In this document: positions 1 to 64,000 of the stretch, one piece after another | Numbering within the stretch: the first letter of the stretch is position 1 | Layout: the number at the start of each line of letters is the position of its first letter | Assembly: GCA_038231135.1 (NCBI GenBank) | Contig: JBBRLX010000025.1 | Location: forward strand, 772 to 64,771 | Length of the DNA stretch: 64,000 nucleotides | DNA from: Candidatus Eiseniibacteriota bacterium | Lineage (GTDB): Bacteria; Eisenbacteria; RBG-16-71-46 | Direction: 5' to 3' | Position numbers and translations under genes: made by a program | The notes under the pieces: model-generated | Databases searched by the model: none | What the model was told of the DNA's origin: nothing | What the model saw: only the letters and a program-made list of their open reading frames with translations

Positions 1-795
1 GAACCCGATTCCCTGGAGAAGGCAGCCCGACACCTGCAAGCCGGTTGTTTCCTCGATGCACCGGAAGCCGCTCGATTGGACTTCGTCCCTAAGGAGAGAG
101 TATTCGGCATCGGGCGAAACTGCGGCCCAGTGATGGCTGGTCGGGGCGACTTTGCCGGTTCTCGAATCAAGGGCGTCGACTCTTCCGGGATAGCCGAGAT
201 AGAGCGTGTCCCGGCCTCCCCACTCCATAGTCATCGGGGTTAGGCGATAGCTTCGACTGCGGCGATCGGAACGACGCCAGATCACTACGCTGTCGCCTTG
301 GGCCCTGCGTTCGCCGAGGTCGTCGTATCCCGTCCTAACATCTTCGTGAGAGTAGCCCACCGCCAGGAGGGTGCCGTCTCCATTCCAACGAAAGGACACA
401 GCGCGCGGGAAGGTCGCGATGATGCGGCCAGCCGTATCAGCGACAATGACTTGCCCGCTGTCCCTGTTGCCTACGCCGAACATCCCGTAGGCGACGGCAT
501 CGCCGGTTGGCGAGATATCCGCCCTGCCCACGCCCCAAGAGTCTCCGTACGGAATCGTCGACAGGCGATGGGGCCGGTCGCGGAGGACGTACAGGGCCTT
601 CAGCTCAAGACCAAGTTTCTTGACGGTCCTTCCGTCATCAATCCCCCAGACTTGGAACCCCGTGAAGGCGCTGATCCTCTGCGACCTGCCACCAAGGCTT
701 GGAGGGCCCGGCGGAGCACTTTCGGCTCGGGAGGTCGATATGGCGCACCTCGAGAAGAGTGCGATGAGGGCAACGATTCTGGCGAACTGGTGCAT
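1..795 (-). CDS. Secreted beta-propeller-like (WD40/TolB-like) hypothetical protein; 3' end runs off the window
   Basis: Hand-translated open frame from ATG at 795 (GGAAGG upstream) to base 1: MHQFARIVALIALFSRCAISTSRAES... has a signal-like N-terminus and propeller-type motifs ADISPTGDAVAY, FRWNGDGTLLAV, AVSPDAEY. Absent from the ORF track, probably because it has no stop in the window. Confidence 0.6.
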   Translation of the reverse strand, partial: MHQFARIVALIALFSRCAISTSRAESAPPGPPSLGGRSQRISAFTGFQVWGIDDGRTVKKLGLELKALYVLRDRPHRLSTIPYGDSWGVGRADISPTGDAVAYGMFGVGNRDSGQVIVADTAGRIIATFPRAVSFRWNGDGTLLAVGYSHEDVRTGYDDLGERRAQGDSVVIWRRSDRRSRSYRLTPMTMEWGGRDTLYLGYPGRVDALDSRTGKVAPTSHHWAAVSPDAEYSLLRDEVQSSGFRCIEETTGLQVSGCLLQGIGF

Positions 796-1042
796 GCCTT
801 CCCGTAACGGTCTCGATTCAATGGCCGGGAAACTGTAGTGCTCTATCGCGACACGTGGTCTCGCGCCTGAGCCAGCATTCAACTTCCAGTGGAGAAGATC
901 CGCGCATCGGTCACGACCAGTGGAGACCGAAAATGGTCGTTGTTCGCCGATAGTTCTCGCACAATCCTGGCACAGTGGCGGGAGGTCAACGGCACGCCCG
1001 GATCCCGCCGTGGACCAGGCGAGGTGACGCGTCGCAGCCAAT

Positions 1043-1528
1043 TCATCGTCGCAAATCAAACAGCAGATTGCCGCCCTCGCCTTCGACTCCCACGAAATAC
1101 GGAGCGATCACTCTCCACCGCTGAGTCGCCTTAGGAAGCGTGATGCGACCGAGCGTGCGTGGAACGTGATAGATCGACGTCGGCGGATAACCGCCCTCGA
1201 TTTCGTGACCGAGTGCCACGATGCAGGTGTCGCCTTTCAGCCCGCGCAGGCGCCACCAACTGGAGCCCATCGATTGGTAGGTGAAACCGGCTTGCACCCG
1301 GCAGTTGCAGAAGTCGATGGTCACGCTGTCGGGATAGCCGACCTTCCCGGCGAACTCTCGGTCGTACTTCCCGTGATCGTATCGTCGTTCGTTCGTCTGG
1401 CTCGGCCCCCAGTGACGCCACACACCATCGCGCTGCCCGTCGACGTATTCGCCGACCTCGTAGCGCTCGTCGTTCGGCCCACGGACGATGCAGGGGCCGT
1501 GGCGCACCCAATTGCCCCCTCTTAGCAC
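1043..1528 (-). CDS. Hypothetical protein with a MORN-variant-like N-terminal segment, possibly N-truncated
   Basis: RHGPCIVRGPNDERYEVGEYVDGQRDGVWRHW resembles a MORN_2/YwqK repeat. The ORF starts abruptly at GTG with an in-frame stop two codons upstream. Confidence 0.45.
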   Translation of the reverse strand: MLRGGNWVRHGPCIVRGPNDERYEVGEYVDGQRDGVWRHWGPSQTNERRYDHGKYDREFAGKVGYPDSVTIDFCNCRVQAGFTYQSMGSSWWRLRGLKGDTCIVALGHEIEGGYPPTSIYHVPRTLGRITLPKATQRWRVIAPYFVGVEGEGGNLLFDLRR

Positions 1529-1552
1529 TTCTCATGTTTCTAGGTCCTCGAA

Positions 1553-1843
1553 TCAAGCCGCCCGTCTTACCCTGACGCTCGCCTCGAGTCCAACCGCCTC
1601 GAGGAGGCGAAGGACCCGGTCGACGGTCACCTTCTGAAGACTGCCCGAGAGAATACCCGTCACCGCGCTTCGAGACAGCCCGGAGCGGGTCGCCACTTCC
1701 GCGTGAGTGAGTCCGCGGCGGCTAACTTCGCGAACAATCGCCGCAATGAGCTGCGCCTTGAGCACGGCCTCGATCCCACGGCTCTTCGGGATGCCCAGCT
1801 GTCTTGCCAAGCGCGCCGGAGAAGTCCTGCTCACCCTCTTCAT
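1553..1843 (-). CDS. XRE-family HTH antitoxin (HigA-like)
   Basis: 96 aa with HTH LTHAEVATRSGLSRSAVTGILSG. ATGA overlap with the upstream toxin gene. Confidence 0.85.
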   Translation of the reverse strand: MKRVSRTSPARLARQLGIPKSRGIEAVLKAQLIAAIVREVSRRGLTHAEVATRSGLSRSAVTGILSGSLQKVTVDRVLRLLEAVGLEASVRVRRAA

Positions 1844-2157
1844 GATCGAACCTCCTCAAGACGCGTTCGCGCCAACTCCAGGTTACGCGCCGATGTCGCC
1901 TGCGTGGTCTTCTTGAACGCGTGGAGCACGTAGACTAGCCCGCGAGTGCCCAAAACGTACACCACCCGATACACCCCTGATCGATCCTTCAACCTGAGCT
2001 CGTGGACGCCGCGTCCGATCGCGGGCATTGGGCGAGACAGCGGAAGCGAGAGCATCAGCCCCGCATCGAGCCGGGCCAGCGCGTCGGCCAGATCGCCGCG
2101 TATCTCCTCTGGGAACGCCTCGATCTCTTTGCGGCACGGTTTCAGGATGACGATCAC
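1840..2157 (-). CDS. RelE/ParE-superfamily toxin (HigB/Gp49-like)
   Basis: 105 aa with SRPMPAIGRGVHELRLKDRSGVYRVVY and VLHAFKKTTQAT, typical of Gp49/DUF891 toxins. Toxin-first order as in higBA. Confidence 0.87.
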   Translation of the reverse strand: MIVILKPCRKEIEAFPEEIRGDLADALARLDAGLMLSLPLSRPMPAIGRGVHELRLKDRSGVYRVVYVLGTRGLVYVLHAFKKTTQATSARNLELARTRLEEVRS

Positions 2158-2180
2158 GATTCATGGTCTCACTTATGAGA

Positions 2181-3500
2181 CTAGGCGTCCAGCCATCTAC
2201 CCGAAACGGTTCCGGATGACCACGCCCACTGGAAGTTGAATCCCCCCAGCCGCCCCTCGACATCCAGCACCTCGCCGCACAGGAACACCCCCGGAGCCAC
2301 GCGCGATTCCAGCGTGCTCGGATTCACTTCCGACAGCCGCACGCCGCCCGCGGTGACTTCGGCCTTCTCATAGCCGAGCGTGCCGTTGACCGGCAGAGGT
2401 CGCGCAGTCAGCTGAACCATTAACGCCGCGCGCGCCGCCTTCGGCACCTGGCTCAGCGCCGTCGCCGGATGAACTCCTGCTTCCTTCGCCAGCTCCATGC
2501 CGAGCCGGTCGGGCAGCATCGACGCCAGAAACCGCCGCACGGTCGCGCGCGACTCCATTCCGGCTGCGGCCAGCCACGCGGCGTTGAGCGCCGTGCGGTC
2601 GATGCCGGGCACGAAGCTCGCCGTCACGCGCAGCGGCGCAGCAGATGCCCCGGCTTCCAGCCCGGCCCGCAGATAGTGCCGCGACAGATCCAGCGACACC
2701 GGACCCGAATATCCGAAATGCGCAATCAGGAACGATCCGCGCACCGCGATTAATCGCGCGTCTCCGCGCCACAGCGACAACTCCGCGTCGAGCGTCACGC
2801 CCTGCGCGACGCGGCACAGCGGATCCTCGGCCGCAAGCGGCGTCAGCGCGGGCGTCGTGGACTCCAAGCTGTGGCCGAGCGACTCGAGCAGCGAGTAGCC
2901 GGTGCCGTCGCTGCCGGTGCGCGGGAATGACAGGCCCCCCGTCGCCATCACCGCCGCATCCGCCTCGAGCCACTCGTCGGGCTCAACGGCCGACGGCTCC
3001 CAATGTGAGCGCCCGACAGCACTCACCTCCAGGAACGCCGCGCCATCGCGCACGTTCTGAATGCCCAGCCGAAAGCCATCGCCAGACCCGCGCCGCTCCA
3101 GTTGCACAACTCGCGCCCCGCAACGCACCGAAACCCCGGCGCGCGACGCAGCCCCCAACATCGCATCCAGCACCGTCTGCGCGTCATCGCTCACCGGGAA
3201 GTACTTGCCGGTGTCCTCGAGCTTGAGTTCGACGCCCAACGCTGCGAACCACGCCAGCGTCTGCTCCACCGTGAACGCGCGCAGCACGCGCGCCACGAAT
3301 GGCCGCGAGCCGGCGTTGAAGTCGCGCTCGGTCACCGTGGCGTGGGTCACGTTGCAGCGCGTGCCGCCCGACATCAGGATCTTGAGCCCGACCTTGGGAT
3401 GTGCGTTGAGCAGCGTCACCCGTGCCCCGGCCTCGGCGGCACGGATCGCGGCGGTGAGCCCGGCGGCGCCAGCGCCGATCACAGCGACGTGGCGGCTCAT
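2181..3500 (-). CDS. NAD(P)/FAD-dependent oxidoreductase, HI0933/YhiN/BaiN family
   Basis: IGAGAAG, KILMSGGTRCNVT, ATGGLSFPRTGSDGTGY, AEVTAGGV and GEVLDVEGRLGGFNFQWAWSSG. Confidence 0.93.
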   Translation of the reverse strand: MSRHVAVIGAGAAGLTAAIRAAEAGARVTLLNAHPKVGLKILMSGGTRCNVTHATVTERDFNAGSRPFVARVLRAFTVEQTLAWFAALGVELKLEDTGKYFPVSDDAQTVLDAMLGAASRAGVSVRCGARVVQLERRGSGDGFRLGIQNVRDGAAFLEVSAVGRSHWEPSAVEPDEWLEADAAVMATGGLSFPRTGSDGTGYSLLESLGHSLESTTPALTPLAAEDPLCRVAQGVTLDAELSLWRGDARLIAVRGSFLIAHFGYSGPVSLDLSRHYLRAGLEAGASAAPLRVTASFVPGIDRTALNAAWLAAAGMESRATVRRFLASMLPDRLGMELAKEAGVHPATALSQVPKAARAALMVQLTARPLPVNGTLGYEKAEVTAGGVRLSEVNPSTLESRVAPGVFLCGEVLDVEGRLGGFNFQWAWSSGTVSGRWLDA

Positions 3501-3534
3501 CGACGCACCGCCCCGCGGCCCCGCGCGAACGCCC

Positions 3535-4377
3535 TCATCCGACCGACACGCATACGATCGCCGCGGTTGCGAACGCCAGCCCGGCGCGCTGATGCGGGGT
3601 CCAGCGTTCGCACAGCATGGCGCGCGCGAGCAGCACGGTGGTCGCGGGCGACAGCGATACGATCGTGCCCACGATCGCCAGCGCGGCCCGATGCACGGCG
3701 ACGACGTAGGCCACGTTCGCGAACGAATCGAGCAGGCCGGCGAGCAGCGTCGACTGCATGGCGCCGGGGGCGGGCACGAACGGCTCGCGCCGCACGGCGA
3801 GGATGATTGCGAACAGCGTCACCGTGGCGAGCCGCGCGACGAACAGCGACGCGAGACCACTACCTGGCGATACCCGCGCAATCAGCACCAGGAATCCGCC
3901 GACCAGCAATCCCGATGTCACCGAGATCAACAGCACGGGTCCGTGCGCGGCGCGGGGCGCGCCGGCTTCATGGCTGTGCGCGAGCAGTGGGAACGACGCG
4001 ACGGCGAGCACGATGCCGCCGAGCGCCAATGGCGACGGCCGCTCGCCGAGCGCCACGCCGGCGATCACGGGCATCGCGAGCGCCACCACCGAGATCACGG
4101 GGGCGGCGACGCTCACGGGGCCGATGGCGTAGGCGCGGTAGAGCAGCGCCACGCCGAGGCCGCCACTCACGCCGGCCGCGGCTCCCCACAGGTAATCCTG
4201 GGGCACGGGCGTGCCGCGCACGAAGATGAGCGCGACGCCCAGGCTGAGGAGTCCCACCGCACCTGCAGCGAACGTCACGGTGAGCGCCGAGATGCGGCGC
4301 GAGGCGTAGCCGCCGAGGAAGTCGGCGGTGCCGTAGATGCCCGACGCGAGCACGGCGAGCGCATAGGCGGGATTCAT
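3535..4377 (-). CDS. DMT/EamA family transporter
   Basis: About 10 hydrophobic helices in two EamA-like halves (YGTADFLGGYASRR; LYRAYAIGPVSVAAP). Start placed at ATG 4377; the ORF is open from 4416. Confidence 0.88.
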   Translation of the reverse strand: MNPAYALAVLASGIYGTADFLGGYASRRISALTVTFAAGAVGLLSLGVALIFVRGTPVPQDYLWGAAAGVSGGLGVALLYRAYAIGPVSVAAPVISVVALAMPVIAGVALGERPSPLALGGIVLAVASFPLLAHSHEAGAPRAAHGPVLLISVTSGLLVGGFLVLIARVSPGSGLASLFVARLATVTLFAIILAVRREPFVPAPGAMQSTLLAGLLDSFANVAYVVAVHRAALAIVGTIVSLSPATTVLLARAMLCERWTPHQRAGLAFATAAIVCVSVG

Positions 4378-4709
4378 CGGGGCTGGCTCCGTGGTGATTC
4401 CGGCACACACGGCCACGCGCTCCGCGCCTCATCGGTCACCTGGGTTCGTCCTTCCGTTGTACGGGGTTCAACGCGTGTCCGCGCGCAGCAGCGGCGATCA
4501 GCGAGTCGCGAAGTCTCGGCCAGCGTGACGTTGGGGTCAACCGCAGGCGCCGCCGCGCAACCACGCGCGAACGAGCGCCGCGCCGCGCCGCATCACACGT
4601 GGCGCCGGCGCATCAACGCAACGTGTGAACTCTGACCCCGCGCACGTAGCGCCGCTGGAAGCTGCCACGCACACACAGGTTCCAGCGTTTACGTGCGGCT
4701 TACGTTGGG

Positions 4710-4725
4710 TGGCACCGACTCTGCA
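4710..4725 (+). promoter_or_regulatory. Putative sigma54 (-24/-12) promoter
   Basis: TGGCACCGACTCTGCA fits TGGCAC-N5-YTGCA (GG-N10-GC), about 60 nt upstream of the ATG at 4785. Confidence 0.65.
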
Positions 4726-4784
4726 TTACCCCTCCACGTAACCGCAGCACGAAGCGCACGACACCAACGCATCGGAGGAACATC

Positions 4785-5360
4785 ATGAAGACTCAACGAA
4801 TCTTCACCGCCCTGTTGTTCGGCACGCTGGCCCTCGCGGCGATGGCGCCGATCGCTTCCGCGGACTCGCACAATCGCGGGAACTCGCATGGCCACGGCAA
4901 CAACTCGAGCTGGAACGGCAACAACAACGGCAACAACAATTCGGACTCGCACAACTGGCAGGGCCAGGGCTCGCGCGGCAACGATTCGCGCGGCAAGAGT
5001 TCGCCCGATACCTGGCAGTATCGCCAGGACGATCGCAGCGGCTACGGTGGCAACTACGATCGCGACGACCGGGGTAATCGTGGCAGCTGGACTTCGGGAC
5101 GCACCTACTACTACGAAGACCCGAGCAGCGGCCGGCGTTCGAACTACATCAGCGACTTCAAGGACCGCGACGGCAACGCGGACCCATCGATGGTCATTCT
5201 GCAGATCGACATCCGTACCGGGCAGCAACTGTGTGCATACCGCTACGACAATCGTGCGGGGCACTGGCGGTCGTGGACGGGCGGCGTCTCGTGGAACAAC
5301 GGTGGCTTCGACGTTCGCGGCGCCGGAGTGTACGGCGGATATCCGAGCGACAATCGGTAG
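4785..5360 (+). CDS. Secreted hypothetical protein, N/G/D/S-rich, paralog 1 of a tandem pair
   Basis: GGAGG RBS, Sec signal MKTQRIFTALLFGTLALAAMAPIASA, low-complexity region, then a ~60-aa core shared with 5736..6275. Confidence 0.85.
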   Translation: MKTQRIFTALLFGTLALAAMAPIASADSHNRGNSHGHGNNSSWNGNNNGNNNSDSHNWQGQGSRGNDSRGKSSPDTWQYRQDDRSGYGGNYDRDDRGNRGSWTSGRTYYYEDPSSGRRSNYISDFKDRDGNADPSMVILQIDIRTGQQLCAYRYDNRAGHWRSWTGGVSWNNGGFDVRGAGVYGGYPSDNR

Positions 5361-5407
5361 TCGCCGCCAGGCAGGCTGCGCAGATCCAGGTTCATCGCAG
5401 CGCAGCA

Positions 5408-5441
5408 GGGGGACCGTTCCAACGGTCCCCCGTTTTGTTTT
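5408..5441 (+). terminator. Intrinsic terminator
   Basis: GGGGGACCGTT-CC-AACGGTCCCCC hairpin followed by GTTTTGTTTT. Confidence 0.75.
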
Positions 5442-5657
5442 GGAGGGCCACTGTTCCGCGCGCCGTCACGCCGTGCACAGCACCTTCGCGGGATACTGCC
5501 AGGGCAAACTCAAACGTCGCGACGGCGCGTCACTCGACGCCGAACGTGCTCTCCACGGCGCCCCTCGCGCGTATGAACCCGAGCCCCGCCGGCGGCAAGC
5601 GGGTGGAACTGACCGCCCCCACGCGGCTTGCAGCGTTGACGCGGGACTGACGTCGAA

Positions 5658-5673
5658 TGGCCCCATCCCTGCG
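5658..5673 (+). promoter_or_regulatory. Putative sigma54 promoter
   Basis: TGGCCCCATCCCTGCG (GG-N10-GC), at the position equivalent to the paralog-1 site. Confidence 0.55.
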
Positions 5674-5735
5674 TATACCCAGTTCGCACGGCAGCAGCAT
5701 CGAAATGCAGCACTACCCTCACATGGAGGATCGTC

Positions 5736-6275
5736 ATGAAGACTCAACGCCTCTTCACCGCCCTGTTGTTCGGCACGCTGGCCCTCGCGGCGATGGCTCC
5801 CATGGCGTCCGCGGACTCGCGGGATCGCAACGGCGACAGTCCCGATTCCCGTGGTACGCAGGGCTCGCGCGGCGATTCGCGCGACAACGGGACGCAGCAG
5901 CAGTCCGGCACCTACCGCCCCGCCGATAACGGCAAGTACGGGCACAACTACAATCGTGATGACCGCAATCACCGCAATAGCTGGTCGTCGCGTCGCACCT
6001 ACTACTATCAGGACCCGAGCAGCGGCCGGCGCTCCGACTACATCAGCGACTTCAAGGATGCTGACGGCAACATGGACAGCCGGATCGTTATTCTCCAGAT
6101 CGACATCCGCACCGGTCGGCAGCTCGGCGCGTTCCGTTATGACAACCGCGCGGGGCACTGGCGGCAGTGGAAGTCCAACCGCAATGGCCAGTGGCGGAAT
6201 GACACCCGTGGGAACGACGGTCGCGGAATTCGCGGCACCGGAGTGTACGGCGGGTATCCGAACCAGAATCACTAG
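5736..6275 (+). CDS. Secreted hypothetical protein, paralog 2 of the tandem pair
   Basis: GGAGG RBS and near-identical signal peptide. Core RTYYYQDPSSGRRSDYISDFKD...ILQIDIRTG...RYDNRAGHWR and C-terminal GVYGGYP. Confidence 0.85.
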   Translation: MKTQRLFTALLFGTLALAAMAPMASADSRDRNGDSPDSRGTQGSRGDSRDNGTQQQSGTYRPADNGKYGHNYNRDDRNHRNSWSSRRTYYYQDPSSGRRSDYISDFKDADGNMDSRIVILQIDIRTGRQLGAFRYDNRAGHWRQWKSNRNGQWRNDTRGNDGRGIRGTGVYGGYPNQNH

Positions 6276-6305
6276 TCGCCGCCCGGCCGGCAAGTTGAGC
6301 GCAGC

Positions 6306-6340
6306 GGGGGGACCGTTTCGGCGGTCCCCCGTTCTGCTTT
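6306..6340 (+). terminator. Intrinsic terminator, homologous to the one at 5408
   Basis: GGGGGACCG...CGGTCCCCC hairpin followed by GTTCTGCTTT. Confidence 0.7.
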
Positions 6341-6344
6341 GGGG

Positions 6345-7907
6345 TCACGCGCCCGCGCTTCTCCACCCCTCGCCAACTCGCATCGCCTTACCCTCGCTCT
6401 CGAGATGCATGAGATGCGCGAGCAGTGAACGCTCGGCGTAGGACCACAGGTCGCGCGGCGTATCGGCGTACACGCGTGCGACCAGCTCCTGCAGCGTCGA
6501 CGGCCGATCGGCGAGCGCGGCGAGCACCTTCGCCTCGCGAGCCTCGCGATGCTCGATCAACGCGCGGATCCGCCGGTGCGCGGCGCCCTGTGGCGAGCCG
6601 TGGCCGGGGAACAGCGCGTCGATCGGCTCCGCGAGCAGCCCGCGGAGCGACGCCAGGTATTCGCCCATGTCGCCGTCGGGGGGATCGATGATCACGGTGC
6701 CGGAGCCGCCGGGAATCAGGTCGCCGGTCATGAGCGAGCGCGTGCCGGCGTGGTAGAAGCACAGGTGGTCACGGGTGTGGCCGGGTGTCGCGATCGCTCG
6801 CAGGCTCCAGTCGCGCCTGGCGGATACCAGCGGCACGATGTCGCCGTCCGCGAGCGTGCGATCGGGGCGCGCCGCATGGTTGAGCGCATGCGCCATCACG
6901 GGCACCTGGTAGCGGGCGCGTACGGCGTGGTAGCCGGCGGTGTGGTCGGAATGGTGGTGCGTCAGCAGGATCGCGGCGAGCGTGCGACCGTCGACGGCGA
7001 GCGCGTCGATCACGGCATACAGCGACTCGAGCTCGGCGGGCTCGTCGCTGCCCGGGTCGATCAGCGCCATCTCGCGATCGCCGACGAGGTAGGTGTTGGT
7101 GTGCGTCGCGGGCGGTAGCGGCCGGGTCTTCGTGGGATGCAGGACGATGCCCCACTTGAGCTCGATGCGACGCACGGGTTGGCCGGCGCGCTGAGGCGCG
7201 GTGCGCAGGCGCTCGATCAATGCGTCATCGAACGGCGACAGGTTGCTGCGGTTCGCGTGGTCGAGCTCGATCAGCACCTGCAGCACGGGTGCGGCAAACG
7301 CGGCGTCGCCGCGCTGCCACAGGTCGAGCGCCGCGGATGGCAGGATCCACTCGCCGCTCGCCAGCTCGCCGGGAATGATCGAGGGCTCCTGGCCTTCGGG
7401 CGCTTCCGCCATGAAGAACGCCGAGTCGTGCCGTGCGATCGAAAACGGCGGCGTGGTCCAGCGTCCGATGTAGCGCAGCGCGCCTGCGCGAAAGTGCCAG
7501 CCGTGCTCGGGCGCCGCGAACGCGGCGGCGCCGGCAAGCACGCGACCGCGCACATTCGGCAGGTCGTGGTCGCCCGACGACACGGCGCCCAGCAGCACGC
7601 CGGTCTCTTCGAAGGTCTCGCGGATCGCGCACGCCTCGAGGATGCGCAGAGCGCCGGCGTCGAAGCCGTCGGCGCTGGCCGCACCGCCGTCGCCGTTGTC
7701 GATCATGGCGGCGGCGATCGCGGCGTCGTCGGCATTCACGCCACCGCCCACGAATGCATGAAAGCCGGGCATGTACGACACCAGGTCGCTGCGCCGCACC
7801 CAGTAGACCTCGGTCTCGCCAACGGGGCCACGCACCAGCACCACGACGGCGGAGGCGCGGAACCTGGGTCGGGGTGATGGAACGGAAACGGGCGTCGATT
7901 GGGTCAT
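6345..7907 (-). CDS. NUDIX hydrolase / metallo-beta-lactamase-fold (LACTB2-like) fusion
   Basis: N-terminal AFVGGGV...CAIRETFEETGV Nudix box. C-terminal THHHSDH, TPGHT, TGD and PGHG MBL motifs with a winged-helix-like tail. Confidence 0.88.
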   Translation of the reverse strand: MTQSTPVSVPSPRPRFRASAVVVLVRGPVGETEVYWVRRSDLVSYMPGFHAFVGGGVNADDAAIAAAMIDNGDGGAASADGFDAGALRILEACAIRETFEETGVLLGAVSSGDHDLPNVRGRVLAGAAAFAAPEHGWHFRAGALRYIGRWTTPPFSIARHDSAFFMAEAPEGQEPSIIPGELASGEWILPSAALDLWQRGDAAFAAPVLQVLIELDHANRSNLSPFDDALIERLRTAPQRAGQPVRRIELKWGIVLHPTKTRPLPPATHTNTYLVGDREMALIDPGSDEPAELESLYAVIDALAVDGRTLAAILLTHHHSDHTAGYHAVRARYQVPVMAHALNHAARPDRTLADGDIVPLVSARRDWSLRAIATPGHTRDHLCFYHAGTRSLMTGDLIPGGSGTVIIDPPDGDMGEYLASLRGLLAEPIDALFPGHGSPQGAAHRRIRALIEHREAREAKVLAALADRPSTLQELVARVYADTPRDLWSYAERSLLAHLMHLESEGKAMRVGEGWRSAGA

Positions 7908-8048
7908 GTCAATCTCCGTAAAGGCGGGCCGCCGAGCTTAGCGGTCCACGGCGCGTCTCCCAAATGGCCCCGATAATCCTTGCGGCTCACGGACGCCCTG
8001 TGGTTGGCTTCGGCTGCCCCGGGCACTGGCCCATCATCGGAGCACCGC

Positions 8049-9265
8049 ATGAAAACCCCTCAATGCACGATGGTCCTCGTTCTATTACTCGCCGCCGCCG
8101 CGTTCACCACCTCCCGCGCCGACGACGATCCATATGCCGACTTTCGCATCCCCACGCATTCGTGGACGTCGTGGGGGCTCAACGGCGGCGCGAACGGGCA
8201 CTCATCGCTGCAGAACCTTCCCGGTGTCGAATCTCATCAAAGCACGATCAGCGGCATCCTCAGCACCCTGCTGAACCGAGGGTACGATTCCGATCGCGCG
8301 CGGGATTCGGACCGTTACGCACGGTCTTCAACGCGAACATGCACGACAACAGCAATAACCAGAACTTGAGCGGATCCATCTCCGTCGGCGTCGGGCGGGT
8401 CAGGGACGCCACGAGCGTGTACCAGACCCAAGTGCTCGAGCAGCGGCTGCTCCGCACCGGCGCATTGAAGCGCCGCCTGAGTCGCGACGCGATCCGGCAG
8501 CTGGCGAAGCTGTTCTCGATGCAGGGTGATTTCGGATTGGTTCACGATTATCCGGGCAAGCACTTCTGGCGCGAGGTCGAGCGCATCCTGCGCGAGAATG
8601 GCTCGCTCGCGGGCGAGTCCCTCGACGCGTAATCCGCGCTGCGGATCCTGGATCCCGGTGTGGGCCTGGCGTTACAGCGCAGGACGGGTTTCTTCGCCGG
8701 CCCGAGCTTCGGAGGGTTCATGTCGTGGCGCTACGACAAGGCTCACGTGAGGAGCCGGAACCGGCTCTATCAGGGCGATTCGCTGGTGGCCTCGACCGAG
8801 CAGCAGTTCGATCAGCGGAGTGTGTTTCGCTCCGATGAAACCCAGGTGGGCGCCGTTATCGAATACCATCGCCCGGTCGGCATGCGTTGGCAGGCGGACG
8901 TGATCTCGCAGGCGAACTTCAGCCGGCGACTCCAGGCGATCTTCGGCACATCCCAGGCGCAGGTGGCGTATGTGATGGCCGATCGATGGCTCGCGGCGGT
9001 GAACGCCGTCCAGTCCGTATTCGAGTCCGGCCTCGACGACTCGGGCACGGTGCCTGCCTGGCAGGTGACGTACAACGCGGCGCTCGGTTACTGGCTCGAG
9101 GATTCGTGGAGCATCGACCTAAGCGTGGGAGGCGTCCAACAGCACGACGCGAGTCGTTTCGAACGGGACTACGCGTTCACGCTCGGTTTCACCTACCGCA
9201 TTGCCGGGTTGCTCAACGCGCCCGGAGTCTTCGAGCCGCAACGGTTGGCGCCGCCGTCGAATTGA
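8049..9265 (+). pseudogene. Disrupted secreted/outer-membrane beta-barrel-like protein
   Basis: Signal peptide MKTPQCTMVLVLLLAAAAFTTSRA, a frame change near 8300-8320, and an in-frame TAA at 8630-8632. The reading frame continues through amphipathic strands (YAFTLGFTYRIAG) to 9265. Confidence 0.65.
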
Positions 9266-9361
9266 GGCGGGCGCCTCCCGGCATGAACGCGAACGGCGCC
9301 CCGCTCGACAGCGTGCGCCGTTCGCAGTGTGTACGCGGCCAGCGGGCCGCCGCCCCTTCTC

Positions 9362-10702
9362 CTATGCCGACGCCATGCTCGCATCCACCGCCTTCGCGAG
9401 AATCCCGACCGCCTCGTCCAGTTCGGCAGTCGTCACGTCGAGCGGCGGGCGGAACCGGATGCTGTGCGTGCCGCACGGCAGGATGATCATGCCGAGCTGG
9501 TAGGCCTTGACGATCGCCGCGTTGCGCAGTGCCGCATCGGCGAAGTCGATCGCGCACATGAGACCCAGTCCGCGCGGGTTCAACAGCAATTCAGGCCGAG
9601 CGGCCGCGAGCTGGTGCAGGCCCGTCAGCAGATGCGCCCCCGCCGTGGCGGCGTTCTCCACCAGCCGATCCTCCTCCATGATCTCGAGGAACCGCTGGCA
9701 GCGCACCATGTCGACCAGGTTGCCGCCCCAGGTCGAGTTCACGCGGCTCTTGGTGTGGAACACGTTCTCCGGCTCGTCGTCGAGCCTGGGGCCGCCGAGC
9801 ATGCCGCACACCTGGGTCTTCTTGCCGAACGCGAGCAGGTCGGGCTGCACGTCCCAGTGCATGTGCGCCCACATCCTGCCGGTGATGCCCATGCCGGTCT
9901 GGACTTCGTCGAACACCAGCAGCGCGTCGTTCTCGTGTGCCACGTCTCGCAGCGCGCGCAGGAACTCGGGGCGGAAGTGATGATCGCCGCCCTCGGCCTG
10001 GATGGGCTCGAGGATGATGCACGCGATATCGTCCTTGCGCTCGCGGAACGCGGCCTTGATCGCGTCCAGCGACGCCCGCTCGGCGAGCATCACGCGCGCG
10101 GTCTCAGCGGCGTCGACGGGGAATCGCAGGTACGGGCTCGCGACGCGCGGCCAGTCGAACTTGGGGAAGTATTCGTACTTGCGCGGGTCAGCGGTGTTGG
10201 TCAGCGACAGCGTGTAGCCCGAGCGGCCATGGAACGCGTCCGTGAAGTGCAGCACCTGGTGGCCCTTCTCGGCCACGGCGCCGCTGCGGAAGTTCTTGCG
10301 CACCTTCCAGTCGAACGCGGCCTTGAGCGCGTTCTCCACGCCCAAGGCACCGCCCGCCACGAAGAAGGTGTACGGCAGATACTGCGTCATCGTGCGCCGC
10401 GCGAACGTGTCGACGAACTCCGCCATCTCGACGGTGTAGACGTCCGAGTTCGTGGGGTTCGTCGCCGCCGCGCGCGTGAGGCGCGCGAGGAACGCGGGAT
10501 CCTGCAGCTTCGGATGATTGATGCCGAGCGGGAACGTGGCGAAACACGAGAACATGTCGAGGAACGTCCGCCCGCCGCGTGAATCGTACAGCCGGCGGCC
10601 CTGGCTCTTCTCGAGGTCGAGCACGATGTCGTAGCCGTCCGCCAGCATGTGGCGCGCGAGCGTCGCATGGACCTGGCCGGGGGTGATGGGATTCCTCGTC
10701 AT
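9362..10702 (-). CDS. lat: L-lysine 6-transaminase (class III aminotransferase)
   Basis: GGALGVENALKAAFDWK, AFHGRSGYTLSLTNT, EPIQAEGGD, FDEVQTG, FGKKTQVCG and NSTWGGNLVDM. ATG at 10702 overlaps the lrp stop. Confidence 0.92.
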   Translation of the reverse strand: MTRNPITPGQVHATLARHMLADGYDIVLDLEKSQGRRLYDSRGGRTFLDMFSCFATFPLGINHPKLQDPAFLARLTRAAATNPTNSDVYTVEMAEFVDTFARRTMTQYLPYTFFVAGGALGVENALKAAFDWKVRKNFRSGAVAEKGHQVLHFTDAFHGRSGYTLSLTNTADPRKYEYFPKFDWPRVASPYLRFPVDAAETARVMLAERASLDAIKAAFRERKDDIACIILEPIQAEGGDHHFRPEFLRALRDVAHENDALLVFDEVQTGMGITGRMWAHMHWDVQPDLLAFGKKTQVCGMLGGPRLDDEPENVFHTKSRVNSTWGGNLVDMVRCQRFLEIMEEDRLVENAATAGAHLLTGLHQLAAARPELLLNPRGLGLMCAIDFADAALRNAAIVKAYQLGMIILPCGTHSIRFRPPLDVTTAELDEAVGILAKAVDASMASA

Positions 10703-11196
10703 GCTTCGTCTCCTTCGGCCGCAGTCGGAATGAACGTGTGTTCCTTGATGGTCGACAGCACCATGACGGTGCGGGTCTGGCGGATGCCCTCGTGGGCGTT
10801 GAGCTGGCGGAGCAGCAAATGTTGCAGCCCGGTCATGTCGTGCACGCGCACCTTGAGCAGCAGCGAGAACTCGCCGGTGACGTGATGGCACTCGAGCACC
10901 TCGTCGAGCCGCATCACCTGCTCGATGAACGCGGGCTCGTAGCGCGGGTGTTCGATGAACACCTCGATGAACGCGGTGACGGACGCGCCGACGGCGGCGG
11001 CGTTCACGTGCGCGACGTAGCGCTGAATGACGCCCGATTGCTCGAGCTTCCGGAGCCGTTCGTTCACGGACGCGGTCGAGAGTCCGACCCGCCGGGCGAT
11101 CTCCGCCTGCGGCATCTTGGCGTCCTTCTGAACGAGCGCGAGGATCTTCCGGTCGCGCGAATCGAGCTTGTGATCAACGTTCGATGAAGCAGTCAT
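10699..11196 (-). CDS. Lrp/AsnC family transcriptional regulator
   Basis: LDSRDRKILALVQKDAK...VGLSTASVNERLRKLEQSGVI HTH and ECHHVTGEFS RAM domain. Confidence 0.93.
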   Translation of the reverse strand: MTASSNVDHKLDSRDRKILALVQKDAKMPQAEIARRVGLSTASVNERLRKLEQSGVIQRYVAHVNAAAVGASVTAFIEVFIEHPRYEPAFIEQVMRLDEVLECHHVTGEFSLLLKVRVHDMTGLQHLLLRQLNAHEGIRQTRTVMVLSTIKEHTFIPTAAEGDEA

Positions 11197-11311
11197 CCCA
11201 CCATTATAATTTCGGCAGACAAGCTATTCAACCTTAATTATTTCGTCGTACGGCACCGGACACCTAACATCGGACAACCCGCCCCGGCTCGTGTGATACG
11301 CTTGTCCGACT

Positions 11312-11941
11312 ATGATCTTTGCCCTCGATCTCGAAGGTGTTCTTGCCCCGGAAATCTGGCCCATCCTTGGGTCCCACTTCGACTTGCCAGCTTTGTCGAT
11401 GACCACCCGCGACACCGGCGACTTCTCGGAACTGATGCACCAGCGGGTCGCGGCGAGCCGGGAGCGGCACCTCACGCTCAAGGACCTCCAGTCCGTCTCC
11501 CATGGCGTCGAGCCCTACCTGGGCTCCCGGGACTTCCTCGCGTGCCTGCGGAAAATGGGGCAGGTGGTGATCATCTCGGACACGTTCCACGAGCTGTCGG
11601 AGCCGCTGATCCAGAAGCTCGGCGGCCACAGCCTGTTCGCGAACCAGTTCGAACTGGATGCGAATGGCATGCTCAAGGGCTTCAAGCTGCGCATCCGCGG
11701 CCAGAAGGAACGCATCGTGTCGGGGTTCAAGAGCGCGGGGTTCCAGGTGGCGGCGATGGGCGACAGCCTCAACGACCGCTCGCTGCTCAAGAGCTGCGAT
11801 TACCCGGTGCTGTACCGCCCCGTCGATGCGCTGCGCGCCGATTTCCCGGGCGCTCCGGTGGCGGTGAATCTCGACGAGGCGCTCGAGTTCATGACGACCG
11901 CGTATCGCAGGGCCCAGGAGCTGTACGCCAAAGGCGGATAG
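11312..11941 (+). CDS. thrH: Phosphoserine phosphatase / homoserine phosphotransferase ThrH
   Basis: LDLEGVLAPEIW, TTRD, IISDTF and MGDSLND match the ThrH HAD subfamily. Confidence 0.88.
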   Translation: MIFALDLEGVLAPEIWPILGSHFDLPALSMTTRDTGDFSELMHQRVAASRERHLTLKDLQSVSHGVEPYLGSRDFLACLRKMGQVVIISDTFHELSEPLIQKLGGHSLFANQFELDANGMLKGFKLRIRGQKERIVSGFKSAGFQVAAMGDSLNDRSLLKSCDYPVLYRPVDALRADFPGAPVAVNLDEALEFMTTAYRRAQELYAKGG

Positions 11942-11950
11942 GTAGACCCG

Positions 11951-12673
11951 CTACGACCGCGACACTCCGCGTGCCCACTCCAGCAGCGACGCGAAGTCCG
12001 CGAGGTTGTCGAGCGCCAGATCGGGCGCGTGGCGCTCCAGGTCGGCGCGGCGGGTCGAGCCCGTGCCCACCGCCACGACGCGGGCGCCCGCGGCCCGCGC
12101 GCACTCGATGTCGTGCTCGGTGTCGCCCACCACGATGCAGCGGTGCGGCGGCAGCCCGAAGGAATACGCCACGCGGGTCACGGCGAGGCACGCGAGCGCG
12201 TTGCGATCCACGGCCTCCTGCCCGAATGCGCCGAACGCGAATCGCGAGCCGATGCCGAACCGCGCGAGCTTGATCTCGGCCATGCCGGTCATGTTGCCGG
12301 TGAGCAACCCGAGCCTCCAGCCGGGCTCGGCGGCGATCGCGTCGAGCAGTTCGGTCACGCCCGGCAGCAGCCAGCCGCGGCCGGGATGCAGCAACGCCCG
12401 CATGTGCTCGAACACGGCGCTCCAGAATCGCGCCTCATCCACGTCCTCAGGACGCTTGCCGACCTGCTTCAGGATGTCCGCATAGATCAACAGCTCCGTC
12501 CGTCCGGCGAACGGGATGCTCTTGAGGTTGGCGTTGACGCCCATCACGTCGGCCACCGCTCCCGCGAACGCCTCGCGCGACGCGCCATCGGTCAGCAGCA
12601 GTGTGCCGTCGATGTCGAACAGCCACGCGAGCCGGGGCGCCGCGGTGCTGTGCGGGTTCGCGGCGGCGGACAT
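11951..12673 (-). CDS. HAD-superfamily hydrolase (phosphoglycolate-phosphatase-like)
   Basis: FDIDGTL, LLTGN and VVGDTEHDIECA motifs. Confidence 0.88.
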   Translation of the reverse strand: MSAAANPHSTAAPRLAWLFDIDGTLLLTDGASREAFAGAVADVMGVNANLKSIPFAGRTELLIYADILKQVGKRPEDVDEARFWSAVFEHMRALLHPGRGWLLPGVTELLDAIAAEPGWRLGLLTGNMTGMAEIKLARFGIGSRFAFGAFGQEAVDRNALACLAVTRVAYSFGLPPHRCIVVGDTEHDIECARAAGARVVAVGTGSTRRADLERHAPDLALDNLADFASLLEWARGVSRS

Positions 12674-12820
12674 GGGGGCTGGCCATGGGGGGTCGATCAC
12701 GGAAGTCCTCGATAAAGCGGGGAACCGGGAAACTGACGAAGCGCGCACAAGCGCGGCGGGGGACGCATGCTAGCATAGGAGGCTGCGGTGCCCTCGTTGC
12801 GCCCCCTGGGAGAGCGGACC

Positions 12821-14065
12821 ATGACGCTTCGATCGATCGCCATCGTGATGATACTGTTCGCCTTTCCGGCGGCCCATGCCGTCAACGCCGCCGCGGCCAC
12901 GAAACCTGCGGGCGCGAGCCCTGCTGCCCATGGGCACAAGGGAGCGGCCGTCCCCGCGGTTCCCGATGAAGCGCCGGGCCTGGTGCCCGAGACGACTCAG
13001 ATCGAAACCGGCGCCGACTTCGGCTGGGCGGAGACGCTCCACATCACGAATCCCGGCAGGGTCGGGCTCTACCTCGACAGCCTGTACTGCGACGTCGAGG
13101 ATCTCGATCCTGGCCGCACGCACGGCGTGCGCACGTCTCGCGTGTCCCTGACGCCCCTGGTCCAGATCGTGCACAGCATCCCGGCCGGTGACAGCTCGCT
13201 GATCGACTACAGCGGCCCCGCCGTATCGGAACACGCGCGGCTCGTCTTTCACCTGTTCGCGCACCGGGCCGACGGCACTACGGTGGCGCTCGACACCACG
13301 GTCGAGGCGGTGCCCGGCGCGTCGAAAACCTATGCGTCGCAGTTCGCGGGCGCCGACGGCAGCCGCGTGGAGTACGTGATCGTGCCCGCCCTCGGCGGCA
13401 CGGTGTCGCCTCCGGGCATCCTGCTCGTGCCGGGCGAAGGCACCGATGCGCGCCACTCGATTCGCGTCGCGCGCCAGATCGCGTCGCGGGGCTACACAGT
13501 CGCGGTCGTGAGCGTGCCCGGCTACGGGCAGTCCGACGGCGCGCCCGATCTGATGGGCCCGGCGAGCGTGACCGGCGCGTCGCGCGCGCTCGACGCGCTG
13601 AAACGGGCCGAGGGCGTTGATTCCACGCGGCTCGCGGCCTGGGGACAGTCGCGCGGCGCCGGCGTCGTGGCGTCGCTGGGCGCCCGCCGGCCAGATTTGA
13701 AGGCGATCGTGCTGCAGTCGGGGATCTACGACCTGTGGGCGGCGTATCGCGGCACCTCGGTGGCGGCGTTCCGCGATTCGATCGTGGCCGAAGCGGGCTC
13801 CGACAGCGCCGCGTGGCGGGCGCGGTCGCCGATCCTGTCGGCGGCGAAGATGCGCGCTCAGGTGCTGGTGCTGCACGGCGAACAGGACCCGGTGGCGCCG
13901 CCGGCCCAGGCGCATGCGCTCGTGGCGGCGCTCGAGAAGCGCACGGGCGCCACGGTCGAGTCGCACTTCTCGGCCGCCGCGCAGCACCAGATTCCGATCG
14001 GCGAGTCCCAGCACGTGGTCATGGAGTTCCTGGGACGGACGCTGGGGAACGGCACGGGACACTAG
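12821..14065 (+). CDS. Secreted alpha/beta hydrolase (S9-like) with an N-terminal beta-rich domain
   Basis: Signal peptide, GQSRG nucleophile elbow, LHGEQD acid and a C-terminal His (AQH). Confidence 0.8.
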   Translation: MTLRSIAIVMILFAFPAAHAVNAAAATKPAGASPAAHGHKGAAVPAVPDEAPGLVPETTQIETGADFGWAETLHITNPGRVGLYLDSLYCDVEDLDPGRTHGVRTSRVSLTPLVQIVHSIPAGDSSLIDYSGPAVSEHARLVFHLFAHRADGTTVALDTTVEAVPGASKTYASQFAGADGSRVEYVIVPALGGTVSPPGILLVPGEGTDARHSIRVARQIASRGYTVAVVSVPGYGQSDGAPDLMGPASVTGASRALDALKRAEGVDSTRLAAWGQSRGAGVVASLGARRPDLKAIVLQSGIYDLWAAYRGTSVAAFRDSIVAEAGSDSAAWRARSPILSAAKMRAQVLVLHGEQDPVAPPAQAHALVAALEKRTGATVESHFSAAAQHQIPIGESQHVVMEFLGRTLGNGTGH

Positions 14066-14224
14066 GTATTCCCGGGCGGAACCCGGCAAACCGCGCGGGC
14101 GGATCGCGCGTTCCTGCCGATTGCGCGAAATCCCGCTGCGCCGTGCGCCTTGCACGCCCTTACACGGCCTGTCCTGGGCGAAAATCACCGGATTTCCCGG
14201 GCGCGTGATAGACTTTCCGGTACC

Positions 14225-16879
14225 ATGAAAACTCGACTCGATCGCCTCGTTTCCAGCCGAAATCACGCCTCCCGCCTGCTGCCGGCCCTGTTGGCCGGGG
14301 TGGTTGCGGCCCTGTCAGTTCCGGCGCTCGGAACGGCCGCGTCCCGCGCCACGGACGTCACGGCGATCCTGCCCGCTCCCGCCAGTTCGGCGGCTGCGGC
14401 GGCCGCCTCCTACGCGGCCCAGCGCCCGCAGCTCGTCGCCATCGACTTCCGGCCGGGCATCGATCTGGGCACGCTGCTGCGCGCCGGGCTCGACGTGGTC
14501 TCCGAGCACGCCGGCAGCGCCGACGTGCTGCTGTCTCCGATCGACGCGGAACGCATCGCGCGGCTCGGCGTCTCACCCCGCGTGCTCGACGCCGATCCCG
14601 GCGCGACCGCGGCGCGGCGCTCGCGACTCGAGCTCGACGCGCGCACGGCGCCGCCGTCGACCCGCGTGCTGAGCGCCACGAGCTCCGACGGCCGCTTCAC
14701 GATCCAGTCGCTGCCGCCGTTCGGCTCGGGCTCGATGGGCGGCTACTGGACCGCGGCCGAGATCAAGATGAAGCTCGACCAGCTGGTGGCGAGCGACACG
14801 CAGAGCCTGGTCGCGGACAAGGTCGACACCGTCGGCTATTCGCGCGAGGGCCGGCCGATCTGGGGGCTGCGCATCACGAAGGCCATCGGCGGTCCCGACA
14901 CGCGGCCCGTGGTGTTCTACAACGCGCTCACCCACGTCCGTGAGCCCGAGGGCATGCAGGCGTTGTTCTACTACGTCGACGACGTGCTGGCGAAATACGG
15001 CTCCGATCCGCTCGCGACGTGGCTGCTCGACCATCGCGTGCTGTACATCGTGCCGCTCGTGAACCCCGACGGCTACGCGGTGAATGAGGCGATTTACAGC
15101 GGCAGCGGCGGATCCACGTTCGGGTTCTGGCGCAAGAACACGCGCGACAACAATCACAACGGGGTGTTCGACGCCGGCACCGACGGCGTGGACCTCAACC
15201 GCAACTTCGGCGTGGACTGGGGCCTCAACAACGTCGGGTCCAGCCCGGACTCGACCACCGACACCTATCGCGGCCCGTCGCCATTCTCCGAGGCCGAAAC
15301 GCAGGTCCAGCGTGACCTGGTGTCCTCGCTCAAGCCGGTCACCGGGTTCTCGTTCCATACCTACAGCGACCTGCTGATCCATCCGTGGGGCTACACCACC
15401 GCCCCCACGCTCGACAACGCCGCGTTCACCGAGTGGAGCGACGAACTCACGCGCGACAATGCGCTGCTGTCGGGTTCTGCGCCGCACATCCTCTACGAGG
15501 TGAACGGCGACTTCAACGACTGGACCTACGGCGACACGCTCGCCAAGCCCCGCGCATTCACGTGGACGCCGGAGATCGGCAGCGACGCCGACGGCGGCTT
15601 CTGGCCGCCGCCGTCGCGCATCACCCCGCTCGCGCAGAAGATGCTGCGGTCGTGCTACGTGGTGGCGGCGATCGCCGGACCCTACGTGATCGAGGACGGG
15701 GTCACGCTGCTGGAAGGCGCGATGAACGCCGGCCGGCTCACGAACGTGGTGGTGAAGGCGCGCAATCTCGGCGCGCGTGGCGCCACCGGCGCCATGACAG
15801 GCACGCTCACGGCGCTGGACACCGGTGCGCACGTGCTGAACGGCACCGTGAGCTATCCCGACGCCGGCCCGCGCACCACGGTGGCCCCGATCGGCGCCGG
15901 GACGTTCCAGGTGGCGCTCGACGACTCGGTCACGCCGGGGCGCCGGATGCGCTTCGAGGTGCTGTTCACGTCATCCGCGGGCTTCGGCCGCGACACCATC
16001 GTGGCGCTCGCGGGCACCCCGACCGTGCTGTTCAGCGACGGCGCCTCGGCGGGCCTCGCCAACTGGACCTCGCTGCCCGGCTCGTCCGCGTGGAGCGTGG
16101 TGCAGAACGACCCCGCGCATCCGAGCCGCTACTTCGCGGAAGACGGCGTCAACGACTACCCCATCAGCGCCGACGAACGGCTGATGCTCAAGCTGCGGCT
16201 CAACCTGTCGACCGGCGTGCACGCCTACGCGCTGTACGACGCCAAGTGGGAATTCGAGCAGGACTACGATGCGGGCGCGGTGGAAGCGACGTTCGACAGC
16301 ACGGTCACCTCGAGCTGGACCCAGCTCAACGCCACCGGCACCACGCCCGGCAGCGGCATCGCCCCTTCGCAGGCCGTTGGGCTGCCGCTCTACTGCGGCA
16401 ACCGCCGCAACTGGAAGGCCGAGATCGCGGACCTGTCGCCGTGGTCGGGCCCGGGGCGCACCCACGTGAACTTCCGGTTCCGCGGCCGTTCCGACGGCGG
16501 CGGCAACTTCGACGGCATGGCGTTCGATTCGCTGCGCATCGTGATCTTCAACCCCGCCGCACAGCCAACCCCGGTCGCGGTCGGCGGCGTACCGCTGCCG
16601 CACTACCTCGAGCTCGCGGCGCCCAGCCCGAACCCGACGCGTGGCCTCACCCGCTTCGACTTCGCGCTGCCCCAGGCCGGCCTCGCGCGTCTCGAGATCC
16701 TCGATCTCCAGGGCCGCCGGGTGCGCACGCTCATGAACACCACGCTCGCCGCCGGCCACTACGTCCATGGCTGGAACCTGCTCGACGACCGCGGCGTCCT
16801 GGCGCCTCCCGGCGTGTACCTCGCAAGGCTCGCCACGCCTGGCGGTCAGGTGGTACGGAGAGTCGTCGTCATCGGGTAG
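14225..16879 (+). CDS. Secreted M14 zinc carboxypeptidase with an immune-inhibitor-like domain and FlgD-Ig C-terminal domain
   Basis: HVRE, VNPDG, WRKN, GVDLNRNF, FHTYS and WTPEIG. C-terminus APSPNP...LEILDLQGRRVRTL...WNLLDDRG...PGVYLARL. Confidence 0.9.
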   Translation: MKTRLDRLVSSRNHASRLLPALLAGVVAALSVPALGTAASRATDVTAILPAPASSAAAAAASYAAQRPQLVAIDFRPGIDLGTLLRAGLDVVSEHAGSADVLLSPIDAERIARLGVSPRVLDADPGATAARRSRLELDARTAPPSTRVLSATSSDGRFTIQSLPPFGSGSMGGYWTAAEIKMKLDQLVASDTQSLVADKVDTVGYSREGRPIWGLRITKAIGGPDTRPVVFYNALTHVREPEGMQALFYYVDDVLAKYGSDPLATWLLDHRVLYIVPLVNPDGYAVNEAIYSGSGGSTFGFWRKNTRDNNHNGVFDAGTDGVDLNRNFGVDWGLNNVGSSPDSTTDTYRGPSPFSEAETQVQRDLVSSLKPVTGFSFHTYSDLLIHPWGYTTAPTLDNAAFTEWSDELTRDNALLSGSAPHILYEVNGDFNDWTYGDTLAKPRAFTWTPEIGSDADGGFWPPPSRITPLAQKMLRSCYVVAAIAGPYVIEDGVTLLEGAMNAGRLTNVVVKARNLGARGATGAMTGTLTALDTGAHVLNGTVSYPDAGPRTTVAPIGAGTFQVALDDSVTPGRRMRFEVLFTSSAGFGRDTIVALAGTPTVLFSDGASAGLANWTSLPGSSAWSVVQNDPAHPSRYFAEDGVNDYPISADERLMLKLRLNLSTGVHAYALYDAKWEFEQDYDAGAVEATFDSTVTSSWTQLNATGTTPGSGIAPSQAVGLPLYCGNRRNWKAEIADLSPWSGPGRTHVNFRFRGRSDGGGNFDGMAFDSLRIVIFNPAAQPTPVAVGGVPLPHYLELAAPSPNPTRGLTRFDFALPQAGLARLEILDLQGRRVRTLMNTTLAAGHYVHGWNLLDDRGVLAPPGVYLARLATPGGQVVRRVVVIG

Positions 16880-16894
16880 TCGGGATTCACCGAT

Positions 16895-16930
16895 CGAAAC
16901 GCCGCGGCCCCCATCGGCCGCGGCGTTTCG
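16895..16930. terminator. Hairpin / likely terminator
   Basis: CGAAACGCCGCGGCC-loop-GGCCGCGGCGTTTCG between convergent genes. Confidence 0.65.
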
Positions 16931-17089
16931 TGTGTCTCCGAACAGGTGTCGTTCTACGATGGCACGGTCGACGCGACGTCGCGCGAGCGCGGCACGGCGG
17001 CACTCCTGAACCAGCTCGGCGAGCCACTGCGACAGGCGCGGGCAGCGCACTCGACGCATTGATATAGCGACTCGCTGTGGGACAAACCC

Positions 17090-18631
17090 TCACGGCTTGA
17101 AGTACTTGTTCGGCTTCCCTTCCGTCCACGGGTGATACTCGATCGCGAACTTCACGCGATCGTAGAGCGGAGGATGGGTGTACTCGAACCACTCGAGCAC
17201 GACGGGCGGTTCGGGGTTCGACTTGTTCTGGGAGCCGAGCTTGATGAACGCGCGAGCCGCGGCGTCGTTCGTGTGAGTGACCTCGAGTCCGAATGCGTCG
17301 GCCTCGTGCTCGACGCTGCGCGTATAGGCGTTCACCCCCGGCTGCGCGATGAGGCTCACCAGGGTGAGCGCCAGCCCGAATAACGGGATCGACGCGATGT
17401 CGTGCAGCTCGTGGAATCCCCAGCGCTCGCCCCACCGCTTCACCGCCCACGTCATGAACACGCCGGCGCCGAAGAACAGCGCAAACGCCAACAACGCGTT
17501 GTAAACGATGCCCTTCCAGATGTGATGGAGCCGGTAGTGGCCCATCTCGTGGCCCATTACGTACAGGATCTCGTCGGTCTTCATGCCCTTGAGCGTCGTG
17601 TCCCACAGCACGATGCGCTGTGACGCCCCGAAGCCGGTCACGTACGCGTTGTACTTGACGGTCTGGGCGCTCTTGTCGACCTCGTACACCTTGCGGCTCG
17701 GGATGCCGGCCTTCGCGGCGAGCGCCAGGATCTGGGCCTTGAGCACCTGATCGTGGAGCGGCGTGAACTTGTTGAACATCGGATCGATCACGATCGGCTG
17801 GATCAACGTGGCGATCACCACGACCGGCACCGATCCGATCGCGAGCGCGATCCACCATCGGCGATACTTCTCGATCGCCAGGTACGCCAGCATCACCAGC
17901 GGAACGACGCCGAAGAACACGATGCCGATGCCCTGGTCCTTGAGCGCGTCGATGAACCATTTGGCGAACGTCTGGGTCGACAGGTGGTACTGGTGCTCGA
18001 GCGCGAAACCCTGATACCACGACAGCGGGAACGCGATCACAAAGCTGAGCAGCGAGTAGATCGTGAAATAGATCAGCATGCGAAGGTAGCGCCCGCGCGC
18101 CCGGGCGTTCGCGAAGTCGCGAATGCGCGCCGAGACCCGGCCGAACAGCAGGACCAGCGCGACGACGATCTCGAACACGATTCCGAACACGTCGAGCGCG
18201 ACGTTCGTCGTCCAGTACGCCCGATTCTCGGGCGTGAAGGTCGCGCGCACTTCGGCGAGCGGGTCGCCGTGAATCGTGCCGGAGGTGTCGGGGGCTCCGG
18301 TCGTCGCTGCGGATGCAGCCGTCGTATCGCCCGACGCGGGCGCGGCGCTCGTCGGCACGCCCGCGGCAGCGCCGCCCTGCACGACACGCGAGGCTCCGGG
18401 CGCCGCGGCGCCGGGAGCGGTGGCGCCGCTCACGGGACTCCGTGGCGTGCCCCCCACCGGCGCCCGCGTGGCGGTGCTCTCCGCGGCCTTCACGCGTGCC
18501 ATGCGCGACTGCGCCGTGCCGGCGTCCTGCGCGTGTGCCAGCGCGGCCAGGGACACCAGCGCCGCGACGGACAGCGTTGCCATCATGCGCGATCGGGGAT
18601 TGCGGCTCGGGATCATCCCAGCACCTCCCAT
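17090..18631 (-). CDS. M48 family (Ste24/CAAX-like) membrane metalloprotease
   Basis: NAYVTGFGASQRIVLWDT, HEMGH, EHEAD and YTHPP, with multiple TM helices and an N-terminal signal plus Ala/Pro/Thr linker. The true start could be a downstream Met. Confidence 0.9.
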   Translation of the reverse strand: MGGAGMIPSRNPRSRMMATLSVAALVSLAALAHAQDAGTAQSRMARVKAAESTATRAPVGGTPRSPVSGATAPGAAAPGASRVVQGGAAAGVPTSAAPASGDTTAASAATTGAPDTSGTIHGDPLAEVRATFTPENRAYWTTNVALDVFGIVFEIVVALVLLFGRVSARIRDFANARARGRYLRMLIYFTIYSLLSFVIAFPLSWYQGFALEHQYHLSTQTFAKWFIDALKDQGIGIVFFGVVPLVMLAYLAIEKYRRWWIALAIGSVPVVVIATLIQPIVIDPMFNKFTPLHDQVLKAQILALAAKAGIPSRKVYEVDKSAQTVKYNAYVTGFGASQRIVLWDTTLKGMKTDEILYVMGHEMGHYRLHHIWKGIVYNALLAFALFFGAGVFMTWAVKRWGERWGFHELHDIASIPLFGLALTLVSLIAQPGVNAYTRSVEHEADAFGLEVTHTNDAAARAFIKLGSQNKSNPEPPVVLEWFEYTHPPLYDRVKFAIEYHPWTEGKPNKYFKP

Positions 18632-18775
18632 GAGGTATCGACGAAACGTCGTGGTGCGGGCGAACCGTAGTGGCGATGGCTGCTACGCGCAATGATGAAA
18701 ACGAGATGCGCGGATCGTGCCCGGCGGCGGCGTGCGCGCATCACCCGCTACAGATCATGGGCCGGGCGCGGGCCG

Positions 18776-18817
18776 CAACGAAACGACGCGGTCCCCGAGG
18801 GCCGCGTCGTTTCGTTG
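18776..18817. terminator. Hairpin / likely terminator of the btu operon
   Basis: CAACGAAACGACGCGGTC-loop-GGCCGCGTCGTTTCGTTG, similar in sequence to the 16895 hairpin. Confidence 0.6.
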
Positions 18818-18916
18818 AGCTGAGGGTGCGCGCGCCGGGATCGTGAAAAGGCATGCTGAAAAACCCGGCGCGCGCGAGGAACTTGGATGCGAGGGGATGC
18901 GATCGATTCAGTTTTT

Positions 18917-20311
18917 CTACAGCACGATCACGCGTCTCATGAATTTGTTTCCATCCACCCTGGCCCGTAGCAGATACACGCCGGGCTTCACCCGGATTCC
19001 CGATGCATCCCGCAAATCCCATGTCACAGGGAGCGTTCCGACCCCCTCGTTGGCCCAAATGCGCAGCCGGCGCCCCGCCAGGTCATAGGCTTCGAGCGTG
19101 GAACGCCCGGGCAGCCGCTGCGTGAGCCGCAGCGTCACGCGCTCGGAAGCGGGGTTGGGTTCGGGCGCCGCGAATGCGATGGACGCCTCGGGGGCGGGCG
19201 CGTCGAGCGCATCGCCCGCATAGGCGTCGAACACGATCGAGTTCGGCGGCAGCCCGGTCGGGAGCGGGCCCGCGAGCGGCGCGTCGGTGGCGGTGGAAAA
19301 CACCCGCAGGCCCGGCGTCGAGAACGAATTGTCGCACAGGTACAACTCGCCACGGTCGTCGAGCGCGCAATCGGCGAGGCCGCCGTTCGGGCCGAACACG
19401 GTCGCGAGCTTCGCTCCCGTCGCGGGATTCCAGGTGACGAGCGAGGCGTTGAAGCTCGCATCGGTGACGATCGCGTAGCCATGCGTCGCGGTGTGCCATT
19501 CGACGTCCGCGATGTCGCCGCCCAGCGCAGCCTCGGTGATCGCGACCCCCATATCCTTGAACGTGGCGGGGTCGATCTTCACGACGCCGCCGTCGAGCAC
19601 GCCATAGGCCCCCACGCAGCCCAGGTAGAACACGCGGCCCACCGGATCCCAGGCGAACGCGGTCGAGGGATTCGTGCGCGACAGCAGAATTGCCTGCTTG
19701 CCGGGCAGCGCGGGATCCACGTCCACCACCGTGTCCGCGACCGCGTCGATCACCGCGACGAGACTCGAGTCGGTGGGCTGGAAACCGTGGTTCTCGTCGA
19801 TGCGCTGCAGCGACACCAGCAGCCAGCGACCGTAGCGCGCGATGTGATCGGGCTCGGGCAGGCCGTCCGCGTCGGCGAACATCGACAGGTCGATGCTCCC
19901 GAGCTGGGCACCCGTCGATGGATTCACGATCAGCATCCGGGCGGAGTGATACAGCGCCACGTACGCCCGCGTCGGCGACACCACGGCGATGTCGTACGGG
20001 TTCGAGCCGTTGCCGGTGGAGAACTGCTTCACCGTGGCGAAACCGGCGGCGGGATCGATCACCTGGATGTTGTCCTGGCCGAGCCGGTTCACGACGTAGA
20101 GCAGGCCGCCGAACCAGCGCACGCGCGCATCCTTGTAGACCGACGCCACGTCCTGCGCCACGGCGTGCGTGGCCAGCGTCACCGCGCTGAGCCCGCCGGT
20201 GGAGAAGTCGGTGGTCACGACGTAGCCGTGCGACTGCGCGGCGCGCGCGGGCGGTGACTGGGCCGCAATCCAGACGACGGCGAGGGCGGGGATCAGGGCG
20301 CGAACGTTCAT
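18917..20311 (-). CDS. Secreted YncE/YVTN-like beta-propeller with FlgD-Ig-like CTD; BtuG-like cobalamin-binding candidate
   Basis: GAGGAGG RBS and signal MNVRALIPALAVVWIAAQSPPARA. Propeller repeats LYVVNRLGQDNIQVIDP, NPYDIAVVSPTRAYV and TGLPPNSIVF, then an APEPNP...YDLAGRR...WDLRDASG...PGVY CTD. Lies directly downstream of btuB. Confidence 0.75.
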   Translation of the reverse strand: MNVRALIPALAVVWIAAQSPPARAAQSHGYVVTTDFSTGGLSAVTLATHAVAQDVASVYKDARVRWFGGLLYVVNRLGQDNIQVIDPAAGFATVKQFSTGNGSNPYDIAVVSPTRAYVALYHSARMLIVNPSTGAQLGSIDLSMFADADGLPEPDHIARYGRWLLVSLQRIDENHGFQPTDSSLVAVIDAVADTVVDVDPALPGKQAILLSRTNPSTAFAWDPVGRVFYLGCVGAYGVLDGGVVKIDPATFKDMGVAITEAALGGDIADVEWHTATHGYAIVTDASFNASLVTWNPATGAKLATVFGPNGGLADCALDDRGELYLCDNSFSTPGLRVFSTATDAPLAGPLPTGLPPNSIVFDAYAGDALDAPAPEASIAFAAPEPNPASERVTLRLTQRLPGRSTLEAYDLAGRRLRIWANEGVGTLPVTWDLRDASGIRVKPGVYLLRARVDGNKFMRRVIVL

Positions 20312-20325
20312 GCGAGCACTCCTCC

Positions 20326-22455
20326 TCAGGGATGACTCCGCGGCCGTTGCGTATCGACCGCGACGGACAGCATTCGGCCGGGCAGCGGGAACCCGGCGAC
20401 ATCGGTGGCGCGCACGTCGCCGAGGTTGCGGCCCTCGAGCGTGACGTGCAGCGCCGGAGCCGGCGACCACGTGATGCCGGCGCTCGACAGCGTGCGCGCC
20501 GGCACGTGCATGCGGTTGTAGCGATCGAGATCGTTGGGGCCGAGGTGGAACACGCCGGCGTAGCCGCCGAACGCGCCGCGCGTGAACGACACGCGCGCGT
20601 CGAGCTGGGTGCCGGGCAGCGCGGGCAGGCGCTTGCCGCTCCACGGCCCGGTGAGGCTCGCGTCGGTGGCGGACTGCCGCGTCCACGACAGCCACAGCGT
20701 GAGCGCGGCGAGCGGCCCGGCCTCGACTTCCAGCTCGTCGCCTGCGATGCGCGCGCGGTCGACGTTCATCGCCTTCACGCCCGGACCGGCGGGCAGGAAC
20801 AGGATGAGGTCGTCGGCGCGGGTGCGGAAGTGCGCCCACTCGGCGCGCGCGGCGGCGGCGCCGAACGTGCGGCGCAGCGCAAGGCCTGCATCCCACGAGC
20901 GCGTGCGCTCGGGGACGAGCTGCAGGTTGCCGTACACGTTGCCGGCGTCGCCGAACAGCTCCGAGAAGTCCGGCAGCCGCACGGCGTCGGTCCAGTTGCC
21001 GCGCGCCTCGAGCCCGTAGCGCAGCGCCACGCGCGCGCCGAGCTGCGGCGACGCGGTCTCGCGCGTGACGTCGATCGCGCGCGGCGTGCCGAACGTCGTG
21101 AGGCCGTGCAGCCGGTCGGTGACGCGGTCCCAGCGGCGCGCCGCGTACAGCGTGCCGCGGCCACCGGGGGCCCGCAGCTCGAGCGCCAGCGCCGCGCCGT
21201 GCGCCGCACGCACGCTGCGCGGCGGATCGGCGTAGGCGCCGGCGGCGTTCGTGGGTTGCGCGCGGTCGCTGCGGACGTCGCCGCTGCCGCGGATCGACGC
21301 CTCCCACGGCGTCGCGGAGAACGTGCGCCCGAGCGGCACCGCCGGCCACGCCAGCTCGGCGCCGCCGCGTTCGCCCGCGAACCGGTCGTCGGTGCTCCAG
21401 CGCCCGAGCCCCAGCTCGCCCTGGAGGTCGCGGAACCGCGCGCGCTCGCGGCGCAGCGAGCCGTCGAGCCGCAGCGCCGGCCACGCGCGTGCGGCATCGC
21501 GCTCGAGTTCGAGCCGTGACGTCGACCGCTCGAGCGTGTGGCGCGCGGTCGCCGCCTGCACGACGCCGAGCCCCGGCACGCCCTGCGCCGCGCGGAACCA
21601 GGTCTCCCGCACGCGCAGGCGCACACCTTGGAGCATGCTCCAGGTCAGCGAGCCCAGCGCGTGCGAGGCGTCGTAGCGGTTGTTGATGCGCGTCGTGATG
21701 CTGTCATCGGCGGAGTTGAACGGCGTGCCGTTGTCGTCGAAGAACCGGTAGTCGCCGCGCGAGCCCTGATAGCCGGCATTGAGCGCCACCGCGACCGGAC
21801 CGCGCGCGCCGCCGCCGCGCACCCGGCCCTCCCACGTATCGTACGAGCCGCGCGCGACGCGTGCGTCGATCCCCTGCAGGTCGGGCAGCGTCACGAGATT
21901 CACGGCGCCCGCGGGCGACGGCATGCCGAACGCGAGCGGCGCCGCGCCGCGGAACACCTCGATGCGCTCGACCGCCTCGGCCGGCACGTCGGACAGGCTC
22001 ACCGTGGAGCGTGCGGCGCTCTGCAGCGGTTCGCCATCCATCAGCAGCGCCGTCTGGGACGCCGGCGTGCCGCGCATGGACACGGTGCTGAACGCGCCGA
22101 GGCCGCCGTACTGGAGCACGCGAACGCCCGCGGCCTCGGCGAGCGTCTCGCCCACCGACTGCGCGGCGTGGCCCGGCCGGCTCGTGGCGAGCTGCGACAC
22201 GAACGTGGTGGGCGGCCGCGAGCGGAGGTCGCTGCCGGCGCGATCGCGATCGACACGCACCTCGGGCAGCACGAGCACGGAGTCGCCGGCGGCGTGAATG
22301 GCGGCCACGCTGTCGGCTGTGGCGTCTGCATGCGCGGGCGCTGCAAGCAGCAGCCACGCCGCCACGCACACACACAGCCACCGAATGAAGATGCCACCGG
22401 ACACGATCAGGGTTCCGATCGTTTCGATCGACCGGAGCGTCTCGCGCGCGCCCAT
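20326..22455 (-). CDS. btuB: TonB-dependent receptor, probably vitamin B12 transporter
   Basis: TonB box-like VLPEVRV, plug GGLGAFSTVSMRG...VERIEVFRG...AGAVNLVT, barrel with NLQLVPE and GFPLPGR. Lies under a cobalamin riboswitch. Start is uncertain (22455 ATG or 22404 GTG). Confidence 0.8.
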   Translation of the reverse strand: MGARETLRSIETIGTLIVSGGIFIRWLCVCVAAWLLLAAPAHADATADSVAAIHAAGDSVLVLPEVRVDRDRAGSDLRSRPPTTFVSQLATSRPGHAAQSVGETLAEAAGVRVLQYGGLGAFSTVSMRGTPASQTALLMDGEPLQSAARSTVSLSDVPAEAVERIEVFRGAAPLAFGMPSPAGAVNLVTLPDLQGIDARVARGSYDTWEGRVRGGGARGPVAVALNAGYQGSRGDYRFFDDNGTPFNSADDSITTRINNRYDASHALGSLTWSMLQGVRLRVRETWFRAAQGVPGLGVVQAATARHTLERSTSRLELERDAARAWPALRLDGSLRRERARFRDLQGELGLGRWSTDDRFAGERGGAELAWPAVPLGRTFSATPWEASIRGSGDVRSDRAQPTNAAGAYADPPRSVRAAHGAALALELRAPGGRGTLYAARRWDRVTDRLHGLTTFGTPRAIDVTRETASPQLGARVALRYGLEARGNWTDAVRLPDFSELFGDAGNVYGNLQLVPERTRSWDAGLALRRTFGAAAARAEWAHFRTRADDLILFLPAGPGVKAMNVDRARIAGDELEVEAGPLAALTLWLSWTRQSATDASLTGPWSGKRLPALPGTQLDARVSFTRGAFGGYAGVFHLGPNDLDRYNRMHVPARTLSSAGITWSPAPALHVTLEGRNLGDVRATDVAGFPLPGRMLSVAVDTQRPRSHP

Positions 22456-22555
22456 CGAACGGGCCCTGCCGCTCGCCTGGAGATCGCGAACGAAAGGGCC
22501 CGAATGGGACGCCGTTCCGCACGCGACGCTCTCTCTCGAAGCGTCGGGCGAATGG

Positions 22556-22775
22556 CTTCCGGGCAGGTCTCCTGGCTCAGGGCCTGCGGAGTCCGGCGAT
22601 CCGTGAACGCATCGGCGTTCGCGACTCGTCGAGCTCCGCCTGCTGCTCGTCCGGCACCTTCCCGATCGCAACGGCGATCCGTGGTGACAGACTCATCAGC
22701 CCTTCACAGTGGCGGGACCGCGGGGGTTTTGCACCCCTCTTCCCTGTTACCCCACACGTTGCGGGCACCCGGAAG
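22556..22775 (-). promoter_or_regulatory. Cobalamin (B12) riboswitch
   Basis: Minus strand reads GGTGCCC...AACAGGGAAGAGGGGTGCAAAACCCCCGCGGTCCCGCCACTGTGA...CCAC...GGGAAGG...GAGCCAGGAGACCTGCCC, the canonical core and B12 box. Confidence 0.93.
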
Positions 22776-22827
22776 ATGTCTCAGGCACCTTGTACCCGCT
22801 CGCGCGTCGCGTCAAGCCCCCGGATCC

Positions 22828-24525
22828 TCAGTGCAACGGGTGCGCCACCACCGCGGGCGGCGCGGCTTCGGCGTCCAGCGGACCGACGGGCGTGCCGATC
22901 ACGCGATACGCCACCAGCCGGTCGCCGCCGCCGGTGTTGTTGGGATAGTCGAACTCACCGAGGTATTTCAGCCACGGCGCGCGTGTGAGGTTCGGATACC
23001 ACGCGGGGAACAGGATGCAGTAGTCGGGCTTCGCCGTACGGAAGTACGACGGCAGCGCATCCTCGGGGAATACCCGGCCGTGCGTCCGCCACCACGCGAG
23101 CATGTGCGTGATCGCGTCCGAGCTCACGAGCCCCACGGTGTCGATGCAGAACCGCCCGCCAAAGTAGGTGATCGCGCCGACGTCATTGGTGGCGACCCGC
23201 GCGCCGGACGGCAGGTGCTCCGCGACCCAGCGGCCCATGCGGACCTGCATCGACAGGATGTTGTCGACGTTCGACAGGAACACCGGCTCGTATTCGGCGG
23301 TGCTGCGCAGGCCGGCGAGCGTGAGCGCCACCGCCGCGGCCACGGCGGCCCAGCGGCGCACCCCCGCCGATCCCGCGCGCCCGATCGCCCAGGCCAGCGG
23401 CTCCATCGACACCAGCGCAAACGCCGGGATCAGCGGGATCGTGTACCGCGACACGCTGAAGTGCCGCGGGAACACCACCATCGAATACGCCCAGAACGCG
23501 AGCGGCCACAGCGCCACCAGCCACGCGTCGCGCCGCGCCCGATTCCGCAGCCACATCACGAATCCCGGAATCAGCAGCAATGCGAACGCGAGATTGTCGT
23601 GATAGGCCACCTGGTACATCACCGGGAAGTACGTGGCGCGGAAGTGCGCGAGATGGACGTCGCTCGCGCGCGCGATCACGCCCTTGGCGTAGTACGTGTT
23701 GGGCAGCCAGCGGCCGGTGGTGGTGTAACAGAACACTGAATACGGCAGCAGCACGGCGACGAACGCGGCGGCGAGCGGCAGCAACTCCGCCAGCGCCCTG
23801 CGCCCGGCGCCCCCGCGGGCGAGCCGCCACGCCTCGACGGCGAACGCGAGTGGCCCGAGCAGTGTCATCTCGGGGCGCGCGGTGGCGGCGAGACCGGCGA
23901 CGATGCCGAGCGCGAACCCGCGTCGTGGCCCCGCGAGCCGCGATTGCTGCAGGCGCACCAGCAGCAGGAACAGCAACGTTGCGAGCGTGATCTCCATCCC
24001 CGACAGCGACGCCCAGATCAAGCGGCCGGCGATGCCGGTCGCGAGCCCGGCGCACGTGGCGAGTGCGAGCGGCAGCCCGGCGGTGAGCGCGGTCTCGAAC
24101 GTGAGCAGCGCGGTGCCGCCGGCGAACAGCACCCCGAGCCCGATCGCCAGCGGCTCGAGCGGCACGCCCGTCAGGTGCCCCAGTGCCAGCAGCACCACCC
24201 ACAGCGGGCTCGTGGCGCCGGGCGTGGCGACGTCCGGATTGAACGCGAATCCGTGACCGGTCGACAGATTCCGCGCGAACTGGAAGTGGATGTAGGGATC
24301 GTCCATCGGGAATCCGAATTCGCCGTTGCGGGCGAGCTGCGCTCCCGACCACACCATCGCCACCACGACGGGCGCGAGCAGTATGACGGCGCGCAGCCCC
24401 CACCGGATCGCAGGCGGCACCACGGACACGGCGGCCGGCGCCATGGCTGTGCGCGGTTGCGGGGTTGCCGGAGGTATGGATTGCGGCGTGCGCCGGTCCC
24501 GGGACCGTGTGCGCGAGGCAGGCAT
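22828..24525 (-). CDS. Polytopic GT-C-fold glycosyltransferase-like membrane protein
   Basis: MDDPYIHFQFARNL, GATSPLW, SGME, ARPE and PNTYYAK, with many TM helices and a soluble C-terminal domain (DVGAITY, DTVGL). Alternative start at 24444. Confidence 0.75.
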   Translation of the reverse strand: MPASRTRSRDRRTPQSIPPATPQPRTAMAPAAVSVVPPAIRWGLRAVILLAPVVVAMVWSGAQLARNGEFGFPMDDPYIHFQFARNLSTGHGFAFNPDVATPGATSPLWVVLLALGHLTGVPLEPLAIGLGVLFAGGTALLTFETALTAGLPLALATCAGLATGIAGRLIWASLSGMEITLATLLFLLLVRLQQSRLAGPRRGFALGIVAGLAATARPEMTLLGPLAFAVEAWRLARGGAGRRALAELLPLAAAFVAVLLPYSVFCYTTTGRWLPNTYYAKGVIARASDVHLAHFRATYFPVMYQVAYHDNLAFALLLIPGFVMWLRNRARRDAWLVALWPLAFWAYSMVVFPRHFSVSRYTIPLIPAFALVSMEPLAWAIGRAGSAGVRRWAAVAAAVALTLAGLRSTAEYEPVFLSNVDNILSMQVRMGRWVAEHLPSGARVATNDVGAITYFGGRFCIDTVGLVSSDAITHMLAWWRTHGRVFPEDALPSYFRTAKPDYCILFPAWYPNLTRAPWLKYLGEFDYPNNTGGGDRLVAYRVIGTPVGPLDAEAAPPAVVAHPLH

Positions 24526-24667
24526 TCCCCGAGTCTAGCCGCGCGCCGGCGCGCGACACCAGCGCCGCCCGCCACTTCGCGCACCCGTGCCATGCTCCGC
24601 GCTTCCATGCGAACTTCGGAGTTGGTTCGATGACGGCCATGGTGGCTCGCGGCGCTTTCCGGGGTGC

Positions 24668-25375
24668 CTAGCTCCGCGGCCTGACCGCCGAACCGTCGAC
24701 GACCGCGCGCGCGCGCGCGAACACCGCATGCCACATCGGCCGCGTCAGCAGCCCGGTGTTCGTGTTCTGGCGGCTCGGGTGATAGGACGCGATCACGCGC
24801 CGGCCGCCGGGCAGCATGGATTCGACGGCGTGCCCGAATGCCGGGCGCTCGCGGGGTGTGAGCCGCGACCACAGCCCCGCCGCCCGGAGCCAGCGCTCGT
24901 GCGCGATGCGGCCGAGCGTCACGACCACCTGGACCCGCGTCAGCAGTTCGATCTCGCGCTCGAGCCACGGCTGGCAGTGGTCGAGTTCCCCGGGCAGCGG
25001 CCGGTTCCCGGGCGGCGCGCAGCGCGCCGACGCGCCGATGTAGCAGTCGGTCAGCGCGAGCCCGTCGTCGCGCGACCGTGACGTGGGCTGGTTGGCGAAG
25101 CCGTAGTGATGCAGCGCCTCGTACAGCCAGTCGCCGCTCGAATCCCCGGTGAACATGCGCCCGGTGCGGTTCGCGCCGTGGGCGGCCGGGGCGAGACCGA
25201 CGATCATGAGCCGGGCCTCTGGATCGCCGAACCCGGGCACCGGGCGTCCCCAGTACTCCCAGTCGCGGAATTCGCGCTTCTTCGCCCGCGCCACTTCCGC
25301 GCAATAGGCGCGCAGCCGCGGGCAGCGTTCGCAGGCCACGACCTCGAGGGCGAGCCGGATCAGGGGCGCGGTCAT
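24668..25375 (-). CDS. udgB: Uracil-DNA glycosylase family 5 (UdgB, 4Fe-4S)
   Basis: CERCPRL, WGRPVPGFGD, GLAPAAHGANRTGRMFTGDSSG, CAPP and YHPSRQNTNTG. Confidence 0.9.
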   Translation of the reverse strand: MTAPLIRLALEVVACERCPRLRAYCAEVARAKKREFRDWEYWGRPVPGFGDPEARLMIVGLAPAAHGANRTGRMFTGDSSGDWLYEALHHYGFANQPTSRSRDDGLALTDCYIGASARCAPPGNRPLPGELDHCQPWLEREIELLTRVQVVVTLGRIAHERWLRAAGLWSRLTPRERPAFGHAVESMLPGGRRVIASYHPSRQNTNTGLLTRPMWHAVFARARAVVDGSAVRPRS

Positions 25376-25488
25376 AGGCCACGACGGTAGCGGCGGAGCG
25401 GGAATCGCACCAGCGCCGGCCGGGCGATTCGGCCGGACGCCGGAATCGCCTGGGCTCCCGCCGAAGCCTCCCGCGCAAAGCCCAAATT

Positions 25489-27516
25489 TTGCATCGACTT
25501 GATTTCGCCCTCCGGCGCCCCCTACATTCCGTGGCCGTGCTCCAACGCTTGCGTGGGATCCTGCTCGGTGGCCCGAAGAACGTCCTCGATCCCCGCATCC
25601 ACCATACGCTTGCACTGATCGCCTTCTTCGCCTGGGTTGGTCTTGGTTCGGACGGGCTGTCGTCGTCCTGCTACGGCCCCGAAGAGGCGTTTTTGCAACT
25701 GGGCCAGCACCGACACCTCGCCATCTACCTCGGCGTGGCGATCGTGGCCACCGTATTCCTGATCTCGGCCTCCTACAGCTACATCATCGAGCTGTTCCCC
25801 AGCGGCGGCGGCGGCTACCTCGTCGCGACCCAGCTGCTGGGACCAATCCCGGGCGTGGTATCGGGCGGGGCGCTGGTCGTCGACTACATCCTCACGATCG
25901 TTACGTCGGTCGCCTCCGGGTGCGACGCGATCTTCTCGTTCCTGCCGCACACGCTGATGCCGTTCAAGCTGCTGGCCGAGTTCCTCGTCGTCGGCGTGCT
26001 CACCGGCATGAACGTGCGCGGCATCAAGGAATCGATCGTGGTGCTGACGCCGATCTTCGCGAGCTTCCTGCTCGCCCACGTGGTGCTGATCGGGTTCGGC
26101 ATCTTCGGACACACCGCGAGCTTCCACACGCTCGCCGCCGACACGCTGCACGACACCAGCACGGCCGTGAACGAGCTGGGCCTGCTGGGCGTGATCCTGA
26201 TCTTCCTGCGCGCGTTCTCGCTCGGCGGGGCGTCGTTCACCGGCATCGAGGCGGTGAGCAACAGCACCGAGATCCTGCGCGAGCCGCGCGTCGAGACCGG
26301 CAAGCGCACCATGCTCTACATGGCGATCTCGCTGGCATTCACCGCCGGCGGCATCCTGCTGTGCTACCTGCTCAACGACGTGCACCACGAGGCGGGCAAG
26401 ACGCTGAACGCCACGCTGTGGTCGGTCGTGACGGCGAACTGGAAGATCGGCGGCCTCGACATCGGCACCGGCGTCACCTGGTTCACGCTGATCTCGGAGG
26501 GCGCGCTGCTGTTCGTCGCCGCCCAGACCGGGTTCGTGGCCGGCCCGCGCACGCTGGCGGCGATGGCGGTCGACAAGTGGGTGCCCACGCGCTTCAACCA
26601 CCTGTCGGAGCGGCTCGTCACGCAGAACGGCGTGCTGGCGCTCGGCATCGCCGCCGCGCTGATGCTGGCCTACACGCGGGGCTCCGTGCGCCTGCTGCTG
26701 GTCATGTACTCGATCAACGTGTTCCTCACGTTCACGCTCACCCAGCTCGGCATGATCCGCCACTGGATTCAGGTACGCTCGACCGCGCCGCACTGGCGGC
26801 GCCGGCTGGCGATCGCGACCACCGGCACGATCGTGACCGCCGGCATCCTCGTGATCACGACCGTGCTGAAGTTCGAGGAGGGCGGCTGGGTCACGCTGCT
26901 CGCGACCGGTGCATTCGTCGGATTCTGCTTCATGGTGCGCGGCCACTACCACCGCGTGGCGCATTTGCTGACGTCGCTCGACGACGTGCTGATGAACCTG
27001 CCGCTGCCCGAGCCCAAGACGCTGCCCGAGCTGTCGTCCGACGGCCCCACCGCGATCGTGCTCGTCGAGAACTATGCCGGGCTCGGCATCCACACCGTGC
27101 TGTCGATCCAGCGCATGCTACCCAAGCACTTCAAGAACATCGTGTTCTGCTCGGTGGGCCTCGTCGACTCGGGTCAGTTCAAGGGCGTGCACGAGGTGGA
27201 GGCGCTCGAGAACAAGGTGCGCGCCGATCTCGAGAAGTACGTGAATCTCGCCCAGCGCATGGGGTATTACTCCGAGTACCGGTTCACGCTCGGCACCGAC
27301 CTGATCCAGGAGCTCGAAGGCATGTGCCTCGACCTCACGAAGGAATTCCGCCGGCCAGTGGTGTTCGCCGGGCAGCTCGTGTTCCAGCGCGAGAACCTGT
27401 TCACACGCACGCTGCATCACGAGACCGCGTTCTCGATCCAGCGGCGGCTGCAGTTCGCGGGCGTGCAGGTCATCATCCTGCCGATCCGCGTGTGGGAGAA
27501 GCAGAAGGCAGCGTGA
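25489..27516 (+). CDS. APC-superfamily transporter, KimA/YdaO-like
   Basis: GSDGLSSSCYGPEE, FPSGGGGY, DYILT and TGIEAVSN, about 12 TMs and a cytoplasmic C-terminal domain. The true start is probably a GTG slightly downstream. Confidence 0.85.
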   Translation: MHRLDFALRRPLHSVAVLQRLRGILLGGPKNVLDPRIHHTLALIAFFAWVGLGSDGLSSSCYGPEEAFLQLGQHRHLAIYLGVAIVATVFLISASYSYIIELFPSGGGGYLVATQLLGPIPGVVSGGALVVDYILTIVTSVASGCDAIFSFLPHTLMPFKLLAEFLVVGVLTGMNVRGIKESIVVLTPIFASFLLAHVVLIGFGIFGHTASFHTLAADTLHDTSTAVNELGLLGVILIFLRAFSLGGASFTGIEAVSNSTEILREPRVETGKRTMLYMAISLAFTAGGILLCYLLNDVHHEAGKTLNATLWSVVTANWKIGGLDIGTGVTWFTLISEGALLFVAAQTGFVAGPRTLAAMAVDKWVPTRFNHLSERLVTQNGVLALGIAAALMLAYTRGSVRLLLVMYSINVFLTFTLTQLGMIRHWIQVRSTAPHWRRRLAIATTGTIVTAGILVITTVLKFEEGGWVTLLATGAFVGFCFMVRGHYHRVAHLLTSLDDVLMNLPLPEPKTLPELSSDGPTAIVLVENYAGLGIHTVLSIQRMLPKHFKNIVFCSVGLVDSGQFKGVHEVEALENKVRADLEKYVNLAQRMGYYSEYRFTLGTDLIQELEGMCLDLTKEFRRPVVFAGQLVFQRENLFTRTLHHETAFSIQRRLQFAGVQVIILPIRVWEKQKAA

Positions 27517-27536
27517 GCCGCCACGAAAGGAGCCGC

Positions 27537-28313
27537 ATGTACAGCATCGACCTGACCGGCAAGCATGCGCTCGTGATGGGCGTGGCCAACCACCGCAGCC
27601 TGTCGTGGGCGATCGCACAGCACCTGCACCAGGCTGGCGCAGGCCTGTGCCTGACCTACCAGGGCGAGCGGCTCAAGTCGATGGTCGAGGAGCTGGCGAA
27701 GCCACTCGGCGACGTGACGCTGCTGGAGTGCGACGTCACGAACGACGCGACGATCGACGCAGTGAGGGCGGCGCTCACCGAGCGCTGGGGCTCGCTCGAC
27801 ATGCTGGTGCACGGTGTCGCGTTCGCGCGCAAGGAGGATCTCGAGGGCACGTTCGTCGGAACGCCGCGCGAAGGGTTCCAGATCGCGCTCGAGGTCAGCG
27901 CCTACTCGCTGCTCAACGTGACGAACCGCATGCTGCCGCTGCTGGAGCAGCGCGGCGCGAGCATCGTGAGCCTGACCTACCTCGCCGCCGAGCGCGCCGT
28001 GCCGTCGTACAACGTGATGGGCAGCGCCAAGGCCGTGCTGGAGCAGGCCACGCGGCAACTCGCCTACGAGCTGGGCCCCAGGAACATCCGGGTGAACGCG
28101 ATCTCGGCGGGCCCCGTGAGCACGCTCGCCGCGCGCGGCATCCACGGCTTCACCGACATGCTCAAGAAGCACGCCGAGAAGGCGCCACTCAAGCGCAATA
28201 TCACGAAAGACGAAGTCGGCAAGGCCGGGCTGTTCCTGCTGTCGGATCTCGCGAGCGGGATCACGGGCGAGGTCCTGATGGTCGACGCGGGGTATAGCGT
28301 GATGGCCTGGTAG
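27537..28313 (+). CDS. fabI: Enoyl-ACP reductase FabI
   Basis: GVANHRSLSWAIA, YNVMGSAKA, VNAISAGP and ITGEVLMVDAG, with an AAGGAG RBS. Confidence 0.93.
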   Translation: MYSIDLTGKHALVMGVANHRSLSWAIAQHLHQAGAGLCLTYQGERLKSMVEELAKPLGDVTLLECDVTNDATIDAVRAALTERWGSLDMLVHGVAFARKEDLEGTFVGTPREGFQIALEVSAYSLLNVTNRMLPLLEQRGASIVSLTYLAAERAVPSYNVMGSAKAVLEQATRQLAYELGPRNIRVNAISAGPVSTLAARGIHGFTDMLKKHAEKAPLKRNITKDEVGKAGLFLLSDLASGITGEVLMVDAGYSVMAW

Positions 28314-28318
28314 GTCGA

Positions 28319-28994
28319 TCACAGACTGTGAATGACCGCGTCCGTGTGCTCGGTCGCTCTGGATCGCAGATTATCCATGCTCCGCGAACCGCTCTCGGCT
28401 GCCGAGGAGCCGGGGGGGTTCGAGTCTCGCCGACCGCGGCGAGCTGAATTCCAACCGAGGAAGGCCAGCGCGGCCCGAACGCGCTCCTCGAGTGAAGCAT
28501 CCTCCAGCGTCTCGCAATGTTCCGCCGCACGTCGTGCCTTCTCGGCACGGAAGCCGAGGCGACGCAGCCAGGGAATCACGTCGTATTCCGGATTCGTGAC
28601 CCGGGCTTTCGCTTCCGCTGTGGTCGCCCGCTTCTGTTGCGCGAACAACTCCGACTCCAGGGCCGGGTGCCCCGACGTCTCAACGGGCCCCGGGGCCTGT
28701 TGCGCAGATGTCAACTTAACAGGCCCCGGGGCCTGTTCGGCGCAGGGCCGGGAACTTCCACGCCGTGCGCGCCACGCGGATGAGCTTGAAAGCCGGGTCC
28801 GGCTCCATGGTCATCTCATGCACGCAATAGGAATGCATCGAAGGATGCGCCGCCGGCAGGTACCGCCGGCGCGCATCGAACTCGGCCAGCCAGGCGAGCG
28901 CCTCGGCCGCGTTGCGAGAAACCCGGGCGAATTTCACCGGCAGTTCACGATCAATATCAGCGTCAGCGAGATGCGACAGCGAATACCAGGTCAT
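28319..28994 (-). pseudogene. Internally deleted/frameshifted remnant of an HNH-endonuclease/DUF222-like gene
   Basis: N-terminal piece YSLSHLAD...LAEFDARRRYLPAAHPSMHSYCVHE...IRVAR (28716-28994) and C-terminal piece DVIPWLRRLGFR...SLEERVRAAL (28319-28714) are in different frames. No HNH motif remains. Family assignment is from recall. Confidence 0.55.
28681..28737. repeat. Two tandem palindromic repeats
   Basis: CAACGGGCCCCGGGGCCTGTTG (28681-28702, one mismatch) and the perfect 20-bp palindrome AACAGGCCCCGGGGCCTGTT (28718-28737). Confidence 0.85.
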
Positions 28995-29366
28995 GGGTCG
29001 CTCACGAGAATTAGGTGAGCGGGGGCTCTTCAGCTCAATCTAATGGCGCCTGATTTCGCGCTCGAGGATCTCGTGGGAGCGCATGGAGCGAAGGGTCGCG
29101 AGATTTTCGCGTCCGGAGGTGATCGAGGCCGCCGTACGCAGCCTGAACGGCGACAGGCGCCCAATGGGGCGAGCGTGGTGAGGCGTCGATTGCCGCCTCA
29201 TTAGGTCGTCAAGTTAAATCGTGGGTACAGACCGGGCACATGGGTTACAGATCGCGAGCATCATCGGTGGTCCGAGGAGGGCCACTCAATGCCGTGGTCG
29301 AGGCCGGTACGGGCCGGGCACACCGCGATGTCCGAACCGGGATCACCGCGATGCCCTGACCGCACC

Positions 29367-30794
29367 TCACCCCGCCGGCACATGATCCAACTGTATCCGC
29401 GTCAGATCCCCGCTCAACCGGTTCCGCACGCGTAGCAGCAGGAACAGCGCCACCGCCATCAGCGCGGCGACGAAGCCCCACCACAGTCCGACGACGCCCA
29501 GGTGCTGGTGGAAGCCGCACCACAGGCTCACCGGCATGCCGATCAGCCAGAACCCGAGCACGTTGACGATCAGCGGCCCGCGCGTGTCGCCGACGCCGCG
29601 CAGCACGCCCGCCGACACCACCTGCAGGCCGTCGAAGATCTGGAACACGCCGGCGATCGGGATCAGCGCGGTCGCCACGGCGAGTACGCCCGGCACCGTC
29701 GTATAGAGGCCGGCGAACAGTCCCGGGATCGTGCGCAGCACGAGCGCACTGACGGCCATGAACGCGCCGCCGAAGATCAGCGCGGCGCCGGCGATCCGCC
29801 GCGCGCCGGCCGCGTCGCCGCTGCCGACCGCGTGCCCCACCAGCACGGCCGCGGCGCTGCCCATGCCGAGCGGCGCCATGAACGTGAGCGATGCCAGGTT
29901 GAGCGCGATCTGGTGGCCGCCCATCGCCTCGGCGCCGAACCAGCCGGCGAGCAGCGCGATCACCGCGAACGCGCCGAACTCGAGGGCGTACTGGAACCCG
30001 ATCGGCAGTCCCAGGCGCAGCATGCGCAGCACCGGACCTGGCTCGCTCGATTCGCGCAGCCACGGCCGGAAGTGCGGGAGCAGGTCGCGCCACGACAGCG
30101 CAAGCAGCATCGCCAGCATGAACACCCGGCCCAGCGTGCTCGACAGCGCCGCGCCCAGGGCGCCCATCGGCGGCACCCCGAACCGGCCGAACACGAATAT
30201 GGTGTTGAGCGCGGCGTTCACCAGGTTCGCGGCCACGATCGTGATCACGATCGCGCGCATCCGCTTCATGGCCTGGAGCGTCTGACGCAGCATGATGAAC
30301 AGCAGCATTGGCAGCATGCCGGGCGCGGACACCAGCACGAAGCCGGCCGCGCGCGGGACCACCGCGGCCGGCTGGCGCAAGGCCTGGAGCACGAACCCCA
30401 CCGGCAGGCACAGCAGCGTCGCGGGGACGCTGATCAGCACCGCCACCACGAGCCCGCGCTGGAAGCCGCGCGTCACCGCCCCGGCATCGCGCGCGCCCAT
30501 GGCCTGCGACACCACGGGATCGATCGCCATCAGCGTGCCCAGGCCGAGGATCGTGAGCGAGAAGAAGTACAGGTTGCCGAGCGACGCCGCGGCCAGCTCG
30601 GTGGCGGACACGTGCCCCACGAACACGGTGTCGACCACGCCCATCATCATCAGCCCGACCTGCACCACCATCATCGGGGCGGCGAGGCGGATCAGGGCAC
30701 GGAAATCGGCGGAGCGCGGAACGACTGCAGTCATGGCGACGGCCTTCGAAGAGGTGGGCGTGGCATCAGACGCGGCGCGCGGCGTGTCGGACAA
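29367..30794 (-). CDS. MATE family efflux transporter (NorM-like)
   Basis: MMGVVDTVFVGH, RLGLPIG...LE and FQIFDGLQVVSAGVLRGVGDT, with 12 TMs. Alternative ATG at 30734. Confidence 0.92.
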   Translation of the reverse strand: MSDTPRAASDATPTSSKAVAMTAVVPRSADFRALIRLAAPMMVVQVGLMMMGVVDTVFVGHVSATELAAASLGNLYFFSLTILGLGTLMAIDPVVSQAMGARDAGAVTRGFQRGLVVAVLISVPATLLCLPVGFVLQALRQPAAVVPRAAGFVLVSAPGMLPMLLFIMLRQTLQAMKRMRAIVITIVAANLVNAALNTIFVFGRFGVPPMGALGAALSSTLGRVFMLAMLLALSWRDLLPHFRPWLRESSEPGPVLRMLRLGLPIGFQYALEFGAFAVIALLAGWFGAEAMGGHQIALNLASLTFMAPLGMGSAAAVLVGHAVGSGDAAGARRIAGAALIFGGAFMAVSALVLRTIPGLFAGLYTTVPGVLAVATALIPIAGVFQIFDGLQVVSAGVLRGVGDTRGPLIVNVLGFWLIGMPVSLWCGFHQHLGVVGLWWGFVAALMAVALFLLLRVRNRLSGDLTRIQLDHVPAG

Positions 30795-30836
30795 ACGGCA
30801 CGGGTGCTGCCTGCGCGGCGACGGCCGCGAGGCGCG

Positions 30837-31316
30837 TCAGCTCGCGGTCTGAACCGTGCGTTCCCTCACGCCGATCAGCGCGCGGTTGCCGAGGCCGTCG
30901 TGGATCGAGACCACGATGTCGATCGCGGTTTCGGGATTCCAGCGCGGGCCGTGCTGGGCGTGCGACTCGAACGAGGTGCCGAGCGGGTCGCGCTGCAGCT
31001 CCTCGAGCTTCACCTGCCACGCCCGGCCGCCGTTCACCACCCACGCCGTGTCGGCCTCCACCGACGCCGGCATCGGCGAGTTGTCGACGGTGCGCAGCCG
31101 CACGGTCAGCAGCAGCCCGGCGTCATTCGACGTCGGACCGGGCATCTGGTTCCGCCACGCCTCGCCGTCGAGCGTGAACCCCAGGCCGCCGAGCGTCGCC
31201 GATTCCGGAGCCCGGCGGATGCTGTCCGGCGTGTTGACCGTGCCGGGCTCGTTGTGGCAACCGCCGAGCACGGTCAGGGCGGCGAACACGACGAGGATGC
31301 GCTGGAGGGTGGTCAT
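30837..31316 (-). CDS. Hypothetical lipoprotein
   Basis: Lipobox VLGGC after a hydrophobic stretch; contains AWRNQMPGP and GPRW segments. Confidence 0.7.
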   Translation of the reverse strand: MTTLQRILVVFAALTVLGGCHNEPGTVNTPDSIRRAPESATLGGLGFTLDGEAWRNQMPGPTSNDAGLLLTVRLRTVDNSPMPASVEADTAWVVNGGRAWQVKLEELQRDPLGTSFESHAQHGPRWNPETAIDIVVSIHDGLGNRALIGVRERTVQTAS

Positions 31317-31485
31317 GGCCGGGGCATGCTAGCACGGCACGGCGTGACGGCGCATCGAGGTGCGGCGCGGCCGCCCCAATGTCCGGTGTTCGTGCCGGCT
31401 CGCGGACAGCGGCCGGCCCCGCCGGTCCCGTGTTTTCAAGGCATTGGCGCGGATTTTGGACCCCCCTGGAATAGCCGGCCGGCGG

Positions 31486-31501
31486 TGGCGTATTTCATGC
31501 G
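31486..31501 (+). promoter_or_regulatory. Putative sigma54 promoter
   Basis: TGGCGTATTTCATGCG (GG-N10-GC), about 52 nt upstream of the ATG at 31553. Confidence 0.45.
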
Positions 31502-31552
31502 CTACCGCCCGGCAGCCCATCGAACCCGCAGCAACTCCTAGAGGAGGAAGTC

Positions 31553-32482
31553 ATGAACCCCCGCACCACGCTTCGCCCGGCCCGCGCCCTCGCGGGACTG
31601 CTCGCTCTCTCCGCCGGACTCGCGTTGAGCGCCTCCGCCCACGCCGACGACTACGTGCTGCGCACCCGCAACACCAGCAGCCACCCGTCGGCCGACGGCA
31701 GCCTCGTCGAAGTGCAGGTTCAGGTCGATGGTGCGACGGCACCGCTCTACTTCCGCCCCGGCACCTACGACCGCCACTACTTCCAGGCGTTCTCCGGCAC
31801 CAACTACTCGCTGGTCGTCCACAACACCAGCGGCGAGCGCGTCGGCGTGCTGCTCGCGGTCGACGGCCTCAACGTCGTGAACGGCGAGAAGTCGCGGTTG
31901 AACCGCACCGAACCGATGTACGTGCTCGACCCCTACGAGACCGCGACGATTCGCGGCTGGCGCACGTCGCTCGACGACATCCGCCGGTTCGTGTTCGTCG
32001 ACGAGACCCGGTCGTACGCCGAGCGTACGGGCCAGGCGAATGGCGACATGGGCTGGATCCGCGTGCTGGCGTTCCGCGAGTCGCAGCCATGGCTCGGCCT
32101 GTTCCGGCGCCAGATTGCAGCGCCGGCCCCCGCGCGTGACGAACGCGGCAATTATGCGCCCGAAAGCGCGGCGCCCGCGCCGTCGGCGGACAACGGCGCG
32201 GACAACCTCGCGAAGAGTGCCCAGCCGCAGGTGGGCTACCTCAACGGTGGCCGTCAGGATGCGCCCACCGCCCAGTCGAATCCCGGCACGGGCTGGGGCG
32301 ATCGCCGGCACGATCCGGTGAACCAGGTCGAGTTCCAGGCGGCCCGCATGGCATCCGACCAGCTGATCCTGCGCTACGAATACGCGTCGGGGCTGCAGGC
32401 GCTGGGCATCGACATCCGCCGGTCCAGGCTGTGGGACCGGGAGCACGGCGAGCTGGGGTTCGCCCGCCCTCCCCGCCGGTAG
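31553..32482 (+). CDS. Secreted conserved hypothetical protein
   Basis: GAGGAGG RBS and signal peptide ending AHA. Motifs AVDGLNVVNGE, YVLDPYETATIRGWRTS, SYAERTG, GTGWG and GFARPP. Confidence 0.8.
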   Translation: MNPRTTLRPARALAGLLALSAGLALSASAHADDYVLRTRNTSSHPSADGSLVEVQVQVDGATAPLYFRPGTYDRHYFQAFSGTNYSLVVHNTSGERVGVLLAVDGLNVVNGEKSRLNRTEPMYVLDPYETATIRGWRTSLDDIRRFVFVDETRSYAERTGQANGDMGWIRVLAFRESQPWLGLFRRQIAAPAPARDERGNYAPESAAPAPSADNGADNLAKSAQPQVGYLNGGRQDAPTAQSNPGTGWGDRRHDPVNQVEFQAARMASDQLILRYEYASGLQALGIDIRRSRLWDREHGELGFARPPRR

Positions 32483-32508
32483 GCACGCTCCGAACAGGCG
32501 GTAGGCGC

Positions 32509-32550
32509 CCACGGCGCCGGCTCGATGCCGGCGCCGTTCCCGTTTTGTTT
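32509..32550 (+). terminator. Intrinsic terminator
   Basis: ACGGCGCCGGC-loop-GCCGGCGCCGT followed by TCCCGTTTTGTTT. Confidence 0.6.
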
Positions 32551-32758
32551 CAGGGGCAGGCGCGCCGACCGGGCGCACATTGTTTGCCCCGCCGAATCTC
32601 CACCCCTCGGGCGCTCGCTCCCGCCGCCTGTGTCGAGTAAGGTGGCGGCGCGAAACCCGTTCCCGACTCAACACCGTGGAATCGCCGGCTGCCGCCGCGC
32701 ATCCTATCCTCTTCAATTCCCATCCAGAACGATACCGGCTTCGGGAGGAAGCAATTTC

Positions 32759-33886
32759 ATGCGCAGGCCCATGCTGTGGATGTTGGCGGGCGTCCTGCTT
32801 GTCGTGGCCGCCCTTGGCTTCGTCAAGTTCACGCAGATCCAGGCCGCGATCGCCGGCGGCAAGCTCTACCACCCGCCCCCCGAGACGGTGACCAGCGTCG
32901 TGGCCGGTATCCACGAGTGGCCGACCTCGCTCGACGCCGTGGGCAGTGTGGCCCCGGTGAAGGGTGTCACGCTGTCCGCCGACCTCCCGGGCGTGATCGA
33001 CAAGGTCGAGTTCACGTCCGGCGCGCATGTGGAACAGGGCAAGGTGCTGGTGACCCTCGATACCCGGCAGGAACGGGCGCAACTCGCCGCGGCCGAAGCG
33101 CAGCAGGCCCTCGCGAAGAACAATCTCGACCGCGCGACCAAGCTGTTCGCGACCAAGGCCATTTCCCAGTCGGATTTCGACCAGGCTTCGGCGGTTTCCA
33201 AGCAGGCCGACGCACAGGTCCAGCAGAGCACGGCGGCAATCGGCCGCAAGACGATCCGCGCGCCGTTCTCGGGGCTGACCGGAATCCGCCTCGTCAATCC
33301 CGGGCAGTACGTTCAGAGCGGCGACCCGATCGTCCCGCTGCAGGCGCCGGATCCGATGTACGTGAATTTCTCGGTGCCGCAGCAGGCCGCCGCGGCGATC
33401 GGGCCGGGGGCCATCGTGGTCGCGAGCGCGGATAGCGGAGCGAAGGGCCGATTCACCGGCCGCGTCACGACCGTCAATCCAGTGGTCGCGGACGCCACGC
33501 GCAACGTCGACGTGCAGGCGACGTTCCACAATCCGCACGGGCTGATGCGGGCCGGCATGTATGTCACCGTCCAGGTGCTGGTCGGCAGGAGCGTTCCGAC
33601 GATCTCGGTGCCGGCGTCGGCGATCAACTACGCGCCGTATGGCAACTCCGTGTTCATCATCGAGCAGGTCAAGGGCCCCGACGGCAAGAGCTACCAGGGC
33701 GTGCGGCAGCAGTTCGTGAAGCTCGGCCGCGCCCAGGGCGATCAGGTCGCCGTGATCGACGGCCTCCACGCCGGACAGGAGGTCGTGAGCTCCGGCGTGT
33801 TCAAGCTGCGCACCGGGGCGGCCGTGGTCGTCGACAACAAGGTCCAGCCGTCGAACAGCCTGACCCCGAAGCCGGCGGACAGCTGA
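32759..33886 (+). CDS. RND efflux periplasmic adaptor (membrane fusion protein)
   Basis: N-terminal TM, lipoyl halves (LPGVIDKVEFTSG; IRAPFSG), GMYVTV and VPASAI. TGATG overlap with the permease. Confidence 0.93.
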   Translation: MRRPMLWMLAGVLLVVAALGFVKFTQIQAAIAGGKLYHPPPETVTSVVAGIHEWPTSLDAVGSVAPVKGVTLSADLPGVIDKVEFTSGAHVEQGKVLVTLDTRQERAQLAAAEAQQALAKNNLDRATKLFATKAISQSDFDQASAVSKQADAQVQQSTAAIGRKTIRAPFSGLTGIRLVNPGQYVQSGDPIVPLQAPDPMYVNFSVPQQAAAAIGPGAIVVASADSGAKGRFTGRVTTVNPVVADATRNVDVQATFHNPHGLMRAGMYVTVQVLVGRSVPTISVPASAINYAPYGNSVFIIEQVKGPDGKSYQGVRQQFVKLGRAQGDQVAVIDGLHAGQEVVSSGVFKLRTGAAVVVDNKVQPSNSLTPKPADS

Positions 33887-36800
33887 TGAAGTTCACCGAT
33901 CTGTTCATCCGGCGACCCGTCCTGGCCATCGTCGTCAACCTGCTGATCCTGATCGCGGGTCTGCAGTCGATCCGGTCGCTGTCCGTCCGCCAGTTCCCCC
34001 GCACCGACGTGGCCGTGGTGACGGTGAGCACGGTGTACGTCGGCGCCAATGCGGATCTCGTGCGCGGCTTCATCACGTCGCCGCTCGAGCGCGTGATCGC
34101 GAGCGCCGACGGCATCGACTACGTCGAGTCGTCGAGCGCCCAGAGCGTCAGCACGATCACCGTGCACCTGAAGCTCAACTACGACACCAACGCCGCGCTC
34201 ACCCAGATTCAGTCGAAGGTGGCGCAGGTGCGCAACGACCTCCCGCCGGAGGCGCAGGCCCCGATCATCCAGGTCCAGACGGCCGACGCGCAGTTCGCCG
34301 CCATGTACCTCGGGTTCTCGTCCAAGGATCTCGACCAGAGCCAGATCAGCGATTACCTGACGCGCGTCGTGCAGCCGAAGCTGAGTGCGGTCAGCGGCGT
34401 GCAGCGCGCCGACATCCTCGGCGGCCGCACGTTCGCCATGCGCATCTGGCTCAAGCCCGACCGGATGGCGGCGCTCGGCCTCGCGCCGTCCCAGGTGTGG
34501 AACGCGCTGGCGGCGAACAACTCGCTATCGGCACTCGGCGCCACCAAGGGTTCGATGACGTCGGTGAACCTGGTCGCGAACACCGATCTCAAGACGCCCG
34601 AGGAGTTCCGCCAGCTCGTCGTCAAGCAGAACGGCAGCGACGTCGTGAGGCTCGGCGAAATCGCCGACGTCGAGCTGGGCGCGGAGGACTACAACTCCCA
34701 GGTGCAGTTCAATGGCCAGACCGCAACGTTCATGGGCATCTGGGTGACGTCGAATTCGCTCGAAGTCATCAAGCGTGTTCGCGAGGCAATGAAGGAGATC
34801 CAGGCCCAGCTGCCGGTGGGCATGACCGCCGGTATTCCGTACGACTCGACGATCTACATCCAGGACTCCATCCACGAGGTGCTCAAGACCCTCACCGAGA
34901 CGCTGTTGATCGTCATGCTCGTGATCTTCCTGTTCCTCGGCTCGGTGCGCGGGCTGATCATCCCGGTCGTCGCAATTCCGATCTCGTTGATCGGCGCCGT
35001 GTTCCTGATGCAGACCGCCGGGTTCACGATCAACCTGCTGACGCTGCTCGCGATCGTGCTGTCGGTGGGGCTCGTGGTGGACGACGCGATCGTCATGGTC
35101 GAGAACATCGAGCGCCACGTGCACCTGGGCGAGTCCCCGCTCAACGCGTCGCTGCTGGCGGCGCGGGAGCTGGCCGGACCGATCATCGCCATGACGATCA
35201 CGCTGGCGGCCGTTTACACGCCGCTCGCGATTCAGGGCGGCCTGACGGGGGCGCTGTTCCGGGAGTTCGCGTTTACGCTCGCAGGCGCGGTCTTCGTCTC
35301 GGGTATTGTGGCGCTCACGTTGTCGCCGATGATGGGTTCGCGCCTGCTGCGGGCGGGCGACGACATGCGCGGGTTCGCGGGGCATATCAACCGGCAGTTC
35401 GACCGGCTGCGCGGGCTGTACATGCGCATGCTGCAAGGAACGCTCGGGAATCGCGCGGTGGTCCTGACGCTGTGGGTCATCGTGGTGCTGCTGATCATTC
35501 CGTTCTACATGTTCACGCAGCGCGAGCTGGCGCCTGCGGAGGACCAGAGCGTGGTGTTCGGCATCGTACAGGCGGCGCCGAACGCCACCCTGGACCAGAC
35601 CACGCTGTTCGCGTCCCAGATCTACAAGGTGTTCCATTCGTTCCCGGAGACCAAGAACACGTTCCAGATCACGACGCCGGGCGGCGGGTTCGCCGGCATG
35701 GTCACGACGCCGTGGAAGGAGCGCAAGCGCAGTACCGCGCAATTGCAGGTGCAGGTCGGGGGCGCGTTCTCGAAGATCCCGGGCATCCGGGCGATCGCGC
35801 TCACGCCGCCGTCGCTGCCCGGCGGCGGCAGCTTCCCGGTCGACCTCGTGATCGCCTCGACCGCCGAGCCCGAGCAGTTGATCGCGATCGCGAACCAGAT
35901 GGTGGGCAAGGCCTACGCCAGCGGCATGTTCATGTACGTCGATACCGATCTCAAGTACGACCAGCCGCAGGCCGAGGTCGTGCTGGATCGCGACAAGGTG
36001 CGCTCGCTCGGCGTCGATCTGAGCACCGTGGGACGCGACCTGTCGACGATGCTGGGCGGCAATTTCGTCAATCGCTTCAGCATCCAGGGCCGCAGCTACA
36101 AGGTGATCCCGCAAATCCAGCGCAGCGAACGCCTGACGTCCGAGCAGCTGCAATCCCTGTACGTGACGGGGCCGCACGGCACGCTGGTGCCGCTGTCGAC
36201 GTTCGCCTCGATCAAGACCAGTACGCAGCCGCGCGAGCTCAAGCGCTTCCAGCAGCTGAACGCGGTCCGCATCCAGGCGGTCATCCCCCCGGGCGTGTCG
36301 CTGGAGAAGGCGCTGGGGTTCCTCGAGACCGAGGCGAAGCGGTCGCTGCCGAGCGGCTACACGATCGATTACGCCGGCGAGTCGCGCCAGCTGCGCACCG
36401 AGGGCGGCAAGTTCCTCGGCATCTTCCTCCTGTCGGGGATCCTGATCTTCCTCGTGCTCGCGGCGCAGTTCGAGAGCTTCCGGGATCCATTCGTGATCCT
36501 GGCGGGCTCGGCGCCGCTCGCGGTCTCGGGCGCGCTGATGTTCATGTTCCTGGGCTTCACGTCGCTCAACATCTACAGCCAGGTCGGCCTGATCACGCTG
36601 GTGGGCCTGGTGGCGAAGAACGGCATCCTGATCGTGCAGTTCGCGAACCATCTGCAGTCGACCGGTCTCGACAAGGCGAAGGCCGTGGTCGAAGCCGCCG
36701 GCACGCGATTGCGGCCAATCCTGATGACGACCGCCGCCACGGTGTTCGGCCACCTGCCGCTGATCTTCGCGCGCGGCCCGGGAGCCGGAGCGCGGAACAG

Positions 36801-36966
36801 CATCGGAATCTCGCTGGTCAGCGGCATGGTGATCGGAACGATGTTCACGCTGTTCGTGGTCCCGGCCGTCTACACGCTGGTCGCAAAGGTCCACACGCCC
36901 GAAGAGGAGATGGATCCCGCCGAGGTCGAGGTCATTCTTCCCGGGATGACGACGACGCAAGCCTGA
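33886..36966 (+). CDS. RND efflux permease (AcrB/MexW-like, HAE1)
   Basis: FIRRPVLA, GLVVDDAIVMVENIER, GLVAKNGIL and RLRPILMTT; 1026 aa. Confidence 0.95.
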   Translation: MKFTDLFIRRPVLAIVVNLLILIAGLQSIRSLSVRQFPRTDVAVVTVSTVYVGANADLVRGFITSPLERVIASADGIDYVESSSAQSVSTITVHLKLNYDTNAALTQIQSKVAQVRNDLPPEAQAPIIQVQTADAQFAAMYLGFSSKDLDQSQISDYLTRVVQPKLSAVSGVQRADILGGRTFAMRIWLKPDRMAALGLAPSQVWNALAANNSLSALGATKGSMTSVNLVANTDLKTPEEFRQLVVKQNGSDVVRLGEIADVELGAEDYNSQVQFNGQTATFMGIWVTSNSLEVIKRVREAMKEIQAQLPVGMTAGIPYDSTIYIQDSIHEVLKTLTETLLIVMLVIFLFLGSVRGLIIPVVAIPISLIGAVFLMQTAGFTINLLTLLAIVLSVGLVVDDAIVMVENIERHVHLGESPLNASLLAARELAGPIIAMTITLAAVYTPLAIQGGLTGALFREFAFTLAGAVFVSGIVALTLSPMMGSRLLRAGDDMRGFAGHINRQFDRLRGLYMRMLQGTLGNRAVVLTLWVIVVLLIIPFYMFTQRELAPAEDQSVVFGIVQAAPNATLDQTTLFASQIYKVFHSFPETKNTFQITTPGGGFAGMVTTPWKERKRSTAQLQVQVGGAFSKIPGIRAIALTPPSLPGGGSFPVDLVIASTAEPEQLIAIANQMVGKAYASGMFMYVDTDLKYDQPQAEVVLDRDKVRSLGVDLSTVGRDLSTMLGGNFVNRFSIQGRSYKVIPQIQRSERLTSEQLQSLYVTGPHGTLVPLSTFASIKTSTQPRELKRFQQLNAVRIQAVIPPGVSLEKALGFLETEAKRSLPSGYTIDYAGESRQLRTEGGKFLGIFLLSGILIFLVLAAQFESFRDPFVILAGSAPLAVSGALMFMFLGFTSLNIYSQVGLITLVGLVAKNGILIVQFANHLQSTGLDKAKAVVEAAGTRLRPILMTTAATVFGHLPLIFARGPGAGARNSIGISLVSGMVIGTMFTLFVVPAVYTLVAKVHTPEEEMDPAEVEVILPGMTTTQA

Positions 36967-37004
36967 GACCATCGCACCGCATCGACGCACCGAGGATCGC
37001 ACCG

Positions 37005-37994
37005 ATGAAGCCGCTCCACCACGCCATCGCCCGGTTGGCCCCGACGTTCGCCGTACTCGCCCTGCTCGTCCTGATGCCCGCCGCCGTCCGGGCCAGCACA
37101 CCCGTGTTCCTGCGCGCCTGGGGCGACTCCACGAGCGGCCCGGGAGGCTTTGCGCGCATCGCGGGAATCGCCGTGGCTCCCAACGGCGACGTCTATGTCG
37201 TCGACTCCAACCGGCGACGCGTCCAGGCGTTCGCTCCCGACGGCAGCTATCAGTTCGATTGGATCGCCTCGGACCTGTCGCAGCCAGTGGGAATCGCGAT
37301 CGACACGCACAGCCGGGTGTTCCTCACGGACTACAAGGGCCACGTCGTCGAGCGCGAAGACGCGTCCGGCTCGCCGGAACAGCAATTCGGGCAGTTCGGC
37401 GTGGACACCGCGCAGTTCCATGCTCCCAGCGATGTCGAGGTCGAACCCGACGGCAACGTGATCGTCGTCGACCAGCTCAACAGCCGGCTGCAGCGGTTCA
37501 CGCCCGACGGCGTGTTCCTCGCGCAGATCGGCGACACGGTCGGCGCACCGGGAGCGCTCGATCATCCGTTCGGCGTGGCGGTCGACCCCGACGGCAATCT
37601 CTACGTGTCGGACCAGAACCACCACCGCATCGTGAAGTTCGCGCACGACGGCACCTACCTGACGTCGTTCGGCTCACAGGGCCCGGGGCCCGGGCAGTTC
37701 CCAGGTCCGGCCGGGCCCACCGGCATCGCGATCGACCCCGATCGCACGGTGTACGTCGTGGACACGCAGTCGAACCGCGTGGAGATGTTCACCGATTCCG
37801 GCAGCTACATCGGCATGTTCGGCACGTTCGGCAAGGCACCCGGGCAGTTCGAGTTCCCGGTGAACATCGCGATCTCGCCGAACTTCGAGATCTATGTCGG
37901 CGATCGCGACAACTTTCGCGTGCAGAAGTTCAGCGCCCGCACGACCGCCGTCACCCACGCCACCTGGGGCGAGATCAAGCGCCGCTACCGCTGA
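37005..37994 (+). CDS. Secreted NHL-repeat beta-propeller protein with a C-terminal TWGxIKxxYR motif
   Basis: Signal peptide, six NHL repeats (e.g. PFGVAVDPDGNLYVSDQNHHRIVKF) and end ...TTAVTHATWGEIKRRYR*. Confidence 0.88.
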   Translation: MKPLHHAIARLAPTFAVLALLVLMPAAVRASTPVFLRAWGDSTSGPGGFARIAGIAVAPNGDVYVVDSNRRRVQAFAPDGSYQFDWIASDLSQPVGIAIDTHSRVFLTDYKGHVVEREDASGSPEQQFGQFGVDTAQFHAPSDVEVEPDGNVIVVDQLNSRLQRFTPDGVFLAQIGDTVGAPGALDHPFGVAVDPDGNLYVSDQNHHRIVKFAHDGTYLTSFGSQGPGPGQFPGPAGPTGIAIDPDRTVYVVDTQSNRVEMFTDSGSYIGMFGTFGKAPGQFEFPVNIAISPNFEIYVGDRDNFRVQKFSARTTAVTHATWGEIKRRYR

Positions 37995-38016
37995 TCCCCT
38001 GGCGAAGCGCAGTGCG

Positions 38017-39036
38017 CTATCTCGAACGCGCTTTACTGCGCTTCGCGCGTTTGGGTCGTGACGCTGCCTTCGTCGCCGCACCCCGCGTGGCGCGCTCCAT
38101 GTCGGCCCACTGCGCCGGCGACAGCTTGAGGTCGATCGCGGCGAGGTTCTCCTCGAGCTGGGCGGTCGACGTCGCGCCGATGATCGCGCTCGAGATCTCC
38201 GGTCGCCGCAGCACCCACGCCAGCGCGACCTGCGACGGCGTCGCGGAGGTGTGCTTCGCCACCCACGCCGCGAACCGCTCGGCGGCGGCCACGTTCGCGG
38301 GCGTCAGCGCCTGCTCGGCCTCGAGGAAGTGCTTGAACGAGCCCGAGCCGCGGGAGCCCGCGGGGATCGTCATGCCGGCGTACTTGTTCGTGAGCACGCC
38401 CTGCAGCAGCGGCGAATAGCAGATGATGCCGATGCCGTGCTTCGCGACGAACTTCATGTGCTCGGTCTCGATGCGCGGCTCGAGCACGTTGTAGCGCGGC
38501 TGGCTCGAGATGAACGGATCCCAGCCCCGCGCGCGCTGGTGGGCCACGGCGCGCGCGAGCAGCCTGGGGTCGCGGTCGAAGTTCGAGAACCCCACGTAGC
38601 GCGTCTTCCCCGCCCGCACCAGGTCCTCGAACGCGCGCAGCGTCTCCTCGATCGGCGTGTTCGGATCGGGCGCGTGGAGCTGGTAGAGATCGACGTAGTC
38701 GACGCGCAGCCGCACGAGGCTCTTGTCCATCGCGTCGAAGATGTGCTTGCGCGACAGCCCGCCGCCGAGCGGCCCGTCCCACACGCGGCCCATGCACTTG
38801 GTCGCGACCACGATCTGCTCGCGCGGCAGCGTCTCGAGTGCCTTGCCGAGCACGGTCTCGGCGCCGCCGCGCACGTACACGTCGGCGGTGTCGAACAGGT
38901 TCACGCCGAGTTCGAACGCGCGCCGGACGATGCCGATCGCGTCGGCCTCGGTCACGGAGCCGCCATAGGTCGTCCACGAGCCGAGCGACAGCTCGGACAC
39001 TCGCAGGCCGGTGTGGCCGAGCGATCGGTAGTTCAT
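38017..39036 (-). CDS. Aldo/keto reductase (Kv-beta/Tas-like)
   Basis: LSLGSW, FDTADVY, ATK, DYVDLYQLH and YSPLLQGVLT, with a basic C-terminal tail. Confidence 0.92.
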   Translation of the reverse strand: MNYRSLGHTGLRVSELSLGSWTTYGGSVTEADAIGIVRRAFELGVNLFDTADVYVRGGAETVLGKALETLPREQIVVATKCMGRVWDGPLGGGLSRKHIFDAMDKSLVRLRVDYVDLYQLHAPDPNTPIEETLRAFEDLVRAGKTRYVGFSNFDRDPRLLARAVAHQRARGWDPFISSQPRYNVLEPRIETEHMKFVAKHGIGIICYSPLLQGVLTNKYAGMTIPAGSRGSGSFKHFLEAEQALTPANVAAAERFAAWVAKHTSATPSQVALAWVLRRPEISSAIIGATSTAQLEENLAAIDLKLSPAQWADMERATRGAATKAASRPKRAKRSKARSR

Positions 39037-39058
39037 GTGCGACTCCTCGTGCGGGTGA

Positions 39059-48030: not shown

Positions 48031-49602
48031 ATGGCAGCCATCCGCGGCGTGCGGCGCGCGTCCTACGTGCTCGCGATCGACCAGGGCACCACCGGCACCA
48101 CCGTGATGGTGCTCGACGTGCGCGGCGCGGTGCGCGGCCGCGGCTACGCCGAGCTGCCGCAGCACTTCCCGCGTCCCGGCTGGGTCGAGCACCAGGGCGG
48201 CGAGATCTGGACGAGCGTGGAGCGCGCGACCCGCGCGGCGCTCGCCGCGGCCGGCATCGCGGCCTCGCGGCTGGCCGCGATCGGCATCACGAACCAGCGC
48301 GAGACCACGCTGGTGTGGAACCGGCGCACCGGCACGCCGGTGGCGCCCGCGATCGTGTGGCAGGACCGGCGCACCGCCGACCGCTGTGCGGCGCTACGCC
48401 GCCAGGGACTGGAAGCCGGCGTGCGCCGCCGCACCGGGCTGGTGCTCGATCCCTACTTCTCGGCCACCAAGCTCGAGTGGCTGCTGAGCGCCCGGCGCGG
48501 GCGGCGCACCGCGGCCGCGCGCGGCGAGCTGGCGTTCGGCACCGTCGATTCGTGGCTGCTGTGGCAGCTCACGCGCGGCGCCGTGCACGCCACCGATCCC
48601 ACGAACGCGTCGCGCACGCTGCTCTACCACCTGCGGCGGCGGGCGTGGGACGCGTCGCTGCTCGACCGGTTCGGCGTGCCGCGGGCGATGCTACCCGAGG
48701 TGCGGCCGTCGAGCGGCGCGTTCGGGGTCACGCGCGGCGTGCGCGGGCTGCCCGACGGCATCCCGATCACCGGGGTCGCGGGCGATCAGCAGGCGGCGCT
48801 GTTCGGACAGGGCTGCGTCACCGCCGGCGCGTCCAAGAACACCTACGGCACCGGATGTTTCCTGCTGCTCCACACCGGCGACGCTCCGGTCGCCTCGCGC
48901 GCCGGCCTCCTGACCACCGTGGCGTGCGGCCCGGCGGGCGGGCCGGCCTATGCGCTCGAGGGCAGCGTGTTCGTCGCCGGCGCGGCAATCCAATGGCTGC
49001 GCGACGGGCTCGGGCTGCTCGCGTGCGCCGCCGACAGCGAGACGCTCGCGCGCTCCACCCCCGATTCGGGCGGCGTGGTGATGGTGCCCGCGTTCGCCGG
49101 CCTGGGCGCGCCCTACTGGCGACCCGACGTGCGCGGCGCGATCTTCGGCCTGACCCGCGGCACCACGCGGGCGCAGCTGGTGCGGGCCGCGCTCGAGTCG
49201 CTGGCGTTCCAGAGCCGCGATCTGGTCGAAGCCATGGCACAGGATGCGGGCTCACGTGTGAAATTGCTCAAGGTCGACGGCGGTGCGGTCGCCAACGACC
49301 TCCTGATGCAGATCCAGGCCGACGTGCTCGGCATCCCGATCGCGCGGCCGCGGGTGATCGAGACCACTGCGCTCGGCGCGGGATTGCTGGCGGGTCTCGC
49401 GGTGGGATTCTGGAGCTCGCAGCGCGAGCTCGCCGCGGCGCGGCGGGTGGAGCGGGTGTTCCGGCCGCGGCGGCCCAAGGCCTGGCGGGAGCGCGAGTAC
49501 GCGCGCTGGCGCGAGGCGGTGACGCGGCTGATCACGCGCGAAGCACGCCCTCGAGCCACCGCACCACGTCGGCGATCACCTGCTCGCGGCCGAGGTCGTT
49601 GA
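48031..49602 (+). CDS. glpK: Glycerol kinase
   Basis: IDQGTTGT, GITNQRET, YFSATK, GDQQAALFGQ, KNTYGTGCF and VDGGA. Confidence 0.95.
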   Translation: MAAIRGVRRASYVLAIDQGTTGTTVMVLDVRGAVRGRGYAELPQHFPRPGWVEHQGGEIWTSVERATRAALAAAGIAASRLAAIGITNQRETTLVWNRRTGTPVAPAIVWQDRRTADRCAALRRQGLEAGVRRRTGLVLDPYFSATKLEWLLSARRGRRTAAARGELAFGTVDSWLLWQLTRGAVHATDPTNASRTLLYHLRRRAWDASLLDRFGVPRAMLPEVRPSSGAFGVTRGVRGLPDGIPITGVAGDQQAALFGQGCVTAGASKNTYGTGCFLLLHTGDAPVASRAGLLTTVACGPAGGPAYALEGSVFVAGAAIQWLRDGLGLLACAADSETLARSTPDSGGVVMVPAFAGLGAPYWRPDVRGAIFGLTRGTTRAQLVRAALESLAFQSRDLVEAMAQDAGSRVKLLKVDGGAVANDLLMQIQADVLGIPIARPRVIETTALGAGLLAGLAVGFWSSQRELAAARRVERVFRPRRPKAWREREYARWREAVTRLITREARPRATAPRRRSPARGRGR

Positions 49603-50407
49603 ACACCTCGTGCCAGCCGCCGGGATAGTCGATCCGCGTCGCGAATCCCTTCGGGGCGGCGGCGGCGAATGCGGCCGATCCCTCGGGGAACACCATCTTG
49701 TCCGCGTCGCCGTGCAGAATGAGCGCCGGCACCTGCAGACGGCGTGCATCCCGCATTACGCGCTGGCGCGCTTCGGCGAAATCGAAATACAACCGAGGGC
49801 TGATGCGGTCGTGCACGAGCCGGTCGGCGTCCCGCTGGCGCAGCACCTCGGGATCGCGGGAGATCCCGCCCTCGCCATTGGTGTCGAGTCCGGTCGGGAA
49901 CCCCAGCGACGGCGACGTGACCCGCGCGCAGTTCGCGAGCGCGAGTTTCCACCACGGCGGCATTGCGCTCGCGAGCGCCGGCGCCGATGCGACCACGGCC
50001 GTCAGCTCGCGCGGGTGGGCGAGCGCGAAATCGAGCGCCATGAGTCCGCCCATGCTGTGTCCCAGCAGTACGCGCGCCAGCCGCTCGGGCTGGCCGGGAA
50101 ACGCCAGCGGCGCCGCGAACATCGCCGGCACCATCTGGTCGCGGACCGCGGTCCACGACGGCATGTCCCCGCGCGGGCCGGGCGAGCCGCCGTGCCCCGG
50201 CAGGTCGAGCGCCACGACGCTGAATCGCGAGCGCACCAGATCCGAGGCCAGCGCGGCGTAACGCCCCGAATGCTCGCCGATGCCATGCACCATCGCCACC
50301 ACCGCGCGCGGCGCATCGCTCAGCCACGCGCGACCGGTGAGCATGATTCCCCCGCCGATGCGCGCCTCGATCGATTGCGGAGTCACGCCGCCGCTGGAAG
50401 GATTCAC
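49532..50407 (-). CDS. Lysophospholipase/monoacylglycerol lipase (Hydrolase_4)
   Basis: HGIGEHSGRY, DLPGHG, GHSMGG, HGDAD and WHEVFN. GAGG RBS before GTG 50407. Its 3' end overlaps glpK convergently. Confidence 0.88.
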   Translation of the reverse strand: MNPSSGGVTPQSIEARIGGGIMLTGRAWLSDAPRAVVAMVHGIGEHSGRYAALASDLVRSRFSVVALDLPGHGGSPGPRGDMPSWTAVRDQMVPAMFAAPLAFPGQPERLARVLLGHSMGGLMALDFALAHPRELTAVVASAPALASAMPPWWKLALANCARVTSPSLGFPTGLDTNGEGGISRDPEVLRQRDADRLVHDRISPRLYFDFAEARQRVMRDARRLQVPALILHGDADKMVFPEGSAAFAAAAPKGFATRIDYPGGWHEVFNDLGREQVIADVVRWLEGVLRA

Positions 50408-50646
50408 GGATACCTCATCGACATGATGGAGACCAGGGGACAGCCCTGCTTCCCTCCCGCTCCCATCGAGTTTCGTGCCGAACCGCGCGACTTCACGAAC
50501 CCGCCCGCAGCCACGGGCGTTTCGCACGAATCACGGCAGAATGCACGATTTCGTGCGCGTCCGTCACGCGGGATCCTCGGCGGGGCAACTTGCGCGGAAA
50601 AATCCGATATCCCTCATGGATTTGGTTTACGGGCCGAAACCTACCA

Positions 50647-50662
50647 TGGCATCCGGCTTGCA
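50647..50662 (+). promoter_or_regulatory. Sigma54 promoter of pilin 1
   Basis: TGGCATCCGGCTTGCA is a near-consensus TGGCAC-N5-TTGCA, about 59 nt upstream of the pilin ATG. Confidence 0.75.
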
Positions 50663-50720
50663 GGTTCAGCCCCCGAACAGCAGGCTCAGGACGGTCCCCT
50701 CGCATCTTTGTGGAGTCGAA

Positions 50721-51146
50721 ATGAAGGGTTGCCCTCGAGGATTCACGCTCATTGAGTTGATGATCGTGGTGGTGATCATCGGCATTCTCGCCGCAATCGC
50801 CATTCCGAACTACGTCTCCATGCAGGCCCGGGCCAAGGAAGGCGCCACCAAGTCGAACATGCACACGTTCCAGATGATGACCGAGGACTACGGCGTGCAG
50901 AACAACGGCACCTATCCCGACCTCGCTTCGGCCGTCGGGGCGGCACTGCCGCCCAACTTCCACAACACGTTCGACAACTCGACCGGGGACGGTAACGCCT
51001 GGGAGGATCGTCCGTCGTTTGCGGGGTTGCCCTCGACCAAGGCGGGCATCACGAGCTACGCGGATTCGGCTGCCGGCACCACCTACAACATCAAGGGCCA
51101 GGGCAAGAATGCGCCGTTCTCGCTGGTCCTGAACTGCGGGCAATAA
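50721..51146 (+). CDS. Type IV pilin-like protein 1
   Basis: Class III signal RG|FTLIELMIVVVIIGILAAIAIPN. Confidence 0.9.
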   Translation: MKGCPRGFTLIELMIVVVIIGILAAIAIPNYVSMQARAKEGATKSNMHTFQMMTEDYGVQNNGTYPDLASAVGAALPPNFHNTFDNSTGDGNAWEDRPSFAGLPSTKAGITSYADSAAGTTYNIKGQGKNAPFSLVLNCGQ

Positions 51147-51257
51147 GCGCGCATTCCCGGGCGCCGTGTCGCAGGCTGCATGGCCCCGGTCGATCTGAAA
51201 CGCGCAGGCCGCATCGCTTGGCGCGGCACCCGAACGAATTGCAGGCTTGTGGGGCTG

Positions 51258-51273
51258 TGGCATGGCGCGTGCC
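51258..51273 (+). promoter_or_regulatory. Putative sigma54 promoter of pilin 2
   Basis: TGGCATGGCGCGTGCC (GG-N10-GC), about 78 nt upstream of the ATG at 51351. Confidence 0.55.
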
Positions 51274-51350
51274 CTGAGGTCGTGATCGTAGGAGCGCGGC
51301 CAATTAGGTGACCGCGACGACAACGTCACGCCCCCTCCACGAGGTCATAA

Positions 51351-51782
51351 ATGCGCCGCCATCAGCAGGGCTTTACGCTCATCGAGTTGATGATCGTGGT
51401 CGTCATCATCGGAATCCTCGCGGCCATCGCGATCCCCAATTTCGTCGCGATGCAGACACGCGCCAAGGAAGGCAGCACCAAGTCGAACATGCATACGTTC
51501 CAGCTCTCCGCGGAGGACTACGGCGTGCAGAACGATGGCGCCTATGCCGGCACCGCGACCCAGGTCGCGGCTCTGCTTCCCAGCAGCGGCTCCGTGTTCA
51601 AGAATCCGTTTACCCAGGGCACCGGCAGCGCCGTGGCCTGGGAGGACCGCACGGTGGCGGCGGCCAGCCCGTCGGCGACTCCCGGACTCACGAGCTACGC
51701 CGACTCGCTGGGGACGTCCTACAACGTGAAGGGCGAGGGCGTCACGGCTCCGCTCACGCTGGTGCTCACCGCCGGCCAGTAG
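51351..51782 (+). CDS. Type IV pilin-like protein 2 (paralog of pilin 1)
   Basis: QG|FTLIELMIVVVIIGILAAIAIPN, sharing RAKEGxTKSNMHTFQ, WEDR, TSYADS and the terminal GQ with pilin 1. Confidence 0.92.
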   Translation: MRRHQQGFTLIELMIVVVIIGILAAIAIPNFVAMQTRAKEGSTKSNMHTFQLSAEDYGVQNDGAYAGTATQVAALLPSSGSVFKNPFTQGTGSAVAWEDRTVAAASPSATPGLTSYADSLGTSYNVKGEGVTAPLTLVLTAGQ

Positions 51783-51795
51783 CAGCCACACCGCT

Positions 51796-51811
51796 TGGCA
51801 TCGTGCATGCA
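51796..51811 (+). promoter_or_regulatory. Orphan sigma54-like motif downstream of pilin 2
   Basis: TGGCATCGTGCATGCA (GG-N10-GC). Confidence 0.4.
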
Positions 51812-51916
51812 TTGTATTCGAGCGCGCGGATACTCCAGGGCCGCGCTCCAGGCAACTGCAGGGGGGGCCGAATAACGGCGGCTCACCCCCGAACCTCCGG
51901 AGCCGTGACTCCGGCG

Positions 51917-51953
51917 ACGAGCGGCGGAGAGATCCGCCGCTCGTTCGTGCTTT
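51917..51953 (+). terminator. Intrinsic terminator
   Basis: ACGAGCGGCGGA-GAGA-TCCGCCGCTCGT followed by TCGTGCTTT. Confidence 0.65.
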
Positions 51954-52062
51954 CAGGGGACGCGTCCCTCGCTTGAGGGTTGGTTCCATGGACCGCTAGA
52001 CTCCCGGCATCGCAGCCCTGCTGCGCACTCTCCTGCCGGAGCCCCCGAGCCTCGAGCCAATC

Positions 52063-53508
52063 ATGCCCAAATCCGAAGATGCACCACGGCGCCTGATCGT
52101 CCCCGGATCCGAGCCGGAGGCGACGCAGGGATCGCGGATCGTGCTGCCGGGTGGCGGCGCCGATCCCGCGCGCGAGCTGCCGCTCGAGGGCGCCGACAAG
52201 CACGCCGGCGCCACGACCTCCCGCATCATCCTGCCGCCGGGCGTCATGAAGCACACCGACCAGGACGTGCCGGAATATCCCAGGCTCCGCCCGCTGATCC
52301 TGATGCCGATCTCCGACGGCCAGCGCGAGATGCTGCTGGTGCAGGATCCGCTCGGCGTGATCGCCGGGCAGCCGGTGCTGGGCATGGATTCGCTGGCGCT
52401 GTTGCAGTTGTTCGACGGCACCAACTCGCTCACCGACCTCACCGCCGCGCTGATGCGCGAGAGCAAGGATCTGCGGGTGGCGAACATGGTGCGCGACTTC
52501 GTCGCGAAACTCGACGACATGCTGATGCTCGAATCGCCGCGGTTCGAACAGGTGTACCAGGAGCTGCGCGACGCCTATCACCCGCTCGAGATCCGCCCGG
52601 CCGCGTTCGCCGGCCAGTCCTATCCCGCCGACCCCACGGAGCTGCGCGCGTTTCTCGACGCGCAGTTCGCGACCGCGGAGGGCTGGCGCGCCGAGGCGGC
52701 GACGGCGCCGTTGGATGCGGCTGCGACCGCGGCGCCGGCCGGCGTGCTCCGCGGGCTGATGGCGCCGCACCTGGACCCCCGCCGGGCGGGCCCGGCGATG
52801 GCACGTGCGTTTCTCGAGCTCGATGCGTCCCCGGAGCCGCTGCGGGTCGTGGTGTTCGGCACCGGCCATTCGCTGGTCGGCGACTTCGTGGCGCTCACCC
52901 GCAAGCATTTCGAGACGCCGCTCGGCCGCGTCGATTGCGACACCCGGTTCGTGGACGCGGTCGCCGAGCGATTGGGCGACGCCGCCTACCGCTCGGAGCT
53001 CGCACACCGCGACGAGCACTCGATCGAGTTCCAGGCGGTGTACCTGCGCCACCGCCTGGGCGACCGCGTGAAGATCGTGCCGATCCTGTGCGGCGGCTTC
53101 CACACGCTGCTCGACGCGCAGCAGACGCCGCGAGATTCGAAGGAGTTCGAGGCGCTGATCGAGGCGGTGCGAGCGGCGGAGCAGCAGTTCGGCGGCCGCA
53201 CCCTGTACCTCGCCGGCGTCGACCTGTCGCACGTGGGGCCGCGCTTCGGCGACCCGCCCGTCGACGAGACGGCGCACACCGAGATCGAGGCGATCGATCG
53301 CGAGGCGATCGAAGCCGCGCGCACGGGCGATGCCGACGCCTGGTTCCAGGCGATCGCGAGCCACGACGATGCCACGCGCATCTGCGGGTTCGCCCCGACC
53401 TACGCGATGCTGCGGTGCGCGAGCCCCGGCGCCGGGCGGCTGCTGCACTACGAGCGCTCCGATGAGAAGGACACGTCGTTCGTGACGATCGCTTCGATGG
53501 CCTGGTAG
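52063..53508 (+). CDS. amrB: AmmeMemoRadiSam system protein B (MEMO1 family) with N-terminal extension
   Basis: IRPAAFAGQSYP, APHLD, GTGH, FETPLG, HRDEHSIEFQ, DLSH and ICG. Confidence 0.85.
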   Translation: MPKSEDAPRRLIVPGSEPEATQGSRIVLPGGGADPARELPLEGADKHAGATTSRIILPPGVMKHTDQDVPEYPRLRPLILMPISDGQREMLLVQDPLGVIAGQPVLGMDSLALLQLFDGTNSLTDLTAALMRESKDLRVANMVRDFVAKLDDMLMLESPRFEQVYQELRDAYHPLEIRPAAFAGQSYPADPTELRAFLDAQFATAEGWRAEAATAPLDAAATAAPAGVLRGLMAPHLDPRRAGPAMARAFLELDASPEPLRVVVFGTGHSLVGDFVALTRKHFETPLGRVDCDTRFVDAVAERLGDAAYRSELAHRDEHSIEFQAVYLRHRLGDRVKIVPILCGGFHTLLDAQQTPRDSKEFEALIEAVRAAEQQFGGRTLYLAGVDLSHVGPRFGDPPVDETAHTEIEAIDREAIEAARTGDADAWFQAIASHDDATRICGFAPTYAMLRCASPGAGRLLHYERSDEKDTSFVTIASMAW

Positions 53509-53564
53509 CCGCCCGGGCCGCACGGCCGGGCATTCGAACTCGACATTCAGAGCTGGAGGACCGC

Positions 53565-54941
53565 ATGGCAGAGACACGGCCGCTCACCCCGCGCAACGGC
53601 GACGTTGTACTCCTCGTCGGCACCACGAAGGGTGCATTCATGCTGCGCTCGAACGCGGCGCGCACGAAGTGGCAGGTGGGAGGTCCCCACTTCCAGGGCC
53701 AGGCGATCTATGCGCTGGCGCTCGACCAGCGCGGCGGCCGCCGGCGGCTGCTCGCGGGCGGTGGACACGATCACTTCGGGCCGATCTTCCACATCAGCGA
53801 CGACTTCGGCCGCACATGGAGCCTGCCCGAGCAGATCCCCATGAAGTTCCCGGAGGATACCGACACCGCGCTCAAGCGCGTCTGGCAGATCGTGCCGGGC
53901 CGCGAGTCGGAGCCCGACACGCTGTATTGCGGCGTCGAGCCGGCGGCGCTGTTCGAATCGCGCGACGCCGGCAACAGCTGGTCGCTGGTGCGCGGGCTGT
54001 GGGATCACGAGCAGCGCCCTCGCTGGCAGCCCGGCGGGGGTGGCCTGTGCCTGCACACGGTCATCCCCGACCCGGTGCATCGCGACCGCATCTTCGTCGC
54101 GATCTCGACGGCCGGCGTGTATCGCACCGACGACGGCGGCGCCTCGTGGAGTCCGCGCAATCACGGCGTGCGCGCCGAGTTCCTGCCCGACAAGGATCCG
54201 GAATACGGGCAGTGCGTCCACAAGATCGTCCAGCACCCGACGGTGCCCGAGCGGCTGTTCCTCCAGAATCACTGGGGCCTCTATCGCACCGAGGACGCCG
54301 GCGACTCGTGGCAGGACATCGCGAACGGCGTGCCGTCGGACTTCGGTTTCGCGATGACCGTCCATCCGCACGATCCCGAGACCGTGTACATCGTGCCGCT
54401 CGAATCGGACGGCTTCCGCGTGACGCCCGACGCGCGGCTGCGGGTGTACCGCACGCGCAACGCCGGCGCATCCTGGGAGGCGCTGACGCGCGGCCTGCCG
54501 CAGGAGCACGCGATGGAGACCGTGCTGCGCGACGCCATGGACGCGGACGACCTCAACCCCGCGGGCATCTACTTCGGGACGCGCAGCGGCAAGGTGTTCG
54601 GCTCCGCGAACGGCGGCGCCGCATGGACCACGGTGATCGACGGCCTGCCGCCGGTGATCTGCGTGAAGGCGGTGGTGATCGGCAATCCCGCGAAGGTGCG
54701 GGTGCCGCGGCCGGCGGCGGCGGCGAAGCGGACTGTCAGGCGCGCCGCACCGAAGCGAGCTGCCAAGCATGCGGCCCCGAAGCGGGCTGCCAAGCGCGCG
54801 GCGCCCAAGCGGACCGCGAAGCGTGCGGCGCCGAAACGGGCAGCCAGGAGTGCGGCACCGAAACGGGCGCCGAAGCGCGCGGCGCCCAAGCGTGCCGGTT
54901 CGAAGCGGGCGTCCGCGCGCGCCGGGACACGGAGGCGCTGA
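53565..54941 (+). CDS. BNR/Asp-box beta-propeller (sialidase-like) protein with histone-H1-like C-terminal tail
   Basis: VGTTKGAF and repeated S/TxDxGxxW Asp-boxes, LCLH and QCVH motifs, no signal peptide, tail of AAPKR repeats. Confidence 0.85.
   Translation: MAETRPLTPRNGDVVLLVGTTKGAFMLRSNAARTKWQVGGPHFQGQAIYALALDQRGGRRRLLAGGGHDHFGPIFHISDDFGRTWSLPEQIPMKFPEDTDTALKRVWQIVPGRESEPDTLYCGVEPAALFESRDAGNSWSLVRGLWDHEQRPRWQPGGGGLCLHTVIPDPVHRDRIFVAISTAGVYRTDDGGASWSPRNHGVRAEFLPDKDPEYGQCVHKIVQHPTVPERLFLQNHWGLYRTEDAGDSWQDIANGVPSDFGFAMTVHPHDPETVYIVPLESDGFRVTPDARLRVYRTRNAGASWEALTRGLPQEHAMETVLRDAMDADDLNPAGIYFGTRSGKVFGSANGGAAWTTVIDGLPPVICVKAVVIGNPAKVRVPRPAAAAKRTVRRAAPKRAAKHAAPKRAAKRAAPKRTAKRAAPKRAARSAAPKRAPKRAAPKRAGSKRASARAGTRRR
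54723..54920 (+). repeat. Coding tandem repeat (mostly 27-bp, AAPKRAAKR-like)
   Basis: RAAPKRAAKHAAPKRAAKRAAPKRTAKRAAPKRAARSAAPKRAPKRAAPKR. Confidence 0.85.
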
Positions 54942-55222
54942 TGGCGATCGTCATCCACATCCCCGGCTACCTGCGCGACTGGACGCAAGGCAAGGCCCGC
55001 GTCGAGCTCGACGGCGACGTGGCGACGGCCGGCGACGTGCTCGATCGGCTGTGTGAGCGCTACCCCGGCGTGCGCGACCGCGTGATGGACGAGCGCGGCG
55101 AGGTGCGCATGCACGTCAACGTGTTCGTTGGCGAGGAGAGCATCCGGTTCACCGGCGGCCTCGCGACCGCGCTCGGCGACGAGCACGAGGTGTCGATCGT
55201 CCCGGCGGTGAGCGGCGGCTGA
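54941..55222 (+). CDS. MoaD/ThiS family ubiquitin-like protein
   Basis: 93 aa beta-grasp pattern (IHIPGYLR...YPGVRDRV...HVNVFV...IVPAVSGG*) ending in GG, with TGATG overlap to the propeller gene. Confidence 0.9.
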   Translation: MAIVIHIPGYLRDWTQGKARVELDGDVATAGDVLDRLCERYPGVRDRVMDERGEVRMHVNVFVGEESIRFTGGLATALGDEHEVSIVPAVSGG

Positions 55223-55252
55223 GCTCGCGGGAGCGTGCGTCATCGGCAGCGA

Positions 55253-55295
55253 CGGGGAGCGCCTCGAGGTTCGAACCGGCGCTCCCCGATCGTTT
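55253..55295. terminator. Hairpin terminator between convergent genes
   Basis: CGGGGAGCGCC...GGCGCTCCCCG followed by ATCGTTT. Confidence 0.55.
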
Positions 55296-55312
55296 CGTGG
55301 CAACCGCTCGAC

Positions 55313-56046
55313 TCACCGGTAGAGACTCTTGAGCTGACCCCAGCTGCGCGTCCGGCCCCCCGCACTCGCCGCACAGCCGGTCGTCGAGCTCTGCCACAGG
55401 ACGTGGTTGGAGCCCGCCGCCGCCGTGATCTCGGGATCGTTCCCCGCCTCGGGCACCTGGAACAGCTGAATCTCGTTCAGAACGATGCAGGCCGGGACAC
55501 TGCATCCGGCGCACGATCCCACCCCCGTGCTCTTCGCGCGATTGATGCTGGCGCGGAATGCATAGTATTCCGTGCCGGGATCGACGGGACCGAGGTTGTC
55601 GATGGGGACGGCGACCGAAACCCGCAGCCGGGCACGATCGACGTCACCGAAGCCGACGTCGTATGCAAACCCGCCGGCCGCCAGCCCGGCGTAGAAGTCC
55701 GTGCAACTGGAGGATCCGCCGGTGAAGTCGAAGCTCGTCGACAGTTCCCGACACCCCGACACCGGCCCGCACCGTGCGCCCACCAGTCGACGAACACCGG
55801 GGTACCGCTGAAGATCTCCAACTCGGCCGTCAGGCCAAGGAACTGCCGGATGCCGCCCGGGGGTATGAACGAGGCGTACAGCGAGAACGGCGCACCCGTG
55901 TTCGCATCGCAGGCGAATGTCTTGACGGTGGAGCCGCTCGACCCGCAGTCATCCCAGGTCAGATTGACGCCCGTGGCGCTGGCCCATCCGGCGCACCCGA
56001 GCATGGCGAGCCCGCACGCAATCCCGGCGGGTAGCAATCGACGCAT
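55313..56046 (-). pseudogene. Secreted Cys-rich protein with C-terminal SWGQLKSLYR motif; single frameshift near 55745 (pseudogene or sequencing error)
   Basis: GGGAGG RBS, signal peptide and GVNLTWDDCG...FACDANTG...DWW in one frame. LSTSFDF...CAGCSVPACIVLNEIQL...WQ...RSWGQLKSLYR* follows in another frame. One added base would join them. Confidence 0.75.
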
Positions 56047-56251
56047 TGGCGCCTCCCATGGACCCGTTTCGCGACGGCGGAACTCAGGATGGGGGCGGCC
56101 CGTTCGCCGCCTGGATCATAGAACCGCGGCGGCTCGAATGCTCGGGGAAAAACGTGACCCCTGGCAATGATTCGCGCCCGGCGGCCGGGCGACCGTTGGC
56201 CTGCCGGTGCGCATTGCACGCAATCCTGACGGTCGATACTCTCCGCGTCCC

Positions 56252-58291
56252 ATGAACCGAGCCGACGCCCGCAAGCGCATCGAACGCCTGTCGCGAGAGA
56301 TTCAGGAGCACGATCAGCGCTACTACGGCGAGGACCGGCCGACGATCTCGGACGCCGACTACGACGTGCTGTTGCGGGAGCTGACCGCGCTCGAAACGGA
56401 GTTCCCCAACCTCAAGCTGCCGGACTCTCCCACGCTGCGGGTGGGCTCGGCGATGCGCACGGCGTTCAAGAAGGTGCCGCACGTGGCGCCGATGACGTCG
56501 CTCGATTCGCTGATGGCGGCCGACGACGTGCGCGAGTTCGACGCGCGCGTGCGCAAGGGGCTCGAGCTCGACGCGGTCGAATACTGGGCCGAGCCCAAGT
56601 TCGACGGGCTGTCGATCGAGCTGGTATACGAGGACGGCGTGTTCGTGCGCGGCTCGACCCGCGGCAACGGCGAGGTTGGCGAGGACATCACCGAGAACCT
56701 GCGCACGATCCGCTCGATCCCGTTGCGGCTCCGCAAGCGCGCCGCGGGCGAACCGAAGGCGCCGGTCACCGCGGGCACGATCTCGGTGCGCGGCGAGGCG
56801 CTGATCCCGCGCATGGAGTTCGAGCAGGTGAACAAGCAGCTGATCGAGGCCGGCGACGAGCCGTTCGCGAACGCGCGCAACGCCGCGGCGGGCACCGTGC
56901 GCCAGCTCGATCCGCGCATCACCGCGTCGCGCGGTCTCAGCTTCTATGCGTACGAGATGGTGTTCGCGCACGCAGGCCTGTTCGCCGAACACGCGCCCGA
57001 GACCCAGCAGCAGGCCACCGAGGTGCTGCGCGCGTGGGGGTTCCTCGTTGAACGGTCGGCCAGGTTGTGCGCGGGGCTCGACGACGTGTTCGCGTTCCAC
57101 GCGGCACTCGAGGCGCGGCGCGAGACGCTGGAGTTCGAGATCGACGGCGCGGTGATCAAGGTGAACCGCCGCGACTGGCAGCACACGCTTGGCGCGCGCT
57201 CGCGCAGCCCGCGCTGGGCGGTGGCCTACAAGTTCCCGCCGCGGGTCGAGATCACGCGTGTGCTCGACATCGTGGTGCAGGTCGGCCGCACGGGGAAACT
57301 GACGCCGGTGGCGCAGCTCGAGCCGGTGAACGTGTCGGGAGTGACGGTGGCGCGCGCGACGCTCCACAACCAGGACGAGGTTACGCGCAAGGACGTGCGG
57401 GTCGGCGACACGGTGCGGGTCCGCCGCGCGGGCGACGTGATCCCCGAGGTGGTGGAGGTGATCGTGGACCGGCGGCCGCGCGGCACGGAGCCGTTCACGA
57501 TGCCCGCGAAGTGCCCGGTGTGCGGGGCGCCCGTGCAGCGCGAGGGCGCCTATCACCTGTGCACGAACGGCCTCGCCTGCCCCGCTCAGCTCGAGGGCCA
57601 CATCCATCATTTCGTGTCGCGCGGGGCCATGGACATCGTCGGCCTCGGCGGCAAGACCGTGCGGCAGCTGCTCGACTTGAAGCTGGTGCGCGACATCGCC
57701 GACCTCTACCACCTCACGCCGATCGACCTGGCGTCGCTCGAGGGCTTCGCGGAGAAGTCGATCGACAACCTGATGGCGGCGCTCGAGGCCAGCAAGCGGC
57801 CGCGGCTCGACCGGTTTCTGTACGCGCTCGGCATCGAGCACGTGGGCGGCACCGTCGCCGGCCTGTTGGCCGAGCACTACCGCGGCATCGAGCCGCTCTA
57901 CGAGGCCGATCTGGAGGCGCTGCAGGAGATCCACGGCATCGGCCCCGAGGTCGCGGAGGCGGTGCACCGGTTCTTCTCGAGCCCCCGCACGCGCAAGGTG
58001 CTCGACCGCCTGTTCCAGGCCGGCGTCCGGCCGCAGGTGCCGGCGAAACCGCGCGGGCCGCAGCCGCTGGCAGGCGAGATCATGGTGTTCACCGGCTCGC
58101 TCGAGACCATGACCCGTCCCGAGGCGCAGCGCCGCGCGGAGTCCGCCGGCGCGCGCATCGCGAGCGTGATCACCCGGCGGGTGACGCTGGTCGTGGCCGG
58201 CCCGGGCGCGGGCTCCAAGCTCGACGAGGCGGCCAGGCTCGGGCTCACGGTGATCGACGAGCGGCAGTTCCTGAAGCGGGTGGCAGGATGA
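56252..58291 (+). CDS. ligA: NAD-dependent DNA ligase
   Basis: EPKFDG, STRGNG, VRGE, NARNAAAG, IDGAVIK, VGRTG, C4 zinc finger, HhH and BRCT. Confidence 0.96.
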   Translation: MNRADARKRIERLSREIQEHDQRYYGEDRPTISDADYDVLLRELTALETEFPNLKLPDSPTLRVGSAMRTAFKKVPHVAPMTSLDSLMAADDVREFDARVRKGLELDAVEYWAEPKFDGLSIELVYEDGVFVRGSTRGNGEVGEDITENLRTIRSIPLRLRKRAAGEPKAPVTAGTISVRGEALIPRMEFEQVNKQLIEAGDEPFANARNAAAGTVRQLDPRITASRGLSFYAYEMVFAHAGLFAEHAPETQQQATEVLRAWGFLVERSARLCAGLDDVFAFHAALEARRETLEFEIDGAVIKVNRRDWQHTLGARSRSPRWAVAYKFPPRVEITRVLDIVVQVGRTGKLTPVAQLEPVNVSGVTVARATLHNQDEVTRKDVRVGDTVRVRRAGDVIPEVVEVIVDRRPRGTEPFTMPAKCPVCGAPVQREGAYHLCTNGLACPAQLEGHIHHFVSRGAMDIVGLGGKTVRQLLDLKLVRDIADLYHLTPIDLASLEGFAEKSIDNLMAALEASKRPRLDRFLYALGIEHVGGTVAGLLAEHYRGIEPLYEADLEALQEIHGIGPEVAEAVHRFFSSPRTRKVLDRLFQAGVRPQVPAKPRGPQPLAGEIMVFTGSLETMTRPEAQRRAESAGARIASVITRRVTLVVAGPGAGSKLDEAARLGLTVIDERQFLKRVAG

Positions 58292-60021
58292 CCAACGACC
58301 AGATCGGCCGGATGTTCGGATTGATCGCCACCGGGCTCGAGCTCGACGGCGGCAATCCGTTCCGCATCCGTGCGTATCAGGAGGCCGCGCGGATCATCGA
58401 GAGCCATCCCGAGCCGATGGCGAACATCGCGGCGCAGCCGGGGAAGCTCGAGGCCATCAAGGGCATCGGCAAGGACCTCGCGCAGAAGATCCGCGACATC
58501 GTCACCACCGGCACCACGCCGATGTACGAGGAGGTGTGCGGCAAGTACCCGGCCGAGGTGCTCGCGCTGACGTCGATCCCGGGACTCGGGCCCAAGCGCG
58601 TGAAGGTGCTGTTCGAGACGCTGGGCGTGCGCAATCGCGCGGACCTCGAAGTGGCGGCGGCCGCGGGCAGGGTGCGCGCGCTGCCGAAGTTCGGCGCGGC
58701 CGTCGAGCAGAACATCATGAAGGCGCTCGCCGCCACCGCCGCCACGCACGAGGACGCGCGCACGCTGCTCGCCGCGGTGTGGGTGACGGCGCACGACCTC
58801 GCCGGGTTCGTACGCAAGGTGCCGGGCGTTACGGCGGTCGAGATTGCGGGGTCGTTCCGGCGCCGCCGCGAGACGGTGGGTGACCTCGACCTGCTGGCGA
58901 CGGGCGGCGACGCGGCGGCCGTGATGGACGCGTTCACGACGCATCCCTACGTGGCGATGGTGCTCGGCAAGGGCGACACCAAGTCGTCGGTGCGGCTCGC
59001 GAACGGCATGCAGGTGGATCTGCGGCGGGTCCCGCCCGAATCCTATGGCGCCGCACTGCTGTACTTCACCGGCAGCAAGGCGCACAACATCGCGCTGCGC
59101 CGCATCGCGATCGACAAGGGCTGGTCGCTCAACGAATACGGCCTCACCGGCAATGGCGCCGTGGTCGCGGGGCGGACCGAGGAGGACATCTACCGGGCGC
59201 TGGGCATGGCGTGGATCCCACCCGAGCTGCGCGAGGCGTCGGGCGAGATCGAACACGCGATCGAAGGCACGCTGCCGCGGCTTATCGAGGTGTCCGATCT
59301 GCGCGCGGATCTCCACGTGCACACGAACCGCACCGACGGCTCGCTGCCGCTCGACGGCATGGTGCGCGCGGCGCGCGACCTGGGCTACTCGTACATGGCG
59401 ATCACGGATCACTCGAAGGCGCTGGCGATGGCGCGCGGCTTCGACGCGGCCCGCGTGCGCCAGTCCGTGGAGGAGATCGCCGCGGTTCGGAAGGAGGTGC
59501 CGGGCATCAAGGTGCTGCACGGGCTCGAGGTCGACATCCTCGCCGACGGCACGCTCGACCTCGACGACGACACGCTCGCGCTGCTCGACTGGGTGATCGT
59601 GTCGCTGCACTCGCGGCTCGATCAACCCGCCGACCAGGCGACGGCGCGGGTGCTGCGCGCGATCTCCCACCCCGCCGTGCACGCCATGGGGCATCCCACC
59701 GGGCGGCGCATCGGCGTGCGCGAGCCGGCGAAGTTCGACTGTGAGCAGGTGTTCACGCTTGCCGCCGAGCGCGGCGTGGCGATGGAGATCAACGCCCAGC
59801 CCGACCGCACCGACCTGTCGGACGTGAACGCCAAGCTCGCCCGCGAGAAGGGCGTGCGGTTCGTGATCGACACCGACGCCCACAGCCTGCGCGACTACTC
59901 GTTCATGCAGTACGGCGTGTTCTCGGCGCGGCGGGCGTGGCTCGAGCCGCAGCACGTGCTGAACGCCCTGCCGTTCGGGAAATTCGAGGCCTGGCGTAAA
60001 GCGCGGCGCAGGAGCAAGTAG
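58288..60021 (+). CDS. polX: DNA polymerase X / PHP 3'-5' exonuclease
   Basis: [31 protein letters not shown] and PHP motifs DLHVHT, TDHS, GHPTGR, DTDAH. ATGA overlap with ligA. Confidence 0.94.
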
Positions 60022-60038
60022 TCCTCACGAAATACGGC

Positions 60039-62867
60039 GTGTCGCCCCTGGAGGAATTCGTCATCATGTCCATGTCCCCGCCGCTTTGCCGCTCGCTCGC
60101 ATTCGCGTGGCTCGTCCCGGTGCTGTTGGGGAGCTTCGCCCCGGCAGCACACGCCGCCACCACCGACGCAACGCTGTTCGCGCCCGTGGCCGCGCAATTC
60201 GCGGCCGATTCGGCCCGCGCCGCCGCAAATCGGGGGGCGCCCGACGTGGCCACGGTGAGCGCCATGCTCCGGTGCGGACGCATTGACGACGCGGCGGCGA
60301 GTCTGTCGCACGCCGCCGCGGATCCGGCTCAGGTCGCGTGGCTGCGGCTGCGCGTCGCGCTCGCCCGCCAGGACTTCGCCACCGCGAAGCCGCTGGCGCA
60401 GGCGGTCGGCGCGCGGCCGAACGCGCGCGACGTGTCGCGGGCGCTGTGGTTCATCTACCTGTTCGACGTGGACGACGCGGAGCAGGTCGATCGCTTTACT
60501 CACTCGCTGTCCGTGGCGCCGGGGACCACGGCGCCGCTGCCCGACCTGCTGGCGGCCGGCCGGCTCGCGTTCAACCTGCTGAACTACGACCGGGCGGAAT
60601 CGTGCTGGACCCGCGCGCTCGAGCGCACCGAGGCCGCGCACGATTCGGGCTTCGCGCGCGCGGCGCGGGCCGCGGCGCTCACCGGGCTGGGCCAGGTGCT
60701 GGGCAAGCGGCGCGACTACGACGGTGCGCTGGCGCGCCAGCGTGACGCCGTCGCGCTCGACGCCACCGACGAGGCGCTGCTGGCGCTGTCCGAGACGTTG
60801 ATCCGGCTCGGCCGCACCGACAACGCGATCACCGCCGCGGAATGGGGCGTGCGCGTCCAGCCCTACTCCGATGCCGCTCATTACCTGCTCGGCAACGGGT
60901 ACGCTCGCAAGAACTATACAGAACTGTTCAACGCCTATCCGGCCACGTTCGCCGATGGCGAGGGGCGGCTGGCGCTGGCCCATGCCGACAGCCTGCTCGC
61001 ACGCGGCAACCGCGCGGGCGCGCGTGCCGCCTACACGGCGGTGGTCAAGGCCCACGGCGGGTGGGTGGACGCACGCGTGCGCCTGGCGTCGCTCGATTTC
61101 GAGGACGGTCGCTTCGAGGCGTCGCGCGACGGCTGCTTCGCCGCGCTGCGCGGCTGCCCCGAATACGGCCGCGCCCATGCCACGCTCGCCAAGGCGCTCG
61201 AGTTCCAGCGCTTCGTGGTGGACGTCCATCGCGCAGCTTACGAGCGGCGGTTCGCCGCGGCACCCATGCCGAAGGTGCCCGGCATCGAGACGTTCGTGCT
61301 CAACTGGCATGCGTTGTCGCCGCGCCATCAGAAACGCGTGGCGCTGTCGGTCGCGCCGTGGAAGCAGTTCGTGCCGGTGCTGATCGCCGGCGGCTCGAGC
61401 TTCTACATCAAGCCGCTGTGGATGCTGCTGTCCGAGACGCCCGGGCTCGAGACGCTGCGCGACACGCGCATCAGCTACGACTCGCGACTGTGGGACGACG
61501 TGCGCGGCGCTGGGGGCTTCAACACCGTGACCGGCATCGAGGATGTCGAGCGCACGATCTTCGACCGCTACAACACGGTGCTCCACGAACTCACCCACCA
61601 GGTGCACGGCGTGCTCACCGCCGACCAGGGGCGCGATATCCAGGAGCACTACCGGCGCGCGAAGGAGCGCGACGACGCTTCCAGGAACGGCTATTTATCG
61701 CGCTACGCCGGCGGCAGCGTGTTCGAGTACTTCGCCGAGGGCGCGAATTCGCTGTACTCGCCCAAGCGCGACGCGTGGGACCCGCGCGAGGTCGTGCGCG
61801 AACGGCTCGATGCGATCGACCCCGACCTGCGGAAGCTGGTGGAACGTGACATGGCGATCACCGACGTCGGCCCCAGCTACCCCGTGGCCTATACGAACGC
61901 CGGCAACGACCGCGTCGAGAAGGGCGACGCGCACGCGGCACTGGCGTTCTTCGACAAGGCGCTGGCGCGGAACCCGCGCGAGGAGACGGCGCTGCAGTCG
62001 CTGGCCTACGCGCGCGCGCTCACCGGCGACCGCGACGGCGCGGTGGAGGCGGCACATCGCGGCCTCGACGCGCATCCGACGAGCGGCGGCATCGTTGCGG
62101 GTGCGGCCGAGGCGCTGTGGCACGGCGGCCGCGGGCTGGATTCGGCGATCGTGCTGGTCGCGCAGCGCGGCTCCGGCGTGCGCGCCGAGGACCGTTATCT
62201 CGTGAACCTGGAACTGGGCAAACTCGCGCTGACGGGCGGCGACGGAGCGCGGGCGCAGGCGGCGTTCGATTCGGTGCTGGGTTATCAGTCCGACAATCCC
62301 GAAGCATTATGGGGCGCGGCGTCGGCCCAGGCGCTCGAGCGCCACTGGGACAAGGCATTCGACTTCTACGAGCGCGCCGTGCGGATGCGCACCGGGATCG
62401 CGGACCTGCGCTGCGATTACGCGCGGGACCTGATCCTCGCCGGTCGCGCGAAGGACGCGGGCGCCCAGCTCGACGCCGCTGCGCTGCTCGATCCCGAGCA
62501 CCCGACCGCCGAGGCGCTGCGCGGCTGGCGGATCCTCGCCATGGGCAACGCCGATTCCGCGGCGTTCCACGCCCGGCGGGCGATCACCTGGGGCGAGTGG
62601 TCGGATCTCGGGAGCATCGTGCTGGGCACGGCCCTCATGAAACAGGGAGACAAGGCCGGCGCCGAAGCCGCGTGGAAGCCGGTGCGCGACCGCATCGCGC
62701 TGGCGTCACCGCCGGAATACGTCTACCGGAAGCAGCAGTCGGTATGGGTGTCGGTGCACGAGCTGCCGGCATACGAGCGGGAATTGCTGAGCGCGAACGC
62801 CGCGCGTGCGGTCTCGGACGTTCCACCATCGGGTCGTTCGCGACCCGCGAAACCGTCGAAGCGCTGA
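60039..62867 (+). CDS. Secreted TPR protein with a central zincin-like metallopeptidase motif
   Basis: Signal peptide ending AHA, TPR-like repeats on both sides of HELTH...EYFAEG. Start may be ATG 60066. Confidence 0.78.
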   Translation: MSPLEEFVIMSMSPPLCRSLAFAWLVPVLLGSFAPAAHAATTDATLFAPVAAQFAADSARAAANRGAPDVATVSAMLRCGRIDDAAASLSHAAADPAQVAWLRLRVALARQDFATAKPLAQAVGARPNARDVSRALWFIYLFDVDDAEQVDRFTHSLSVAPGTTAPLPDLLAAGRLAFNLLNYDRAESCWTRALERTEAAHDSGFARAARAAALTGLGQVLGKRRDYDGALARQRDAVALDATDEALLALSETLIRLGRTDNAITAAEWGVRVQPYSDAAHYLLGNGYARKNYTELFNAYPATFADGEGRLALAHADSLLARGNRAGARAAYTAVVKAHGGWVDARVRLASLDFEDGRFEASRDGCFAALRGCPEYGRAHATLAKALEFQRFVVDVHRAAYERRFAAAPMPKVPGIETFVLNWHALSPRHQKRVALSVAPWKQFVPVLIAGGSSFYIKPLWMLLSETPGLETLRDTRISYDSRLWDDVRGAGGFNTVTGIEDVERTIFDRYNTVLHELTHQVHGVLTADQGRDIQEHYRRAKERDDASRNGYLSRYAGGSVFEYFAEGANSLYSPKRDAWDPREVVRERLDAIDPDLRKLVERDMAITDVGPSYPVAYTNAGNDRVEKGDAHAALAFFDKALARNPREETALQSLAYARALTGDRDGAVEAAHRGLDAHPTSGGIVAGAAEALWHGGRGLDSAIVLVAQRGSGVRAEDRYLVNLELGKLALTGGDGARAQAAFDSVLGYQSDNPEALWGAASAQALERHWDKAFDFYERAVRMRTGIADLRCDYARDLILAGRAKDAGAQLDAAALLDPEHPTAEALRGWRILAMGNADSAAFHARRAITWGEWSDLGSIVLGTALMKQGDKAGAEAAWKPVRDRIALASPPEYVYRKQQSVWVSVHELPAYERELLSANAARAVSDVPPSGRSRPAKPSKR

Positions 62868-63036
62868 CGTAGCCGAAGGCAATTTCCCCTCGGAATTGCG
62901 CAGCGAACGTGCCATCTCGGCTCGCGTCCCATGCTCGTCAACAGGTTCCAGAACCAGTTGGGCGCCGGCGCCAAACGCCAACGCGATGCGGGGACCTGAA
63001 TTCCTCAGGCCCCCGCATCGCAATCGGACGTGCGTC

Positions 63037-64000
63037 TAGTGTTCCGTAATCGAAGTCATGTTAACGCCTGACGGCCTTGCGGATGATGTCAGCAGGCTCT
63101 TTGGTCCACACGAACGGCGTGGAGTCCTGATTCCAATGGTCGATGTAGTGGGCAATGTGGCGAATCAGGGCGCGCACGGTGTTGAAGGAGCCGCGACGGA
63201 TAGACTTGCGCGTCAGGATGCCGAACCACGCTTCGACCATGTTGAGCCACGACGCACCGGTGGGCGTGAAGTGGAAGTGAACGCGCGGGTGGCGCTCCAG
63301 CCAGTCCTTCACCGCCGGCGTCGAGTGCGTGGACGAGTTGTCGAGGATCACATGCAACTCGCGTCGGCGATAGCGCCGTTCGACCTGCTTGATGAATGCG
63401 AGGAAGTCCAGCCCGGTGTGATGTTCGCGGCACTCGCCGATGACCCGGCCACTGGCGACTTCGAGCGCGGCATACAAGCTGGTCAGTCCGTTGCGTTCGT
63501 AGTCATGCGTCTGACGCGCGGGCAACCCGGGCCGCAGCGGCAAGATCGGCTGGGTGCGATTGAGCGCCTGAATCTGTGTCTTCTCATCGAGACTGAGCAC
63601 GACGGCCTTGCTCGGCGGGTTGAGGTAGAGCCCGACAATGTCGTGGATCTTCTCCTCGGCCAGCGGGTCGGTGGTGAACTTGAAGGTCTCCACCCGGTGC
63701 GGTTGCAGCGCGTGGGCCTGCCACAGCCGGTGAACGGTAGTGTGCGAGATGCCGGTGCGATTCGCCAGGTCCCGAGTGGTCCAGTGCGTATGCCCAGCCG
63801 CCGGACGTTTCAGAGTCATCGCCACAACCTGCGCACGCTTGCGAGCACTGATCGTGGTGGGTCGCCCCGAGCGAGGCCGCTCCTGAATGCCGGCCAGACC
63901 GCCTTCGGCAAACCGGCGACGGATGCGACTCACCTGCACCACGGTATAGCCGATGCGGTGGGCGACCTCGACGCCAGGGAGACCCTCGATCATCAGCAAC
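63037..64000 (-). mobile_element. IS630-family insertion sequence (partial; 5' part outside the window)
   Basis: The element end reads ...GGAACACTAG on the minus strand (TA target) just past the transposase stop. Confidence 0.85.
63061..64000 (-). CDS. IS630 family transposase (N-terminus truncated by window edge)
   Basis: HTH with RSGRP, WTTRDLA and the DDE triad SLDEK / ILDNSSTH / SWLNMVE. Confidence 0.93.
   Translation of the reverse strand, partial: LLMIEGLPGVEVAHRIGYTVVQVSRIRRRFAEGGLAGIQERPRSGRPTTISARKRAQVVAMTLKRPAAGHTHWTTRDLANRTGISHTTVHRLWQAHALQPHRVETFKFTTDPLAEEKIHDIVGLYLNPPSKAVVLSLDEKTQIQALNRTQPILPLRPGLPARQTHDYERNGLTSLYAALEVASGRVIGECREHHTGLDFLAFIKQVERRYRRRELHVILDNSSTHSTPAVKDWLERHPRVHFHFTPTGASWLNMVEAWFGILTRKSIRRGSFNTVRALIRHIAHYIDHWNQDSTPFVWTKEPADIIRKAVRR

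Follow-up and report, generated by a model that had tools for sequence, protein, structure and literature searches.

A short tail of 17-20 residues was found at the end of thousands of proteins from two uncultured phyla, at about 10-60 per genome. On these exported proteins it is a modular and strictly terminal element, interchangeable with known sorting domains. It is a real, widespread and uncatalogued tag, best filed among the C-terminal sorting signals. Our preferred reading, to which we give slightly better than even credence, is that the tail serves as a self-contained, transferable address tag on Sec-type proteins, which would be sorted or docked at the cell envelope via a reader.

The window, i.e. 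the whole 64,000-nt stretch of DNA analysed (G000:C25:772-64771), belongs to a 4.09-Mb genome of 97 contigs with 69% G+C; its features are collected in Table 1. The first-pass annotation of this DNA had described an NHL propeller closing with a motif tail at its exact C-terminus, and the open reading frame confirms it, the protein ending TTAVTHATWGEIKRRYR-stop. In the AF2 model (pLDDT 93.6) the signal-peptide region forms a helix at residues 5-22 and the last propeller residue is 310. Residues 311-320, comprising the linker, have a mean pLDDT of 66, and the tail is modelled as a helix at residues 321-328 (block pLDDT 81).

Table 1. Tag-bearing genes, their parts and T9SS-type CTD proteins in the window (window positions; G000:C25 coordinates refer to the contig)
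Feature	Position	Strand	Basis
NHL gene carrying the tag; 329-aa secreted six-bladed NHL beta-propeller	37005..37994	+	ORF; Pfam NHL E=5e-32
Sec-type signal peptide of the NHL protein, about residues 1-30, ...AAVRA/STP	37005..37094	+	sequence reading and heuristic
Linker TTAVTHAT, residues 313-320, from propeller to tail core	37941..37964	+	homology to P0122 ends at 312
NHL tail core WGEIKRRYR and stop codon (tag proper)	37965..37994	+	DNA-pattern match G000:C25:38736-38765; HMM A2 match
862-aa secreted protein, T9SS-type (FlgD-Ig-like) CTD at residues 756-862	14291..16879	+	local CTD HMM E=1.9e-32
464-aa secreted protein, T9SS-type CTD at residues 362-464	18917..20311	-	local CTD HMM E=1.1e-23
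Frameshifted Cys-rich, weakly cohesin-like copy	55313..56046	-	frames compared with paralogues
Tail core of the Cys-rich copy, WGQLKSLYR, and stop codon	55313..55342	-	DNA-pattern match G000:C25:56084-56113

The second example put forward in the first pass was a Cys-rich protein, and here the tail stood up but the single intact gene did not. The copy ends GGRTRSWGQLKSLYR-stop, terminating at 55313 on the minus strand. The interval assigned to it cannot be one open frame, because its 734 nt are not divisible by 3; the signal peptide is encoded in one frame (55477-56046) and the body and tag in another that overlaps it (55313-55783). Comparison with intact paralogues, which are 62-66% identical, places a 1-nt shift near 55,750-55,760. 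A Sec signal had been claimed for both proteins; it is present in the NHL protein and, for the Cys-rich copy, only across the frameshift. The frameshifted sequence was found identical in contigs of the runs X1 and X2 (which may be the source samples), so the frame break is present in the assembled population; in two related runs, X3 and X4, the contigs do not reach this site.

Scanning the genome as 33,507 six-frame segments, each of at least 60 aa, we found the strict terminal form ([ST]WGx[LIVM]KxxYR-stop) in 17 frames and a looser terminal form in 22, and the strict core, sought at any position, occurred 21 times, each time 1-23 residues before a stop. The loosest scan, for ends matching [ST]WGx[IVL][KR]xx[YW], returned 26 frames, of which one was spurious, leaving 25 carriers. 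The back-translated DNA pattern matched 17 times against none with the reversed control, and the tail profile HMM A2 gave 27 matches at E<=0.1. Both the abundance of the tail and its terminal restriction are far above chance, and the motif is neither rare nor non-terminal in this genome. Three of the 25 copies look broken, namely the Cys-rich copy of the window, a split NHL gene (C4:203105-204051) and a fragment at about 174.8-175.0 kb of C4.

Pfam and NCBIfam scans of 24 carriers found no model spanning the tail. When 133 isolated tails were compared with curated models at E<=10, a single chance-level match was obtained, to a RiPP model (E=0.13), and the tail thus lies outside every curated sorting-signal HMM, as had been supposed from the window. 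The idea of a Trp-Lys crosslinked RiPP was rejected: the tryglysin model matches only this one of the 133 tails, and such a product is ill-suited to Sec-exported folded proteins. Literature searches on the motif, on the phylum and sorting, and on the T9SS and the phylum found no account of the tail.

Within the Eisenbacteria, the phylum of the window, 192 of 206 genomes contain the strict DNA pattern, typically 10-45 times in each, with one reversed-control match overall (the tally includes G073, which is flagged unpublished and is counted here only). A second GTDB phylum has it in 112 of 121 sampled genomes (0-67 per genome; control 0). A scan of 185,579 species genomes gave at least 132 loci; among the matches listed most are titled Eisenbacteria, other titles are Latescibacterota, Krumholzibacteriia and 'Fibrobacteraceae', and 2 of the 132 appear chance-like. 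The genomes bearing these three other titles all belong to the second GTDB phylum. Genomes free of the strict pattern are not usable as negatives, since most hold variant tails recognized by the tail HMM (e.g. 44 matches in G054, 24 in G056 and 17 in G232); by that measure only G021, G215 and G225 appear genuinely tag-poor. In a phylum labelled Zixibacteria the tail profile matched none of 40 genomes besides G208 (E<=0.001), and SprA was found in all five genomes tested, so a genome may have a T9SS and yet lack the tag.

The consensus of 174 non-redundant tails has a Cys at -18 to -20, followed by P-[VT]-P-[VT]-[ER]-x-x-[TS]-W-G-x-[IVL]-K-[AS]-L-Y-R, in which the way the tails were collected had partly preset W, G, K, Y and R. 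In the less biased set of Cys-rich homologues the strict tail is kept in 114 of 120. The motif proposed at the outset, (S/T)WGx(I/L)KxxYR, holds in its core but not in a universal terminal Arg, which is specific to lineages. Twenty fetched variant tails end in ...ALY, ...LYN, ...LYDE, ...LLK, ...LFR and the like, and all keep W-G-x-[IVL]-K; the tail HMM with which they were collected has its own preference for K. What is universal is therefore the core [ST]WGx[IVL]Kx[LM][YFL], followed by 0-4 residues, with Y-R as a lineage form, and models in which a free Y-R carboxy end is read are weakened because the terminal Arg is not universal.

A Cys-rich carrier was also modelled by AF2, with a helix at residues 236-243 (pLDDT about 60) behind a linker of pLDDT below 50. 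In two unrelated folds, a propeller and a beta-sandwich, the last eight residues thus form an AF2 helix past a low-confidence linker. The tail is predicted, with moderate confidence, to consist of a flexible linker rich in Pro, Thr and Val and a two-turn helix detached from the folded domain. Together with the terminal scan, the low linker confidence in both models agrees with the earlier description of a motif at the exact C-terminus behind a short flexible linker. That the tail has no transmembrane helix also proved correct, as only nine residues follow the [ST] position and these include no hydrophobic stretch.

The suggestion of an amphipathic helix fared less evenly: AF2 predicts the helix, but the hydrophobic moment of the tail is nearly the same for a helix (0.52) and a strand (0.54), giving no separation, and 28.5% of shuffles reach the mean moment observed. 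This bears on an alternative in which no reader is needed and an aromatic and basic amphipathic helix anchors the protein by inserting into the membrane interface or by binding anionic LPS. One side of the predicted helix does carry W, I/V, L and Y, with K and R beside them. It offers just 8-9 helical residues, however, and a moment that does not exceed that of shuffled tails, and its W, G, K and Y are invariant across two phyla, which is unusual for lipid-binding helices, as these conserve physico-chemical character, not sequence. Replacement of the Lys by Arg is also rare (2 of 25 tails in this genome; in the Cys-rich family, 1 of 118 members of full length), and we regard such an anchor as unlikely.

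Carriers of the tail are nearly all predicted Sec substrates. Given the best start of each gene, a heuristic caller assigns a signal peptide to 21 of the 25; two of the remaining four are broken genes in which it lies in the piece upstream. At untuned gene-caller starts, signal peptides were called in 14 of 23 tag genes and in 812 of 2898 others (odds ratio 4.0, p=0.0015; heuristic), an enrichment in line with what the first-pass annotation had anticipated. The diversity of domains it had anticipated was likewise observed, with at least eight unrelated families among the carriers of this genome, including propeller and beta-sandwich folds. Pfam assigned NHL repeats to 8 of 24 carriers and a lamin-tail domain (LTD) to one, left one with a sub-threshold 3-keto-disaccharide-hydrolase match and found nothing above threshold in 14. 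By BLAST the carriers fall into an NHL group, a Cys-rich group (six clustered members and one more on C12) and a group of three, the others being singletons. For the Cys-rich family 179 homologues were found, every one of them 'hypothetical' and none with a Pfam match; AF2 models the family as a beta-sandwich (pLDDT 85.6), for which the fold matches are weak and cohesin-like (2vo8, E=2e-4, TM 0.63 on target). Tagged proteins are small, with a median length of 246 aa vs. 806 aa for proteins with a T9SS-type CTD.

That the tail is no functional module at all, being either a chance likeness or the common end of one diverged domain family, we find scarcely credible. The shortness of the motif is the only point in its favour, and it has to be set against reversed controls that yield almost nothing beside thousands of matches, against a strictly terminal position and against carriers of unrelated fold.

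The position of the tail relative to a known sorting domain can be seen in close relatives. The closest listed homologues of the window NHL protein, P0121 (59% identical) and P0122 (58%), both end in the manner of a T9SS CTD, with Pfam FlgD_ig recorded for P0122 and not for P0121. Homology between P0122 and the window protein covers residues 23-312 (...RVQKFSAR), after which P0122 continues with a CTD of 94 aa and the window protein with 17 residues. Among 120 listed NHL homologues the tail occurs in 10, three of them with extra residues behind it, and other ends include T9SS-type CTDs, a PEP-CTERM-like signal (P0169) and transmembrane anchors (P0165, P0183, P0207). The same exchange is seen inside the genome, where a tag protein on C16 is 47% identical to the product of C23:22003-22911 and the CTD of the latter begins exactly where the tail of the former starts. 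A Cys-rich module with 66% identity also occurs inside a 1133-aa CTD protein of this genome. Because it sits exactly in the slot of its relatives' type IX domain, the tail resembles an uncatalogued protein address label.

About 160 proteins of the genome have a T9SS-type CTD according to the local CTD HMM, and none of them also has the tail. With the CTD in the same slot of homologues and no double carriers, the tail does run parallel to the FlgD-Ig CTD, as had been proposed from the two CTD proteins of the window. The two elements share no profile similarity: an hhalign comparison between the 174 tails and the genome's 161 CTDs gave a probability of 0.1% over 2 columns. Components of the T9SS are present, with SprA at C5:35556-41717 (and in 28 of 29 genomes of a mixed panel), a PorU/PorV-type locus, a conserved PorV on C30 adjoining giant CTD proteins and six more PorV-like barrels (seven in total). 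Two secretins are also encoded in the genome, so the T9SS is not the sole possible outer-membrane route.

The content of the slot also bears on the idea that the tail is recognized by a periplasmic PDZ-type protease or chaperone and marks proteins for turnover or quality control instead of addressing them. PDZ proteases read short C-terminal peptides, and the tail is exposed and flexible in the AF2 models. What occupies the slot in homologues, however, are anchoring or sorting signals (CTD, PEP-CTERM, transmembrane anchors) and not degrons, and a degron kept under purifying selection in dozens of families and two phyla would be hard to explain; this idea appears very improbable.

A translocon or peptidase co-occurring with the tail, which the first-pass annotation had suggested looking for, was not found by comparisons of neighbourhoods, flanks, a CHASE2 cassette and SprA subtypes. 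Within six genes on either side, the tag genes of this genome are dispersed among housekeeping genes, with no machinery nearby. Twenty flanks (up to 20 kb) of tag-gene clusters in 14 other genomes had no non-tag neighbour family in common, the only families common to them being the tag carriers themselves and T9SS-CTD giants. A cassette of CHASE2 propeller and PorV barrel was considered as reader, but it cannot serve here because the genome has no CHASE2 match. An SprA subtype tracking the tag was also rejected: SprA aligns as one long form in tag-poor and Zixibacteria-labelled genomes and as a split one in tag-rich genomes, but the long form is also seen in four of five members of family f7 that bear the tag, so the difference follows lineage and not the tag.

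The absence of dedicated machinery near tag genes is what the reader-free anchor described above predicts. It could also be accounted for if the near-invariant Lys were a covalent tether, attached to peptidoglycan by an L,D-transpeptidase or used as an acceptor by an enzyme of the sortase type, for example PorU, since a ubiquitous enzyme would need no dedicated reader gene. The strong preference for K over R and the predicted location of the Lys on a flexible C-terminal arm are compatible with such chemistry, as is a genome encoding SprA and the PorU/PorV-type locus. The Lys is internal (at -5), however, unlike the terminal Lys of Braun's lipoprotein (Lpp), two tails in the genome have Arg in its place, and the variant tails that keep it were collected with the K-favouring HMM. 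We judge a covalent tether to be quite unlikely.

Under the preferred reading of an address tag with a reader, tagged proteins would first be exported by Sec, after which a protein of the cell envelope would bind the predicted tail helix. This reader would sort mostly small binding modules to the outer membrane or the surface of the cell, or hold them there, and the tag would thereby define a second route next to that of the cell's approximately 160 cargo proteins with a T9SS CTD. Foremost among the concrete versions is a T9SS signal of a third type, a helix served by a shuttle of its own, a tentative proposal that we would sooner expect to fail than to hold. Spelled out in full, this version would have one helix of some 20 residues, read by its own outer-membrane shuttle, suffice to bring folded proteins through the outer membrane or to a separate site on the surface, which seems to us rather unlikely; if true, no known signal for outer-membrane export would be shorter. 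More boldly, T9SS cargo might be ligated onto tagged proteins by a sortase-type reaction in which the near-invariant Lys supplies the acceptor amine.

C-terminal sorting signals set periplasmic retention, display or release in diderm bacteria and, to our knowledge, each new class of them has so far led to a new enzyme or translocon. The present tag occurs in two uncultured but environmentally common phyla, competes for the slot of a T9SS domain and is short enough for a practical fusion tag. The identity of the reader would tell whether the T9SS takes signals that are not domains or whether a further envelope-anchoring route exists, and it would improve the annotation of thousands of 'hypothetical' secreted proteins. 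New here are the pair of CTD and tail paralogues within one genome, the lineage-specific terminal Arg, a control phylum that bears a T9SS and is free of the tag, and the rejection of several candidates for the reader.

Several known systems resemble the tag in part. The tripartite sorting signals comprise PEP-CTERM/exosortase, LPXTG/sortase, GlyGly-CTERM/rhombosortase and MYXO-CTERM. They share with it a short terminal signature on non-homologous secreted proteins and a basic end, with P-[VT]-P-[VT]-[ER] upstream in the tag. They differ in having a transmembrane helix of about 20 residues, where the tag has nine amphipathic residues after [ST] and no NCBIfam match. The outer-membrane beta-signal of BAM substrates belongs to beta-barrels with an aromatic last residue; the tag does not fit it, being found on a soluble propeller and on a beta-sandwich and ending here in Arg. 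Low-molecular-weight penicillin-binding proteins (PBP5/6) have C-terminal amphipathic membrane anchors that likewise present a short basic and aromatic end and face the periplasm; the tag is far shorter and much more conserved in sequence. Lpp ends in Y-R-K, and its terminal Lys is linked to peptidoglycan via an L,D-transpeptidase. A Tyr-Arg pair near a Lys is common to Lpp and the tag, but the latter ends in Arg and has its Lys at -5, which does not suit a tether of this kind. In dockerin-cohesin docking a duplicated Ca-binding dockerin segment of about 60-70 aa is involved. The likeness lies in a small C-terminal module on many proteins, possibly docking on a repeated receptor module, and a cohesin-like module is also found in the T9SS-anchored protein of 1133 aa in this genome; the tag itself is too short for a dockerin (PF00404) and has no Pfam match.

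A further comparison is with the T9SS. Like the type A CTD (TIGR04183 / PF18962; here FlgD_ig PF13860), the tag forms the very end of Sec-exported proteins and follows a coil linker, and its setting is the same, with a Sec signal, a C-terminal position, and SprA and PorV in the genome. It is unlike the type A CTD in being 17-20 aa with a predicted 8-residue helix and not a beta-sandwich of 40-100 aa (usually about 70-100 aa, with three strands at the least), and motifs B, D and E are not found in it, as judged from the hhalign comparison and from the Pfam and NCBIfam scans (0 of 24 carriers). Shorter CTDs do exist, with T9SS CTDs of 40-55 aa described in Prevotella intermedia and an essential part of 22 residues in Hbp35 (PMC11969387). 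Separate CTD classes are described as using separate shuttles, type B CTDs having a dedicated PorP/SprF (PMC12618676). Type B cargo genes often adjoin their shuttle gene. Tag genes differ from these in being without a recurrent neighbour, the sequence comparison to type B consisting of the NCBIfam scan. What the tag would have in common with the type B system is a second signal class with its own outer-membrane shuttle, carrying paralogous cargo to another destination, and the genome studied here encodes seven PorV-like barrels.

The Cys-rich gene bearing the C-terminal tag, a tail of about 20 residues ending W-G-x-I/V-K-x-L-Y-R on exported proteins, is broken in two by a frameshift of 1 nt at about positions 55,750-55,760 of the window, and the frameshifted sequence is identical in contigs of two runs, possibly source samples. 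This gene is likely a pseudogene, with its paralogues intact. The Cys-rich secreted family encoded at locus L002 of the genome is uncharacterised, with 179 homologues and no Pfam assignment; its AlphaFold2 model is a beta-sandwich, for which cohesin-like matches are weak.

The NHL beta-propeller gene carrying the tag starts 38 nt after the end of an RND efflux operon and is convergent with an aldo/keto reductase gene. A second NHL and reductase pair occurs on contig C4, where the NHL copy is in three ORF pieces. The paired small secreted proteins of the window have near-identical signal peptides and a common ...VYGGYP... end.

Features of the window and of the whole genome (contig C numbers)
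Feature	Location	Strand	Remark
Cys-rich tag gene	window 55313-56046	-	
RND efflux operon	window 31553-36966		
Operon through NHL tag gene	window 31553-37994		
Aldo/keto reductase	window 38017-39036		
Second NHL + reductase pair	C4:202018-204051		
Small secreted proteins	window 4785-5360, 5736-6275	+	adjacent paralogues, 191 and 179 aa
Prepilin-type genes	window 50757-51146, 51351-51782	+	adjacent; type IV pilin-like N-terminal hydrophobic segment
CTD gene	window 14291-16879	+	
CTD gene	window 18917-20311	-	
L002	C2:125553-132359		five Cys-rich secreted paralogues, tandem or near-tandem
T9SS-CTD protein	C20:33231-36632		1133 aa; same Cys-rich module as L002 family
Cassettes	C35:6011-12617; C2:92386-96160; C8:89418-96510; C3:98557-105768		
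Canonical PorV	C30:31600-32571		giant CTD proteins on both sides
Secretins (two)	C10:16993-17484; C31:32492-32962		

Genome-wide, a T9SS-type, FlgD-Ig-like C-terminal domain (CTD) ends about 160 genes, roughly 5% of gene calls, and the proteins bearing it have a median length of 806 aa and a maximum of 3833 aa. There are seven PorV-like barrels in total, and repeated cassettes in the genome combine a PorV-like barrel with a giant CTD protein and a TonB-receptor-like barrel. Depending on the panel genome, the T9SS component SprA (in the present genome at C5:35556-41717) aligns to TIGR04189 as a single long stretch or as split stretches. The form was considered as a correlate of tag content and rejected, since long or split alignment to TIGR04189 follows lineage, separating family f7 and the Zixibacteria-labelled genomes from the others.
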